A DNA stretch of 61,089 nt, counting the filler, from Globobulimina sp. (lineage: Eukaryota), in the NCBI GenBank assembly GCA_003354225.1. It is 9 parts of 9 records of this genome, joined end to end, with 100 filler letters (N's around TTAATTAATTAA, not from the genome) between each part and the next. Parts side by side here need not be neighbours in the genome. Positions count along the whole stretch, not along the records: positions 27,303 to 33,993 come from PIVH01000251.1; 8 more parts are not named here. One strand, written 5' to 3'. This document shows, piece by piece, positions 1-61,089 of the stretch (positions within the stretch are counted from its first letter, which is position 1; each line of letters begins with the position of its first letter). The position numbers and the translations under genes are program-made. The notes below the pieces were generated by a model. That model saw only the letters and a program-made list of their open reading frames with translations, was not told the DNA's origin and searched no databases.

Positions 1-46
1 TCAGTGGATCAGTGGATCAGTGGATCAGTGGATCAGTAGATCAGTG
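1..46. repeat. (TCAGTGGA)n octamer tandem repeat at contig edge
   Basis: Four perfect TCAGTGGA units, then TCAGTAGA and TCAGTG; degenerate copies continue to about 425. Confidence 0.9.
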
Positions 47-99
47 CTGTAGTCTTTCAGTTGATCTAATGTAGACTTAGAGATCAGTGTTTCAGTGTT

Positions 100-361
100 T
101 CAGTGGATCAGTTGCATTTCTCCTATCTATATAATAACGTACATAGAAATAATAGCTCAGTGTCTCACAGTTTCAGTGGTTCACTTGGATTTACCCTATC
201 TATATAATTACGTACATATGTATAGAGATATTGGCTCAGTGTTTCAGTGTATCAGTGGATCACTTGGATTTACCCTATCTATATAATTACGTACATATGT
301 ATAGAGATAATGGCTCAGTGTCTCAGTGTATCAGTGGATCACTTGGATTTACCCTATCTAT
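100..361. repeat. 79-bp minisatellite, about 3.3 copies
   Basis: CACTTGGATTTACCCTATCTAT recurs at 182, 261 and 340 (period 79), with a diverged copy at about 109. Units contain TCAGTG sub-repeats. Confidence 0.9.
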
Positions 362-614
362 AGTACAGGCCATATGTATAGTACAGACTATGGATCAGTG
401 GATCAGGGCATACGTGGATCAGTATCTGTGAGCTATTTGTAATAGTGATCATATTGTACCCGTTATTATGGGATAACCATATCAGTAGAACAGCACCAAG
501 AATATGATATAAATAGACAACACGAAAAAAAAAATGTACGTCTATACCAACAGAAAAAACATATTACCACATCCTTGTCAAATACACATATGATTAACAC
601 CCAATCTCTACAAA

Positions 615-2358
615 TTATTTCTTCTTCTTTTTCTTGGATTTTTTTTTAGCTTTGCCTTGTTTACCATTAATATTTGCCATTTTCCTCCATTTCTTTTCAA
701 AACTGATCAATATTTTATCTATTTTATTTCTCGATGATTGGTTCCTAACTTCTGCAAATCTGTCACTTCTCACTTTTCTTAACATTATATCCATTTTAGT
801 GACACTCACATTTTTCAATAAATCCATTGATATCACATCATTTGATATTAATTCGCTATACAAATTCTTCTGAAATAAATTATTTTTTTGCATCCACTTT
901 TTTAATTCATGTAGATTTTTTTTGCTCTGTTTTTTGCCTCTTTTACTAATCCACTCTTTCAATTTTATTTTTTCTTCGCCCTTTTTTGGAGCACTTACCA
1001 TTTTTGCTTTGTCCCTTTCGCAAAAATATAAAACAAAAAAACAAAACGCCGAAAGTATAATACCTTAATCTGAGTGTTCTCAGTCTTTTTTCCTCCGCTT
1101 CAATTTGTTTCCACTCAATACTTTGTTTATTTTTTTCATTCCTCGCTTTTTCCCTATTTTCTAATCTTTTTTTCGCTTTAATTTTATCAATTTTTCGTCT
1201 TTCCTGAGTCCTATAAACCATTCGAGTTTGGCGTGCAACTTTTTCTATGATTTTGTCCGGATTTTTCCATAACATCACCGGAATATTACTCACTTCCTGA
1301 CAGAATGAGATAAAATAATTAAAATCCACGAATAGTTCATCATTATCCATTGTATCCATATTATTTATATTTTCTTTGTCTTTTATGGACAAATAATTAA
1401 TTAAAAATATGACATCATTGTCATTTGGATGGCAGCCAATAACCGATAGGGCAGTTTTAAAAATCGCAAAATCGATTTCAACGCCATCCAATGCAAACTG
1501 CTCAATTATTTGTCTTATTTTGTTTGTAGATGGAATAATCATCGATGTCTTATTCATTTGCGACAAACTCATTCCTCGTAACTCTGCATTTTGCGCTGCT
1601 TCATAGAATTTATTTAATTCATCCTCATCCACTTCGATTTCTGCATCTTTTGCTTCCTCTTTCCGTTGAAACTCAGCCTGAATTTATCATTTCCGAAAAA
1701 CATCGGTAAATTTATGGGAAACAGAAGAGAAAAAAAACGTTTTTGATATGAAAATGTTAACATTCGCTTTTTGTTCGGCGTTAATGGCGATTCGTTGACA
1801 TATTTTTGTCAAATTACTATTTGGATCGATACTTGCTTTATTTCTTAATATTTGCAGAAAGCCGTAATAGTCGACACCTTCGTCAATGAGAGTCAATGCA
1901 ATCATTAAAAACGTTTCTTGTTTGTTTGATAAATTAATTTTATTTTCTTTCAAAATGGATAAAAATTTATCATATTCAATAAAGCCATAATAATCTTCAT
2001 CATATTCGGCAAAATTTAGTTCCAATGCATTTATATCATCTTCCTGCGATTCAGATAATTGCAGAAATACTACATCTTGTTCTTGTTCCTCATTGTTTAC
2101 AATTATATCATTCTCATTTGATTTTATTTCATCATTCTTACTAATTTGTGTTGCTTCATATGTTTCTATTTCAGCCAATGTGGGCAACACAAATCGAGAT
2201 TGCATCGAACGTACTTCTAAGATTTTACGTCTTTGTTCTTTCGATTTTGTATCTGTTTCAACAACTGCACGCTTTTTAATTTTCTTTTTTTTAGACTTAT
2301 CCTTTGTGGCATTCTTATTCTTGGTGCTTGTCACTTTTTTATTCTTCTTGGAAAACAT
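615..2358 (-). CDS. Three-exon protein with EF-hand-like regions, coiled coil and C-terminal SAM-like domain
   Basis: ORFs 1687..2370, 946..1632 and 615..1001 join in frame through GT-AG introns at 1761-1678 and about 1063-1015. EF-like segments FAEYDEDYYGFIEYDKF and VDFNYFISF; SAM-like ELKKWMQKNNL...ISMDLL. Confidence 0.7.
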
Positions 2359-2475
2359 GGTTATGCACAAAGATGGTTTTCAGTAAAAACTGTGCTCGCA
2401 TTTCTTATTTCGATCTCCCATCGGCCAACCAATAATATTGTGATACCTTCCAATTTAATTATAATTAAATTAACA

Positions 2476-3420
2476 ATGCGGACATGGGTTCGATACATGG
2501 TCAGATTGTCTGAATCCGTACACACCAACAATGCTCGTTTAAAATCGTCAATCAGCAACATTGTGAAATTAAAAGACAAAAAGGGTGGCAATCTGTCATT
2601 TTTCAAAGTACCCTACGCCTACAACACAAGCAACATAATCGACAAAGTGATAGCTCCCGCATTCCTAACCGATGCCAACTATAATTATTTACACAAACAC
2701 CTAACCGACCGTAAATTAGCAGTTTATGATAGATTCCATAATTTAATTCCCTCCGTAACCAAATCAGACTGTGTAAACTCATACGTCTTATTTGACGACG
2801 ACAAACAGCAACACATCGGCCATGTATTGCTGTATTCGCCAATGTCGACAGAAAATGGAAAATGTGCATGCGACAGCCATGAGGACACAGGAAGGAAATT
2901 TAGCAGACAGTTATTGAAGGTATCGAATAAACTGCGTTCGGGGATAAAAATGTTTTATTTATCTTCTGCAATGCGGAATGAATATAAATTGATAAACAAG
3001 TTTATGCGTTGCGGCTATTGGGAGATCAGTTGTGTGTCAATAAACCCATCCATTCAATCCATAGGATATGGCTCGTTGATTATGAATGAAATGCACAGTG
3101 TTATAAACAACAAAAATATGATGAATGATAATTATAATATACCAACGATATTATTTACGTCGACTCCGTCCGCTTTGCGGTTTTATCAAAGATTGGGATA
3201 CCAATTGTTTATGCAACACAATATAAATAATGAAATTACGTCATATTCGTTGATATATCATTGCGATGCGGTTGTATTGGAAGTGTGGTTGGACCATTTG
3301 AGGAGAAATGTGACTTATTATCATAAAGTGGATAGGTTTAGTTTTATGCCCTCGTTTATACGGTCGATAGTTAAGAAAAGTGAAGAAAATAATTATGAGG
3401 ATATTTATACACCGGCTTGA
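2476..3420 (+). CDS. GNAT-family N-acetyltransferase
   Basis: Motif A ISCVSINPSIQSIGYGSLIM and motif B ALRFYQRLGY; ATG at 2476. Confidence 0.8.
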   Translation: MRTWVRYMVRLSESVHTNNARLKSSISNIVKLKDKKGGNLSFFKVPYAYNTSNIIDKVIAPAFLTDANYNYLHKHLTDRKLAVYDRFHNLIPSVTKSDCVNSYVLFDDDKQQHIGHVLLYSPMSTENGKCACDSHEDTGRKFSRQLLKVSNKLRSGIKMFYLSSAMRNEYKLINKFMRCGYWEISCVSINPSIQSIGYGSLIMNEMHSVINNKNMMNDNYNIPTILFTSTPSALRFYQRLGYQLFMQHNINNEITSYSLIYHCDAVVLEVWLDHLRRNVTYYHKVDRFSFMPSFIRSIVKKSEENNYEDIYTPA

Positions 3421-3704
3421 GTTGCTTTATTTTTTCTAATATGCGTGGCTGGCACAAGAAATATATTTATTTATAGTATACATATACATAATGATGCATT
3501 GGTTCATAGAATGTTTTTTTTTTCTCTGTTGTGAATTTTTCATTTATGAATTTAATTTGTAATCTTAATTGTTTTTGTTGTTGTTGCTTGAGATGGTTTT
3601 AAATCGTCTCAGCGACGTTTTTTATTTCCCGTTTTAAATACATATTATTTTCGATAATTTATGGAGTGTTATTTTAGTTTTTGAGCAAACCTGGCGGACA
3701 TATC

Positions 3705-3913
3705 CACTGCAGCCACAACTATTGAGCTAATTTATTGTGGTGAGCGATTAACTCCAAAAGTTGAAGTCCGATCACCACAATGAAAATTAGCTCAATAGTT
3801 GTGATCTCGACTGCAGTGATTGAGCTAATAGCTGATTTTCATTGTGGTGATCGGATTTCAACTTTTGCAGTTGATCACCACATTAAATTAGGTTCATACC
3901 TGTGACTGCAGTG
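3705..3913. mobile_element. Dimer of a palindromic MITE-like element (3705-3818, plus an inverted partial copy 3819-3913)
   Basis: Long terminal inverted repeats CACTGCAG(T/C)CACAACTATTGAGCTAATTTATTGTGGTGA ... TCACCACAATGAAAATTAGCTCAATAGTTGTGA..CTGCAGTG; the second copy has the internal spacer reverse-complemented. Confidence 0.75.
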
Positions 3914-4296
3914 ATTTTTTCTATTTTATGATTTGGGTCAAATCGTCAATCTTTACTTTCAAGTTTCACCAATCACACACACAAAAAATAACAAATTAGT
4001 TTCACAATTAATCATAATAATATCAATAAATGGTTTGCAAAATATTGAATTTGATTATGGGATATGGATAATATCCTACAAAATTACTATATCATTACAA
4101 TTGTTTCATATGATATGATTATTATGATACTAGTCGAACCAAAATAATAAAATTAAACAGCTGCATGCAAAAACTTTCAATTTAAGCATTTTCGCAAGTA
4201 TTAATTTCAATGCACCGCCTCTTCGTTTAATACGTTTTAATTGATTCATCCTCACAGCCATTTGATTCTAGTGCGTTTGCACGGACAACATTTATC

Positions 4297-6149
4297 ATGG
4301 CAGAAGATAATCCGTATGTGTTATTTTTTATATGTACAATAAATTCAAAATGTTATAAATTCATTTTCCAGATTTCGCGACCATAATTCTGATGCAATCT
4401 GGGAGGAATTCGATGATATAGATTACGATTGCATCCTTACAGACGCTGCAGCCACCAAAGGAAAGCAGGCCAACACCGCATTGAACATCCGCAACCACAC
4501 CATGTCAATGCAAGAAATGGACCAAATCAATAATTTATCAGTCAAACAGCAAACACCATCAACGCCATCTTCTTATTATCCAACACCTCCACCACTTCCA
4601 TCACTGGACACAAACTCAGCCAACAACGATAAATTAAATGATGTTTTTTGGAGTGATCTGATTGACTCAGCAAGTCCGGCCGTGTCAAGTATGTTTTATT
4701 TCTTTTTTCCGAACTTCGGAATTTTGTACATCGCGTGTAAAAAAAACAAAAAATAAATGTACAGCAACTCGGTCAAAATCTACACCCAAACCAATCAAAA
4801 AAACCTCACAATCTCTCATCGAACAGGCGAGATATCCAATAACTCCACGCACTGCACACAAACGAAAACACTCTCGTCGCAAATCCGAATCTCGTACAAA
4901 ATCTCTGGCCCATCCCTCTGATTTAGCATTTGGCATTGAATTAAATACTCCGCAGAGAGTGCGTACAATTTCATGCGATGTGGTATCAAAAAAGAAGAGA
5001 AAATCACAAAAAAAACGCAGGAATTCGACCCAAACATCTCCTGCAAAGTCAATGTATTATAATAATTATCATGACATAAAATTGGATGATTTGGAAGAAT
5101 GTAAAGATCAAAGACGGAATTCATATTGCATTGAATTGGCAAAATTAGATTTTGATTCGTTGAAATTTAATGTAATGTCAGCGTGCAATTGTCAACCAAC
5201 CAATTTATTTGAAATTGGTAAAATTATCGACGTGTTACATGGTAAAAAGCATAGTTGGGAATTACAAGAATATTTATTTAATTATACGTGTTATGGTACA
5301 ACTTCGCCAATTTTTGAAATATCACATGAAACGAAGGGAAAACATTTGGTTTTGGGCTCGTATCCGCGGTTAAAAGACGCCACACAATTTTTAAAGTACC
5401 ATCCTGTAATTCCCATAATTGAATCATATGGAATTGATACGATGTATACACCGGTAAAATATACAAAACACAGTGGGTTTAACTATGCGTTACAAACAAT
5501 TATAAGCTCGACTGGGAAGAATATAGATTTGTACAATTTGAATATAACAAATAAGAATAACAAGATACTCACTGAGGAGCATAACGTTGTCAATGTAGAA
5601 TTTAAGCGACAATGTGAGAAGTTGTTTGATAAAATATTATATGGGAAAGGTTTTTGGAAATGGATACCCGGCGTTGATTCGGTATTTATTACGCATTGGA
5701 ATACATTTATGCGCAAATACAGAATCGGTGTGGAACATTGTTATTTGTCTGGCGATTTGCGAGGATATTTGTTATTAGTCTCGATGTTCTGGGCAGTTGT
5801 TTTACGATTTAAAAAGGAAAATCGATGCAAGAATTTAAGTAAATTGTTATCACGAAAAATGAGTGAGAGAATCTGTAGAAATTTGCAAGAAAAACTGAAT
5901 GAAAAGCATACATCGATAACCTTGGTGAGTTTGAATTTATTATTTCGACCAAATGGAATATTTCAAATATTAACAGAAAATGGATGGGATATTCAAGGAA
6001 TGGATGAAGGGAAAATAATACAATATCGACAGAGGAATATCTATGAAAATAAAATGAAAGATTTACAAATTAGTGTGCAAAAAGTGGCTAAGCATGCTGG
6101 AAAGGTTATGAGTTGGAGCAGAAATACTGAAAAGTGTATGATTATGTGA
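4297..6149 (+). CDS. Three-exon protein with a degenerate TraB/GumN (Tiki)-like C-terminal domain
   Basis: ATG 4297; introns 4314-4370 and about 4689-4763 join ORFs 4481 and 4662 in frame. The pattern PIFEIS..HLVLGSYP / GFNYAL / GDL / ITLVSLNLLFRPNGIFQILTENGW resembles TraB/GumN. Confidence 0.55.
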
Positions 6150-6606
6150 ATAAATGCGTTGACTTATTTATGTTGTTTTTCCTTTACATTCAAAGTTAAT
6201 AATATGTAAATTATTTTTTTTTCGTTACAACACTTGACATGAAAACATAAACAGCAATTAAACATCAGTGACACATTAAGTGTTGCTGATCACTGCATAT
6301 TTTGTGACGTGACCTGTATAGGCACAATATATCGATATCCCAACTCTCTTAATCTATTTGCTTAATGTTTATTATTGCATAATTCTAGGATTCACAATCT
6401 AATGAGTCTTTCATATAATTTATTAAATTACTAATCCCATAATCAAAGTTAATTTTTGTCAAAGCATTTATTTATTTCAGATATTATTCTTAAATGAGAA
6501 TGTAAAAATTATCCATATACAATTGGTTCAAATGCATATGCGATTTTTATACCCAAACACATTTAAAACATTATCTTAACGTTTAGTAGATTTACTAGAT
6601 TATAAC

Positions 6607-6692
6607 CACTGCAGACACAACTATTGAGCTAATTTATTGTGGTGAAATCCGATCACCAAAATTAAAATTAGCTCAATTGTGTGACTGCAGTG
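6607..6692. mobile_element. Internally deleted copy of the CACTGCAG MITE-like element
   Basis: CACTGCAGACACAACTATTGAGCTAATTTATTGTGGTGA...GCTCAATTGTGTGACTGCAGTG. Confidence 0.75.
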
Positions 6693-6736
6693 AGTGAATT
6701 ATTGTCTACAGCTTACAAATGCGTTTGGATTTTATC

Positions 6737-6836
6737 NNNNNNNNNNNNNNNNNNNNNNNNNNNNNNNNNNNNNNNNNNNNTTAATTAATTAANNNNNNNN
6801 NNNNNNNNNNNNNNNNNNNNNNNNNNNNNNNNNNNN
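6737..6836. other. Artificial contig spacer
   Basis: 44 N + TTAATTAATTAA (stops in all six frames) + 44 N. Confidence 0.98.
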
Positions 6837-7652
6837 ATCAACCATTGGAAATCATTGCACAACCGACAAAATGTAAAATTAATAAATATGGAAGGATGTC
6901 CTCTAGTTTTGGTTGGTGGCAGAATCCAACGGGGCTGGTGGAATAATCTGCAAATCACAAGTGGTTTACATCAACGCTCTGTTGTTTATGCCTTAAAAGA
7001 TGATGTCATACAGGATCTAGGCTGGCGATTATTTGATAGTGAACACGGTAAAGGATGGGATTCATTTAAATTCTGCCAACCAACAAATATTGTATTAAAT
7101 ATTGGAAGTAATGATGTAATAAATGGCGAGTCACTCCATGTCATATTAGATGAATATTATACTTTATTACATCAAATTCAACAAAACGTACACAGTCTAT
7201 CTCAACCTTTGCTTGTTGCTATTATAGGATTAGTGCCACATACTCATGATATTTGTGAGAATAATAACGATGGTAAGTTAAAGTATAACCGATGGGACAC
7301 AAATAATGAATATTTCATGTTGAACAACGCGATAAATCAATACTTATCTTATTATGTTGATACATATAATTATTGGCACCAACGTGTAAACAACAACAAA
7401 AACAAAATGACTTTGTTATACGTCGATTGTACCAAATACTTTTTAGATAGCGATGATTTGAAAGCAGAAATAATAGAGGATTATTATGGAAATGAATATG
7501 AAGTATGGACAGGAAATCTAATTGGAAAATATATGCATCAATATTTTGATCTTTCAGAAGATGGATATCGTCAATTATCGCTATGTTTTAAAGAGAATAA
7601 AGCGTTTGATGTCTCTGCTTTTGACGGCTTGATTCATGGACATAAAAAATAA
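6837..7652 (+). CDS. SGNH/GDSL hydrolase-like protein (PAF-AH type), 5'-truncated, probably inactive
   Basis: Frame is open from the contig edge. Contains DVIQDLGWRL, IVLNIGSND (block III GxND) and LSEDGY. Confidence 0.7.
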   Translation: MNHWKSLHNRQNVKLINMEGCPLVLVGGRIQRGWWNNLQITSGLHQRSVVYALKDDVIQDLGWRLFDSEHGKGWDSFKFCQPTNIVLNIGSNDVINGESLHVILDEYYTLLHQIQQNVHSLSQPLLVAIIGLVPHTHDICENNNDGKLKYNRWDTNNEYFMLNNAINQYLSYYVDTYNYWHQRVNNNKNKMTLLYVDCTKYFLDSDDLKAEIIEDYYGNEYEVWTGNLIGKYMHQYFDLSEDGYRQLSLCFKENKAFDVSAFDGLIHGHKK

Positions 7653-7681
7653 ATGTTTGCCACTGAGAAAACGTTTTAACA

Positions 7682-9463
7682 ATGTCGTCTGTCTGGAATG
7701 CAATCTGGGGAACAACTTCTTCCTCCGAACAAAAAGAACCAGAATGTATGACTCATTTCACTGCAGCATGTCGTAAGTTACAAATGGGTCAACAACAAGA
7801 GGCATACCAAGGATTTATGTATTCCATTCAAATAGATTCAGAATATAAAATTGAACAACGTATAACACCATTAATGAAATTATTGGAATCGATGGATAAA
7901 TATGATGAAATGATAGAGATCGCGGATCGATTATTATCGTCAAAACCGAATGCAGTCGGTCTATTAATATGGAAAGGTGTGGGACTAAAAGGAATAAATA
8001 AAATGGATGAATGTGTTGAGTGTTTTGAAAAAGCAGTCGAGTTACAGCCACAAAGTGATATGATTGTAACATTATATTGTGCCGTTTTAATAGAACAAGA
8101 AGCATGGCCAAAATTTTTAGAAATAAATAAGAAAATGATAGAAATGCGGCCCACTGCAGGTAGCTATCATAATAATTATATTCAAGCATTGGAAAATCTA
8201 AATGAAAGAGAGAAAGCAGACCAACATGTCAGTATTATATTAGATAAATATGGGGCAACCGCACCATCCATCAATTTTATTTGTGGTGATTATTATTATA
8301 AACATGAAATATATGAAAAAGCAGAACTATGTTTACACAAAGCAGCACAGTTAGATGTAAAAAATGAGAAATATCAACAATATTATATTCGATCATTATT
8401 GCAAAATGGCAAACAAATGGATGCGGATAAATATTGTCAACAATTAATAAATAAAGATCCAAATAATGTACGTTGGATAAACACAGTCGGTTATATTTGT
8501 TTTGATGCATTTGATTTTGAATCAGCTGCACGCCATTTTAAGAAATGTATGGCTTTACAACCAAATGATGCATATAATGTGGTCGATTATTGCATGGTTC
8601 TATGTGAATTGAATCGATTGGATGAGGCTGAAAAATTGATCAAAGCCGTCTTAGCTAAAAATCCGAATTTTATATCTGGACAATATCGTTTAGCGCGCAT
8701 TTATGAATACAAAAATATGTATAACGAATCACAAGAAATATATGTAAAAATTATAAAAGTTAATCCAATGAAAGCAAAAATGAATATGGGTTATGCGCAT
8801 TTGTTGTATTTAATGCAGGAATATGAAAAATCTATGAAATATTTTCAAATTGCTAAGAAAATTGATGCAGCAAATCCATGGTTCCATTTCTGGTTTGGAT
8901 TATTATTAATGAGTAATAAATATAAACGATATAGTGAGGCAACGCAATGTTTTGAGAAATGTTTAAAATTACAAACAACACATCTTAAATGTCACTATGA
9001 ATATGCATGTTTATTATATAATATTTTGAATAAAAACAAATTAAAAGCCATACAACTCATGAAAGAAGCTGTAAGAATTGATTATAACAATGAGAAATAT
9101 AAAAATGTATTAAAGGAATTTGAAAATAATTGTGATATCCATATCGATGCTAAGGATGATGATAAAAATGATGATGATGAGAAAAAGGAAAATGGTGATG
9201 GTAATAAATTATTATTTATAAGAAAAAAAGAATATATTTTTAAATCAATTGATAATGAAAATAAATGTATTACTGTGATGGATAATGATTTTAAAGATAT
9301 TGTATTTAGATTAGATAAATTAAATTTGGATGAAATTAAAAATATAAATGACAAAATTGTACAAGGCGCAAATAACAAAAAAGATGTTAAAATTGTTGTG
9401 GTTGAAACTCACACAAAAAATAATCAAATAACAAAAAAAGTATCACATGCAGTTTGTGTTTGA
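7682..9463 (+). CDS. TPR-repeat protein with eIF5A-like C-terminal OB-fold region
   Basis: Many 34-aa TPR-like units (ECFEKAVELQP, HFKKCMALQP, CFEKCLKLQ); acidic linker followed by KKEYIFKSID...ITVMD...DVKIVVV. Confidence 0.8.
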   Translation: MSSVWNAIWGTTSSSEQKEPECMTHFTAACRKLQMGQQQEAYQGFMYSIQIDSEYKIEQRITPLMKLLESMDKYDEMIEIADRLLSSKPNAVGLLIWKGVGLKGINKMDECVECFEKAVELQPQSDMIVTLYCAVLIEQEAWPKFLEINKKMIEMRPTAGSYHNNYIQALENLNEREKADQHVSIILDKYGATAPSINFICGDYYYKHEIYEKAELCLHKAAQLDVKNEKYQQYYIRSLLQNGKQMDADKYCQQLINKDPNNVRWINTVGYICFDAFDFESAARHFKKCMALQPNDAYNVVDYCMVLCELNRLDEAEKLIKAVLAKNPNFISGQYRLARIYEYKNMYNESQEIYVKIIKVNPMKAKMNMGYAHLLYLMQEYEKSMKYFQIAKKIDAANPWFHFWFGLLLMSNKYKRYSEATQCFEKCLKLQTTHLKCHYEYACLLYNILNKNKLKAIQLMKEAVRIDYNNEKYKNVLKEFENNCDIHIDAKDDDKNDDDEKKENGDGNKLLFIRKKEYIFKSIDNENKCITVMDNDFKDIVFRLDKLNLDEIKNINDKIVQGANNKKDVKIVVVETHTKNNQITKKVSHAVCV

Positions 9464-9536
9464 ATTCTTGTATAATTAAGTTGTATTTATTTGCGTATTA
9501 TCATTTCTCACTGAAAAGATAAGTAATTTTGAGAGC

Positions 9537-10565
9537 ATGTCTTGGTTAATGTTTATTTTCCTCTTGGAAAAAGCATTCTGTTATTTAGAATCAAATATCG
9601 ACGAAACAGATGATATGCAACAAGCGTCGCCATATAAAACCATAACATTAACAAGCAGCGAACATGGAATATTACAAAAAAAGGTTGATGAATTTTTTAA
9701 AAATTGGCAATTATCAAAAACTGTTGGTGAAGATGAATATGAATATATATTCGAATGGAATTGTTTCTGTGCCACATGTTTAGAATTACCAAAATATATA
9801 AATGTTAAAGACGGCAAGATTGTATCAATAAAATATAGTGATATATTAGCATATGATTATTATGAAAACGAAGATACCATCAGACCAGAAACGAAAAAAG
9901 AGTTAGATTTAATTATACCAAATTATGGATGTGATAATTTATATTTACATTCAAAACATTATCATAATATTGAAGGCTTATTTCATATTTTACAGCAGTC
10001 GTTGCATCCCAGTTATTATGACCCAAATAGACATGTTATATCCATTACATTTGACAAAGAATTGTAGTTAAGTTTATATTATATTACATATCCTTGCACA
10101 TTTACCTATGTTTATTAATTATATAGTTATCCAAAGACAGTATATATTTCCAATGATTTGCATGAATTAGGATGGAATATAAAATGTTTAGCAATGACTA
10201 ATGATGCATATGATGGGAGAGTGTCATGTTCGAATAATAAGGCATATCCATTTTGGATTGAAAAGAAATGGCAAGAAATTATTGGATGGTTAATGATATT
10301 CCTTGTTTTATGTTGGAGCTGCATTGGATATTTTATTGCTTACTTAAAAAAAAGGGCAAGGAAAAAACATAGAGAACATGTTCGAAATCAAATGAGACAA
10401 AATAAGAAGAATAGTAATGGCAGTAATGTAAATAAAAAAAATTTAGATAAAAATAAAAACCAACAATTGAAAAGACGAAAAAATAAACAAAAGGCAAGAC
10501 CTAGAAATCAACAGATTGAAGAAGAAGAAATCGAGGATGTTCATGTTCCTCAACAAGCATATTGA
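9537..10565 (+). CDS. Two-exon single-pass membrane protein with DUF6174-like domain
   Basis: Signal peptide; YEYIFEWNCFC..INVKDG..IEGLF..ITFDKEL/YPKTVYI spans a GT-AG intron (about 10067-10126); TM helix and basic tail. Confidence 0.65.
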
Positions 10566-10673
10566 TTAATTGTAATATATCAATTTTTTTAATGTTTTTT
10601 TTGTTTTTTCAAAGTAAAAAAGTTTAGTCCTTGCACAATGCACAAAAGCTAAGTATTAATTATTATCAACTGA

Positions 10674-11795
10674 TCAAGATATCTTTCCTTTTTTTTTCTG
10701 ATTCATTTTCCGCAACAATTGAAACAATTTATTCATTGCATTTTTAAAACATTTGATATTATATTCAAGTAATCCTTTATTTTTTGGTTTTTTCATAATA
10801 CAAACGAGTGCCAAATGTTTACCAACTTGTCGCAATGCTAAAATTGATTCTTTATTGGTTGATTGTAATGTTATAAATGAACTCGATTCATTATCAAATG
10901 CGTTATTTGCATCAATTAAGTTTTGATTCATAATGTGATTTTGCTTGATTTCGTCATTATTTTGCGAGCCATAAATGCCAGAAACATCAACGGTTAAATC
11001 AATCATATCTGAACATAATGAGATGGTATCAGTTTCCATTAAATTTGCATCTGTGGCGATATAAATCTTACTGACAACATCAAAAATAAATGCCTTTTCA
11101 ATATCACATTTGGTCACAAACGAAGTTAATATATTTTTAAGAAAATCGAACACCGAAATTGGTAATAATTTTTGAACGATTTCAGACAATGATTCAAAAA
11201 TAGAATGATCATAAATTGAAGTTAAATAATATGAAATATTATCGTCGATATGATTTAATAAACCAATATTATCCAATCGCTGTGTGATATGCGATTCAAT
11301 CACTCTCCTTATTGCTAGTTTTGATTCTGATGTAAAAAACGCTTCTGCGTCGATCTTATTTATCAACATTTCATATTTAATATGTTTATTAATGGAATAA
11401 CTCATTTCAATCATTTTTAAAATATAATTTAATGCTTCTGTATAGGGCCTATCATGAGCATTAATTACAAATAATAAAACTGAACAGTATTTGAAAAAAT
11501 CTTGCGGTTTAAACTCGGAGTCATTAAAGTCAAAAGAACCGGGAAAGTCTAATATTTGAAATTTAATTAATTCATTATGGGATATCATACGATGATAGAT
11601 TTCTGATGTTGGTTGCAATGAATATAAAGTTTGATGTGGTTCCATTTTATGAAATACTACACGTTCAATTGAGGTTTTCCCGCCTTGACGCGCACCCATT
11701 AAAAATATTGAGGGTAAATCAGGTGATAATTGATTACCGCTAAATTCGTTAACGGTAGTGTATGAGGCATCGGTTGGTGACTCTGTGTACGCCAT
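10674..11795 (-). CDS. RRAGC: Rag GTPase of the RagC/D (Gtr2) type
   Basis: LMGARQGGKTSI..VVFHKMEPHQTL, DFPG, INKID, TSIYDHSIFESLS, FDVVSKIYIATD and LCSDMID are RagC/D hallmarks. Confidence 0.95.
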   Translation of the reverse strand: MAYTESPTDASYTTVNEFSGNQLSPDLPSIFLMGARQGGKTSIERVVFHKMEPHQTLYSLQPTSEIYHRMISHNELIKFQILDFPGSFDFNDSEFKPQDFFKYCSVLLFVINAHDRPYTEALNYILKMIEMSYSINKHIKYEMLINKIDAEAFFTSESKLAIRRVIESHITQRLDNIGLLNHIDDNISYYLTSIYDHSIFESLSEIVQKLLPISVFDFLKNILTSFVTKCDIEKAFIFDVVSKIYIATDANLMETDTISLCSDMIDLTVDVSGIYGSQNNDEIKQNHIMNQNLIDANNAFDNESSSFITLQSTNKESILALRQVGKHLALVCIMKKPKNKGLLEYNIKCFKNAMNKLFQLLRKMNQKKKGKIS

Positions 11796-11844
11796 TATTC
11801 AAAAACAAAACAAAATAAAGATCAACTTCACTTCACGAAAAAGC

Positions 11845-13344
11845 ATGGCTTCTCTGAAACCATGGACCAAATTCATTGCAGTGGTTATCTTGTTATCAAC
11901 AGTTTTCATCATGTACATGGTGATCTATATGGAAGAAGTTTCGCCATCCATTAATCCAAACAATACAGAAAATGTATGGACAATAAAACTGGATCTTAGC
12001 ATACAATCTCCACAAACTCATGCATATGAATATGAATTTAAACATAAAGGTCCTGCTAAAATACCACAGCCAACTCTTATAGTGGTGGGATCCGTTAGTT
12101 CTGGAACAACGACATTAAATACTATCCTTTTGTACCACTTTAAACATTTCTTTCATGGATTTAAAGATCTCCAAGATATGCATTATTGGATTAAGTGCCC
12201 ACCACTGGAATATATCAAATATGGCAAGATAACATCATTTGAACCTCTATTCGAGAAAATAAAAAAAAACCTATCCCTTCAATACAAATCTTGGAATGTT
12301 TCCTATGATAATTTACATCGGGGAGGGTGTCGAAAGAGGAACGATCCAAAGCATTATCAATGTAATGTGCAATGCACTCATAGTGATTATATGGAACATA
12401 TCGGATATCAATTTACTGATAGATTTGACCATATTTTTTTTACAGATTATTTGAAGGATCGTCATCCCGGTTATCCCAATGAATCTATATCATCGCAGTA
12501 TTATTATTGGGATAGAACATCTGGATATAACTCAGTGCCATATGTTCCTGTTACTTTATCTGTGCATTATCCACATTCTAAACTTATATATTTTGTTCGT
12601 GATCCAATGTCTCAGTATTATTCAAGGATTCGTTTATTTGATGAGACGACATTTTTAATGAAACCAATAGCTGAAAGAACAAATTTGAGCACAAATGAAG
12701 CGAATCATAGATATTCAAAATTATTGGAATGGTTTGAGTCTGACATATTTTCACATTTAATATCTTTATTAACTGCAGATAAACAAACAGATGATATTCA
12801 AAATGAAATTGTTTCATGGTACTCTGCTGTTTTTGTAATGAAACGTGGCTGGAGAGATCATAGAATATACGATATTTGTCCATATGTTAACATTTTATTA
12901 TATGTAAAAACTGCGGAACATTATAATAAATTGCATGGTATAAATAATTTTAAAATTATCCAATTTGAATGGGAGACTCTTCATTTATTGGATAGTTCAA
13001 TTTATTTATATTGTTGGAGTGTATTTGGATACACCGGTACTGATTTTGAAAATGTATGTTTTAAGAAATATTCAATGAATAATTATCAACATGTTGGAGA
13101 TATAATGTATGAATCAAATACTTTACGGCAAAATATTTTCGGTAAATTAAAAAGATATGAATGGGCTTTTACAAATATTACTATATTTGATAAATTACTA
13201 AATGTTTTTGAAATATGTGATATGCGATTAGTGGAACTAATTGATAAATATCCATCAATTGTTTTGGGGCACTTTGACATCACACTGTGGAATCAGTCAA
13301 GATTGAAATTACGTACTACAATGTTAGCTAAACAATCCACTTAA
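11845..13344 (+). CDS. Type II membrane sulfotransferase
   Basis: N-terminal TM helix; 5'-PSB-like LIVVGSVSSGTTTL and 3'-PB-like KLIYFVRDPMSQYYS. Confidence 0.75.
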   Translation: MASLKPWTKFIAVVILLSTVFIMYMVIYMEEVSPSINPNNTENVWTIKLDLSIQSPQTHAYEYEFKHKGPAKIPQPTLIVVGSVSSGTTTLNTILLYHFKHFFHGFKDLQDMHYWIKCPPLEYIKYGKITSFEPLFEKIKKNLSLQYKSWNVSYDNLHRGGCRKRNDPKHYQCNVQCTHSDYMEHIGYQFTDRFDHIFFTDYLKDRHPGYPNESISSQYYYWDRTSGYNSVPYVPVTLSVHYPHSKLIYFVRDPMSQYYSRIRLFDETTFLMKPIAERTNLSTNEANHRYSKLLEWFESDIFSHLISLLTADKQTDDIQNEIVSWYSAVFVMKRGWRDHRIYDICPYVNILLYVKTAEHYNKLHGINNFKIIQFEWETLHLLDSSIYLYCWSVFGYTGTDFENVCFKKYSMNNYQHVGDIMYESNTLRQNIFGKLKRYEWAFTNITIFDKLLNVFEICDMRLVELIDKYPSIVLGHFDITLWNQSRLKLRTTMLAKQST

Positions 13345-13569
13345 AATGTTTCAATATTATGATCATATTAATTATCTTGAAATTATTTGACTTTTTAGGT
13401 TCACATTTCTAAACACTTCTTTTGTGATTGACTAAGTTTTTTCAAGCTTTTTGCACCTAAGAAGTGTTTAGAAGAGTTTGTTGAAAAATAGTGGAATTTT
13501 TAGAACTCGATGCATAAACTTTTTTTTTCTGAGGGTAGAATTTCATTTAATACCTTATATTCATACAAT

Positions 13570-13669
13570 NNNNNNNNNNNNNNNNNNNNNNNNNNNNNNN
13601 NNNNNNNNNNNNNTTAATTAATTAANNNNNNNNNNNNNNNNNNNNNNNNNNNNNNNNNNNNNNNNNNNN
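13570..13669. other. Artificial contig spacer
   Basis: 44 N + TTAATTAATTAA + 44 N. Confidence 0.98.
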
Positions 13670-13685
13670 ATTTGCAGATTGAATA

Positions 13686-14650
13686 ATGAGAACTAACGTT
13701 GGAGGATATGACCACGTGGATTCAAACGCTTCTCCACAACGTAAATCCTTCTTGGATTATAGCTGGAAAGCATGTAAATTGTTTGGAATCCCCATACACA
13801 TTCATTACTTAATGCCATTATTCTTTGTATTATCATTTCTATTTTGGGCACGTATCATTGGCGAAGATTCTGAGCACTTTTTGTATTATTTCTTTTTAAT
13901 ATGTTTACAAAATGTTGTTTTATGGGAAACGGTTTTGATTCATGAACTGGGACATTGTTTGTCAGGTTGGTTAGTTGGCGGACATACTGAAAAAGTATTG
14001 TTATGGCCTTTGGGAGGATTAGCTTTTACAGCACCACCGTTGGCAACAAATGGTAGTTCCAACAGATGTGCACATATTATCATAGCATTAGGAGGGCCAT
14101 TCACACATATTCCACATATGCTGGTTTATGGAGGTATTTTATATTGGCTTGGACAGCATATTCATGCTGGCGTTTATGTTACAAATCCATTCATTACACA
14201 GGAAACATGGAATCAGGTTTGATATTAATTTTGTGTAAGATTGCATATAACATTACATACAGTATACTTTTTGCTGTGTTACAGACTATTTTTACTCCCA
14301 TTCAACATTGGATTGATTATGATTTTTTTATGTTGGCATTTACATTGAATTTCTGGTTATTTGTAGTCAATTTATTGTTGCCGGTATTTCCTTTGGATGG
14401 AAGTAAAATATTTGTGAATACGTTGAGGAATAATTTCAGTGCAACACAAACAGCGCAAATATATTGTGCAGTGAATGGTGTTTTATCTGTTGGATTTATA
14501 ATTGTTTCATATGTATGGCTCAAAAATGGTTCAATGTGTCAATTTGCTGGCTTGTGGGGAGTGTTTCAAGTATATACAATGGCACAGCACATTATCCAGG
14601 GACGGGAGCTCCAACACCCTCTGATATATCAAGCCGATAATAATATGTAA
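13686..14650 (+). CDS. Peptidase M50 (site-2 protease / SpoIVFB-like), two exons
   Basis: LIHELGH, LWPLGGLA, IALGGP and NLLLPVFPLDG; in-frame intron 14217-14284. Confidence 0.9.
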
Positions 14651-14752
14651 GCAGCCATGTTTTTTTTTTCTAAGCAACTAAATGATTCAACAAAACTAAA
14701 GAAACAATTTAAAAATTTACAAAATAAACTATTTGAATGTCTAAAATGTGTT

Positions 14753-15673
14753 TCAATTTCCTTCGTTATCCACTCTCAAAAGTTCTGGATTGAACGGATA
14801 AGCCGCACTCGCATTATCACATCGCGGTTGTTGCATCGCCTCCGGCGCAGAGGGTACCGGCACAGGAACGTTATAATTATAATGATTGCAATTCCTATCA
14901 ATGTCAGTGTTATTCAATAACCGTTGATTGTAGATATTCACGGGTCGCTTCATTTGTTTTTGTGCTTTATTTTTCACCGAATTCAATGAAGTTAATTGAT
15001 AAATTGTTCCCGATGGCAAACTAATAAATCTCTCATATTTTAATGTAACAACAATATTTGGATATTTATTTGTTAATTCATTCTTATTTTGTTTGGAACA
15101 ACAACAAAAAGATCGCTTTGCAATAAATGCGGCACATTCAAAACCATTGCAATTAAATGTTGCTTTATTTACATTTTTTAGCCTAAAAGACATATATTTT
15201 TTTAATATCATGTGATTATTTAAATAATTAAATCGTCTATGAATTCCATTATAAATTTTTATTCTCCACAAATTATCATAATTTATTTTCTCATTCGAAT
15301 ATTTGATAAATAATAATATGGATATTACCCATAGAACAAATAAAACGAGAGATGCTACATAATATGGCTTATAATCGTACGTCACCCCACTGCCAAAACT
15401 AATAATTGAGGATGGAAAACACGAACAAAATATCAACATACATACTATAGCGCAACGTTTGGATATTTTGCTGTTTTTTTTTAATTCAAATGAATCCATT
15501 GAAGCAACGCCATCCAATACATGTTGGATGCATTCTTTCCACGTGTTTTCATCAATTCTGCCGGTAAACTGCTCGGGAATTGATCTGTCGAAACGAAATC
15601 GATTTTTTTCAAATGAACATCCAATTGTAGTTTGGTTGGGATTCTGATTTTTTTTCGCAAAAAACGCGCCCAT
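14753..15673 (-). CDS. Two-TM membrane protein, possibly N-myristoylated
   Basis: 306-aa ORF with MGAFF start, two hydrophobic helices and a Pro-rich tail (PSAP). Confidence 0.65.
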   Translation of the reverse strand: MGAFFAKKNQNPNQTTIGCSFEKNRFRFDRSIPEQFTGRIDENTWKECIQHVLDGVASMDSFELKKNSKISKRCAIVCMLIFCSCFPSSIISFGSGVTYDYKPYYVASLVLFVLWVISILLFIKYSNEKINYDNLWRIKIYNGIHRRFNYLNNHMILKKYMSFRLKNVNKATFNCNGFECAAFIAKRSFCCCSKQNKNELTNKYPNIVVTLKYERFISLPSGTIYQLTSLNSVKNKAQKQMKRPVNIYNQRLLNNTDIDRNCNHYNYNVPVPVPSAPEAMQQPRCDNASAAYPFNPELLRVDNEGN

Positions 15674-15777
15674 TATTGCACAAATCTAGCTGGAAAAAAA
15701 CGTTGTCTTAATTCAAAACTTTAAGAAATCAATTTTTAGTTAATCTGTTGGTTGAAAAAATCGATAAAAAATATTAT

Positions 15778-17821
15778 TTAAAATTTAATAATAAAGATTA
15801 CAAAAGGCAAAAAATCAATTTTTAATTTTCCTAAACACATATCCTTGCTTACTGCCCATGATTTTATCTTTAACCATTTGTTCAAAACTATAAAATTCAT
15901 CACAGCATTTTTATCGTCCAATGCAATTTTCTGATCACCAATGGCACGCACTCCACTTAACAACATTTTATATTTTACATCTTCAAAATCTCGCTCATTT
16001 GCCATATTATACAACGTACACAGTAGCAATGAATATTCGTTTGAGAGCGAAACAAATTTCTGCATACAGCCACGAGTAAATATGTAAACAAACTCCAGTA
16101 TAACCTGCATTTGTGCTTTATTCAATTGATTGCCAACAATGTGATTCATTTTATCCCTACGCACACTCCATATTAACATAAGCGCAGTCCAGGGATATAT
16201 ATGATGCTTAGTGTCCGCTAAGACGTTGTAGATTCGCATAAATATATCATACACCCTCTCATTGTCCACTGCCGTCAGCGACCGTGTGTTTCGCGTTGCG
16301 TTGACTGCATCGACATCTTTATCCATTTTTAAATCCAATACATCACCAACGTCCATGCCCAATTCGTTGTTATCGCCACTCAAAAGCCAACTGTCCTGCG
16401 GTTGTTGCTTTTCTTTCCGTTCAATAACGGCGGATTTCGCCATTTCAGCGTGTACCGCAGCAATGTTATCTTCATCGCTGTCCTCATCCTCCTCAAAGTC
16501 TGGTACACTGTTTGTGTTCTCAGTAATATCTATTTTTTTAGATTTTGTATTTTCTGAATCTGACTCATATTCAATACCCAAGTCGTCCAATTCGTCAATG
16601 AATGCATCCAATTCCGCGGAGCCGAAAATAGAGACATTCCCAGAGCTCACTACGCGATTAAATTGGAATTCATTTTGTTTTAAACATTCGTTGAATGGGA
16701 ATACTTCGATAGCATCCTCTGAGAATGTGGTGGCATATTTTTTCGATTTCAATTTAATTTGAGCCTCCGCATCGGCCACAAGTTCTAAGCGTGCTTGCAA
16801 CTTAACAGCACCACGTTTGCCATCAATGCATTGCTGTATAATATACCAACATTGTTGCTCGATGTCTTTGTATGAATATTCATATTGATAGCTAGCAACA
16901 TTTCGATTGGTTGTGTTTAAAAACTGCAGCGCGAACTTCCTGGCTGCTTTCAAGTGTTTGGTTTGCACTGAATACAGGTAAAAAGGCCATACATTTTCTA
17001 TATTCCGATATTCCATTTCATAGCTTTTGCTATGCTCGCTTTTGTGTTCCTCGCTTTGTAAGCGATGCTTCATCGTAGCGAGGAATTGTATCCGTTCACT
17101 GATTTTGAGGAATCGTGCTCCAATGGCAGTGGTCCTGAATTCTTTGGGGAGACAAAAGTAGGTTTTTCTGTGCACAAAATGCATTTCTGCCTTATGGATA
17201 TCAGTGCAATGCGAAGAGAGAAATGTTTCGTATTCCTGATGTACTGCAGCAGAGTCTTGACCATACTCTGCGATTAATTTGGTGAATATTTTGCGTGCTT
17301 TCAATAAGTGGCCACACGCTGCTAAGGCTGAGCCGATTTTTAGTTGACCGTCCATGGTGACTTCATTTCCGTAAGTTAGTACTTCCTGCAGTCGAGTCAG
17401 CGCTTTCTGTATAGAATGTTGTTATATAGCGTAAGGATATAAAATATTATATATTTGTAATAACTAAGTGTTTGAGGATTGCATTGAAGGCATTGAGCCA
17501 GGATTTTTGTGTTGTTTCTGATTCAAAGCCAAATGTCCATTTGCTTTGTTTTTTGTGGCTAGTGATCACAATTTTAATTCGAAATCTATTTTGATACATT
17601 CTCGCATCTTGTATTTCTTCACCGCCTTGTAATTGAAATGATTCGTTTGGTTTTTTGTTCCTTGTATTGTCTTTTGATGGTTGTTTGCTGTATAGGCTGA
17701 CGATTCCGCTTTTTTTGACGATCATATAACGTCGACGGAAGGTACGAAGCACTCCTGATCCATTTTGTAATTCAATATGGCCTTCTTTAATGATGATGTC
17801 ATTGTCGATTTCATTCTGCAT
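15778..17821 (-). CDS. Two-exon PH-domain protein with helical/TPR-like C-terminal part
   Basis: PH signature IIKEGHI..FRRRYMIVK..SWLNAF in ORF 17447..17821, spliced in frame (intron about 17464-17409) to ORF 15778..17355. Confidence 0.7.
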
Positions 17822-17902
17822 TTTATTTTGAGTTTTGGGGCAGCTCGGGTTATGTAGATCGATTTTACATTAATGACAAACAATAATCAGACTAAAGTTT
17901 AA

Positions 17903-19697
17903 CTATCTATCATACCACCAATATAGTTTTGCATTGTTATTATTATTATCTATTCCGAGTCGTTTCCACTGTTTCTTCAAACCTTGTTTGGCCAATCTTT
18001 GATGTAATTTATCAAACCAAAACAACATATTCTCATCTGGTGGCAAAACATAATAATCATTTTTCCCAAACAATGCTGAACTCCGAGCATGATACATAAC
18101 TCCTTCGTTTGTGGCATTCAAAACATATCCATTCCTTTCAAATCCGGGATAAAAATAAGTTGGAAAATGTATCAAAATACTCCTCATTCTCAATGGTCGA
18201 ATCAACAGTTTTTTATTTTTTGGTTCTAAAGTACGAAATGAACATTGATAATGTGATAAAATTGAGATCATTTTAGAATGGTATTCATATTCCCCATGAC
18301 TTCCATACTTCAAATTGGTACAATTCAACAACAACTTTTGTACAAATCCAATGCTGTTTATATTTTGCCAACTTTTGCTTCTGTGCTGAATATCATTTAT
18401 TAATCCATTGATATCATAATATGGTGGTAAAGGCACCAAAAACTCATCAACATCATGAATGCTCATCCATTTTGTCATCGAGCCAAACCGTCCAATGCAT
18501 GAATTAAATCCGGCAATCTGCGGTCCCCATCGTCTCCATTGTGCCAAGCCATCGAAATATATATCACAGAGTGGAATTGGCCAGTAAATGTACGTCACGA
18601 TGTCGTCCAAAATATATGGCAGCAACACGCGATATAATGAGCTACATTCAGTACCATTACCATTGCAGTCATCCTGTGAGTTATCATAAATAAAGAAATG
18701 TTGAAAGCCAACCATTAAATGGAACTCAATCCATTCAATAACCCGATAAACTGCATCAGACACAGAGCTGTTAAACCTTGCATCCGTATAAGAGTCGCCT
18801 GTAACCATTGTGCACACAGATAAAGTGTAGGGATATAAAGTGTTATCATCCTCATATTTTTCAGAGTGTTTCTGCTCTCTAAAATCCATGCTGTCTATGA
18901 TACTTTTTACATTACAATAATATCGGAATTAATTCAAATATAAAAGCAGATAGCAAACTGAACTTATGTCGTATGAGTTGATTGTTGTTTTCATTGCCGA
19001 TGCTGTTGAGACAAACAGGTAAAAACACGGTGCTATTTGTCATGTCAGCTGAGTTGTATTGCGATGTATGATTGATATGAAGAGGTGCCACAGCTACATA
19101 TAACTGTGGTATGTACTGAGCGAATGTATTATTAATTGCTGCGATGAAATCAAAATCTGAATCTTTTGGTACTGGACAATCAACGAATAAATGCTGTGCA
19201 TGTACCTGTCGCTTTTGTGTGGTGCCATATTTGGTTATGTTCATATTGATAAATGTTTGCGTTTGGAGGTCATATTTGTAATACGTGCATGAATAATTTC
19301 TATTCCATATTTCATATTTATAATTTCTTTCACATAGAGATAAGCGCTCGTGTTGAATAGTAATATGTGATAAATCTGGCCATACCCAAATATCGCGCAC
19401 TTGTAACATATCATCTTGGTGATATGGTATTGGTTTTGCGTAATTATGCAGATAGCAGTCCATATATAATGGATAGGTAAAAGGTGGCAGATGTCTGTTG
19501 AACGCATTCCCGGTGTTATCATGTGGTATGTGTGCCGATTGGGAGTGATTTGGAGCAGTTTCTATGGATATTGAGACTAATTCTTGCGGTGTAAACACAG
19601 ATAGAAAATGGGTTTGGTATATTATAAAGATAAAGGAAAGAATGATAAATAGGATTATTAATGCTGTACATGAGAGTAATGGACAAATAATAGACAA
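17903..19697 (-). CDS. Glycosyltransferase family 92 (DUF23)-like type II membrane protein, two exons
   Basis: N-terminal TM helix; EWIEFHLMVGFQHFFIYDN, FNSCI and WMSIHDVDEFL. A GT-AG intron near 18960-18895 joins the two ORFs; the exact sites are ambiguous. Confidence 0.85.
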
Positions 19698-19805
19698 ATG
19701 TAATTATAATACCTGCATAACCTTTGAAACCAAGCTTGACAACACAAAAGTAGATAGGAATGAAAAACATTAAAAACCTTGTGTTGGTATATCATATGTT
19801 GAGTA

Positions 19806-20315
19806 ATGAGTATCATCGCAAAGCGCTGCAGTTTCAAACAACTTTCAAAATTGCCACATCGGTCGTCGCACTTTGTTGTGTCTTACATGTGTGGTCATAG
19901 AAGATTTAGTGGAGGTATTAATTGGCTTTGAACACTGAAACACTGAATCAGTTATCAACGATGTAATTGTTAATAAACAGATAATAATTCGAATGGACTC
20001 AATTCATGCATTACGGATTTGCAATCTGTATCACATGCTTTGTATCATAAAGCTGTAATGATGGATATTGTGGATGGAGACACATCCAAATCATTGATGG
20101 CTTTGTCACAAAAGATTGATCAAATTGTATTGAAATTGAATATCGAACAAAACAAAACTTGTATGATGGTGACATCGGGTGAGACTCAAAGTACTTTGAA
20201 TATACAGGAAGAGGATATATATGTTGCAACACAGGAAGAGGTGAATGAAATTAACAGAGAAATGGAAGATTTGTTTGGAACTCCAATGTCAAAAAATAAA
20301 ATAAAAATGGATTAA
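19806..20315 (+). CDS. Small two-exon protein with probable mitochondrial transit peptide
   Basis: MSIIAKRCSFKQLSKL...RRFSG spliced (intron 19915-19980) in frame to ORF 20019..20315. Confidence 0.55.
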
Positions 20316-20401
20316 GTTCGGAACTGTTCGGAACTGCATTATTTATTTTGGTCAACCCATACCTTAACGATATATTCAAAAAGATAACCCCACCCGGCCC
20401 T

Positions 20402-20501
20402 NNNNNNNNNNNNNNNNNNNNNNNNNNNNNNNNNNNNNNNNNNNNTTAATTAATTAANNNNNNNNNNNNNNNNNNNNNNNNNNNNNNNNNNNNNNNNNNN
20501 N
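20402..20501. other. Artificial contig spacer
   Basis: 44 N + TTAATTAATTAA + 44 N. Confidence 0.98.
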
Positions 20502-23500
20502 AATCGATTTACGTTTGTTGGCTTAATTTATGATTTTGGCAATGAAATTGATAAAGCTTTGGATCCAATGGTAACAATTTCCAATTCAAAATTCATTGAT
20601 AATAAAGGAGATAAAGGATCGGTTATCTCTGTGTTTTATAACAATAGCAATGAATCGTACTATGGCCCATCATATGTGATTGATAAATGCATATTTGATT
20701 CAAATGAGGCACGCGATGTTGGCGGAATAATATATATCGATGTAAATGATGAAAATTATGAAAAAGGATTGCAAATTACAAACAGCATAATTTCAAACAA
20801 TACCGCTGCAAATCATGGCGGCTGCATTTACAGCAAAGATTTTAACATTGATATTTCATTGAGTACATTTTCAGAGAACACAGCTAATATTTCAGGCGGT
20901 TCCATTGCAATAATGAGTGACAAATGTGATAATCAAACCGTATCATTGCGGATAGAAAAATCATCATTTATTGCTTCAACTGCAAGCATTGGTGGCGCCA
21001 TAATCATTGGCTGCGCAGAACTGTATATTGATCATATTGGCAATGATAATAATTTGACACAATTCATTGATAATGAAGCGAGTTATCGCGGAGGAAGTAT
21101 TCATGCGCATCATTCGTGCATATCATCCAATAAAAATGCAAAAATATTATTTGATTCTAATAAAGCCGGATATGGCGGAGATATATCATTTACCGCAGGT
21201 GTAGCTGATGGTGATTGCAATTCACAATTTGAGGCAACCACAACATTTCAAAATAGTACAGCATATTTTCATGGTGGTTCTTTACATATTTCTTATGCTC
21301 CGACGGATACTCATCATATATTCTCAGCATTACCCATTTATTTATCCATCTATAAGCCAACCTGGATAAATACAACCAGTAATTTGATAATTGATAATGC
21401 AGAATTTCTAAGCACGGAATGCTCAGAGTATGGATCCGCACTAACTGTCGAATATGAGACGTACGGAGATGATATTAATATTACTTCAGATGGGTTGCCA
21501 TTGTCAATTGAAATAAAAAATTCATTGTTTGATACAAATAAAATAACAAATACAAGTACTAGTTATGGAGGAAACGCAATCGCATTTTTCGGACATCACA
21601 GTAATGTATTTCATGAATTAATAATCAATCAATCTGAATTCACAAACAATGACTATCAGTTTGCAACAAGGTATGGTGGTCATATATGGATTGATCTCGA
21701 TATCTGTACAAATGATTTGGCTGCGTATATGCCAGACAATTGTCAATGCATTGATAGATTTAATAATTCCTATGATATTAATGTTGAGTTGGTCCAGTCT
21801 GAATTTTCAGTGTCCAGTGCTATGTATGGTGGTGCATTATATTCAAAATTACCAATTTTAATCAATTCAAATTTCAGTGATACCCAAGCCTCAGAGGGTG
21901 GAGCAGTTTATGTGGGCTGTGCTGATGCTGTAACATTGACAGGTTGTTATATCGAACATGCCGTCTCTTTAACTCATGGTGGTGGCGTATTATTAAATAA
22001 GTTACAAAATGTATCTATTAAATCAACTGTTTTTGATTCATGTTCTGCAGCATTTGCCGGAGGAGCTTTAGCATATTTTATGCATTCTGGTTATAATTCG
22101 AATATTCACATTGCAGATAACACGCAATTCAAATATTCACAGGCTGTGATGGGTGGCGCTTTATTTAGTTCGCAACATAGATTGCGTCGAATCACTGAAC
22201 GTAAACGTATTGCAATACGACCAAATGTCACTGGTTATGTGGAAGATTTCGATTTGGAGACTGTTGGCATTGAAACTTCGTTTGATACGCAATATATATT
22301 TGTGTTGTTAGAGCCAACCAATGAGACAATGGATTATTTATTATGGAGTGAAGATTATTTATGGAATGACAGTGTTATTACAATTACCAATGAAATATCC
22401 GCAACAAAATTAACCTTTTCTACAGTGGATGACAGCAGATTTATATCACCATTGTTTATCCCATTAACAACCACATCCAAAGCAAAAGACCGTGCCTGGC
22501 GAGTCTTAAATTCAATATCCTGGCAACTCCGAATGAATTTTGCTCCGTTTTGGGCGACATTAATTAATGGTGGCAATGTTACTGAATTACAGTTTGATAT
22601 CTCACTATTAAGCTATCCCTTTGTTTTTGGGGACACATTGCAAAACATTGTTGGTGCCTCATTGTTATTAAAATTAGAAAACGGCGTATCTTTTGATAAT
22701 AATTATGCAGCAGGTTTAGGTGCAGCCATTTATTTAAATGATGACTTATTTCCAGATTTTATTGTTGATTTGAATGAGGTTACATTTACAGGCAACGTAG
22801 CCTCCGGATTATCAGGCTTTGCTATAAATAGTTATGTTGCCGATCAAAGTGTCGATGTTAATAAACAAATACAAGCATCAAACGTGAAATTTAGCAAAAA
22901 TACTGCATACACATCCAGTGCTTGTCTCAGTGTCATTGCCACCAATTTGACTTGTAATCAATGTGAATTTTCTGAAAATACGGTAGCAACCTTCGGAGCT
23001 GCTTTATATGTGAAAAATGGCGAAATCCGTTTGTCAGCAAATTCAATTTCCGATAATAACAGTCCTTTGGGTGGTAATTTATTATTATTTAAATCCAAAT
23101 TATTTATTTCTGATACAATATTTGATGGAAATACAGCAATGTATGGCAATGGCGCAGGTATTTCGATTTATAATTTGAATGAATTAGTTTACGAAGAAAT
23201 GGTAGGAACACAAAATGCAGTGGGCATATTTGAGAATATTCGAGTTCCTGAATTAGTGTCAATATCAAATTGTGAATTTACAAATCATATCAGCAGAGAG
23301 GATGGAGCTGCCTTATTTATTTATTTAAGCGATGATTTGAATGTGTTGTTATCAGAGAATGTTCAAAGAAGACGTGCATTGCAAATGGAATCAGCCATAC
23401 CATATGAAATAAATCAGTATACCAACAGAAGACTGTTACAATTCAATTCAACCAATTTTAATACGACTAATTCCACAAATAACACAGTGCCAATAATTAG

Positions 23501-26500
23501 TACAACGCCGTACAAAACAACCCAAATGTTTACCACTATTTCGCCATCCAATATGCCAACGCTTGAACCAACATATCAACCATCTGTTGATCCAACCATT
23601 ATTCCAACGCATGACCCAACAGTTGAACCAACCATAGACAGTGAATGTGTATCGATTGAAATTTATCCAGACTTCCATACTAATGATATTTCATGGGAAT
23701 TAACCTTGGGTTCCCGTCGTATATATGGAGATGACACAGCAAACACTGGCTTTTGTGCTGTTGAAGTACCAGACAATACAAATTGTATTACTTTTTCCAT
23801 TGATGACTCTGGTTTTGATGGTTTAAACTATGGAGAGGGGACTTATTTTGTATCGTGGGGTGAAAAAACACGACAATCCATATCGTTTGGTAATTATTTT
23901 AATAATGAAGCGATGACTTTATGTGATTCAAGATATATATCGAAAAATACGGTGGATATTTATGTGTCAATGCAACAAACATTCTCCTATGCTTTGTTAG
24001 ACTTTTTAGACGAAAGAATCAACCCATTATTAGATGACACATTGATTTATAAGTTGATATTTACAGATATTCAACTCGCGAATGAAACAACCTGTCATAA
24101 TAAAGAATGTATTGAAGGATATTGTTCGTGTGCTGCGAATGGAAATAACTATACCACCTCCAATATATTAATGGCATCATGTTATGCTTCAAATTATAGC
24201 TTGAGGGATATGTATGACATCGAATGGCAACAATTCTGGGATGATGATGTTGATTATGTATCAATGGATGCGTTGTTGGATGCATGTAATGCGACATTAT
24301 TATTATCTGCAAATTATAAAACAACTCAACAAATACTGACAACGTCACCAATCCCAACACCAACATTTAGTACCTCAGCATCTAAAACTGTCAATATGAC
24401 CGATTATTCAATTTATGAAGCTCTAATTTATGATGTGATATTATCTGATGATGATATCTCCGCTTGTAATATGTATGCAATGTTTATCGAAATAATTGAA
24501 CCGATTTGCAAGGCATATACAAGCAGTGCGTTACCATATTTATGTCAAGCGACATGGAGTGGTTGCGGTGGAAACTATTATTGTGCGGCACATGATCCTC
24601 AAACAAAACTTATTTATGAATATGGTTCCAGTGTTGATGAGATCAGTTTTGTTCCGTATTCTTTTGTTGATACTGTCGGGGCACAATATTTTAATATCCC
24701 CTCTCTACCATCCACATTATACGGCATTGAAGAATATAATTCGATCATAGCTGGTCAAGTGCAATGTTTTGATGCACAAAATATCAGTTTAGAATCAGTA
24801 ACGGACACAATCCCAATTATCGCCGCAGTATTTGATGCTTGTGATTACAATGATTTATTCCGTACACTGCAAAGTTACGGTGCGAGAGCTATTGTCGTTG
24901 CTACATTTATTCAGAGCAGTTCTGATGAACCAACTTCTGGTCCAACCAAAGCACCATTCATATCCCCATTGAATTACAATTATTGGTTGCCATTTACTTG
25001 TAATATTCGATACAAATCAGATAAAATGAACTTTTCTTCATTTATGCGTGCCAGTGACAATTTAACCGCATATTTAGCAGATTCGTTTGAAACAAATTTG
25101 CAAGCGGTTACAGTGGAATTAAATCCCACAAATGACATTTCATATTCATTTGAAGCCAATACATCTGTGGATAAATTTGTCACCAAAGACAGACATCTTT
25201 CCAACACGATTAAGCTCTATCTTGCAGCCAGCGCAATTACGTCAGTTGATTGTATTCATAAACCAGAATATAGTGACTCTTACAGTAATGAGCCAAGTCC
25301 AGCACCAACTCGTGAACCAACCCTTCATCCGACCGCAAGAGCTGCAATCTACGAAGATATATATATCCCCATTGAAGTAGTCTCGCTGTCCGCAGCACAA
25401 CAATTAATTTTCACTGCGCGAGAATCGGACAATTTAAGTATTAGTTTAAGCTGCGATACAAGAGCACCAACTATCGCCCCATCATTAGCACCCACTGAGA
25501 CTGTTATTGTTAAGAATTATACCGAGACTGATTCCGATGAATCGCAATTAGTTATCTTTGGATATCAATCCGGCGAATCCGCATCAATGGCTTTAACTTT
25601 CCCAGAAGTCGATTTCTTAACATTTCGAGATGTGTACACTGTAACTTGCGACTGGGAATTAGATGTTTTGTCGAGCGAAGATTATAAATTATATTTGGTT
25701 TCCATTGAGACAATTTATGCATCCATTGATGAGCTTTGTATTCGATTTAATAATAAAGATGTTGTGTTGCAACCAAATGCTGATTCACTTCAAAATAACA
25801 GTTTATATGAATGGACGGCTGTGGAGTCCTCTGATGTTGAGGCCAGTTGTGGCTCAGACAAATATCGAATGTCCATTGCTGGAATAGATCGTGGATCGTA
25901 TTGTTTTGCAGTGTATCAGTTGCAAGATGGCGTAATTAACGGATTGGATGCTAAAACATATCAATTTAAATTACAAAAACGATTTAAATGGACACATGAC
26001 TTTGTTCAGATTTTAAATACGGAGTTTATTAATAATTTGTGTACGAATGGAGCAGGCGGTGCTATTGCAGTGATATCAGAGGATGGCATCGATGAGTTTT
26101 TCTCTGCAAAAATATCAGATTCCAAATTCATAGGAAACTACGCCATGTATGGTGGTGGTGGTGCAATTTATAGAGAATATTCTTATGCAGAAATTGAAAA
26201 TTATCAAAGTGTGTATATGAGTGTGTTGGAATTAGTAAATGTTGTGATTAACGCAAGTGTGGTGGCTATAAATGAAGGTGGCAGCATTAAAACAGATTTG
26301 TCCTCAACTGCGAAATCTGAAGGTTTATATTTTAAATATGTTCTATCCATTTCGGACTCGGTTATTGGGCATAGTACGACTGCCGGGGATGAGTCTGCAG
26401 TGTATTTGAAAGAACTGGGTTTGTTACGACGCAGAAACAGAAGAAGAAGAATGGCGGAAGAAGAGGAATCCGCAGGTGACCCAGAGGATGGCTATGGCGG

Positions 26501-27202
26501 TGTTTTACATTTTGAATATTCAAATGTGTATTTAGCAAATAGTCTGATTGAATTTGGCAAAGCATATCGAGGCGGAGGGATCTATTTATTTGATACAGTA
26601 TTTCAGTCATATAATTGTGACATATTTGGTAATAAAGCGAGTGGTGATGGTGGCGGATTATATCAATCCTTATATAATAAATATTCATCATATGATTTGT
26701 GTGTATCTATCTATCAAACTAAATTTGCAGAAAATGAAGCTGGTGGATTTGGTGGAGCTATTTATTCTATATTGCATGGTAAAGAGGTTGGCAACACGCG
26801 AGTGGATAACAGAGAGTCATGCTTCAAGATTATGAATGGTACCTTTATTTTGAATGGAAACATTTCCGTTTATGTCAATGTCCCCAGCGGACAGCATAAA
26901 GTCCTTCGAAATCAAGGTGCATTATCCACATTTTGCCCAGACACGGATGTTTGTACTGATTTTAAATCCGGTTTACAACATTTGTGTTTAGCAGAAATCC
27001 CTGAAGAATGTACACGAGATTTTGATCCCATTAATAATGACAATCCATTGGCAAACGTCAAAGATATTCCTGGGGCATCCGTCATCCTTTATATTTATGG
27101 CTGGGATGCATTTGGAAATCGAATGTTAAATACGGAGTTTGGTATAAATGCACAAGCGACGGGCGCACAAGTTATAAACCCGACAGGTACTCAATCAACA
27201 AC
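20502..27202 (+). CDS. Internal fragment of a giant extracellular beta-helix protein (PMP-like GGA[ILV]/FxxN repeats, PT linkers, PA-like domain)
   Basis: The whole contig is one uninterrupted frame of more than 2200 aa, open at both ends, with repeated N.A..GGAI motifs and PTxxPT tracts. Confidence 0.85.
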
Positions 27203-27302
27203 NNNNNNNNNNNNNNNNNNNNNNNNNNNNNNNNNNNNNNNNNNNNTTAATTAATTAANNNNNNNNNNNNNNNNNNNNNNNNNNNNNNNNNNNNNNNNNN
27301 NN
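27203..27302. other. Artificial contig spacer
   Basis: 44 N + TTAATTAATTAA + 44 N. Confidence 0.98.
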
Positions 27303-27315
27303 CAGTAAGCTAATA

Positions 27316-30300
27316 ATGGCGTCGCCGAGTGAAGCTAAAACAGGATTATGGGATGATGATTTTGGCCAAAAAGTAGATCTCTGTCGACGTATCCGCGAGA
27401 TACTAACAAATTACCCCGAAGGCATTGCCGTATTAAAAGAATTAATACAAAACGCAGACGATGCAGGAGCTACCATCATACGTTTCGTGTACGATCAACG
27501 CAATCATCCACGCGATAATTTATCCGAAGAGTTCTCCTCTTTATCAGACTTCCAAGGGGACTCACTTTTAGTTTATAACAATTCTTCCTTTACGCAATCA
27601 GATTTTGAGTCCATTCAATCCATTGGCTCCTCCATCTCAAAAAAAGACCATGTCAATAAAACTGGCAGATTTGGTTTGGGCTTCAATGCCGTTTATCATT
27701 TATCTGAGTTACCAGCCTTCGTATCCTCCGATTATTTGATATATTTTGACCCGCAATGTAAATATTTGCCAAATATAAAGCCAGGGAATCCTGGCAAACG
27801 CATTAATTTTGTCAAACGCAAAATTCTTAGCAAATATCCAAATCAATTTTATCCGTTCAAGTTGTTTGACAATGACATGGTCCATACGTTTGCCGGCACG
27901 ATATTTAGATTGCCATTACGCACAAAAAAACAATCCAAATCGTCGCAATTATCGAATAAATATTATACTGACAATGATATAAAATTAATGTACAACTCAT
28001 TGCTTAACGAAGGGGATAATTTCTTAATTTTTTTGAAATCCATCAATTGTTTGGAGTATTATACGTGGACTGATTATGATAAAAAAGAACCTACGTTGTG
28101 TTACAAAGTGAATATTGCGGATAAATTAAGTAAAAAACAGTTTGAATTAAGGTTTGTTTTACTTTACATTTTCACTCAAAAAAACTTTTCAGTGATTTAC
28201 ATCATGGCTTACTACAAAGGAACTACATCACTAAGATCCAAAAGCCTGATGCCAATATCTCATGGTTAGCATGTGACGATTTTAAATTTGAGACTTCCAT
28301 TTTTAAAAATGAGGTGGAACACAAATACGATTCGCATTGGATCATTTGTAATGCATTAGGTGGCGGATCCAAACAAGCCGCACAAATCGCTTCCAACCCA
28401 GACAACAAAAATCTGAAATTACTGCCCTACGGCGGTATCGCTGCCCGGATTTCGTGTAATGTACCATGGCAAATTAATGCTGAACAGGATAATGAAGAAA
28501 AAAAATCAAACGCACCACACTTAAAACGGCAAAAATCTGCAAATGCCATAATTCGACCGAAAGGATCATTGGTTGGCAGAGCGTATTGTTTTTTGTCATT
28601 GCCGCTAAAAAATGGATTGCCGGTGCACTGCAATGGATATTTTGAGTTATCCTCAAATCGAAGGGATTTATGGTGGGGTTCTGGCGATGATATGACTGGC
28701 AACGGCGTGTTGAGATATTTCTGGAATATGTGTTTGTTGCAGGATGTTATCTGTCGGTCATATGTCGAAGTTATTAATTATGCGAAAGAGTTGTGTAAGA
28801 ACAAGGAAATTAATATTGAAACTTTTTATAATTTGTGGCCGTATCAAATACCTGGAAATGAAGGCGATCCGTTTGAGATATTGACCCAAGAGGTTTTGAC
28901 TATAATTTCATCGTCGAATCAGTATAATTTCCTATATTCCAAACAAAATGGCGGCCAATGGCTAAAATGTTCGCAATCGGTAATCTCTCATAAAGCGGAT
29001 AACAAATTTATGGATACTTTGCTAAAAATTGGTTTGCCCATTGTTGAGATGCCTGGCTATCAATTAAATGTATTACAAAAAGCACCCAGACCGCCTACTA
29101 ATTTGTCACCAGATTATGTTCGCGATTGGTTGCGACAGAAAATAACCCAAAACAAGAAAACATTGACACTTATCAATGCGTTGCAAAATAGTGATAAAAT
29201 ATTGTTGATTGAATACTTATTAAATGATTTAAAATCGCTCAGTACGCAACAATTAATGATAAAATCTGATTTCCCGCAATGTTTACATATGATGCCGGTA
29301 TTACCGGTGTTCAATGCTCACAAATTGCGCTTATTTTGGTGTGATGATCAAATGGAAAAAGATATTGCGGAGCAGATATTCGGTACAAAGGAATATACTC
29401 AAAATCTGTATTACAGCGACGATAAACAATGTCTTAACATATTATCAGTTACAAAGCATAATAAAATATGTCCGGTGTTGATTGATATTAATATTTTATC
29501 TGAGGCAGTAATCCGCATTTTAAATCATAACAATTGCCATCAAAATACAAATTTAATTAATCTAAATTCAAAACAGAATGAGTCCAAATTTAGCGAGTTA
29601 TTAAAGATTGTGTTTGAAGCTAAATGTAAACGCGCGACATTTATAAACAACAAACGTTTTGATAATACGGATAAAGAACATTGTATTTCAAATGAATTAA
29701 TTGACGATATTTGGCAGTATATAGTGAAGAAACAGTTAAATTATAAATATTATCAATCCATTCCTACCGTTGCTGCGATGAATAAACAGCAGAAGTTTTT
29801 GTGTTTACCCCATCCAAATTCATGGATTTTAAAGCCAAATATGATAAATAATGCAGAACAGAAACAAAAGGATACAGATGTTACAGAAGAATTAGTGTAC
29901 GATCTGTTACTGCAGCACAGTCAATGCGTGGTATTAGATTCATCCGTTAACAGTATATCACAGGATATCTTATCTAAGCATAACGCGTTATATTCCTGCT
30001 CCAAAATTGAGAATGTTTTAAAATTAATCTCTATTTTACCCAGCACCGTATTTACAGAGTGGGAGCAGAAAAAAGATAAATTATGCAAACATCTCCGCGC
30101 GTTGCGACATTTTTTAATTTCAAAGAAAAAATGGAATCAAAATACGAGGTTATCCTCCACATCGCAAAAATTACTGCGATCGTTACCAATCTATGATGTT
30201 TATTGCAGTGAGACAGAGACAGAGCGCATTTTGAGTGACCTTACTGCGGCAAATAAATATATGGCACCAAATATCTCCATTGACCCATGTTTATTATCGG

Positions 30301-31700
30301 AACAATTTATATGTATCAAAAAGGAAGAAAAAGAGCAAGGATATCATCAATTTTTGCAGTTGATTGGTATTAAACGCATGAACGTCGAACAATTTTATAA
30401 ACATAATTATTTTAATAAAATATCTACATTGAAAGATGAGGTACGCAATTCCACCATGTTGGAGATATTAAAGTATATTAAACGCAGTGATCAGACACAA
30501 AATTATAAACTAATTGAAATGATAAAATCTAAACAATGCATTCCGTCCAGGAATAATACTTTAAAACGCATCGCAAATTTATATGATCCAACCATTAAAG
30601 AATTTAAATATTTATTAGATCCAAACAAACATTTCCCACACAAATTATTCTGTACATCCGATATGTTGGCTATTTTAAGAGCTTTAGGTTTGAACATTGA
30701 ATTGGATCGAAATGCCATTATTTTGTCAGCAACTTCCATTGCAAACTCTGCCGCCAATTTAATTTGCGACAAACAACAAGAAAACAAATCTGATATCGAT
30801 GAAAAAGAAATTGCAACGGAATTAAATACAATAACCACACGCTCAAAATCATTGTTAAAATATTTAGACAATCATTGGGATGAATTATTTACAAAACAAC
30901 ACGAATGGAATATATTGCGCCAAGATGCCTGGTTACCAATCATCGCTCATTGCAAATCGACATTATCCGAAATTTCACGCTTTACACATCCTTTATTGCC
31001 ATATAAATCCATCCAACATTCAAATCATAGATTTGCGGCCTGCGCACAGATCCGCGTCATATCGTTATCTTCGCTGTGTTCCTCACAGTTTTATATTTTA
31101 AACATGCAGCTTCACAATCAATCATTGTTGAAAATATTAGGTTTGAATGACATTCCCAATGCACAGATAATCGCCAAACAATTGGTTCAAATCGCAAAAC
31201 AATACGGCACATTATCTGAAACATCTGAGCAACGCTTATCTTTTCAGGAATGGTTAGCAGCAAATATACCAGTTTTATATCGTACAATTTCGCACCAATT
31301 ATTTGGTAATCTCTCCCCGCGAACAACTAATAAATCATCGTCCAGCTCGTATACAGCCACTGCGACATCAAATGCCTCCTTTTTTTCATCCGCATTGAAC
31401 TTCATTAAAAACACCACCGATCAGGTCAATAATACGCTGGCTGCCGCAGCGGATTCGGCGAATGAAATGCAACAACAAACGGTGAGCAAGGAAGCAGTCA
31501 AGAATATATTTGACGGACATGCCTGGATTTGGGTCAATGGATACTTCCACGACTCGGAAAAGGTCGCATTTAAACACCCCTCATCAGATTCAATTAACTG
31601 CAGTCCATATTTGGAGGTAATATCTTCGTCGTATGCTGCGTTTAAAAAGTTATTCATGGAATGCAGTGTCCGCAGTAAATTCGAGCCCTGCGATTATGGC
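27316..31700 (+). CDS. Sacsin-like protein (Hsp90-like sacsin repeat region), 3'-truncated by a junction to phage DNA
   Basis: FGQKVDL..RIREIL..YP..LKELIQNADDAGA, KTGRFGLGFNAVYH, GTIFRLPLR, YCFLSLP..GLPVHCNGYFELSSNRR and LYDP; intron 28152-28219 joins the two ORFs. Confidence 0.9.
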
Positions 31701-31752
31701 AATATATACAAGTACAGTTTGATTGAATCACGGAACAGAAGACCATTGACTA

Positions 31753-32328
31753 ATGGACTGGGGCACAATCAAACCTGCTCTCAAAACGCTCCTGTCGACG
31801 CTATCGGGTGTTGCGCTAGGTCAAACCGTGTGGCGAGATCAGAAGCGCCCACCAGCCAATACAACACCTAAAGCACAGCTAATATTGAAGGTCACACCAA
31901 TAGGCACCTTAGGGGTAGACGAGATACTGTATACCTACGATGTGCCTACTGATAAGAATGTGCCTACCCAATCCGGTAACCGTATATTCGTTTTGCAGAT
32001 ACGTGCAGAGACCTTTAGCCATAAGGACACAGAGTCTGCAACATTCTACCTTGAAGAGATACAAGACCAATTGAAGCTACCTAGGGTGTTGCAAGCTTTC
32101 TCAGACGTTAACATTAGCCTAGCTAAAGCAGAGGCTATTGTAGACTTATCAGAAAGCTTGCAAGTCAATAGCCGGGTGTTCTCAATGGCTAACCTAGACC
32201 TTCGCTTTAATGCAGCAATGAACAGAGTCGATCCGTTGGATGATGGCGATTACATTAGCAGCACTGAGATAGAGGGGACAGTAGACACCTTAACCAGGGT
32301 AGACGTCACCAACACTACGGTACCATAA
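31753..32328 (+). CDS. Phage neck / tail-terminator-like protein
   Basis: 191 aa; the pattern VWRDQKRPP..GVDE..GNRIFVLQI..ANLDLRF..ISSTEIEG resembles myophage gp12-like terminators. Intronless, with TAATG stop/start coupling to the next gene. Confidence 0.65.
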   Translation: MDWGTIKPALKTLLSTLSGVALGQTVWRDQKRPPANTTPKAQLILKVTPIGTLGVDEILYTYDVPTDKNVPTQSGNRIFVLQIRAETFSHKDTESATFYLEEIQDQLKLPRVLQAFSDVNISLAKAEAIVDLSESLQVNSRVFSMANLDLRFNAAMNRVDPLDDGDYISSTEIEGTVDTLTRVDVTNTTVP

Positions 32329-32873
32329 TGCCAGACACGCAACTATCATTAGCAGCACTTATTGCTGCATTACCTGATAACACTACAGGTAACATATCAG
32401 AGCAGATCATTAGGAACCTTGTAGAGACGTTCCGTGTTGATTATGGGGAGCTGTCGATATCGGGCACTGCACTTACTTCCATAGTGACGCCTGGTACCTT
32501 TGAGAAAGCCGCAGGTACCACGGTGCTAACTGTGTCCCCTGTAGCTAGCGGCATGTCTATGCCAGCCAATAATAGGCTTATGAGTACAGCAGCAACCACT
32601 AGGCTATGGTTGGTAATCTGCTCTACTTCATTAACTACTGTTGCTGCGAATAAAGAGGTTAGGCTAAGGTTGGCTAAAGGAGGGAGCACTATAGCCACCA
32701 GCGAGATACAACGCAAGGTGGGGTCAGGTGGTGATGTAGGGACAGGGGCGCTATTCTGCCTATGCTCAATGGCACCTACCAATTACATTGAGTTGTATGT
32801 TACCAATCAAACGGATAATACCGACTTGACCCTAGAGACAATGAACATGATAGCCATAGGGCTGCCCGCATAG
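32328..32873 (+). CDS. Phage hypothetical virion protein, C1q/BclA-like jelly-roll C-terminus
   Basis: N-terminal LPDNTTGNIS motif; beta-rich C-terminus ending NYIELYV; overlaps the stop codon of the previous gene. Confidence 0.6.
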   Translation: MPDTQLSLAALIAALPDNTTGNISEQIIRNLVETFRVDYGELSISGTALTSIVTPGTFEKAAGTTVLTVSPVASGMSMPANNRLMSTAATTRLWLVICSTSLTTVAANKEVRLRLAKGGSTIATSEIQRKVGSGGDVGTGALFCLCSMAPTNYIELYVTNQTDNTDLTLETMNMIAIGLPA

Positions 32874-32881
32874 GTGTTGTA

Positions 32882-33508
32882 ATGTCATACCCCAATACAG
32901 ACAGAGACGCTATTGATTCCGCTAGCCCGGCTAGGACTTCTAATAACCAGGTTTATACCCTACAGACTGTAGACGATGATGGTATGAAAACCAGCATTGC
33001 TACTTCCGTCGCAGCTGTGCAGTACACGGGCACCGCCCTTAATGGTGCTTTGATGGACGGTACAGGGGCATTGGATGGGAGCGACGCCAGGAACTTTTTC
33101 ATTACTCGGGGGCTTAGTGTAGGTACCTACGTGGTTGGGTCGGAAGTCACTAGGACCTATACCAATGCCAAGACTACCAAGCTCGTATCCGAAGAATGGG
33201 TATTACCAGATGCGGACGGTGGGGATACCTATGAATCTGTGCACCCTATTCTAGCAGGCACGATACCTATCATTGACATAGAGGCTCAGGCAGACGCCCT
33301 AGGTGCTTGGGAGTTTGGCTTTGGTGCAGGTAGATACATTGACCCGCCATGCAGATGGATGCATTGGAATGCGGCAGGCGATACTACGGTTAAGCTGGTC
33401 GACGATAACCACACTATTGCATTGACTTTGACAGCAGGACCACAGCCCTATTCTGTAGAGATGTTGTTCCTAGGCGAGGTCAATGTCATTGCCATAGGGC
33501 AAGCATAA
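32882..33508 (+). CDS. Phage hypothetical protein
   Basis: 208-aa intronless ORF starting 8 nt after the previous stop, with an SD-like AGGTG upstream. Confidence 0.65.
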   Translation: MSYPNTDRDAIDSASPARTSNNQVYTLQTVDDDGMKTSIATSVAAVQYTGTALNGALMDGTGALDGSDARNFFITRGLSVGTYVVGSEVTRTYTNAKTTKLVSEEWVLPDADGGDTYESVHPILAGTIPIIDIEAQADALGAWEFGFGAGRYIDPPCRWMHWNAAGDTTVKLVDDNHTIALTLTAGPQPYSVEMLFLGEVNVIAIGQA

Positions 33509-33509
33509 G

Positions 33510-33993
33510 ATGAGTTGTGGTGTAGCAGTGGCGGTAAGTCCTGTTTTTAACAGGGCAGACCCCTCTTATCATGAGACTTCATCCTTGTACTATGCAGGTG
33601 CGGGGGAGAGTCTCTCTTTAGGCACTGATCCACCGCCATTGAGGTTAGATAAAGATGGTCCTATTACTTTCGCATGGCTAGTTAAAGTTGCCATTGGTGA
33701 GGGTAACGGTGCCATGTATTCTTCATGGAAAACTGCAGGCACCAGAGTAGGCTTGTTTTTTCGATTAGATGCAGGGTGTCTAAACCTTCAGATGTTCCAT
33801 GATACTGGACCTAAGAGAATGGGCGTCACATCTTCTCTCAAAGTAGACACTGGCGGTTGGGTGAGGGTTGCTGCAGTATACGATGGCGCGGGGGATAATA
33901 ACGCAGCAGGTGTGTCCCTTTATGTAGAAGGCGTGTTAGATCCTGCAATGGTTATTGACTTCGATACACTTGACATTACAACCATTAACGCTA
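33510..33993 (+). CDS. Phage LamG/concanavalin-A-like domain protein, 3'-truncated
   Basis: ITFAWLVK and DTGGWVRVAAVYDG..VSLYVEG match the LamG-like pattern; starts 1 nt after the previous stop. Confidence 0.75.
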
Positions 33994-34093
33994 NNNNNNN
34001 NNNNNNNNNNNNNNNNNNNNNNNNNNNNNNNNNNNNNTTAATTAATTAANNNNNNNNNNNNNNNNNNNNNNNNNNNNNNNNNNNNNNNNNNNN
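33994..34093. other. Artificial contig spacer
   Basis: 44 N + TTAATTAATTAA + 44 N. Confidence 0.98.
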
Positions 34094-37000
34094 TTGGTCC
34101 CTTATTCGACTCTGCATTGCAACAAACCTATGGCGGCCAGCCTGGCCTCGGTGGCGAGTTGCCATTCCAGAGAAAGAGAAATCAGTTTGGCGGCAACGGC
34201 AAGCGGATAAATTGGCGGCATGGCAACTTGAACAAGCCGAGAAATTGAGACAGCAAAAAGAACACGAAAAGCAACGGAAAGCGGACGAGCAAAGACGCAA
34301 AGCTGAAGAGGAGAGATTACGTAAAGAAGCCGAGAAAAAATTAGCTTTCAAATCCAAGGACATTTGGAACGCAGTCAGCGATTTTGGTGCCGACAAAGCT
34401 GTCAATTACCAGACATTTAGCGATAACTTAAAAGATCGCGGCATTAACGTCTCGCCGCTATTAGCAAAGCAATTGTTTGGTATGTTTCTGTTTTGAACGC
34501 CGTAGCTAAATATAAACGCGTTTCTGTTTCTGTTCTTGTACTGTAATAATAATATATACCTAGATCAATTAGCAGGACCCGGCGGGAAATTAAGCAGACA
34601 GCAAATGGACGAATTGATCCGGAAATTGGATAAAATGAACGACAGCGCGACCATCACATGGTATGCATACATATGAATATCACTGTTTTATACATACGCA
34701 AAATACACAAACAACAGGGATATGTTGGGCGATAAATTGGGATGTATGACCATAATGAAACGGGTGTTATTAGCGGCAGGCATAGGCACTGCCTTTAATG
34801 TGGATGACTTTGTATTTGCGCAGAAGTTTGGTGTCAGCATACAGCCCATACAATTCATGAACAAATTAAGTGACCGCGACGTGCCATGGGACGATAGAGT
34901 GCGCGCAATGGAGCAGTTAGGCGCCAATTTGGCCACCAATCCGTTGTTTAATAATGTGTTGGCGCCCGGGAACATACCCGAATTGTTGTGTGGTTGGGCC
35001 ACGCAAGTATTAGACAGCAAGGCTGAAGTACAAAAGACTGCCATTGATACTCTGCCGGGCGTCTTCCACAACGCGATGGAGTTTGGCGACAAAGACATCG
35101 CCATTGGATATTTAGAAGAAGTGCTGGATAATTTGTTCAAAGTATTGGACGATCCGAATGCGCGCAAAAACCATAAGCCGGCAAAGGAAGCCATTGCCAA
35201 AATCATCGAAGATATTGTCAACAATGGAGATCCTGGTCAGTGTATAAGACATTTTTTTTCTTTTCAAAGCGGAAAACCGTCGAAAACGCAATGCATTTTC
35301 CGTGCGATTTTGCGAGAAACGAAGTGTTTTTGTGTTTTTTTTGTATACAGAGTCAATATTGGTTGTGTCGCATATTTTAGCTGAGAAATGCGACATTGCC
35401 AACGCCACCAACCCACAGTCGCGAGAAACTGCGTTGGTAAACCTACAGAAAATAATGCTTGGTCCCAACAATCCGATTGCCAGACAGTTACAGGATAAAA
35501 CTAAAAAGGATCCACCCACCAACATCCTACACAACTTGCCGCCGAAAGGCAGTGTGAACCGGGAATGGTTAGACATCGCTACCAATAAAATCCCGGGACC
35601 CTCTGAGAATTATATGGACTCTGAACGCTCGCCAATGAAAGGCAAAAGCCATCGCGATAACCGATTACAACAAGACCCAGAACGCAAATACGATTCTGGT
35701 GCCGGACCAGACGAAAATAGCCTACAGGAATTGCCGTACGTAGCTGTCTCGTCCACTCCGTCCGACGCCAAACCCCGACAACCCGTTAAATTCGATGCCT
35801 CCACATCTGTGGATTGCGATGGCGATCCTTGCAAGACTTTTAAATGGGATTTTGGCGATGGTTCGCCACCACAGACCACTACAAAACCAGTGGTAAATCA
35901 CATGTATAATAAACCGGGAACATTTCCCGTCAAATGTACAGCGACGGATAAACATGGTCGCAAAGGCAGTGCCGGACTAAGCCAGAAAGTATCGGACCCA
36001 CGAAACCCTAAAAAGAAAATGCCGCCGTATGCAGCAGTTAAGTCTACGCCGCCCGAGGCCAGTATAGGTCAACCGGTCGTCTTTGATGCGTCCGAGTCGA
36101 ACGATTTCGAAGGCGATCCGTGTAAGGCGTTTGTATGGGATTTTGGCGACGGTACACCCAAAGTGACCACCAAGGGACCGGTGACAAAGCATCCGTATCA
36201 GAAACAAGGTGTATATCCTGTGAGTGTGCAGGTTGTCGATAAAAATAACTTGAAATCCAATGCGTCATTGAATCAAAGAGTACGTAAACCAGAGCCAGAA
36301 GATCCGTATGTCGCTGTATCTTCCACGCCGTCAGAATCTAAGCCAAAACAGCCTGTTAAATTTGATGCATCCAAGTCAGTGGATATGGACGGCGAGCCAT
36401 GTAAAAATTTTATTTTTGATTTTGGCGATGGCAGCCCACCCATTGAGCAACCCGCACCCATTGCAAATCACGCCTATGATGCTCCAGGCACATATCCCGT
36501 ACACGTGACTGCTACGGATAAAAATGGCCGCAAAGGTAACGCGTCTGTGAACCAACGGGTGATTGATCCACAAAATCCAAAGACTACATTAGCGCCCACT
36601 GCAGCGGTTACTTCCACACCGCCTGATGCCAAACCAAGACAACCAGTCACTTTTGATGCGTCAAAATCACACGACATGGATCACAAACCGTGTGTTAAAT
36701 TTATATGGGATTTCGGTGATGGTACACCCAAAGTCACTACACATGCGCCGGTGACTAAGCATGCCTATAACCAGCCAGATGTGTATCCTGTCAATGTGCG
36801 AGTGGTGGATAAATATGGACAGACTGCAGATGCCGCGTTACAACAAAGGGTATCTGATCCAAGTATGTATGATGATGATCCAAACCGAGGACCCAAAGCG
36901 CCAAAAAATAAAAATTACGGTGGGAGGAAAGGTAAAGGGAACAAAAAGCCGAGTGATCCGGCGGGTAAATTTGGAGTCAGTGGGAACAATAAAAAGCCAT

Positions 37001-37362
37001 TTTCTCCGCAAAATATCGGACCAGAAAGTAAAGAGCCAGACAGGCCATCGGATGAAATTGGTGACGAATTTCGCAATGTAGTGCACGATGCGGTGTCCAA
37101 AGCAATATTAGACCCGAATCCGAATAATAAGAAAGCGGCCACTAAGACTGCGGCGGTAATGAGCAAATTAGATCCGTCATTTATGAAAAGTTTAGATCCG
37201 GAAGCAAAGAAGCAATATGAATGGGGATTGAAACCATTTAAACCTAAGAAACATAAAGAACTTCCCCCGAAGCCGGACTATAAATCAGGTTCGAAGGCAT
37301 TGCATCCGGTGCAATTTGAGGTTAATTTCGATGCTGGAAAACCAATATTACCGGATATTTAA
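34094..37362 (+). CDS. Multi-exon protein (5'-truncated): coiled coil, EF-hand-like region, CLASP/TOG-like HEAT domain, four PKD domains
   Basis: Introns 34480-34563, 34661-34717 and 35236-35350 join the ORFs in frame. TOG-like WDDRVRAMEQL..VLDSKAEVQKTA; four (W/F)DFGDG..H.Y..PG.YPV repeats. Confidence 0.8.
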
Positions 37363-37495
37363 TTATTTTATTTGGATGTGAGACTATATTATTTACGGAA
37401 TTATTTTTATTTTAGTTTTTTTTTAATTTGTTTTTTGTTGTATCATATTGTGTTGTATATTGATGTTTAATTGAAGAGCTTTGTAGCTATAGTAA

Positions 37496-38819
37496 TTAGG
37501 ATAACGTCTTGGTAATGACTCTGGTTTCATAAAAACCAGGAAATATTGACACTATTTCACCCAAATTATTTGCATAAAATTGCGTTGGCCTTTTAACATA
37601 TTCTAAAGCATTGAAGGAACCGCACACTAAGCATTGATTAAACTTATTATATCCCCATAGAAAATATTTATTATCCACTGTTTTTACACAGTTATGATTA
37701 TATCCACATTTTATTTCAATAATCTTCATATATTGCAATGTTGCGTTTAACTCAGCAACAAATACATTTCCATTCCCATCATTGCCACATTGATACTCAC
37801 TGTTTCTGCCAAAACAATAAACCAATCCATTTTTATCGAGCACCACATTGTGATCTGCTCCACAGCCAATGCGAATAATTTCGTTTTTAAAATGTGCAAT
37901 TCTTGACGGAGTATAAACGTTTTTATTGTTATCATGACCTAACTGTCCATCATGGCCATTCCCCCACGACCAGACATCACCATTTTCATTTAAAGCCAAT
38001 GTATGTTCATCCCCATTACAAATAGATTTTATATTTAAATATTTGATAGTTTGAATCATTTCAAATCCATTGGTTTTTCTAGGTCCAATGCTCGCCTTTT
38101 TGCCGAGACCTTTATTTCAAAGGCATAGCAAACAAAAAATTAAAAATACAAAAAAAACAAAAATATAAACCTAGAGCGCCATAATTACTTCTGCCACAAA
38201 CATATATTTTACCATTCTGTGTTAAAAATGTTGAATATGTGCAACCACATTCAATTTGAATAATATTTATATCCAAATTACCAAAATATACAATTTTATT
38301 TAATGCAGCATCGTTGTTTGAGTCTATACCTAATTGGTCATATTTATTGCATCCAATACCATATAAATCATCAGTTATTGTTATGATAAACTTATGGTTT
38401 GCTGCTATCCCATTGGATATTAATTTGATTTCATTTATAAATATTTCAACGGGGACATAATGTGCGTCTTCGTCATATTTATTGTAATCAAAAGCGTCAC
38501 CAAATACATCGCCACAAAAGTTAATGGCTACTAATAAAATATCATAGGGGACAAAGCATAAATGTCGAGTAAAATGACTAATAATCATATATATGTATGT
38601 TTCATTGCTTATACCTAATTGTTTGCAGTCATTATTGCCGAATACTATTAATTTACCACCCTCTGATATGATATAGGTACTTCCATATTTTCCAGTTACA
38701 ATATTTTTGATTTTGTCGCATGGATTAATTATTTTCAATTTCTTCACTGGTTCCATCCCTAAATCACATTGTTGATTAAATTTATTGTCACCAATTGTCC
38801 AACAAAACTCCTTGGACAT
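37496..38819 (-). CDS. RCC1-repeat protein, two exons
   Basis: GNNDCKQLG, CGRSNYGALGLG, GDEHTLAL..WSWGNGHDGQLG and CGADH; intron about 38170-38110. Confidence 0.9.
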
Positions 38820-38934
38820 TACTTTCGAAACAAATTGTAACTTAAAAACCTTGCATTTGATTCAAAGAACGCCAAAAACGGAACTTAATAATTATAAATA
38901 AACTCAAAAATTTTTTGTCAATTACGTTGATCAA

Positions 38935-40308
38935 TTATAATACTCCATGGAAGTCCGAATAACATGTCACTGCACCGATTAGGAGAGCAAGTAGAAGTAA
39001 CATCACATGCAATATTTTACTAATATTAGATAACGGTTTGGTTGGATGTTTCCAAAACGTTGCCAAATAAATGCCCAACGGCAATATTAATGCCAAGGAA
39101 CATACGACTCCAATGACTCCGGATAATGTCACTAAAAATGCCAAATGAGATCTGAGTATATATGCTAAAATAAACACAAATAATAACATTGCCATCCTCA
39201 TTAATCGTCTGTATGCAAACTGTGTTGATTTTAAATTAAACAAACTGTCAAAAACATCGCTGAGTAATGATAACAAAATGGCAAAACTTGCCCATAAATT
39301 TAATATCACCAATACAGACACAGCGATTACAACGGACTCATTGGGCCACACAAAGAAATTATTTATAATCATAACATCTGTGTATCCGCCATATAGCCAA
39401 TAACCGATACATGCAATGACTAAATAAAATATTGAAACCATAACATACGATATGCTGACAACAAATATTAAATGATTCTTATTTTTCAAAGAGGCAGATA
39501 TCTTTGGCACAGCAGCATTGCCCGCAATTCCACTCATAAATATAATCAATGAAAAGGCATATCCTTCGATTTTGGTCATACTTTTCTTTGCATTCATCGC
39601 CAAGTTTGTTGAATTGATACCAATGTGGTAACGTTCGCTATTTCGAAGCAACAATTCAACGGGAGGCGGCCCCCCAAATTTATACAATGAAAATATTGAC
39701 AGCGCTATCAAAGTAAATAAAATTGCCATCACTGATATCACACCGACCCAACTTATGAAGGTCATTTGTTTCCAATTTAATACCAATGCGGCTGGGATAT
39801 AAATGATAAACGCAAATAAAAACAGCAATTGTGTGTCAGTGTATGTTGTGTCAGTTACGATTTGAGACACAATTTGTTCCAACAGCTCAAATATCATAAT
39901 AATGCATGTCGTGGTGATCGTGCAAGCAATAGCGGCAAACCCAACAACTGCATAAATTTCACCCTTTTTGCCCATTGCTTGGTAAGATATCAACTGATAC
40001 GCAGACCTCATTCTTTTTGGGGTTGTTTCAATGTCACTGTCACTGTTAACTGGACATGTATTATAATTGATTGGTTTAGACATATGCGTCATAATTGGTT
40101 TATTATTTACCAATAGTTCTCGGGAAGCGACACTGAGACAAATTCCACCATATGTGATGACTGTTGCAGCCACGAAGAATATGACTATTCCTGTCCACCC
40201 AACAACTGCTAATGCAAAAGGTTTGGCTAAAATACCGATACCAATGCATGTATTGCAAAGATTGATGATAGAGTCTCGTATCGTTAAGTGCTCCGAAGCT
40301 TTGACCAT
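38935..40308 (-). CDS. Amino-acid transporter, Aa_trans/AAAP (AVT1/VIAAT-like)
   Basis: IINLCNTCIGIGILAKPFAL...GW; about 11 TM helices; IGYWLYG. The true start may lie upstream (see findings). Confidence 0.85.
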   Translation of the reverse strand: MVKASEHLTIRDSIINLCNTCIGIGILAKPFALAVVGWTGIVIFFVAATVITYGGICLSVASRELLVNNKPIMTHMSKPINYNTCPVNSDSDIETTPKRMRSAYQLISYQAMGKKGEIYAVVGFAAIACTITTTCIIMIFELLEQIVSQIVTDTTYTDTQLLFLFAFIIYIPAALVLNWKQMTFISWVGVISVMAILFTLIALSIFSLYKFGGPPPVELLLRNSERYHIGINSTNLAMNAKKSMTKIEGYAFSLIIFMSGIAGNAAVPKISASLKNKNHLIFVVSISYVMVSIFYLVIACIGYWLYGGYTDVMIINNFFVWPNESVVIAVSVLVILNLWASFAILLSLLSDVFDSLFNLKSTQFAYRRLMRMAMLLFVFILAYILRSHLAFLVTLSGVIGVVCSLALILPLGIYLATFWKHPTKPLSNISKILHVMLLLLALLIGAVTCYSDFHGVL

Positions 40309-40490
40309 TATTTAAGTTAATTAGTGTTTTTTGCTCGCTTGAAGACACAGTTGAAGTAGACATCAGCACACTAATCTGTCGTCATTTTGCTTGCTTTTTT
40401 GTTTGTGTATTGTGTGTGTACTGTATCAATCAAGATAGGCTCTAAAAGGAAAGACTCACACTAGTAGAAAACTAAACTTTGGTTCCAAAC

Positions 40491-40777
40491 ATGGCAGCAC
40501 AATTCTTTGGTAATTTGTTTGGACCAAAAGTTCCATTGTTCATGAAAAAGAATGCAGTGATACCAAATGACGTTGAACAGAATATAAACGTAAGAAAATT
40601 AAGTGCAGATTGGTGGACACACAGTGAATTTGCAATGTTGATAGAAAATGTTTATTCGAAAAAGGAGTGCTTAGAATTAATTGAAATGAGCAACAAATAT
40701 TTAAAATTTGTTAAAAATAAAAATGAATCTTTACGCACTAATTCCAGAGCAATGATTGATAATAAACATATTGCAAA
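40491..40777 (+). CDS. 2OG-Fe(II) oxygenase / prolyl-hydroxylase-like N-terminus, truncated
   Basis: AMLIENVYSKKECLELIE..RTNSR..ID pattern. Confidence 0.6.
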
Positions 40778-40877
40778 NNNNNNNNNNNNNNNNNNNNNNN
40801 NNNNNNNNNNNNNNNNNNNNNTTAATTAATTAANNNNNNNNNNNNNNNNNNNNNNNNNNNNNNNNNNNNNNNNNNNN
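40778..40877. other. Artificial contig spacer
   Basis: 44 N + TTAATTAATTAA + 44 N. Confidence 0.98.
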
Positions 40878-40996
40878 TGGAGACAAAATGGTGATCGCTT
40901 GATCGAATTGAAAAATAATCATTGTAATGGTATTGGACAACATATAGATATTTATAATTATGATAGGTTTAGAAATGTGCACGACACCACGGAGAG
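40878..40996. repeat. 119-bp exact direct terminal repeat (left copy)
   Basis: Identical to 47438-47556. Confidence 0.95.
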
Positions 40997-41174
40997 CAGG
41001 GAGAGGCGCACTAAAGCTCCACGATATGGCGGTAATATGAGAGGGTATCATCATTGATTATGCATATGAGACATTGTTTGAAAGGAAATTTCTGTCAAAT
41101 TCTGCCGCTACGTAGCTAGAGTTTCAAAATGCAATCTCAACGAGAAGTGACTGAAAGTTTTGAACTTAACAAAC

Positions 41175-44100
41175 ATGTACAGACAGCCTCTCTTAGCAAA
41201 GATGATACTGTCACTCATTTGTACAATTACAATCGTCGCCAGCACTTTGGTAAACAAGGAAAAAACGAAAGAATTGGCTAAAATGCACCCACGAGTGACA
41301 CTATCCTCTTCGTGTAATGATAAAGATGATGGATTATATTATATTAAGCCAACTATGCACGGTGAAGTAATTGCAGTTGTATGTAATGGTGGTTATACAA
41401 TGTTGGATGCATCATTAAATTATGACAATTTAGCCACATATTTTACATCCATGCATCGTTATGGAGATACAGCTAAAACCATATATGGTACGGATTGCAG
41501 TGATTCTGCAGGATGGAGGTATATAAAAATTGTATAAAATTGTATAAAACTTATAATTAAAAAAAATAAACAGGGATTGGTACATTCCAGCAAATAAAAA
41601 TACAAAATTCCGTGTTGCCAGAGATTGTCTTGAATGTGAACAAGGTTTGGGTTTACGTGTATATGTAACAAATATATTCATTAAACATTTTATTTTGTAT
41701 TAAATTACAAGGCGGAATATATGGTGAAAACACTGGTTATTATATGTCAAATGGCTATTTTTGTCCAGTGCCGCTTGATATTGATGGCTGTTCAGACGAA
41801 AAAGATATGACTGGCCAAGTGGTACCCGATGTGATGTGCAATATTTGTGATGATGTGGATGGTCTATGCGATACAGCAGACCCGTCGTGGTGTGATTGTT
41901 ATACCTTGCAATTGAGTGCGGATCATTTAACCACAAATACGCACGCAAACTATTGCCAGAAAGATTTAGATTGGAGGCCAAATTTAATGATTGACCGATC
42001 ACAATGTACCTGCTATAAACCGTTAGATATTGAGTTGAAAATATATAATGATATCGAAATAAGTCAATTACCATTTGTTTCTGCGGCATATAAGGTACCT
42101 TTTTGTTATATTTCTGTTTTTGTTGCATATGTTATGTGTTTTTGCATTAGGATGATATGATAGCATCCGGCTTATACATCGATGATATGATTATATGGGA
42201 TGATGAGGATGTTTCCAGCAGCGATAAGACGACATGTGGGCAAACAACAACTTATCTGAGGCAAAATGACTTTTTATATGGAACTTATAGAATTACAGAA
42301 TGTGGAAATTATATATTAACAGAAGACATTGTGGTTAATTTTAATAAACCATCACAAGAATTTAACTTCTTTGCGGGTGATTCACCAAATTCCTACAATA
42401 TGGAGAATTTGCCTTGGTTTCCAACCACCGAACAACAAGACAGTGGGCAATATTTTGGCTTTAATGCCTTTTGGGGGCCATATTCGATTGGTTTTATGGC
42501 GGCGATTACAGTGGAAACCGATCATGTTTATATTGATTTAAATGGATTTAGCATCTCTATGGATTATCAGTTTTATTTACAACAACGTTTTTTTGCAATA
42601 ATTGAATTTGGAAACAAACAATTTGAAGCCAGACAAGGTCCGGTTGATTTTGGCAGAGATGATTTATGTTCAAAAGATATTGTTGTCAAAGATGGCACGT
42701 TAGGTTTGTCATCGCATCATGGCATTCATGGTTCATGTGTTAAAAATGTAGTAATCTCAAATCTAAATATCGCCAATTTTGATGTGACTGGAATACAATG
42801 CAATGGATGTAAATTTATGACAATTGAAAACTGTGATATTGGGCCACAAAATAGCGACATTCCAGTAATGGGCAGGTATACGCATGCAAGGGCTATGTTG
42901 GCCCGTTTGCGATATCTTGTGGACGAGTACGGAGAGGAAACATTGTCATTTGCAAACCGCAATGGCCAAAGTATCACTGTTAAAGAATTAGCGGATACAT
43001 TAATAGAACAAATGGATATGGCTTATTATCATATCATTGATGGCATTGAATTTGATGAGGATAACACCCAATGGATTGCTGCAAAAGAAACATTTCTAAA
43101 TCCAAGTGGTTGGATGGTATGTTGTATATTTTATTGTGTTTAATTTGTAAAATGTAATATTAAATACGTTGTAGGATGGTGGTTCATCGTATGGTATATT
43201 ATTAAATGGATTTGGTACTGCAGTGGTTAATATTGGCAGAAGAACCGGTAATACGTATAATATTAATATTGCTGATGTGGAGATCCATGATATTCGGGTT
43301 AAACCATATGAGAATTTTTGGGCTGAAGCTGAAGGCCGTATTGTACACGGATTTTTTTTTGAAACCATTGATTGGAATGGCAATGTTATGGATGAAAATG
43401 GATTGTATTTAGGTGATACGTATACAGACCTTTTGTTTGCGGCATCCAAATATTTATCTCATGAATTTTGTCCATTGGGTCCTTTATTTTATTTGGACGG
43501 CTTAGGAGAATGGGCATGGAGCGACGAAAAATCTGCATATGATAGTTCAAATTTTAAATGCGGCTCTGACATACAATCACATGTTTCCAAAGGGGCGATG
43601 GGTATACGAATTGATGGCGTACAGGATTTTACATTAGAAAATATTTATGTCCATGATATTACCAATTGGGGTGACTTAGGCAGTTCAGTATGCGGCGAGT
43701 ATGAAGGGATCACATTTGAAGTGGGTGTTGATGTGGATACTGATATACAGTATGGCTATACCGGCAGTAAAGTACATGGAATATTAACGGATTATGCGAC
43801 TGGCATTTTAAAAAATATTAAAGTTGAAAATTTAAAATCATTATATGGTTCTGCAAATGCTATTGCTTTGTATAAAGGATCAGATGTCACAGTAAACGGC
43901 TATATAAATATAAATAATATTATCGCTGGCTATTCAATGACAAAAGATGAGGCAAATCAATTAACTTTACCAAATCCACAACCTTTTGTATGTTCAATAT
44001 TAATTGGAGATAATTCTGATTCTGAGACAAATCCAGAATTAACACCAAGTGTTTCAATCAGTGATGACTTTATAGTGACTGCTACAAATTTATTTGGGCA

Positions 44101-44326
44101 TGAATATTGTTTAGAAAATCAACGTGTTGGAACAATGGGAGTTAATGGAGAAACAAATGTTGTTAATGGTGATATGGTATTTTCAGTGAATAAAATTAAT
44201 TTTAAAAATACATTTATTTTAGGATTATCATCCATATTTGTTGCTGCTGTCATCTTTTTCTTTAAAATTAATAATAAATCCGATAAATTACAAAAACACA
44301 AAGTTACAACATATGGTTCAGTTTAA
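41175..44326 (+). CDS. Five-exon type I membrane protein: Cys-rich N-terminus, right-handed beta-helix, C-terminal TM
   Basis: GT-AG introns at about 41519-41573, 41645-41711, 42095-42149 and 43117-43174 keep the frame. Signal peptide, VYIDLNG, SSHHGIHG, parallel beta-helix repeats and a TM helix near the end. Confidence 0.75.
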
Positions 44327-44719
44327 TAGCCAACTTACTTATATTTATTTTTTTAGTTTTATGTATGTTTAGTTGTGTTTCAATTTTTTGTTGTTGTTGT
44401 ACTTTAACTATTTTTACTTATCTTTTTTTTTGTTTTGATCGCTGCCCTATAATCAAACATGACTATTTATGTGCTATTGGCAAAACTATTTCTTCAAAAA
44501 AATACAAAGTCATTTTTTTTGGAGCATTTCATCATTACAGAATACACGTAAAAATAGCTGAAACTGTACCTTTTATAGTATGTTGAATGTCTGTCTTAAC
44601 CAGTTACAGAAATAACAGAATATAATTATGATGTAGCAAATAAAGGTGCGAGGGGATGTCATTTCATTACAACATTCTTGTTTGAAACATTTAAAATAAT
44701 GTGTAAATACTGGTAGTAG

Positions 44720-47342
44720 TTATATTAAATGATATTGATTTTGGAGTGTATCTCTAATTCCAAAGTAATCTGAAGTTAATGTAGCATTTACGGAAAGTAT
44801 AGTTTTTTGTGGATTTTTATGTGTAATCCTTACTTCTCCAGATTTGCCCGCAACTAAAGTACCACCATAATATAGTTCAGCCGCTATATTTTGTTCTTTT
44901 AAATTTGTTTCCATTTCAATTTTAGTAACATCCCCTAAATATGTTAAAGAATGTCCATCATTCCATGGATAATTGATATTAATCTTATTTATATCATCCT
45001 CATCCTCATTATCATCCATATATTCATCATTATTCTTTTTATTATTATTGCATAATTTATATTTAATATCTTTAATAATACTCAGATGTTCACCAATATC
45101 CCCCACATCCACCGTCAGTGATTTATTTTCTTGCAATTTCCCATTTAAATACGCAACATCATATCCATTAATATTATAAAATGATAAATATCTCTCAATA
45201 ATATCATCCATAATAATCTTTTTATATTTTGTATTGGTCTTCACAGCAAACCATTTATTATTACATGCTTCGATAACATCAGAATTAGATTTGCATATTT
45301 TCTCATCGATAATAAACCGTTTAAACTCTTTCTTTTGTTGATCGCTGCCATGCACTAATATAATTTGTCTCGGTTGTAACGTCGGCAATGTCTGTTTAAT
45401 AGATTCGTAATCTGACCTCCCTTCGATATTTAAATACTTTAATTGACATTTTATAAATAATTTCTTCACTTCCACACATGTCTTATATCGTTGCGCCGGA
45501 TCAGGAAATAACACATGGCTCGGCAATAACGACATGGTTTGAGCCACAATGTCATTCGGAGAGGGCGACAACGACGTTTTCCTTCGTTCAATCTCATACT
45601 CGTCATCGTCCATACTCATTCTCCGCTTTTTATCCGCACCATCATCGCCATCCGCTTCTACTCTCCATTCATTTAAATCTATTCGTATGCCATAATCTGT
45701 CATATACTCATCACAGCCATGGTTCACATCGTCGCCATAAGGGTACATATCATACTCATTCATCATTTTTATCTGTTTATTCAATTCCCGATCATATATT
45801 ACCACATCCATGTCATGGTTGTCTTTTATTTGCATTTCTTTCTTTTTGGGGATCATATCAATATCTTCATCATCGCTGTCATTTCCATCCACATCGCCAT
45901 CATCAAAGGCAATGGCATTTTCCCTCTCTTTTTTCTCCTTTTTTTCCAACAATAATTGTTTCTCTTTTTCCTGTTGCAAATATTTCAGTTTCTCTTCAGT
46001 GGACAACCTCTCTTTAAAATAATATTTAAATTCAATATTTCTATTTTCCGTGTTTTTTTTGCTGTGGATAATATTTAATATTTTGCCAGTTAATGTCTGT
46101 GCGGCACATCTCTGAGTTAATAACACCAAATTGCTGGTATGTTTGCTTAGTGTCAAGAATATTTCTTGCGATAATCCACTTTCTAATAACTCATTGGTAG
46201 CAATACAAACATAGGGGAACTTTATACAGGCTTTAAACTCCGAAATGGTTTGACAAATCAATAATTCCTTAAAGTCAAATACATTTTTTTGCGATTTATT
46301 TAATTCTCGCTGACAGGAATCGCACATCCACTCTAACATTGATTTGGCACTATTTAAGGTATTCTTACTTGTATAGGATAAAAATACTAAATGATAACGC
46401 ATGAAATCTCTATGTTTATTAAAGGAGGAATATAATGAATACAAGATCTCTAAACATCGACCAGAGGAATCCGAAGGTATTAATACATTGCCTCCATTCT
46501 TTAAAGTGCTTAGGCATAAATTATATAATTGGTTCTCTCTCTGTTTACGACGGACTTGGAATACCTGTCCGATGTTTATGCAGTCAGTGATTAAAAGCGT
46601 TGGGCGGATTTCTAATATTCCGAAAACACTTTCATTCAAATGTTTCTCTCTACGAATATTATAATCCACTGCGTATATTATGTTATCTGTTTCGTAGCTT
46701 ATTTTCCATATCGTTCCGCCTACCATATGGCCAGCAGAGAATGGTGTGATTATTAAAGTGATTATATCATTACCATTGTTTAACACCGTCATTGTATTGC
46801 TATTTCCTATTCGTTTAACTAATTGATTCTGCGATTCTGCGTCTTCTTTCTTTTTTGATTCATCATCCATTGCCGTTGCGGTCGCATCCGTTGGGTCTGA
46901 TGTGTTTGGGTCACTCTCTCTTTTTATCTCTTTACTCAATGGGTATTCTTGAGAATATTTTAATTTCGATTTAAATTTGGTTTTGAATACTTTTTTAATA
47001 TCTTCATGAGTAAATAAATCAAAATTTGCATGTGTTTGATGGATGGAGACAAATGCATCCATTAACATATATTGACCCATTCTCCAAATGGGCGCAGTGG
47101 CAAATATTGGAGCGGATAATCCCAACTTGGAATAGGCGTAAGGCAATGCACCAATGTGGAGCAAATCTGGTTGGGATAGCAAGACAGCATCAATTGATGT
47201 TAGATCCACTGATTGTAAGGCTTCAATATCGGATAGCTCGAATCGTGAATCCCATCCACAATCCAGTAGTAATCGGAATTCGTCAATTTTTAAAATAAAA
47301 CAACGTGGTTCAAAGGCGTTAGAACCAAATACTGGGATGAAT
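44720..47342 (-). CDS. CPSF2: Cleavage and polyadenylation specificity factor 100 kDa subunit; start codon not present
   Basis: LKIDEFRLLLDCGWD, IDAVLLSQPDLLHIGALPY, AGHMVGGTIWKI, YAVDYNIRREKHL, GGNVLIPSDSSGRCLE, EGRSD and ILVHGS. The frame extends upstream of 47209 to a TAA with no ATG. Confidence 0.95.
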
Positions 47343-47437
47343 ATAAAAATGGTGCGGTAAAGAAGTTATATCCGGAGGATTATTCCAGGAAAGAAAGATT
47401 GAGAGCCACTAAACCTACGTGGATGAAAAAATGGAGC

Positions 47438-47556
47438 TGGAGACAAAATGGTGATCGCTTGATCGAATTGAAAAATAATCATTGTAATGGTATTGGACAA
47501 CATATAGATATTTATAATTATGATAGGTTTAGAAATGTGCACGACACCACGGAGAG
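47438..47556. repeat. 119-bp exact direct terminal repeat (right copy)
   Basis: Identical to 40878-40996; a plus-strand reading frame runs through the join and ends at TGA 41057. Confidence 0.95.
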
Positions 47557-47656
47557 NNNNNNNNNNNNNNNNNNNNNNNNNNNNNNNNNNNNNNNNNNNN
47601 TTAATTAATTAANNNNNNNNNNNNNNNNNNNNNNNNNNNNNNNNNNNNNNNNNNNN
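47557..47656. other. Artificial contig spacer
   Basis: 44 N + TTAATTAATTAA + 44 N. Confidence 0.98.
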
Positions 47657-47936
47657 TTGCATCTGTATGTATTAACTGCATTGCATGTGGCTCGCCAATA
47701 TCATCTAATAATAATGAATATGAATAGATTTTCGTATTTGGTAATCCGTCTTCAATAATATAAGTTGGTGTTATTATAAAATCTCCATCGCGACTTGTTG
47801 TTAATATAAAGTATACGGATGCATTATTATACCCTCTCCATTCATAGTCATCAGCTACAGATATTTTTACTTCATAGATTCGCGATGATACAATTGTTAG
47901 TAATAATAGAATCAAGTGGACTACTAACGACAGCAT
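47657..47936 (-). CDS. Secreted protein with PLAT/LH2-like start, truncated
   Basis: Signal peptide MLSLVVHLILLLL, then YEVKISVAD..G.NASVYFIL..DDIGEP. Confidence 0.55.
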
Positions 47937-48031
47937 GCTTGTTGACAGTTTTTGTTTAGCCACGGGTGAAATTCGTCGTTTACTGTCAATTCCACACAAG
48001 TGATACAACACTTACCGGTTGCCAATTGAAC

Positions 48032-49954
48032 ATGAACTTGACAGATTATGGAACATTTGGCGAACAAATTCTTGCGAAATATTGTGGGACAGATATCACT
48101 GGAAAATTCTATGATGGATCGAAAAATCCCTATGGTATGTTGCTGACAGAAAAGGAAATGGGCACAATTGCTATTCAAAATGTCGCAGAATTCATGGCAT
48201 TTTCATTACTTTCAATCTCAGTTCAAGTGATATTTACATTATATTTTAAATCGATAAAATATTATAATTATTATGACTCATGCGAAGCACAAGAAATTGA
48301 GCAAGAAAGAGAAAAATGTTGTGAATCATTTGCTGGTTCAAACGCAGCCAAAGCATTCAAGATAATTGGCTTATTTTGGAGCATGTCATTATCTGCATTT
48401 GTATTAGCTCATTTTGGAATGGCCATGAAAACATATTATGATTTTGTCAATGATAATGTATATTTTGATGATGCTATTCGATCAAATTCGACATCGTTAG
48501 AACAATGTGATAGTTTAGGCCTTGGCATGATAGCATGTCCAGCATTATTTTACCAGTGGGATGAATATGAAGGAGGCTATGACTCACTTGGTTTCTACAC
48601 AGAGCCTTACATTGAATACACAGAGGGATATACAGCACAGAATGCAGAGAATATATGTTCATGGATATTTTATATGCTGGTTCCAGCAAATCCGCATGTA
48701 TTTCAGTACTCGTTATTAGCCTCGTTTGTAGTGATAGATACTTTCTTATATTTTATCGTATTATTTGTCACCGCCGTGTTACCAACTATTTTATGCAATT
48801 GCTGTGCATGCTTTACGTGTTGGTGTGGATTTGTTGAAGAAGCTGGATGCTGTTTATACTGCTGTCCTGCTGCCAAATCATGTTGTAATGTTGGATGGTG
48901 TCGTTGTGTGTTTTTGGATTGTTCGGAAGATGCATGCATTTCATGCAATGTTAAAGGTATGTGATGTTATGTGATGTTATGTGATCTTATTTGCAAATGT
49001 TATTTATGTTATTTTGTCAATGAAGATGGTGCGTGTTGCTATTGTTGTTGTGGCACTATTGGGCCATTGTTGTGGATTGGTAACATATTGCTTGCTATAA
49101 TATTCATGCTAGTATTAATTTTTGGTATTGGTCTATCATTAGTTATCATTGGTGCACTATTTTGTGGATTTTTTTTACTGATTGCATACATTTTTGCCTG
49201 TCCTGTTTGTATTTGTTATCCGAAATTGTATTGCTGTGCTGTGTTTAATATATTTATTGGTAAAGGAGTGGACATTTTTTCTATTAAAACAGATGAGACA
49301 AAAGGACAAGAAGTTGAATTGACAGTGATACCAACCACAGAAACGCAAGCGGACCAAAATGATGAATCGATATCTGAATTGTTAGAAGATATTAATTGGG
49401 GATGGGCTGTCACTTATTTCTGTTTTTGTTTTCCCTGCGCTGTGTTCAAGATTATTGTGACAATTCGTAGAAAATTACTACGAAATAAATCTGCAAGTTC
49501 AAATAAATCCGTATTGAGATTATTATGCTGTGGTGGCTTTACCAAAAACGAGGTAGGCGACGCACTCAAAGATCCTTCAAAATTGAAGAAATTAAGTATG
49601 GTGATGTCCATTATAAATCCATTGATGATGATCGGTTTGATTGCTTTGGTTCAATCGATGGTTTCAGTTTTTATTATTTATTATGTTGTGGATGGAGAGT
49701 TATTTATGTGTTGGCAGTATTTTAAACCAATTTTTATTGGATTATGGGATTATGTGGTATTGTTCGTTGAAGTGATTTGTGATAAACAGCAATTGATGGA
49801 TTATTTAACACATATTACCACATTATCAATTTCATGGCGGGCTTTAATTAATTTTGCGATGGCATTTGAACAATTCAAGTTTTCAATATTATTTTTCCGA
49901 TTTTTATTGCATGTATTTATAGGAATTGTTGATGTTCTGTCGGATGTAAACTAA
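48032..49954 (+). CDS. Two-exon cysteine-rich multipass membrane protein
   Basis: A 69-nt intron (48957-49025, GTATGT..AAG) joins two same-frame ORFs; many TM helices and CC/CCC clusters. Confidence 0.7.
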
Positions 49955-50448
49955 ATTATATTTAATTCGAGCTGGTAGAATGTTAAGATATATTGACATT
50001 ATCATTCATGTATATAATATAATATAATATATACATGTATTTGTTTTGTGGTGTTTGTAGAGGTTGTGTTGTTTTCTAATTTTTTAGTTAAGAAGATTCG
50101 AAACAATACTAAAATCGTGTCTGATAACTTTATAAAACAAGGTTTTTCATGCGAAGATTGGAGGTGATATTAAATGAATAAATGAAGGGTACCGGCACCG
50201 GACGATGGTTTCCTCGAAATTTGTCTCAGGATATTCGCTGCATTGGATAATGTAAATAATAATGCAATGATGCTTAAACTAATAAATGTCATTGTGTTTG
50301 TATTTTATAATATTTCTATTGTAATTTGCTCGGAGCTAGTAGGTGTTTCTCGGAGCTAGTTAGTAATGTTAAGACTTTTAAAGTAGCTTTCTTGCTGTTT
50401 TCGCATAATTATATAAACATTTTATCACAATATATCATCCCAGTGTCC

Positions 50449-53400
50449 ATGTCTACTCAGTTCGATCACAGATTCATTGAATTACAATGTATCTTTGAAC
50501 CATCAGCACCAAACATAACCAAACTCAAATTACCATCTCAAACTAATTGGGCATTGAATTTAGAATCAATATTACATCGAATACCGAAACGCTTTCCATG
50601 CTTACAACATCTAAAAGAATCAGAATGGAAACTGTCTATAAATAACATGATTATAAACAAACAAGATTCGTTAAAATGTGGTGAATTAATGTCAACAATG
50701 CCTCCTCCGCTAATAATAGAAATTATACGTTGTGCTTCTACGCTCTCTGAATTTAAGGAAGATCATATCATTGACAAAGCAAATATTTTACAAATAAGTT
50801 ACAAATCATCATCGCTGATTTGGCTACCAACAGAAGAGTATAATTGGACTGATAATTACCATGCTTTAATTGATAAAATTAAAACACATTTCCATTTGAA
50901 TTTGAATACAAATACAAATAATTTTACATTGCAAGATAATGATAAATGTGAAATAATGGATGCAAATGATTTAAGAATACTATGTTGTTCGTCATCAACT
51001 CGCCACATAATCGATGTACATCTCACATTGAATGCATTCCAGAACAATAACCATCGACATTCCATCTCCATCTCATACACCGCAGACATTAACAATATAA
51101 CCGACGCCATTATAAATGACATGAATTTCAATGAAATAAATACATTGCAATCGGTGATCAATAAAAATGAAAACAACTCAAATATGAATTGGGGCAAAGT
51201 GTGCAATGCCATTCAGCACCAAATGTTTCCTAAATTGGGTGCGTATTTTTTGTTTTTTATTTTTGCAACAATTACAATGTGACAAATATCAACAAAAACA
51301 TCGATCAGCAAACATAGTTCGAGCAATAATCGATGACAAACAGGCAGAGCTTGACCAGGATGATTTGAGTGAGAGCTGTATTAAAAAAGTAATTGAGATA
51401 TTAAAAAAAGAGCGACATTTAGCAGTTGAAGAGAGACAATATCTGACAAAATTATTACACCGCGCTGCCACATTCTGTCCAATCACCAAAATAGATGCTG
51501 TAAATTATGACATTTATCTGCAATTTCATACTAAAACAAAAGGGCTGACCGCGTCGTTGTTGATGGATATATTTGATGTTCATCGCATATTTACTTTTTT
51601 TAACTTCCAGGCGCAGGAATATTCCGTCGGTGACTATCAAAAGAATGTAAAAGAACGACTTAAGCATGAAATTGGACAGCTATTCATTCAGCAATATATG
51701 GATGGGGTTTATGAAAGATTCGATTTGTATCCAAGTTATATGATTAACGACTGCATGTTTCGGGTGTTAGAGTATCATTTTGCTGTTTCATTGTTTGTCA
51801 ACGAATTAAAGAACAATTTATATGTAGCGAGCGGCACATATTTTGAATTGAAATCGATAGTAATCCCGAAATCAGTGACTTCAATGTACGACGAGTTGCC
51901 ATTTAAATATAATATCCATCATATTGAAGATTATTTGGCCGAGAGAGAAATACGTAATTTTTATAAGAGCAGTTTTAAAGCACAGATACGAAAAAATCCA
52001 GTTGACATTAAAAAAATGATTGAGATGTTGTACGGCATTGAACAAATCAAACAATCCCAAACACCGAAATTAATAATCATAGTCGACAGACGACAGCTGA
52101 ATGTCGCAGGTTATGACTTATTTTATGTGTTTCCGTATCAATATGACGACCTCATAGAATTAGAAACAAATTACTTTTTCGGATTTGATTTTAAAATCTG
52201 TGCCGGTGACTGCGCGGGAAATAAAGTAATAAGCCATTTGAAGTATGGTTTGAATGAAATGACTCGTTTCTATCCAGAAATGTTGGTCAATATTGTTCCC
52301 AGAATCTTTAAAACACCGCTTGGGATATCACGCGCTGAGTATCTAAGCAGAATATATTGCCGCTCGTACAAAGATGGATGGTGTGTGACTTTGGAGGACC
52401 ATGTATTTGATGAGTATTACAAAATTATCACAGGATTTACCCATATTTCTGTCAATTATAACCGGCACATTTTATTCGATGAATTTTTTCATGAACAGCC
52501 AATGTTATGTTTTATGGACTTATTTGATGATGAAATGCGATCAAACAACGTGCCACAAAGCGACATCAGAGCAGTACATTTGTATTGTGATGAAAACGAA
52601 TATGATACAGATTCCATTGTCGATGATATGTCATTGGATTACAACTCGAACATCGCAATGTTCCTCAAACTTCAAAATAAAGCCAAACAATGTCTGCAAA
52701 TTAGAAGCATCATAACAAAGTATAACTCGCCGTGTGAGAAAAATAAGAGTAAAATATGCGATATTGACAATGTCTTAGCTGCGGATAAATGTTCATTTGT
52801 CGAATTAATTATAAACGCATTGCGAGAGTTTAATAAAAAGAATATTAATGGCATTAATTTATCAGAATTGATGAGTGCCTTCGATCACATTGTCGCAGTG
52901 CACAGACTTTGTTGTATAAACCATCAACAAAAAGAATCGATATCCAAACTCCGTACATATATCGTACAGAATGTAGGCGGATATTGTACATCTTCGCCAT
53001 GTCCAATATTAGAAAAGCATATTTTGCGTCGAAGAGAACGCATAGCAGCTGAGATGAAAGAAAATGTCGATGTTGATAATGATAACAGTTTATGGGAGAT
53101 ATTGAATGCAACACTAAACGCATTACATTGTTATATTTTGCATGAGAAACAAGAATTATTCCGACTACAACGTATCGACGGAAACTCGCACTTTATTTCC
53201 AACATTGAAAGCACTGTGAATATGAATTCCGAAAACACGGTGAATGAAGAAAAAGCAATTTCAATTTCATCCATTAATTTTGGCCAATCTGTATTAATTT
53301 GGCTAAGCAGCGGCCAACAACCAACATTCAAAACGTTTCACGATGAAATAGTACAAAACCCAGAATCGACAATCAATGAGCAATTATATCTCAATTTCGC

Positions 53401-54330
53401 CCAAGAATGCTATGTTAAAATGGTACATGCAAAAGCTGAGCAATTTTTGTTGGAGGAACTGATGTCTATTAAGATATATACCGACACCAATTCATTCCAA
53501 TCCGCGCTGCGCCGCTCATTCTGGTTATCCTCCACAAAGACGAAGCCATTATTTTATCGATGGGCATTGCAATTATATAAAACATCACTGTTTCACGCGA
53601 AGCCAATTCCGCGTTTTACACTGAAATCGACGAGTCCTATAAAGCTGTATCACGGCTTGAATAAAGTGTTTGTTTTAGAAAGTGCGCGACCTAAAATGAA
53701 TGGTCCTATCTCGACGAGTTGGGAGAGATCAGTGGCTCACTCATTTTCTGACGGCAGAGGCTTGATTTGGATGATCCAGCCATCGTATTGCAATCAGTTC
53801 AAATTTGTGACGGGAATGTGTGTTGACTGGATATCGCAACACAAGCATGAGGCGGAGATATTGCTAATGGATCAATATCTGCCCATCACAGCGTCGATTA
53901 ACTTCAATGACGACCCGAAAAACCATGTGGACCATTTATTGTACACTATCAAAACCTATAAAAAAGATATTGATGCACAGAAATTTTACAGGGTTTTGGG
54001 AATTTGCTTCAGTGCCTCCTGGCTCGCATTGATCAAACAACACGACATCTTATACGAGAAAACGGAAAGGCAGTCAACGCGAAGAGTGTTGGATGTGTTG
54101 GTGGAGGATTTGGGAGTGACTCAGTTATGGCACCAACATCAAATATTAGCTTCGAAGTTTACATTGAAAAACATTTTTACTGCTTTTGAATATTGCTCCT
54201 TTCAGTTGGTCATCAATCGAAAATATATAAAGAAAGACGACCGTGACCATTTGCAGAATACACAATATCGCATTGTGAGGCAAACAAAAGCTACATTTAC
54301 ATGCAATTGTGATGAACAATTCATTTTTGA
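50449..54330 (+). CDS. Large two-exon protein with C-terminal ADP-ribosyltransferase-like domain, 3'-truncated
   Basis: Intron 51239-51308. ART motifs IKIYT, LYHG, GPISTS..VA..F and WIS..EAEILL. Confidence 0.75.
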
Positions 54331-54430
54331 NNNNNNNNNNNNNNNNNNNNNNNNNNNNNNNNNNNNNNNNNNNNTTAATTAATTAANNNNNNNNNNNNNN
54401 NNNNNNNNNNNNNNNNNNNNNNNNNNNNNN
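54331..54430. other. Artificial contig spacer
   Basis: 44 N + TTAATTAATTAA + 44 N. Confidence 0.98.
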
Positions 54431-54702
54431 TTGTTAATTGAAGAAAAACCTGAAAAAATTAATAATTGCAATATAAACAAGAATAATGCCGATGAGAAAT
54501 ACAATGTAATCTCAAATTTTATCAAATTCAAAAATAATAAAAGAAAACAAGAATACGATAATATGGTGGAATGTAAGATGCTCATTCAAAATGTATTGGA
54601 AACACATGTAAAATATTGCAATCACACAATAAATGCTAAATTAATATGTCATTGGAATCCCATGAGTTAGATATTCGTTGCATAAATATATATATCACTT
54701 AT
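54431..54702 (+). repeat. Left arm of contig-terminal inverted repeat; 3' end of a multicopy ORF (stop at 54670)
   Basis: Reverse complement of 60773-61089: the first 119 bp are identical, then substitutions and a 45-bp in-frame indel. Confidence 0.9.
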
Positions 54703-54740
54703 AGCTATATTGCGCTTTTAATATCATTTTTTACATGAAC

Positions 54741-54848
54741 CACTGCAGTCACAATTATTGAGCTAATTTATTGTGGTGAGCGATCACCTCCAAAAGTTGA
54801 AGTCCGATCGCCACAATGAAAATTAGCTCAATAGTTGTGACTGCAGTG
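54741..54848. mobile_element. Most complete (108-bp) copy of the CACTGCAG MITE-like element
   Basis: About 40-bp imperfect inverted repeats CACTGCAGTCACAA...TTGTGACTGCAGTG around a spacer of about 28 bp. Confidence 0.8.
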
Positions 54849-54979
54849 GCTCACCACAATAATTATGGATATGTTAAGATGAAATTATGCGAACTATGTG
54901 AGTTCAGCTGCAGGTGACCGTACAGAGGATGATGATCAAACAAAAACAGGGTATATTATTTACATAAAAAATTAATAAC

Positions 54980-57517
54980 TTATGGATGTCCAAACGTGAT
55001 ATACCATGGGTCTCCTAAATTGTCATCCCACCATTTCATTTTTTTAAAATCCTCAACATTTGCCATTTTCTTTAAAATTCCTTTATATTGATCTTGAGAA
55101 ACTGGCGAATCAGGTTTCCGATACCAAAATTTAAATATTTCTTTATTTTCATGATATTTCTTCCATCCATTTTGAGGATCACCTGTTTTTGCAAAATTTG
55201 TCCAAAATGTTTGTACCGCCTCAATTAATTTCTTCTCCTCATCGCTATAATGATTAAATGCAACATCTTTAATTTTGTACGATTCGAGTTTTGCATAAAA
55301 CACAAATGGTAATTCGGTGCCATGGCACGATGCCTCATCATTCACACAACCTTCTCTGGCCAACGCAGGGTACACCGGATTGCTCTGTGCGTCCTGGCTA
55401 TGCGTATACAGCGCCGCCACATCAAACTGATACAAATACACATTATTTTTTATTAATTTCTCCCCCGCCAAATATACGGGCAAATTAAACAAAATCGACT
55501 CCACTATTTTCTCCAATTTATCCCTACAATCCATTTCTTGCACTCCTTTGCGATATTTTTCATATTTGCCCATCATTTTATTTTCGATTTCCAATGCTTT
55601 GGCTTCTTCCTTTGTAGGACAATCCCAATCAGTTTTAGTGCCAAATATTTTCTGTTTCAATTTAGAAAAGGTGCTCCCAGAAAGAATGTCATTTTTCTCT
55701 CCCAATAAGCCATAAACCACACAATTATAAGTCAACCGCGGCGAGCAATACTTTCTATGCCCACCATAGGCAAAAAACGCGTTGAATTGCTCATTACAAA
55801 CATTTTGCATTTGGCGTTCAGCAATCATCAATTTCCACGTTTGTAACCATACACCGCCTTTCACCGGATGCGGCAATGCAGAATAAATAAACACTGTGGC
55901 TTCGTCTTCAGTGACACCCATAATTACATCAATATCCTTCCTCACCATATCATGGCGCACTGCGGAATACGGCTGATGTTTAATCATAACTCCATCAATG
56001 GTTGGCGTCATCGGTTCCATTGCATGATAAACAGCGGTCGGTACGCTGCCTGCTCCTAAATCAGCCTCCATAGTCCACGAAGCTTCGCCAATGCCGAACG
56101 AAGGCAGAGCTCTCAGACATTCTTCGATGGAACGACTGGAATATTTATATGAAAAATGTAACGTGCCCGTACTTTTTCGGCGTTTGAGAAACTTTGTGAT
56201 TCGCCAGATATCAATTCTTTTTTCGCCGTTATGATGATCTAATTTTATTTTAGGTGTACTGCCTAAAAATACGCCTTTATTGGCAGCAGCTGCATCTTTC
56301 GAGTGTTTATCATAAACTTTAAATTGAATAAATTCAATGTATTGACAGATTGGGAAGACGTTATCCTGCGTATAAACTGGGTTCCTGTTATCTGCCATCC
56401 ACGGCGTCATACCAACAATATATATACGAATATTCTTTCTTTGTTGCTGGATTCTTAATAAATGCAATTACTTCGACCTGTGGATCTGGATCAGATTTTT
56501 CTGTCGTAAATCCGCCTCCTTTTTGCACATTTTTTAGGGAATGTACAGTTATTTTAATATTAAAACAGTCAGTGTTTGCACAAAAGCTGTCAGTGAATGC
56601 TGCCCATGTCGTGGGTGTCCGGTATGGTATTCCAATGGGCGCAGACTGTGATATTACGCGATGCAATAATCCGTTGGTGGAGTCGTCACTCATTAATGTT
56701 AACACAAACTGTGCGCCGGCTGTACATTTATATTTTGCTTATTTCAGTAAATGCAAACTTGTCAAGCAAACGTAGAAGAAATGAAGACCTGATTCGCCAA
56801 ATACTGTGACTCTATTCTTATCGCCATGGAAATAAGCAATATTATCTTGTATCCATTGCAATGCCATCTTAATATCCATATAATTTTGATTGCCTTTAAT
56901 GTCGCTGGAGCCGCCAATATATAATGAACCAAATATATCTAAACGATAACTGACTGTTATTACCATCACGTCTTTTGTAGCTAATTCGGATCCATCATCT
57001 GGTTAATATATAGAAACATAAATAGTACATTGAGGAGAAATGATGCTTAACATATATCAGCCGCAGAATATCCCCATCTAAAATTGCCACCGTGAAACCA
57101 TACCATTATTGGAACATTGTCATCATTGTTTGGTCAAAAGATATTCAAATATAAACAATCTTCGCTTTGGGAAACTCCCGCATATTCTGGAGAATCGAAA
57201 TCGTAATCCGGAGTTCTGTAAACACGCTGACCTTTCAAACTTTGTAAACACCCATTTCGTTTTTGGGTTGCATCCCATGTCGGACCTTCAAATTCTGGAT
57301 CCACGTCAGTAAACTCCGTCATTTCTACAGGATATTTAAATCGTAATTCGTTTATTGGTGGTTTAGCAAAAGGAATCCCGTAACAATTCACTACATTCTC
57401 GGTGTGGGAATCTGTCGTTGCTTTCACATTGCATTCAACATCTGCCCCTAACGAAGTCGTGTATGTTTTTGCAGCTCCTAATGAAGTCAAAAACAGATAC
57501 AATGCTACAAGTGACAT
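54980..57517 (-). pseudogene. Type-B carboxylesterase with inserted C2 domain; in-frame TGA and one frameshift
   Basis: GIPFAKPP..LRF, SEDCLYLNI, VWFHGG, SYRL, FGES|AGA (split by an intron), GVTEDE and CHGTELPFVF; two introns; TGA at 57136-57134 and a frameshift in the (TA)n run at about 56418-56426. Confidence 0.75.
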
Positions 57518-57568
57518 TTAAGTTGGAGTTGCACTAAAACTGTAAAAAATATTAAAATACCGCAGCGG

Positions 57569-57827
57569 ATGGAACACATGGATTGGTTTTGGGGAAGAGT
57601 CAGTGGATGTAATTGAAAAATATGTTGAAAAGGGCATGGAAGAGTTATCTAAACGTTCCGTTTATGTATATGCTGCACCGATATTAATTATGATTGGCGC
57701 ACAGCAATTGTTAGCATTCAGTAGTACGTTGCCAGGTCATTGGGGTATTGTAATTATGACTCATTCAGGAATCGTAATCTTTGTTGCAACATTGTTTGGT
57801 GCTTATCATTTTGGTCATTTGCTTTGA
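57569..57827 (+). CDS. Small two-TM protein, possible frameshift near the start
   Basis: Hydrophobic 74-aa ORF; the upstream ATGs (57569, 57578) join it only if one base in TTTTGGGG (57587-57594) is skipped. Confidence 0.4.
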
Positions 57828-58000
57828 TCCAATCTGAGTTATCTGACGACTTACAATTAAGTTGTGTATTGTTATTTGAAATTTTTAATGTTAATAATCA
57901 TTTACTTATTTCTGTTCACATGTTTTAACTGTCACAAAGATGTTACATTTCTGAGATTCGTGCATGAAGTTTATAATAAACACGAATAATTAAAATTAAG

Positions 58001-59095
58001 TTAAATCAGCTGACACAGCGTCTGCTGTTTAAAAGAGTCTTTAATTGATGTTGGTATCCAATAAATGACTTTATTTTTGCCACTCATCAATGTCAATGTG
58101 TATTGTGCTATCTCTTCATGTTTAGCAGCCAAATAATCACAAAAATCATCATATTTCTTCACTGGTTTCCCGTTCAATCTCCTCTTTGCAAACGATTTTG
58201 GAAACACACAACATGGCAACACTGCAAATGGTTTCTTATATTTCAACGCAAAATCAATAATAAACTCAGTGGCGTAATCTGGATGCATTCCAATTATAAC
58301 ACAGCAGTTCTTCATTAAGTCCATCATCTTCAAACAATCATTTTTTATCTGTTTTTTAATTAATCCATCACTCTCCATCTCCGATAGTTTTATATCTCCT
58401 TTTTGCTTCTCATTATTATCCATTTCATCGTCATTAAATTTTTTAAATTGTTTCAATTGATAAGCGATCAAATCATCCAATTTGGCATTGTCTATATTGC
58501 CATCATAATAATAATTATCCAAGAAATGAATTAATTTTTCATCAAAAAACAACTTTAAATGCTGCGGTGTTATTTGTTGGTCACTGCGATTCAAACATTG
58601 TTGCAATGTGCAATCCACATATCTTTCAACAATCAGCTGATTCCGATGCAAATATCCTCCTTTCATAGCTCGTGTACATCTTTTTAGATTCAAATGTTTT
58701 CGCGGATCACATACTGTCGATTTGATACCATTGAGGTTCATAAACTCAAAGGCCAACACTCCTTTACCTCCCGCTATGTCCAAAATGCCATATTCTGAGA
58801 ACTGCCCTAATAAATCCCTCCCAAAAGTATCCAATAACCAATGCCGAAAAATCGATTCTTTCTTTGTTCGCTTTTTTTTACCCCAATGCTTTTTTGAACC
58901 AACAGTGATTTGCTTATTTTTTTCATTGTTTTGTCGTAAAAATTCCTTTCTCACTTGTTGAGAGGTTTGCGTTGCAAATAAGGATTTTGGATGCTTTAAT
59001 TTACACTTATCTCCATACAGACATTTACCACGTAACCACCAACGACACACATCTGATGTTATCGGTTGTTTACGGTTGTTGCAGATGTTTGCCAT
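58001..59095 (-). CDS. CCCH zinc finger plus class I methyltransferase-like protein
   Basis: CRWWLRGKCLYGDKCKLKH; ILDIAGGKG; IGMHPDYATE..KPFAVLPCCVF. Confidence 0.85.
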   Translation of the reverse strand: MANICNNRKQPITSDVCRWWLRGKCLYGDKCKLKHPKSLFATQTSQQVRKEFLRQNNEKNKQITVGSKKHWGKKKRTKKESIFRHWLLDTFGRDLLGQFSEYGILDIAGGKGVLAFEFMNLNGIKSTVCDPRKHLNLKRCTRAMKGGYLHRNQLIVERYVDCTLQQCLNRSDQQITPQHLKLFFDEKLIHFLDNYYYDGNIDNAKLDDLIAYQLKQFKKFNDDEMDNNEKQKGDIKLSEMESDGLIKKQIKNDCLKMMDLMKNCCVIIGMHPDYATEFIIDFALKYKKPFAVLPCCVFPKSFAKRRLNGKPVKKYDDFCDYLAAKHEEIAQYTLTLMSGKNKVIYWIPTSIKDSFKQQTLCQLI

Positions 59096-59124
59096 GGACC
59101 TAATTCAAGAAAACTATTAAAATC

Positions 59125-60476
59125 ATGCTTCACTTGATTGTATTAAGTATATTTTTATGTCGTAGAATATTTGGACAAACACCCTGTGATATTGATGGTT
59201 ATTCCGCATCATACACTGAGACACTCATTGGAGATCAACGGCATATACTAACAAGCGGATGTCCGAATCATGGTTAAGTTCGTTGAAACATTCGATCAAC
59301 CAAATTGAAATTATAATATTATATTTAGATTCTACATGTCTCGGCAAACCAGCAGTCTGCTCAAATAACGGAGTATCATTACAAATAACAGATGCGGTTG
59401 AATTCCCAAAAGATATTAACATCTCCGCCTATCCATGCATCAGTGCTGTTGCTGGTGGAGTCAATACAACCTGTTTCGGAGGAGCTATTGGCATAATGTT
59501 AAACGGCGTACCTCTCTTTTCTCAAACAGCGGGAGGCATTGATTGCGAAGACGCAATTTTAGCTGAATTCACTGCATTTAACCAATGCGGAGGCCATGCA
59601 ACTGGTTCTGGTCAGTTTCATTACCACGTTGGGAGATCAATTGGGACCACTAACCAATATTTACAACATTCACCGCAAATTGGTTGGTCCTTTGATGGTT
59701 TCCCTGTGTATGGTCCTCATGGATTGAATGGTGAATATATTTATAAATGCAGTTATCACAGATCCAACCAATCAGATTGTTTAGATCCTTGCAATGGACA
59801 TATGCAACATATTACTGATGGATTTAAATATCATTATCATGTCACAGGACCAATGGGAGATTTACAAGGTGATATAAAAAGAGATCCGCTATCTCCAGTT
59901 CCCGGCGAAACAATGTTTCCATACACTATCGGATGCTTTAAAGGCATACCAACCAATGGCTGGAAAGCAATATTTCGTAAAGTTGAGTGCGCTATGAATG
60001 GAATAACAGATGATTATGTTCCTCAGATTACCGACGGTGTTACAATTGTGTATCCACAACTTGTTATTGCACAAACTCCAACCACTTTATTTGCAATATC
60101 TACAGCTTCACCACCCAGTGTTATATCCACTGTTACATCAATTTCTGCATATAATAGTACTTTCGAATATGTCCCAGCAATAGTTCCTGAATTGGAAAGA
60201 GATGAAAAAGTACATTTATTGATTTATGGTGCTGTGGGTACGGCGTGTGCTATTTTTGTGATTGCGGCAGTTTTGTGTATTAAATGTAGGGAAAAGAAAG
60301 TTGTTGAATATTCAGCGGCTGATTCCCATCCAGAGTTACAAATGGCGGATAATGCGTATACTGCTGATAGTGAGCAACAAAATATTCCTCCGCAAGGAAA
60401 TACACTCAAAGCAACAAACAAAGGACATCATATTCCGTCTACGTCAGGTGGTGACTGTGGTGTTTGTGTGAATTAA
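59125..60476 (+). CDS. YHYH-domain type I membrane protein, two exons
   Basis: A signal-peptide exon ending TSGCPNH is spliced (intron about 59273-59328) to GAIGIMLNGVPLF, CGGH, FHYH, IGWSFDGFPVYGP, LDPCNGH, YHYH and FPY; TM helix near the C-terminus. Confidence 0.9.
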
Positions 60477-60592
60477 AACTAGTTGTGCCGAATTGTATTT
60501 TCAATTTTTTTAAGGTGTTTTGGATTGGTTGTTGCTAATGAATAATATCTCTTAATCTTGGTCGCCGTTTTTAGGTCATTTGATTTGATATT

Positions 60593-60685
60593 TATTGAGC
60601 TAATTTATTGTGGTGAGTGATTAACTCCAAAAGTTGAAGTCCGATCACCACAATGAAAATTAGCTCAATAGTTGTGACTGAAGTG
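60593..60685. mobile_element. Left-truncated copy of the CACTGCAG MITE-like element
   Basis: TATTGAGCTAATTTATTGTGGTGA...TCACCACAATGAAAATTAGCTCAATAGTTGTGACTGAAGTG. Confidence 0.75.
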
Positions 60686-60772
60686 TGTAATTGGGTTGGA
60701 AATAATGCCACTGAATCAACCAACGTAAAAAAAACGCAACATAGCTACTTCAAAACAAAGCCAGAAGCCAAG

Positions 60773-61089
60773 ATAAGTGATATATATATTTATGCAACGA
60801 ATATCTAACTCATGGGATTCCAATGACATATTAATTTAGCATTTATTGTGTGATTGCAATTCTGATAATGTGTATCTGTGCAGAATTGGTTCCAAACACT
60901 TCCAAAATTTGCATGTGTTTCCAATACATTTTGAATGAGTATCTTACATTGCACCATATTATCATATTTCTGTTTTCTTTTATTATTTTTGAATTTGATA
61001 AAATTTGAGATTACATTGTATTTCTCATCGGCATTATTCTTGTTTATATTGCAATTATTAATTTTTTCAGGTTTTTCTTCAATTAACAA
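60773..61089 (-). repeat. Right arm of contig-terminal inverted repeat; 3' end of a second copy of the multicopy ORF (stop at 60805)
   Basis: Reverse complement of 54431-54702 with a 45-bp in-frame addition. Confidence 0.9.

Follow-up and report, generated by a model that had tools for sequence, protein, structure and literature searches.

A sacsin-like gene joined to phage-like DNA in a contig of Globobulimina sp., most likely by artefact

One contig in the draft assembly of Globobulimina sp. (GCA_003354225.1) passes without a gap from a sacsin-like gene into a block of phage-like genes. Does this contig record a transfer of DNA from a virus to a protist, or was it produced in the laboratory or by the assembler? 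The window, i.e., the whole stretch of 61,089 nucleotides that was analyzed, consists of nine separate contigs, ordered by falling length from 6736 to 6659 bases and separated by eight artificial linkers, in which sixteen runs of 44 N are paired around TTAATTAATTAA. The whole finding is carried by a single contig, the fifth of nine (27303..33993, 6691 bases, PIVH01000251.1). Position 33993 is the contig end, where the phage block runs off; an artificial linker, N44-TTAATTAATTAA-N44, comes next (33994..34093), so that the last reading frame is cut off there and whatever stands from 34094 on belongs to another, unrelated contig. As argued below, the most likely origin of the feature is an artefact of the laboratory or of the assembly, and not a virus-to-protist gene transfer.

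Two halves unlike in origin and composition

The left half of the contig harbors about 1441 codons of a sacsin-like gene on the plus strand. Its first exon (27316..28151) carries a SACS domain: the Pfam family PF25794 matches at 27316-28269 with an E-value of 3.5e-77 and 260 bits against a curated cut-off of 32.8, which places residues 20-258 of the exon-1 ORF within the family, and a public contig (X1, record 1) shows 0 differences from this exon. A GT..AG intron of 68 nt follows (28152..28219), which is skipped in contigs of the public runs X1, X2, and X4; the joint was aligned at 28148/28217, the actual cut lying 3 positions further right. According to the ORF list and to the alignment of a sacsin homologue (P0002), the second exon (28220..31707) keeps its frame open up to the break. 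Residues 294-522 of this homologue, another SACS-like stretch, align to 27361-28044, residues 650-944 to 28338-29318, and residues 71-177 to 31392-31706, where the alignment stops, with an identity of 59-63% over the final 110-123 residues ahead of the break. Only one sacsin repeat is present on the contig; beyond the position of the break the homologue has 833 more residues, including a second SACS domain.

The right half is of another composition. The GC content is 0.355 at 27303-31707 vs. 0.479 at 31708-33993, the observed/expected ratio of CpG is 1.23 to the left of the break vs. 0.62 to the right, and the word CTAG is found 0 times in the 4405 nt on the left vs. 14 times in the 2286 nt on the right. 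With the other eight contigs of the window as reference (21 CTAG in 53598 nt), the Poisson probability of at least 14 occurrences is about 1e-12. An unsupervised search for a trinucleotide change point stopped at 31729-31740, at most about 30 bases away from the break, with a log-likelihood gain of 358, the highest of the nine contigs (72-265 for the others). The change of composition claimed in the earlier note is therefore real and beyond chance in GC, CpG, and CTAG, but the break cannot be placed by GC content on its own. A value of 0.42 is found in the final 500 nt on the sacsin side, and on the next contig a region of PKD repeats that is host-like has a GC content of 0.457 with only 1 CTAG. 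GC was rejected as a marker of foreign DNA, since host coding sequence reaches 0.42-0.46. No drift toward the composition of the host is seen on the phage side.

Breakpoint and continuation of the host gene

The join lies inside coding sequence, between 31707 and 31708. Contigs from all four public runs compared (three studies) agree with the window to the very base 31707; beyond it they carry letters that are not those of the window, namely 1754 in X1 (record 7), 484 in X2 (record 15), 112 in X4 (record 19), and 520 in X6 (record 27). In X4, the first 30 letters past 31707 keep the sacsin frame open (...DYGNI-LNIIHEKHNK, read by eye), and the homologue reads DYGNILNIIHEKYNK at the position that matches this continuation. 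Judged by these alignments, the native gene continues beyond 31707, probably into a second sacsin repeat. An uninterrupted sacsin contig, a search for which had been proposed earlier, is thus available from each of the four runs, with a continuation that matches the homologue.

These contigs also refine what had been said of the junction. The four contigs and the homologue together with the composition change point set the break at 31707/31708, after ...DYGNI and ten bases to the right of the position of about 31697 given in the earlier note. A join by microhomology at GATTATGG had been put forward as well; the native sequence passes through GATTATGG to 31707, and this candidate site was discarded because independent contigs match past it. 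That the junction contains no N-gap holds, as does its location in the middle of an exon: the homologous protein crosses the break straight, and 31708-31709 reads AC, not a GT donor.

The latter point bears on a reading in which 31707 is the end of an exon, the phage-like DNA lies in an intron of the sacsin-like gene, and the transcripts diverge from the window through splicing. The diverging contigs stem from runs in whose contigs the 68-nt intron is missing and may be spliced RNA, and a shared ATAT lets the exon formally end at 31703, ahead of an intron starting with AT. Against this, there is no GT at 31708, and the only nearby one, at 31713, would add letters that are absent from the transcripts. 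The donor consensus of AT-AC introns is matched at only about 5 of 8 places. Moreover, the change to foreign composition and the start of ORF1 both fall within 45 nt of the break. Even as part of an intron, the block presupposes a real phage insertion, and this reading, which inherits all objections to one, is considered exceedingly improbable.

Had phage or prophage DNA really been inserted in the sequenced individual, in one of its copies of the gene, the event would be recent and possibly somatic or private; the exon would be broken there, with other individuals and transcripts intact. This reading fits a join that is gapless and internal to a single contig. The contigs with the uninterrupted gene are without the 68-nt intron and hence transcript-like, and differ from the window by 0-2%; as they may stem from other individuals or strains and would miss a broken allele, they are compatible with a private insertion. 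Sediment protists eat bacteria and are hence exposed to such DNA. Set against this is the conservation of the gene, which is uninterrupted in four of four public runs. The presence of the insertion in independent samples was not seen either: all ten depth bins at 31783-33993 were 0 in the four public runs, which weighs little given that these are contigs and probably RNA. No listed public run shared half or more of the words of a query spanning the junction, and no RNA run with this query was among the sequencing runs listed. The fragment itself, to be considered next, adds to these objections.

The phage-side genes and their relatives

Neither end of the phage fragment is complete. It opens with 45 nt (31708..31752, plus strand) that either lie between genes or hold the final codons of an upstream gene that is absent, with stops at 31720-31722 and 31724-31726, in both frames other than that of the sacsin gene. 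Four ORFs on the plus strand follow: ORF1 (31753..32328, 191 amino acids), ORF2 (32328..32873, 181 amino acids), ORF3 (32882..33508, 208 amino acids), and ORF4 (33510..33993, at least 161 amino acids), the frame of which is open right to the linker. The earlier description of four intronless, tightly coupled ORFs, linked by a TAATG overlap and by gaps of 8 nt and 1 nt, agrees with what is observed, and the terminator-like and LamG-like genes named there correspond to ORF1 and ORF4. A scan of 31500-33993 returned 1 promoter-like site, where 4.5 would be expected, and no terminator-like site.

Regarding ORF1, which resembles phage tail-terminator or neck "gateway" proteins, the match to the Pfam family PF23961 (24.1 bits, E-value 3.3e-5) stays below the cut-off of 27, so that ORF1 by itself does not qualify as a member. 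Among 40 aligned members of its own family, query included, 31 match PF23961 (E-values up to 0.01, best 1.1e-13). An AlphaFold2 model (pLDDT 89.0, pTM 0.79) predicts a terminator fold. With this model, the best Foldseek match is a neck chain of phage E217 (8fvh_M, E-value 3.3e-9); thirty PDB chains are found at an E-value of 0.001 or lower, of which the top seven belong to the necks or connectors of phages; lambda gpU (3fzb) stands at rank 13 with 1.6e-4. ORF2 is tail-fibre-like, with a match to phrog_24754 "tail fiber protein" at 3.5e-9. By tblastn it shows a weak match (30.9% identity, E-value 2e-3) in 70 records, 67 of which are Flavobacterium phages; in Flavobacterium Elemovirus phages, the matched gene adjoins that of the tail fibre. 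No match was found for ORF3 in Pfam or PHROGs, and its best score in the ESM Atlas, 0.77, is below the meaningful level and can serve as a lead only. ORF4 is LamG/concanavalin-like and exceeds the cut-off of Laminin_G_3, PF13385 (E-value 1.3e-6, 29.1 bits vs. 27.6).

Relatives of this fragment are scarce. The phage part has no blastn match among 50,697 phage records, and neither have ORF1, ORF3, and ORF4 by tblastn against phages. In IMG/VR, scans with ORF2, ORF3, and ORF4 revealed no relative, and a two-sequence alignment of ORF1 and P0001 retrieved one locus (L002) with 27% identity. One locus, also at 27%, was found in JGI metagenome contigs, and none in the GTDB genomes of 185,579 species with the patterns used. 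A search of 5.8 billion proteins with ORF1 yielded one relative, 64% identical, on a contig of 922 bases. In L002, the homologue of ORF1 stands between Neck1 (phrog_222) and the sheath gene (phrog_205), in a head-neck-tail module with a major head protein and a protease. The upstream side of ORF1 is cut by the join in the window, and the tail-fibre-like and LamG-like genes lie downstream. A separate, uninterrupted phage contig, or native phage sequence to the left of 31708, was not found in the phage, IMG/VR, JGI, and GTDB collections, and any overlap at the join therefore cannot be read. The near lack of relatives in these collections gives the lineage of the fragment some minor interest to surveys of phages.

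The same searches bear on whether the right block derives from a phage at all. It could stem from a bacterium in the sample, as part of a cluster of the contractile-injection or tailocin type or of a gene transfer agent, the join still being artificial. The Foldseek list of ORF1 includes the pyocin R2 collar, diffocin, the PVC cap/terminator, and chains of gene transfer agents at E-values of 1e-4 to 2e-3, and three of the four ORFs (ORF1, ORF3, and ORF4) are without a match in cultured phages. Yet the best folds are the neck chains of the phages E217, Pa193, PhiTE, and Pam3, at 3e-9 to 3e-7, and most relatives of ORF1 match the phage neck-terminator family. In addition, the only relative seen in its context belongs to the module of L002, and the 185,579 species' genomes gave nothing with the patterns used. 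A source other than a phage is thus improbable.

Origin of the join and known systems

With a probability of roughly 0.87, two DNAs that were present in one sample but are unrelated, a protist sacsin-like gene and a phage fragment, have been joined artificially in this contig. One partner would be the nuclear gene of the protist, the other a fragment of a neck/tail gene module from an uncultured tailed phage or prophage, and the join would have been made outside the cell. An amplification or assembly chimera had been ranked above a real insertion from the start, and this ranking is borne out by the sacsin contigs that continue in all four runs and by the homologue. As to how the join arose, our guess leans slightly toward a template molecule that became chimeric in whole-genome amplification or when fragments were ligated for the library; an assembler mis-join at a low-coverage end of the graph is a more doubtful route. 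A frame of 1185 codons that reads through the junction (28314-31871) would be an accident of the join in which nothing functions, and it ought to be kept out of any protein annotation.

A real insertion has to account for phage ORFs that are intact and for a composition wholly unlike that of the host. It must also explain a fragment that starts between genes and stops in the middle of one, as a random fragment would. No second junction, duplication, att site, or integrase accompanies it; since the contig breaks off within the phage block, ahead of any right-hand junction, the missing target-site duplication, att site, and integrase carry no weight. In earlier cases, phage sequence in the assemblies of eukaryotes reportedly proved to be contamination (PMC12507336; bioRxiv 10.1101/033464). 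Taken with the uninterrupted native gene, an insertion into the genome is very improbable.

If it were true, it would offer a snapshot of the first step of DNA transfer from a prokaryotic virus to a eukaryote, with genes intact and composition unchanged, and intact phage structural genes within a eukaryotic nuclear gene would make visible how DNA from outside first enters such genomes. On present evidence, the locus is instead a quality flag: the assembly has contaminant phage DNA and at least one chimeric contig of host and contaminant. Read-level support is needed for calls of gene transfer, gene fusion, or truncated genes made from it.

With regard to known systems, the left part resembles sacsin and sacsin-like multi-repeat proteins (PF25794) in its N-terminal SACS domain, and the homologue shows a further repeat after the position of the break; the contig differs in having a single repeat and a sequence cut at the join. 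ORF1 shares fold and family with tail-terminator and neck gateway proteins such as chain M of 8fvh from Pseudomonas phage E217 and lambda gpU, although it scores under the Pfam cut-off for PF23961 itself. In L002, the sheath gene comes next to the ORF1 homologue, in contrast to the small tail-fibre-like and LamG-like genes that come next here.

As in chimeric templates and assembler mis-joins, sequences that are not neighbors are joined gaplessly at one point, and one partner is truncated in the middle of a gene, the native continuation of which exists elsewhere. Chimeras from multiple displacement amplification (MDA) are described in a review as mostly intramolecular, between segments less than 10 kb apart and often inverted, with an overlap of mostly 5-8 nt (PMC9984789). 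The contig is like them in joining templates that are non-contiguous in nature, a host gene and a phage module. It departs from the typical case in that a eukaryotic gene and a phage fragment are not segments of one molecule less than 10 kb apart; the partners come from two genomes, and orientation is meaningless, which lowers the specific MDA reading and not that of an artefact. In the mite Oppiella nova (PMC12507336) and the tardigrade Hypsibius dujardini (bioRxiv 10.1101/033464), phage or bacterial sequence in the assembly was at first read as horizontal transfer and, reportedly, later shown to be contamination. These cases share with the present one a draft assembly of a eukaryote, made from a sample that was not axenic, with prokaryote-type genes of foreign composition; there, the contaminants are described as separate fragments or scaffolds, whereas in the present contig host gene and foreign DNA are physically joined.

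Make-up of the window and limits of the contig

The window (61,089 bases) contains 16 N runs, each of exactly 44 N and paired around TTAATTAATTAA, and these N44-TTAATTAATTAA-N44 linkers (n = 8; 6737-6836, 13570-13669, 20402-20501, 27203-27302, 33994-34093, 40778-40877, 47557-47656, and 54331-54430) lie between nine contigs ordered by decreasing length, from 6736 to 6659 bases. Any apparent feature across a linker is a concatenation artefact. The whole finding is carried by the fifth of the nine contigs (27303-33993, 6691 bases), and the position 33993, where an earlier note had ended its phage block, holds as a coordinate in being the end of this contig. From 34094 onward, PKD-repeat, RCC1-like, and amino-acid-transporter genes are found, which are positionally unrelated to it. 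The contig at 34094-40777 displays a strong composition step of its own at about 37314, with a GC content of 0.457 to the left vs 0.327 to the right. The left part encodes four PKD domains in a frame of 686 codons; given its single CTAG, it looks like host and not foreign DNA. The right part harbors the RCC1-like and amino-acid-transporter genes on the minus strand.

The sacsin-like gene and its native continuation

The left part of the contig under study is a spliced eukaryotic gene, with a SACS domain at 27316-28269 (Pfam SACS, 3.5e-77) and a 68-nt GT..AG segment at 28152-28219, which is absent from the contigs of three public runs and beyond which the sacsin-like frame remains open from 28220 on. 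When a join-centred query of 1201 bases was searched in public sequencing runs by shared words, no run shared half or more of its words, and seven runs from three studies shared 8-33%. Four of these seven (X1, X2, X4, and X6) were compared along the whole contig. All four cover the eukaryotic part, none covers 31783-33993, and in each of them one contig stops matching the window at exactly 31707 and goes on with letters that do not fit (1754 in X1 record 7, 484 in X2 record 15, 112 in X4 record 19, and 520 in X6 record 27). For X4, the only run in which these letters were readable, their by-eye translation together with the last window base keeps the sacsin frame open, as ...DYGNI and then LNIIHEKHNK. 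P0002 from EukProt (1010 residues), the sole homologue identified with the 332 residues just before the break, is 59-63% identical to the sacsin-like part up to ...DYGNI, namely window base 31706, and continues beyond the break position with LNIIHEKYNK and then a second SACS-type repeat. The run contigs and P0002 therefore indicate that the native gene spans the break uninterrupted and that the break sits within coding sequence. The fusion described in the earlier note stands as a gapless switch into a phage-type block, with the coordinates corrected to a break at 31707/31708; GATTATGG, which had been taken for the join, lies entirely inside native sequence. That 31707 is instead an exon end, with the phage DNA inside an intron, is scarcely conceivable, as the GT donor is absent at the break and foreign sequence begins at most 45 nt from it.

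Over 27303-28902, the X1 contigs differ from the window in 0 of 1532 letters, and over 29672-31707 in 10/1148 and 15/862. Such an uneven mismatch over 27303-31707 points to a mixture of alleles or close paralogues of the sacsin-like gene, in the window contig or else in the run. The same differences bear on a phage insertion private to the sequenced individual: the runs with the intact gene lack the intron and are therefore probably transcripts, and, given their mismatches, they may represent other individuals or alleles, which would be compatible with a private insertion. We consider such an insertion very improbable.

Two further discontinuities were seen in the run contigs. Contigs of X1, X2, and X6 follow sacsin exon 1 to 27464 and then pass into unlike, AT-rich sequence, and a second X1 contig runs through 27464 uninterrupted with 0 differences; this divergence may stem from a paralogue or an alternative isoform, or may mark a repeat boundary. 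A 169-letter X4 contig (depth 3.4) links 30656 to 30708 on opposite strands. This inverted join, of a type that template switching produces, arises in that run and not in the window.

The phage-like block

Four ORFs lie to the right of the break, packed in prokaryotic style: the first two overlap at TAATG, and the later ones are spaced by 8 nt and then 1 nt. ORF1 (31753-32328) scores just below the cut-off of the Pfam phage neck-terminator family (24.1 bits vs 27), ORF2 (32328-32873) has a hit to a PHROG with tail-fibre annotation (3.5e-9), and ORF4 (33510 to the contig end) matches Laminin_G_3 slightly over the cut-off. ORF3 (32882-33508) has no family match, and none was found for it in Pfam, PHROG, IMG/VR, phage records, or the ESM Atlas. 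An exhaustive search gave 447 cluster representatives related to ORF1 at E <= 0.001, and when ORF1 was aligned with the best 39 of 150 listed relatives, 31 of the 40 sequences matched the neck-terminator family. Its AlphaFold2 model (pLDDT 89.0) matches 30 PDB chains at E <= 0.001, with phage neck chains at the top (E217 at 3.3e-9, then Pa193, PhiTE, and Pam3) and lambda gpU at 1.6e-4. The sole relative with visible context, in an IMG/VR locus (27% identity), has a Neck1 protein on one side and a tail sheath on the other, and a protease and the major head protein are located upstream of it. From these family, fold, and gene-context matches, the block is a neck/tail-module fragment of a tailed phage or prophage, in agreement with the earlier note. 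An origin in a tailocin-type or injection-system cluster is unlikely and would leave the verdict on the join unchanged.

No close relative of the block was found among phage records, IMG/VR, JGI metagenomes, GTDB genomes, or protein clusters, and among 5.8 billion clusters ORF1 has one relative above 40% identity, a 191-aa protein on a 922-base metagenome contig; the phage fragment at 31753-33993 comes from a poorly sampled lineage. Its left edge lies 45 nt upstream of ORF1, where stops at 31720-31722 and 31724-31726 shut the two other frames, so that an upstream gene is represented by a few codons at most, and its right edge is mid-gene, where the contig ends. Within ORF1, the 75 nt at 32089-32163 form an imperfect palindrome: blastn aligns them to their own reverse complement with 76% similarity (E 1e-7).

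Composition differs strongly across 31707, with a GC content of 0.355 to the left vs 0.479 to the right, a CpG observed/expected ratio of 1.23 vs 0.62, and 0 CTAG in 4405 nt vs 14 in 2286 nt (Poisson P of about 1e-12 for at least 14, from a background of 0.39/kb in the other eight contigs). An annotation-blind change-point search placed the switch at 31729-31740, with a likelihood gain that tops all nine contigs. GC alone is a poor marker of foreign DNA: it already reaches 0.42 over the final 500 nt on the sacsin side, and the host-like region on the next contig combines 0.457 with one CTAG.

Origin of the join

The host-phage join is most probably not a real genomic feature; we place the probability that it is an artefact at about 0.87. 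The chimera preferred in the earlier note is supported by the native gene continuing differently past 31707 in all four runs compared. A random contaminant DNA fragment would have been attached to a truncated host gene, and either a chimeric template or a mis-join would yield such a contig in a fragmented draft. A physical chimera and an assembler error may each account for the join. The join is chiefly a warning about the Globobulimina assembly. An MDA chimera specifically is doubtful, since a review (PMC9984789) describes MDA chimeras as mainly intramolecular with 5-8 nt of overlap, whereas the partners joined here belong to two different genomes.
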